Of a stretch of DNA of 6,151 nt, positions 1 to 6,151 are shown one piece after another. Both the position numbers and the translations under genes were made by a program. Below the pieces are notes generated by a model that worked only from the letters and a program-made list of their open reading frames with translations, had not been told where the DNA came from and ran no database searches. The DNA is taken from contig CAYNZZ010000025.1 in NCBI GenBank assembly GCA_964401865.1, positions 1-6,151 on the forward strand, in the 5' to 3' direction. This DNA comes from an uncultured Erysipelotrichaceae bacterium (lineage in GTDB: Bacteria; Bacillota_I; Bacilli_A; Erysipelotrichales; Erysipelotrichaceae). Position 1 is the first letter of the stretch. Each line of letters starts with the position of its first letter.

Positions 1-1
1 A

Positions 2-169
2 TATGTTCAAAGTGTTGTGCATTTATATGATGATAATGGAGGATTTAATTCTTATGAGGTCGATGAAACATATGATGCCTTAAATAACGCTTTAGCTAAA
101 GAGAACGATATAAAAGTGTGTGGCGATTTGTCTTTTCATTGGCTTTTAAATACCACCATTAATTCTTAA
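2..169 (+). CDS. 3' end of an unidentified ORF (5'-truncated by the window edge), stop TAA at 167..169
   Basis: Hand translation of the frame starting at position 2 gives YVQSVVHLYDDNGGFNSYEVDETYDALNNALAKENDIKVCGDLSFHWLLNTTINS*, with no earlier stop. The other two + frames hit stops within about 80 nt. I recognise no motif. It shares its frame with the next ORF. Confidence 0.4.
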   Translation, partial: YVQSVVHLYDDNGGFNSYEVDETYDALNNALAKENDIKVCGDLSFHWLLNTTINS

Positions 170-340
170 GATAGTTTTTTAGGCAGGTTAGGGTTATCTA
201 AAACATTTGATATCTTAGATGATGACAATCAGGTTTTCAATAATCTTTCGCATATTGAAAATGGACATTTTGTCAAAAAATGTACCAGAAAAGGACGTCT
301 TATCTCTGTTGCAACAAAACCGATAAGCAGCGATAAGATT

Positions 341-577
341 TTGCTTAGTAGGTATTCAGCAGTTATTAAGAAAGGCGAATCATTTGACATTCCTATTTAT
401 TCCTTACCTTCTGGTTATGAAGAGAAAGATTTAGCATATGAAATAGCTAATCGTGAAATTTGCACTCTGGATGGCAAAACCATTAACGCTATCAAGGCAG
501 GAGTTACAGTAATTAAAATTAAAACGAATGATAATAAATTTGAAGCTAGTTTTAATTTATTAGTTAGTGATGGATAA
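341..577 (+). CDS. Bacterial Ig-like (Big_2-type) domain protein, or the C-terminal part of a disrupted one. The open frame actually extends back to 170.
   Basis: The track ORF starts at TTG 341. The C-terminal pattern ICTLDGKTINAIKAGVTVIKIKTNDNKFEASFNLLV fits the Big_2 signature (v..V...G.vtAvkaGtatItat..dgk.a...v.V). The domain appears to begin upstream of the TTG, around PISSDKILLSRY. There is no ATG, GTG or TTG in frame between 170 and 340, and no Shine-Dalgarno before 341, so the start is uncertain. Confidence 0.5.
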   Translation: MLSRYSAVIKKGESFDIPIYSLPSGYEEKDLAYEIANREICTLDGKTINAIKAGVTVIKIKTNDNKFEASFNLLVSDG

Positions 578-1166
578 CATGTTTATTGTTTATGTTGATA
601 ATATAAAAATTGATTATTTCAATTTGGATGACGTTAAAAAGACAATAGATTATGAAGGGTTGTATATTTATGCAGAAAATGGTAAATGGTTTCTAAATGC
701 AGAAAAATGTACTATAGATGGTGATAAAAAAGATAAGGTTGAACTTATGCATAGACATTATGTAATAAAAAGCGAGGATATTTTCTATGATCGTTACCTA
801 TATGTGTATGGCGATAAGAATGGCTTTGATAATTACTCGATAACTGAAAATAAAGATTTTTTAATTTCGAATAATGAAAAATCTAATATCGTTATAAAAA
901 ACAACTTATTAAACCAAAAATACTTATTTTTTCATCGCAATGTTCTTCAAACGAACTTAAAACCCATTTTTTTGAATGGGAAGGTTTATAAGCAGGAAAT
1001 GCTTAATGATTTTGACTGTATTGAATGGTATGGAATTAAGTTCTACTATCATAAAAATTTTATTATCATTAATAATTTTGGTGTTACCAATATAAAAGAA
1101 ATAACACCACAATTTGATGATTGCATATATCATCAAAAAAGAAATATAAATAGTTTTATTGGCGGT
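567..1166 (+). other. EssC N-terminal cytoplasmic region with tandem FHA-like modules (aa 1 to about 200)
   Basis: [16 protein letters not shown]...YLYVYGDKN, then [17 protein letters not shown]...[28 protein letters not shown]. The second stretch fits the pattern 'itIG..ndi.i ... vNG ... l..gD.i...g' of EssC/YukBA FHA-type N-domains. Boundaries are approximate. Confidence 0.55.
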
Positions 1167-4100
1167 CATAAAAGAAATGTTGAATTTATAGATTTTAAAG
1201 TACCGGATGAGAAAGAAATAAAGAAACGCACTTTCCCAAGCCTTATTGAACAGATTGGACCTGGATTTACTATGTCTTTAGCTATGTGCGGCATAGCATT
1301 TATTAATGTTTATCTAAGTATTGAAAGAGGTTCAAGTGCATTGGAGGTTGTTCCTATCATATTGTTACCGGTGGTAATGATGATTTCCACGCTTGTTTGG
1401 CCACTCGTTATTCGTCTATATGCATCAATCAAATATAATAAAGATGTTGATAAGCAAAGAAACGATTATTTAAAAGCGATCGATGAAGCTATGAACGAGC
1501 ATAGATTGTATATAAATGACGAAATTAAAAAGGTCAGTAGTTATTTCTTTGATTTTAATTACTATAATCGATTAATTGATAAAAATAGTCTATTTTTTAA
1601 AAATAAGAAAGATGATGACTTCTTAACCTTATCAATAGGATACAAGAAATATTATTTTTCTACATCGAAAATCGAAAGGAATTTCATTGAATATCCATTT
1701 TTTATAGATATGTATATCCATTCATCGATGATTATTCGTGAAAATATCAAAGATAATTATTATTTCATTAGTAAGATTATTTTAGAATTAACTTCAATTA
1801 ATGACTATCGTGATTTATTACTTGTGTTATTTAAGAAACCTAAAGATTTTTACTATCTTGATTTCATTCCTCATTTGTTTCATTCTAATAGTCGTTATTT
1901 GTTGTGTGATGAGCAAGAATTGGGATTATTAGAAAAAATAAGAGATAAGAAGATTGTATTGATTTCTTTTTCACACATTAATAAGCAGTTTGAAAGCGAT
2001 AATATTTACACAATCTATTATCAAAACAATAAATATGTTGATGAAAAAGGTGTTGATACAATAGTGAATGTTAATAACGGCAATGGAACTGTTCATATCG
2101 ACTCAAAAGAGTGTGCGTTTAAGTATTATATTGAAGCATTTGACTTTAAAAAGGCATTTTACGAAGAAAATAAATATTTAGAATTAGATTTTGATGATAA
2201 TATTTCTTATTCATTTAAAGACACATATCAATTGCCGATAGATAAAATAGATATTATGTTGAACCATCTAACAAATAGGCAAAGATTAAAAGCTAATTTT
2301 GCGTGTTTTAATGATGAATTTCATTTTGATTTGCATGAAAAAGGTATAGGCCCTCATGGTTTAATTGGTGGCACAACTGGTTCTGGGAAAAGTGAATTAA
2401 TTATCAGTCTTTTGTTTTCGCTGTGTATGAATTATAGTCCTGATTATTTAAATATCGTAGTAATTGATTATAAGGGTGGAGGTATTGTTCAAAGCTTGAG
2501 CTATAAAAACGAGAAATTACCGCATATTATTGCTGCTATTTCAAATATAGATGACGATTTTCAAAGATTGATTGTCGGTATTAAAAAGGAATGTAAAAAT
2601 CGACAGATAAAATTTAATGAGTTATCGATTAGATCATCGAGTTCTATTATGAATATTGACGATTACAATATGTGCGATTTAAAAGGTGAAATAATGCCTA
2701 GATTGTTGATTGTGATAGATGAATTCGCTGAATTAAAAATGAACCACTATGAAGAGATGAAAGAACTTATATCTTTATCTAGAATTGGTCGAAGTCTAGG
2801 TCTTCATTTAATATTAGCTACTCAAAAACCAGGTTCTTCAATTGATGAAGAAATCTGGTCCAATAGTCGTTTTAAAATAGCACTGAAAGTTCAAGACGAT
2901 AAAGATTCTAGAGAATTGATACACAGCGATTCGGCTGCGTATATTAAAAAAGCTGGTGATTTCTATTTATTATCAGATAAGAGGGTACATTTTGGGCATT
3001 GTGTATATTCTAGATCACCACTCAACGATTTAAATCATCAAGTTTCATTGGTTGATGAACGGTTGAACATTATTAGAACTAGCACCGAAGAAGTGAAAAC
3101 AATTAGTGAATTAGAATACGGTGTAAAAACTATTGTAACGATGTATCGTGAAAGATGCTTTGATAATTATCTTTTCCCTAAAAAGCCTGATTCTTCTTTT
3201 GGCTATGATTTAATTCGAAAATATAAATATTTCAAAGATGATTCAGATGTTGTGATGGGTGAGATTGATGATATAGAAAATTTACATCAGAATATTTTGA
3301 TATATAGCATAAAAGAAGGTCACGCTCTTATTGTGTCTAAAAGAACTGAAGAAATTCTCACTGTTTTGGATGGTTTAGCTAATTTTAAAGATCGAATTAT
3401 ATACATCGGTACCAAAATAATAAGCCATCCATGCATCAGTGATTGTGTAAGATACTGGGATGATGATTTAAAGTTCTTCTTTAAGATTATTAATAGTAAA
3501 ACAGAAAAACAAAATTTAGTGATTATTTTCGAGGATTTGTCAACTTTTTTAAATTATGAAGAAATTAACAAAACTTATTTTTACCGCTTGTTGTCAATTG
3601 CTCAATTGTTAAACATTACGATTATAGCTTTGACTAGGAATATCAATAACTTACCTTATCGAGCGTTGCTTGGTTTTGAAAATATTTTTGCGATAAATAT
3701 TAAAGATAAAAGTGAACTTACGATGCTATTTAAAACCTCTTTAGATATCAAAGATGGATATTGTTTTATGAAGAAACTGTATAATTATATACCGGTTAAA
3801 ATCACGAACAAGGACTATCCTGCATGTAAAAAAGAGTCATATATTATCACCATACCTAAAATCATTAAACAAGAATTTAGATTTGATTCGTTTTTAATAG
3901 GTTACATTATCGATACAAGAGAAAAAATATATCATAGTAAAACAAAACATTTATGTATTATATCTTACAATGAAGAATTATTAGATAAATATAAAAACAT
4001 ATTTATAACTGAAAAGAACATTGAATTTATTAAGTATAATCGCAATTATGAATTTGATAGAGATAAAGAATTGCTTTGGGTAGGCGATGGTGTTTTAAGG

Positions 4101-4202
4101 CAACATCTTTTTCACTATTTTCAAAAAGAAGATATCAAAAATGGTGAAGGAATCTATTTTGCTAATGAGATATGTAAGAAAATAAGAGTAGTAGATGAGT
4201 AG
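567..4202 (+). CDS. essC: Type VII secretion system (T7SSb) FtsK/SpoIIIE-family ATPase, EssC/YukBA homologue, 1211 aa
   Basis: The architecture reads FHA-like N-terminus, two TM helices, a juxtamembrane [18 protein letters not shown], a degenerate D0 containing LDFIPHLF, then an FtsK/SpoIIIE module. That module carries [21 protein letters not shown] (Walker A), [19 protein letters not shown] (Walker B), [17 protein letters not shown] and [19 protein letters not shown]. These closely track the S. aureus EssC D1 motifs as I recall them ([67 protein letters not shown]). The C-terminal [17 protein letters not shown] resembles the EssC C-terminus. The start is ambiguous among GTG 567, ATG 570 and ATG 579, with no strong SD. 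Stop is TAG 4200..4202. Confidence 0.92.
   Translation: [1211 protein letters not shown]
1263..1412 (+). other. EssC transmembrane hairpin (TM1 about aa 233-252, TM2 about aa 261-282)
   Basis: Two hydrophobic stretches, [20 protein letters not shown] and [22 protein letters not shown], are separated by the short loop ERGSSALE. The basic segment [10 protein letters not shown] follows. Confidence 0.8.
2289..3056 (+). other. EssC D1 ATPase domain, the only catalytically intact P-loop module
   Basis: Walker A [9 protein letters not shown] at 2367..2393 (aa 601-609). Walker B LLIVIDEF at 2703..2726 (D718/E719). Sensor motif [11 protein letters not shown] at 2799..2831. The Arg-containing [12 protein letters not shown] follows. 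Domain edges are approximate. Confidence 0.88.
3114..3827 (+). other. EssC D2-like domain with degenerate nucleotide-binding motifs
   Basis: The Walker A position reads [18 protein letters not shown] (3318..3353), with no GxxGxGK[ST]. The Walker B position reads [12 protein letters not shown] (3513..3548). The ATQ-equivalent strand reads [14 protein letters not shown]. The order and spacing of hydrophobic strands match an FtsK-like fold. Boundaries are approximate. Confidence 0.6.
3828..4199 (+). other. Shortened D3-like C-terminal module of EssC (about 120 aa)
   Basis: It starts like an EssC domain ([27 protein letters not shown]...[10 protein letters not shown]) and ends like one (LLWVGDG...[19 protein letters not shown]). 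The intervening core is too short for a full RecA-like fold and has no P-loop. Confidence 0.45.
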
Positions 4203-4452
4203 AATTCTTTTAAAATTAAGTTTTATTCCTATGAATAAAACTATCGAAGTTTTTTTCAATAGTTCAATTTCCTTTAAAGATAATATGAAACTTCTTAAAG
4301 ACATAATCGATTTTCAATGTTTTGAAGAATATGTTGTTGTTGACTTTTATAACCATAAAGTTATTAATACTGAAATAGAATTGAACAGGCTCTCATTAAA
4401 TAAACCGACACATTTTTACATTTATTTCATTCATGGTAAAATAGTTCTATGA
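4195..4452 (+). CDS. Small 85-aa protein, probable YukD/EsaB-like ubiquitin-fold (beta-grasp) T7SS accessory protein
   Basis: ATG 4195 overlaps the essC stop by 8 nt (ATGAGTAG). The size fits YukD/EsaB (about 80 aa). The predicted pattern is beta-beta-alpha-beta...beta: ILLKLSFI, TIEVFF, helix ISFKDNMKLLKDIIDF, VVVDFY, THFYIYF. It aligns by eye with B. subtilis YukD (IDITIDL..NGSVFDLRLSDYHPVKKVIDIA) and with the S. aureus EsaB C-terminal DRLIDYQIADGDILKLL, both recalled from memory. It has no WxG motif and is not helical, so it is not a WXG100 substrate. Stop is TGA 4450..4452. Confidence 0.5.
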   Translation: MSRILLKLSFIPMNKTIEVFFNSSISFKDNMKLLKDIIDFQCFEEYVVVDFYNHKVINTEIELNRLSLNKPTHFYIYFIHGKIVL

Positions 4453-4517
4453 AATGTAAGATTTTATTTTTTGTTGTAGCTATTTCGATGCTATTTACAG
4501 GCATAGTTATATCAGCT
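4449..4517 (+). other. Sec-type signal peptide of the hydrolase
   Basis: MKCKILFFVVAISMLFTGIVISA|EEDV has a basic n-region, a hydrophobic core and an I-S-A cleavage-type motif. There is no lipobox Cys after the h-region. Confidence 0.75.

Positions 4518-6151: not shown

Follow-up and report, generated by a model that had tools for sequence, protein, structure and literature searches.

Which domains of EssC and EccC are mechanically necessary is still debated, and to our knowledge every domain truncation engineered in laboratory constructs stops secretion. EccC of the T7SSa branch has ATP-binding D2 and D3 domains, and its D3 accommodates the signal of EsxB in a site bounded by helix alpha2 and strand beta4 (PMC6954902). 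In T7SSb the canonical D2 of EssC/YukB binds ATP, and the D3 of staphylococcal and streptococcal EssC is devoid of a P-loop (PMC4925161, PMC13355648). Only the Walker motifs of D1 are needed in B. subtilis (PMC4925161) and S. intermedius (PMC13355648), and nucleotide binding by D2 is dispensable in both. In S. aureus it is needed for complex assembly (PMC9436818); mutations in the D2 Walker motifs abolish secretion and assembly and any truncation of D3 abolishes secretion (PMC9436818; PMC13355648), so the loss of D2 or D3 elements is not neutral in canonical systems. The D2 Walker A of S. aureus EssC uses Gly-Arg (G1019/R1020; PMC9436818) and not Gly-Lys, as had been quoted in the initial annotation of the DNA analysed here. 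T7SSb structures compared in this work were B. subtilis YukB (9QKS), D2-D3 of G. thermodenitrificans EssC (5FV0/4LYA) and S. aureus D3 (6TV1); the T7SSa structures are T. curvata EccC (4NH0/4N1A) and D3 of M. tuberculosis EccCb1 (6J19).

In this work we have analysed a stretch of 6,151 nucleotides (the window) from an uncultured Erysipelotrichaceae bacterium, which encodes a short-form EssC-like FtsK/SpoIIIE ATPase of 1211 aa (567..4202, + strand). We consider it likely, with a probability of about 0.7, that this protein is a functional, lineage-specific and miniaturised EssC, predicted to act as the membrane ATPase of a secretion cassette that is type VII-like but reduced. When its whole clade was compared by hhalign with canonical EssC of ~1520 aa, the alignment (probability 100%, E 3e-134) extended from aa 5 to 1211 of the short protein and from 1 to 1509 of the 1517 canonical residues, and the C-terminal part alone was matched with a probability of 99.1% (E 8.7e-19). 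The short EssC is thus shown, at the level of profile alignment, to be collinear with canonical EssC from the N- to the C-terminus, with about 300 aa (270-310) lost through many internal deletions. The order of N-terminal region, two transmembrane helices, D0, D1, D2 and D3 is that of T7SSb EssC/YukB, with which it also shares the D1 motifs and the adjacent WXG100 genes.

The ORF begins with a GTG at 567, overlapping the stop codon of the upstream lipoprotein gene, and would specify 1210 aa if the ATG at 570 were used; it ends with TAG and is clean under translation table 11. All motif strings quoted in the initial annotation for a 1211-aa protein were located in it. The low-GC genome, in which an alternative genetic code might be suspected, is the sole hint that a frameshift, a mis-assembly or a wrong code could have made the C-terminus short; an alternative code is unneeded since the ORF stops at TAG, and it was ruled out. 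An essC ORF of equal length was found in independent assemblies from several samples (L001, L084-L087), a 41%-identical homologue has 1217 aa, and no continuation of D3 in another frame was detected. The stop codon is preceded by a conserved C-terminal hairpin that aligns with the C-terminus of canonical EssC, and the next ORF is a separate conserved gene. The short C-terminus is regarded as real because the same length recurs across independent assemblies and the clade, and by these comparisons it is neither a frameshift nor an assembly error, as had been claimed at the outset; the artefact explanation, which retains hardly any probability, is refuted by the agreement between assemblies and among 39 clade members. 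The ORF is intact in every allele compared, and a comparison of the window allele with that of L001 gave 12 synonymous against only 5 non-synonymous changes, an excess of synonymous changes indicative of purifying selection on essC.

An exhaustive search recovered ~67 database cluster representatives (clusters at 50% identity) sharing the C-terminus of the short EssC, nearly all of the full-length ones being 1116-1234 aa long. The 39 full-length members within this range have the same C-terminal end and each carries one positionally equivalent P-loop (39/39), which answers in the affirmative the earlier question whether the short form defines a clade. It occurs in uncultured Bacillota of low GC content from gut and rumen, most of which carry the label Erysipelotrichaceae. 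With the C-terminal 404 aa as query, a word-index homologue search gave no match, and at least 80 related loci, most of them with canonical EssC and the window's own species not among them, were listed from an alignment that included D1. The protein scores 282.8 bits with the EssC equivalog TIGR03928 (cut-off 778.4), and 175.5 and 64.6 bits with the EccC models TIGR03924 and TIGR03925 (cut-offs 509 and 347). No name for the short EssC proteins was found in public sources, and neither short forms of EssC nor a T7SS in Erysipelotrichaceae were described in the literature searched.

The N-terminal cytoplasmic region (aa 1-200; 567..1166, +) aligns collinearly with the part of canonical EssC that carries the tandem FHA domains, the hhalign alignment starting at aa 5, and contains an FHA-like C-terminal motif at aa 136-169. 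Pfam gave no FHA match in the short EssC, and neither did PDB sequences when searched with a clade profile covering the first 225 aa; the region may be of the FHA type. Between it and D0, as in EssC, are two transmembrane segments, read from the sequence only as hydrophobic stretches (aa 234-252 and 261-282; 1266..1412, +). The D0/DUF-like region (aa ~300-560; 1464..2246, +) is ~50 aa shorter than in the canonical relatives, with deletions of 20, 8, 13 and 8 aa relative to the canonical homologue P0003 in hhalign.

D1 (2301..3002, +) was delimited by Pfam, PDB sequence match, motifs and a full RecA-like fold in the AF2 model. It is intact, as had been stated, and is the sole domain in which ATPase motifs are retained: Walker A GTTGSGKS at aa 602-609 (nt 2370-2393), Walker B VIDEFAEL at aa 716-723 (nt 2712-2735) and the ATQKP motif at aa 751-755 (nt 2817-2831), with motif residues invariant across 47 clade sequences. 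The relaxed Walker A pattern [AG]x4G[KR][STE] has a single match in the entire protein, at aa 602, and Pfam recognizes one FtsK_SpoIIIE domain (aa 585-756). D1 alone was matched when PDB sequences were searched with the short EssC, the best hit being D1 of YukB (9QKS, E 7e-53). It also resembles FtsK and TcpA, as would be expected if the protein were not a secretion ATPase and acted as a DNA translocase of the FtsK/TraB/TcpA type or a conjugation coupling protein. This is very unlikely given the full-length collinear homology to EssC, including the N-terminal region, two transmembrane helices and D0; Ftsk_gamma was not found by Pfam, NF007615 scored 40.7 against a cut-off of 1566, and in every locus examined two WXG100-family genes precede essC, the flanks being occupied by housekeeping genes with no mobile element.

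A linker (aa 813-893; 3003..3245, +), defined by the AF2 model and hhalign, connects D1 with a D2-like pseudo-ATPase domain (aa 894-1080; 3246..3806, +) whose alpha/beta core is complete but compacted, with secondary-structure elements in the order of D1 and deletions of 22 and 15 aa relative to canonical EssC (hhalign). Pattern search found in D2 no glycine-rich loop and no Lys/Arg followed by Ser/Thr, and column frequencies confirm that the P-loop is lost clade-wide as well as here; the clade consensus at its former position (aa 918-929, nt 3318-3353) is hhxSxRxxE. The Walker B position reads VIIFED, the previously reported IIFEDL lying at aa 986-991 (nt 3522-3539), and its acidic pair E989-D990 is occupied among the 47 clade sequences by E in 34 and D in 6, and then by D in 41. 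The conservation of this pair, and of Ser924, Arg926 and Glu929 where the P-loop used to be, together with the complete fold in the AF2 model and the NN found in place of the acidic pair in the nearest canonical relatives, might suggest that D2 binds nucleotide, or mimics the bound state, through non-canonical residues, so that more than one regulatory ATP site would exist. We regard such a cryptic site as unlikely: the glycine-rich loop and the Lys/Arg-Ser/Thr pair are missing, the helix after strand beta1 is only ~7 residues long in the model, and the conserved Arg could equally well occupy an empty phosphate site, salt-bridged to the acidic pair.

The last domain, mini-D3 (aa 1105-1211, ~107 aa; 3879..4199, +), was identified by AF2, Foldseek and hhalign. 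According to the AF2 model (pLDDT 93.8) it is built from two hairpins, one at the entry and one at the C-terminus, together with three parallel strands and a single helix. As judged from profile alignment and DSSP strings, it lacks helices alpha2-alpha3 and strand beta4 as well as the Walker-B strand beta5 with the helices after it, and hhalign places deletions of 40, 39 and 12 aa relative to canonical EssC. The claim that the entry strand and the extreme C-terminus are kept is borne out by retained strings of 14 letters at aa 1109-1122, HLCIISY at aa 1128-1134 and 17 letters at aa 1193-1209. Its best Foldseek matches in PDB are the D3 domains of EssC and EccC (5fv0, 4lya, 6tv1), with weak E values (6e-3 to 3e-2); TMq of 0.58 but TMt of 0.33 against EssC D3 agree with the AF2 models and the deletions that D3 is about half length, and as modelled it is cut to about half of the RecA-like core. 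For aa 560-1211 the AF2 model (pLDDT 91.4, pTM 0.81) contains all of D1, a D2 that is compact yet complete, and the half-RecA D3, and its best PDB match is D1-D3 of T7SSa EccC from T. curvata (4nh0, E 6e-34, TMq 0.69). Two complete FtsK-like domains are not present after D1: D2 has a complete fold without a P-loop, D3 has ~half of the core, and the structure prediction suggested as a check revealed no pair of complete RecA-like folds with nucleotide-binding residues. The ATP-binding D2 and D3 that characterize EccC are missing, no P-loop following D1.

The short form differs from T7SSb EssC in being ~270-310 aa smaller, in the loss of the D2 P-loop, in the acidic ED pair at the D2 Walker-B position and in a D3 shortened by ~90-110 aa, with the loss of beta4, alpha2 and the Walker-B strand. 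The nearest canonical homologues of ~1520 aa (metagenomes, P0003-P0019), with 37-38% identity in D1, already have a catalytically degenerate D2, with IINNY as Walker B and a Walker A that is either GxxGSGKE or lost, and no P-loop in D3; unlike the short EssC they keep full-length D0, D2 and D3, and none was recovered by the C-terminal query. A single competent ATPase had been proposed, and one P-loop, in D1, was indeed verified, but this is no functional novelty: a single active ATPase is less radical since D1 motifs suffice in B. subtilis and S. intermedius and the nearest relatives are already degenerate. The proposal of altered substrate recognition gains support, being made more likely by the nature of the deleted D3 parts, beta4, alpha2 and beta5, as the EsxB signal of EccC sits between alpha2 and beta4 (PMC6954902).

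The short essC gene is part of a cassette with the conserved order WXG100, WXG-like, lipoprotein, short EssC and ~80-aa ORF, kept in three different chromosomal contexts. The 99-aa WXG100 protein matches PF06013 (1.4e-10), so that a substrate gene adjoins essC as in T7SSb loci, and the 97-aa WXG-like protein scores 110 bits with NF035934 (cut-off 100). Such an adjacent pair of differing WXG100-like genes, one of the two products having a C-terminal YxxxE motif, resembles EsxA/EsxB of T7SSa; unlike in T7SSa, neither EccB, EccD, EccE nor MycP was detected in the flanks. Pfam families of EssA, EssB/YukC and EsaA/YueB were not found within ~8-10 kb in the flanks of L001, L002, L004 and L005, a search that leaves room for these genes elsewhere in the genome. 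Their place is taken, unlike in T7SSb, by the lipoprotein of ~640 aa, which is without a family assignment (no PDB or NCBIfam match for the 640-aa protein). Its gene, which also precedes short essC in L002 and L004-L008 as a conserved element whose products have lipobox-like N-termini, is represented in the window by its 3' end (1..577, +; frame-2 translation; 640 aa in L001), interrupted by TAA at 167-169 where L001 has CAA; in L084 it is called as 504 aa and 78 aa.

This premature TAA could signal decay, and together with the absence of EssA, EssB and EsaA from the flanks and an EssC equivalog score far under the cut-off (283 against 778 bits) it might make the locus an eroding, non-functional T7SSb remnant in which the shortening of D2 and D3 represents steps of pseudogenisation. 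Such a relic is improbable, as ~67 clusters (50% identity) have retained the compact length and motif pattern, no allele has a broken ORF and synonymous changes prevail, the AF2 models are very confident, the D1 catalytic residues are invariant, and the cassette order is conserved across distant genomes.

If the protein is a functional miniaturised EssC, D1 alone would power export, D2 would contribute to the hexameric stack a structural layer devoid of nucleotide, and what is left of D3 would be just those parts that pack on D2 and close the stack. Along with helix alpha2 and strand beta4, the EccC-type signal pocket between them would be deleted, as profile alignment and DSSP strings suggest, and therefore the two WXG100-like substrates would need another docking site, either D2 or a new surface of mini-D3. 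A small, fixed set of substrates and the apparent absence of EssA, EssB and EsaA would fit a motor that has lost both a variable specificity module and the complex assembly that depends on nucleotide in D2. More tentatively, and with some doubt on our side, the cassette (an EsxA/EsxB-like pair, lipoprotein, mini-EssC and ~80-aa protein) may be a distinct minimal T7SS subtype that works without EssA, EssB and EsaA, with a single nucleotide site and docking outside the classical D3 pocket; were this true, it would contain the smallest naturally occurring EssC with the capacity for protein export. A conserved natural lineage of this kind offers an evolutionary deletion map of dispensable EssC parts, namely the D2 P-loop, ~half of D3 including the elements of the T7SSa signal pocket, and apparently the EssA/EssB/EsaA partners, and the short EssC would be a compact target for structural work and WXG100 docking tests.

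The ORF of 85 aa that follows (4195..4452, +), its ATG overlapping the essC stop, had been called yukD-like, which is at most a tentative assignment: no match was obtained in Pfam (including PF08817), NCBIfam or PDB, and when 20 YukD homologues taken from canonical loci (five were checked, and Pfam confirmed them) were compared with it by hhalign, the probability was a non-significant 2.7%. A small ORF of 77-85 aa occupies the same position in L002, L004 and L005. The cassette is followed by the 5' part of a gene for a secreted protein of 916 aa that has a signal peptide and contains a glucosaminidase domain (4449..6151, +). The gene runs off the window, and its position behind the cassette is conserved in L002 and L004.

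The low-GC window (about 25-33%) contains a single long ORF on the + strand, short essC (567..4202), which encodes a product of 1211 aa when read from GTG (567) and of 1210 aa from ATG at 570, the start adopted in public gene calls. Either start overlaps the stop codon of the upstream gene (TAA 575-577) and the TAG stop of essC is overlapped by the ATG of an 85-aa ORF; judged from the sequence, these overlaps at both ends suggest translational coupling along a cassette of two WXG100-like genes, a lipoprotein gene, short essC and an ORF of ~80 aa. Pfam recognizes one FtsK_SpoIIIE domain (aa 585-756), the top NCBIfam model is EssC TIGR03928 (283 bits, below its cut-off of 778), and a sequence search of the PDB matched D1 alone, best to YukB of B. 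subtilis (9QKS, E 7e-53) and EccC of T. curvata. No names for short-EssC proteins were found in public sources.

Profile-profile comparison of the short-EssC clade with fifteen EssC homologues of ~1520 aa demonstrated that the two are collinear from end to end (probability 100%, E 3e-134, aa 5-1211 versus 1-1509 of 1517), and the post-D1 part aligned on its own (probability 99.1%, E 8.7e-19). The ~300 residues missing from short EssC are distributed as internal deletions; in the profile alignment those of at least 8 aa amount to about 50 aa in total in D0, 22 and 15 aa in D2, and 40, 39 and 12 aa in D3. Because of this full-length collinearity and the WXG100 neighbours, it is unlikely that short EssC is a DNA translocase.

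The initial annotation had described an EssC with one competent ATPase, a D2 deprived of its P-loop and a D3 of about half length; the strings it quoted were all found in the protein where it had placed them. The relaxed Walker A pattern occurs only once, as GTTGSGKS at aa 602, which upholds the first two claims: the 10-residue stretch aligned with the canonical D2 P-loop lacks the pattern, and the D2 Walker-B position reads VIIFED. Across the clade the consensus is hhxSxRxxE at the P-loop position (S 30/47, R 31/47, E 31/47) and hhh[E/D]D at the Walker-B position (E in 34 and D in 6 of 47 sequences, followed by D in 41/47). The conserved arginine and acidic pair suggest, as a hypothesis, that the D2 site may be self-filled and nucleotide-free; that D2 retains a cryptic nucleotide site is improbable. 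In the nearest canonical homologues from metagenomes (P0003-P0019, ~1520 aa) most D2 Walker A motifs read GxxGSGKE or are already lost or degenerate, IINNY stands at the D2 Walker B and a P-loop is missing from D3, hence the degeneracy of D2 and D3 is older than the short form.

AlphaFold2 was run on aa 560-1211 with a 47-sequence alignment of the clade (pLDDT 91.4, pTM 0.81). In the model D1 has all RecA-like elements, D2 (aa ~894-1080) repeats the strand and helix order of D1 with shortened helices, and the last domain (aa ~1105-1211) contains only a strand-helix-strand-strand segment between an entry beta-hairpin and a C-terminal hairpin. Compared with PDB structures, the whole model came closest to the EccC D1-D3 crystal structure 4nh0 (E 6e-34, TMq 0.69); EssC D2-D3 4lya ranked next. 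As had been claimed, ~120 aa are left after D2, ~107 of them forming the last domain, mini-D3. Folded alone (pLDDT 93.8) it matched best EssC D2-D3 (5fv0, 4lya), S. aureus EssC D3 6tv1 (TMq 0.58, TMt 0.33) and EccC, with weak E-values of 6e-3 to 3e-2; the model, this ranking and the profile alignment concur that mini-D3 covers about half of a D3.

In EccC D3 a parallel sheet beta7-beta3-beta6-beta5-beta4 is extended by N- and C-terminal hairpins (nomenclature of Wang et al., PMC6954902). According to the profile alignment and DSSP strings, the end of alpha1, beta4, alpha2-alpha3, beta5 (the Walker-B strand) and the helices after it have been deleted, and a strand that was kept, IEFIK, lines up with beta6, the sensor strand; the remnant is therefore a contiguous half-sheet beta7-beta3-beta6 with both hairpins. 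The C-terminal signal of EsxB enters a pocket between alpha2 and beta4 in EccCb1 and in EccC of T. curvata (PMC6954902); by the same alignment and strings, mini-D3 is predicted to lack these elements.

Logan assemblies made independently from several samples (L001, L084-L087) contain the same short essC ORF, and the window allele is present on 19 contigs. The window differs from L084 by one base and from the L001 allele at 34 sites, of which 12 synonymous and 5 non-synonymous fall in essC. A 1217-aa homologue, 41% identical, lies in a matching gene neighbourhood. With nothing but the 404 aa that follow D1 as query, an exhaustive HMMER search gave 67 cluster representatives, the full-length ones nearly all of 1116-1234 aa and none a canonical EssC of ~1500 aa, so the short form constitutes a clade, as the initial annotation had thought worth checking. 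All 39 full-length members examined have exactly one P-loop, positionally equivalent. Since the ORF is kept in independent assemblies and clade-wide, an artefactual origin of the short C-terminus is refuted. Among the matches listed, full-length relatives are labelled mostly as Erysipelotrichaceae MAGs and one as Oscillospiraceae; partial matches came from Solobacterium and Bulleidia MAGs.

The cassette begins with genes for a WXG100 protein (99 aa) and a WXG-like protein (97 aa; NF035934 'pore-forming ESAT-6 family', 110 bits versus a cut-off of 100), two different genes that in L001 (7494-8102) precede the remainder, upstream of the part covered by the window. In the 97-aa protein W-x-S/G-D replaces a clean WxG, and the C-terminus has a conserved YDSLE, a YxxxE motif like that of T7SSa EsxB signals. 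The third gene encodes a lipoprotein of ~630-710 aa of no known family, whose 3' end lies upstream of essC in the window. Of the five genes the first four are conserved throughout L001, L002 and L004-L008, and the ~80-aa ORF after short essC was confirmed in L001, L002, L004 and L005. In the window the latter (4195-4452, 85 aa, ATGAGTAG) overlaps the essC stop; ORFs of 77-85 aa occupy the same position in L002, L004 and L005. It matched no family and its similarity to YukD was not significant. Next comes the beginning of a gene for a large secreted protein (4449-6151), which carries a signal peptide as well as glucosaminidase and Big_3-like domains; such glucosaminidases (867-917 aa) are often found after the cassette, as in the window, L002 and L004, and may be cell-wall-remodelling partners or simply neighbours.

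The cassette occupies three different chromosomal contexts amid housekeeping genes, and no EssA, EssB/YukC or EsaA family members were found within 8-10 kb of it. A TAA stop (167-169) cuts the conserved 640-aa lipoprotein gene in the window; the codon is CAA in L001, and the gene is called likewise split in L084 (504 aa + 78 aa). This premature stop is the main argument for a decaying cassette, but in view of the clade-wide conservation decay is rather improbable.

In canonical EssC, a pair of FHA domains and two TM helices accompany four ATPase-like domains, named D0 to D3 (PMC10765036). In staphylococci D3 lacks ATP motifs, and in B. subtilis the only Walker motifs needed are those of D1 (PMC4925161). 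The same holds for S. intermedius, in which D2 Walker mutants secrete normally and removal of any domain abolishes secretion (PMC13355648). Reliance on a single ATPase is thus the norm. The initial interpretation is essentially right, but short EssC is functionally less radical than it implied. It has been shown that D2 Walker mutations in S. aureus break the EssC-EsaA-EssA-EssB complex (PMC9436818). What is new here is that evolution has removed the D2 P-loop completely and half of D3 as well, and that the partners which need D2 for their assembly in S. aureus are apparently absent; no description of such a short form was found in the literature.

We propose that D1 would be the sole motor of short EssC, D2 a structural ring without nucleotide, and mini-D3 a cap keeping the sheet extension that packs on D2. 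The two WXG100-like proteins probably form a heterodimer, the YxxxE-bearing partner acting as putative signal carrier, and the docking site of the pair would be D2 or a new surface of mini-D3.

Related Erysipelotrichaceae EssC-like proteins are encoded in cassettes of the same make-up in L006 (6198-10046; 1282 aa) and L008 (5006-8473); these contain a single P-loop and end in a domain that is different but likewise small (~135 aa). Other EssC-like proteins (P0020-P0022, 1117-1123 aa) end at the D1-D2 linker and may be split EccCa/EccCb-like forms.
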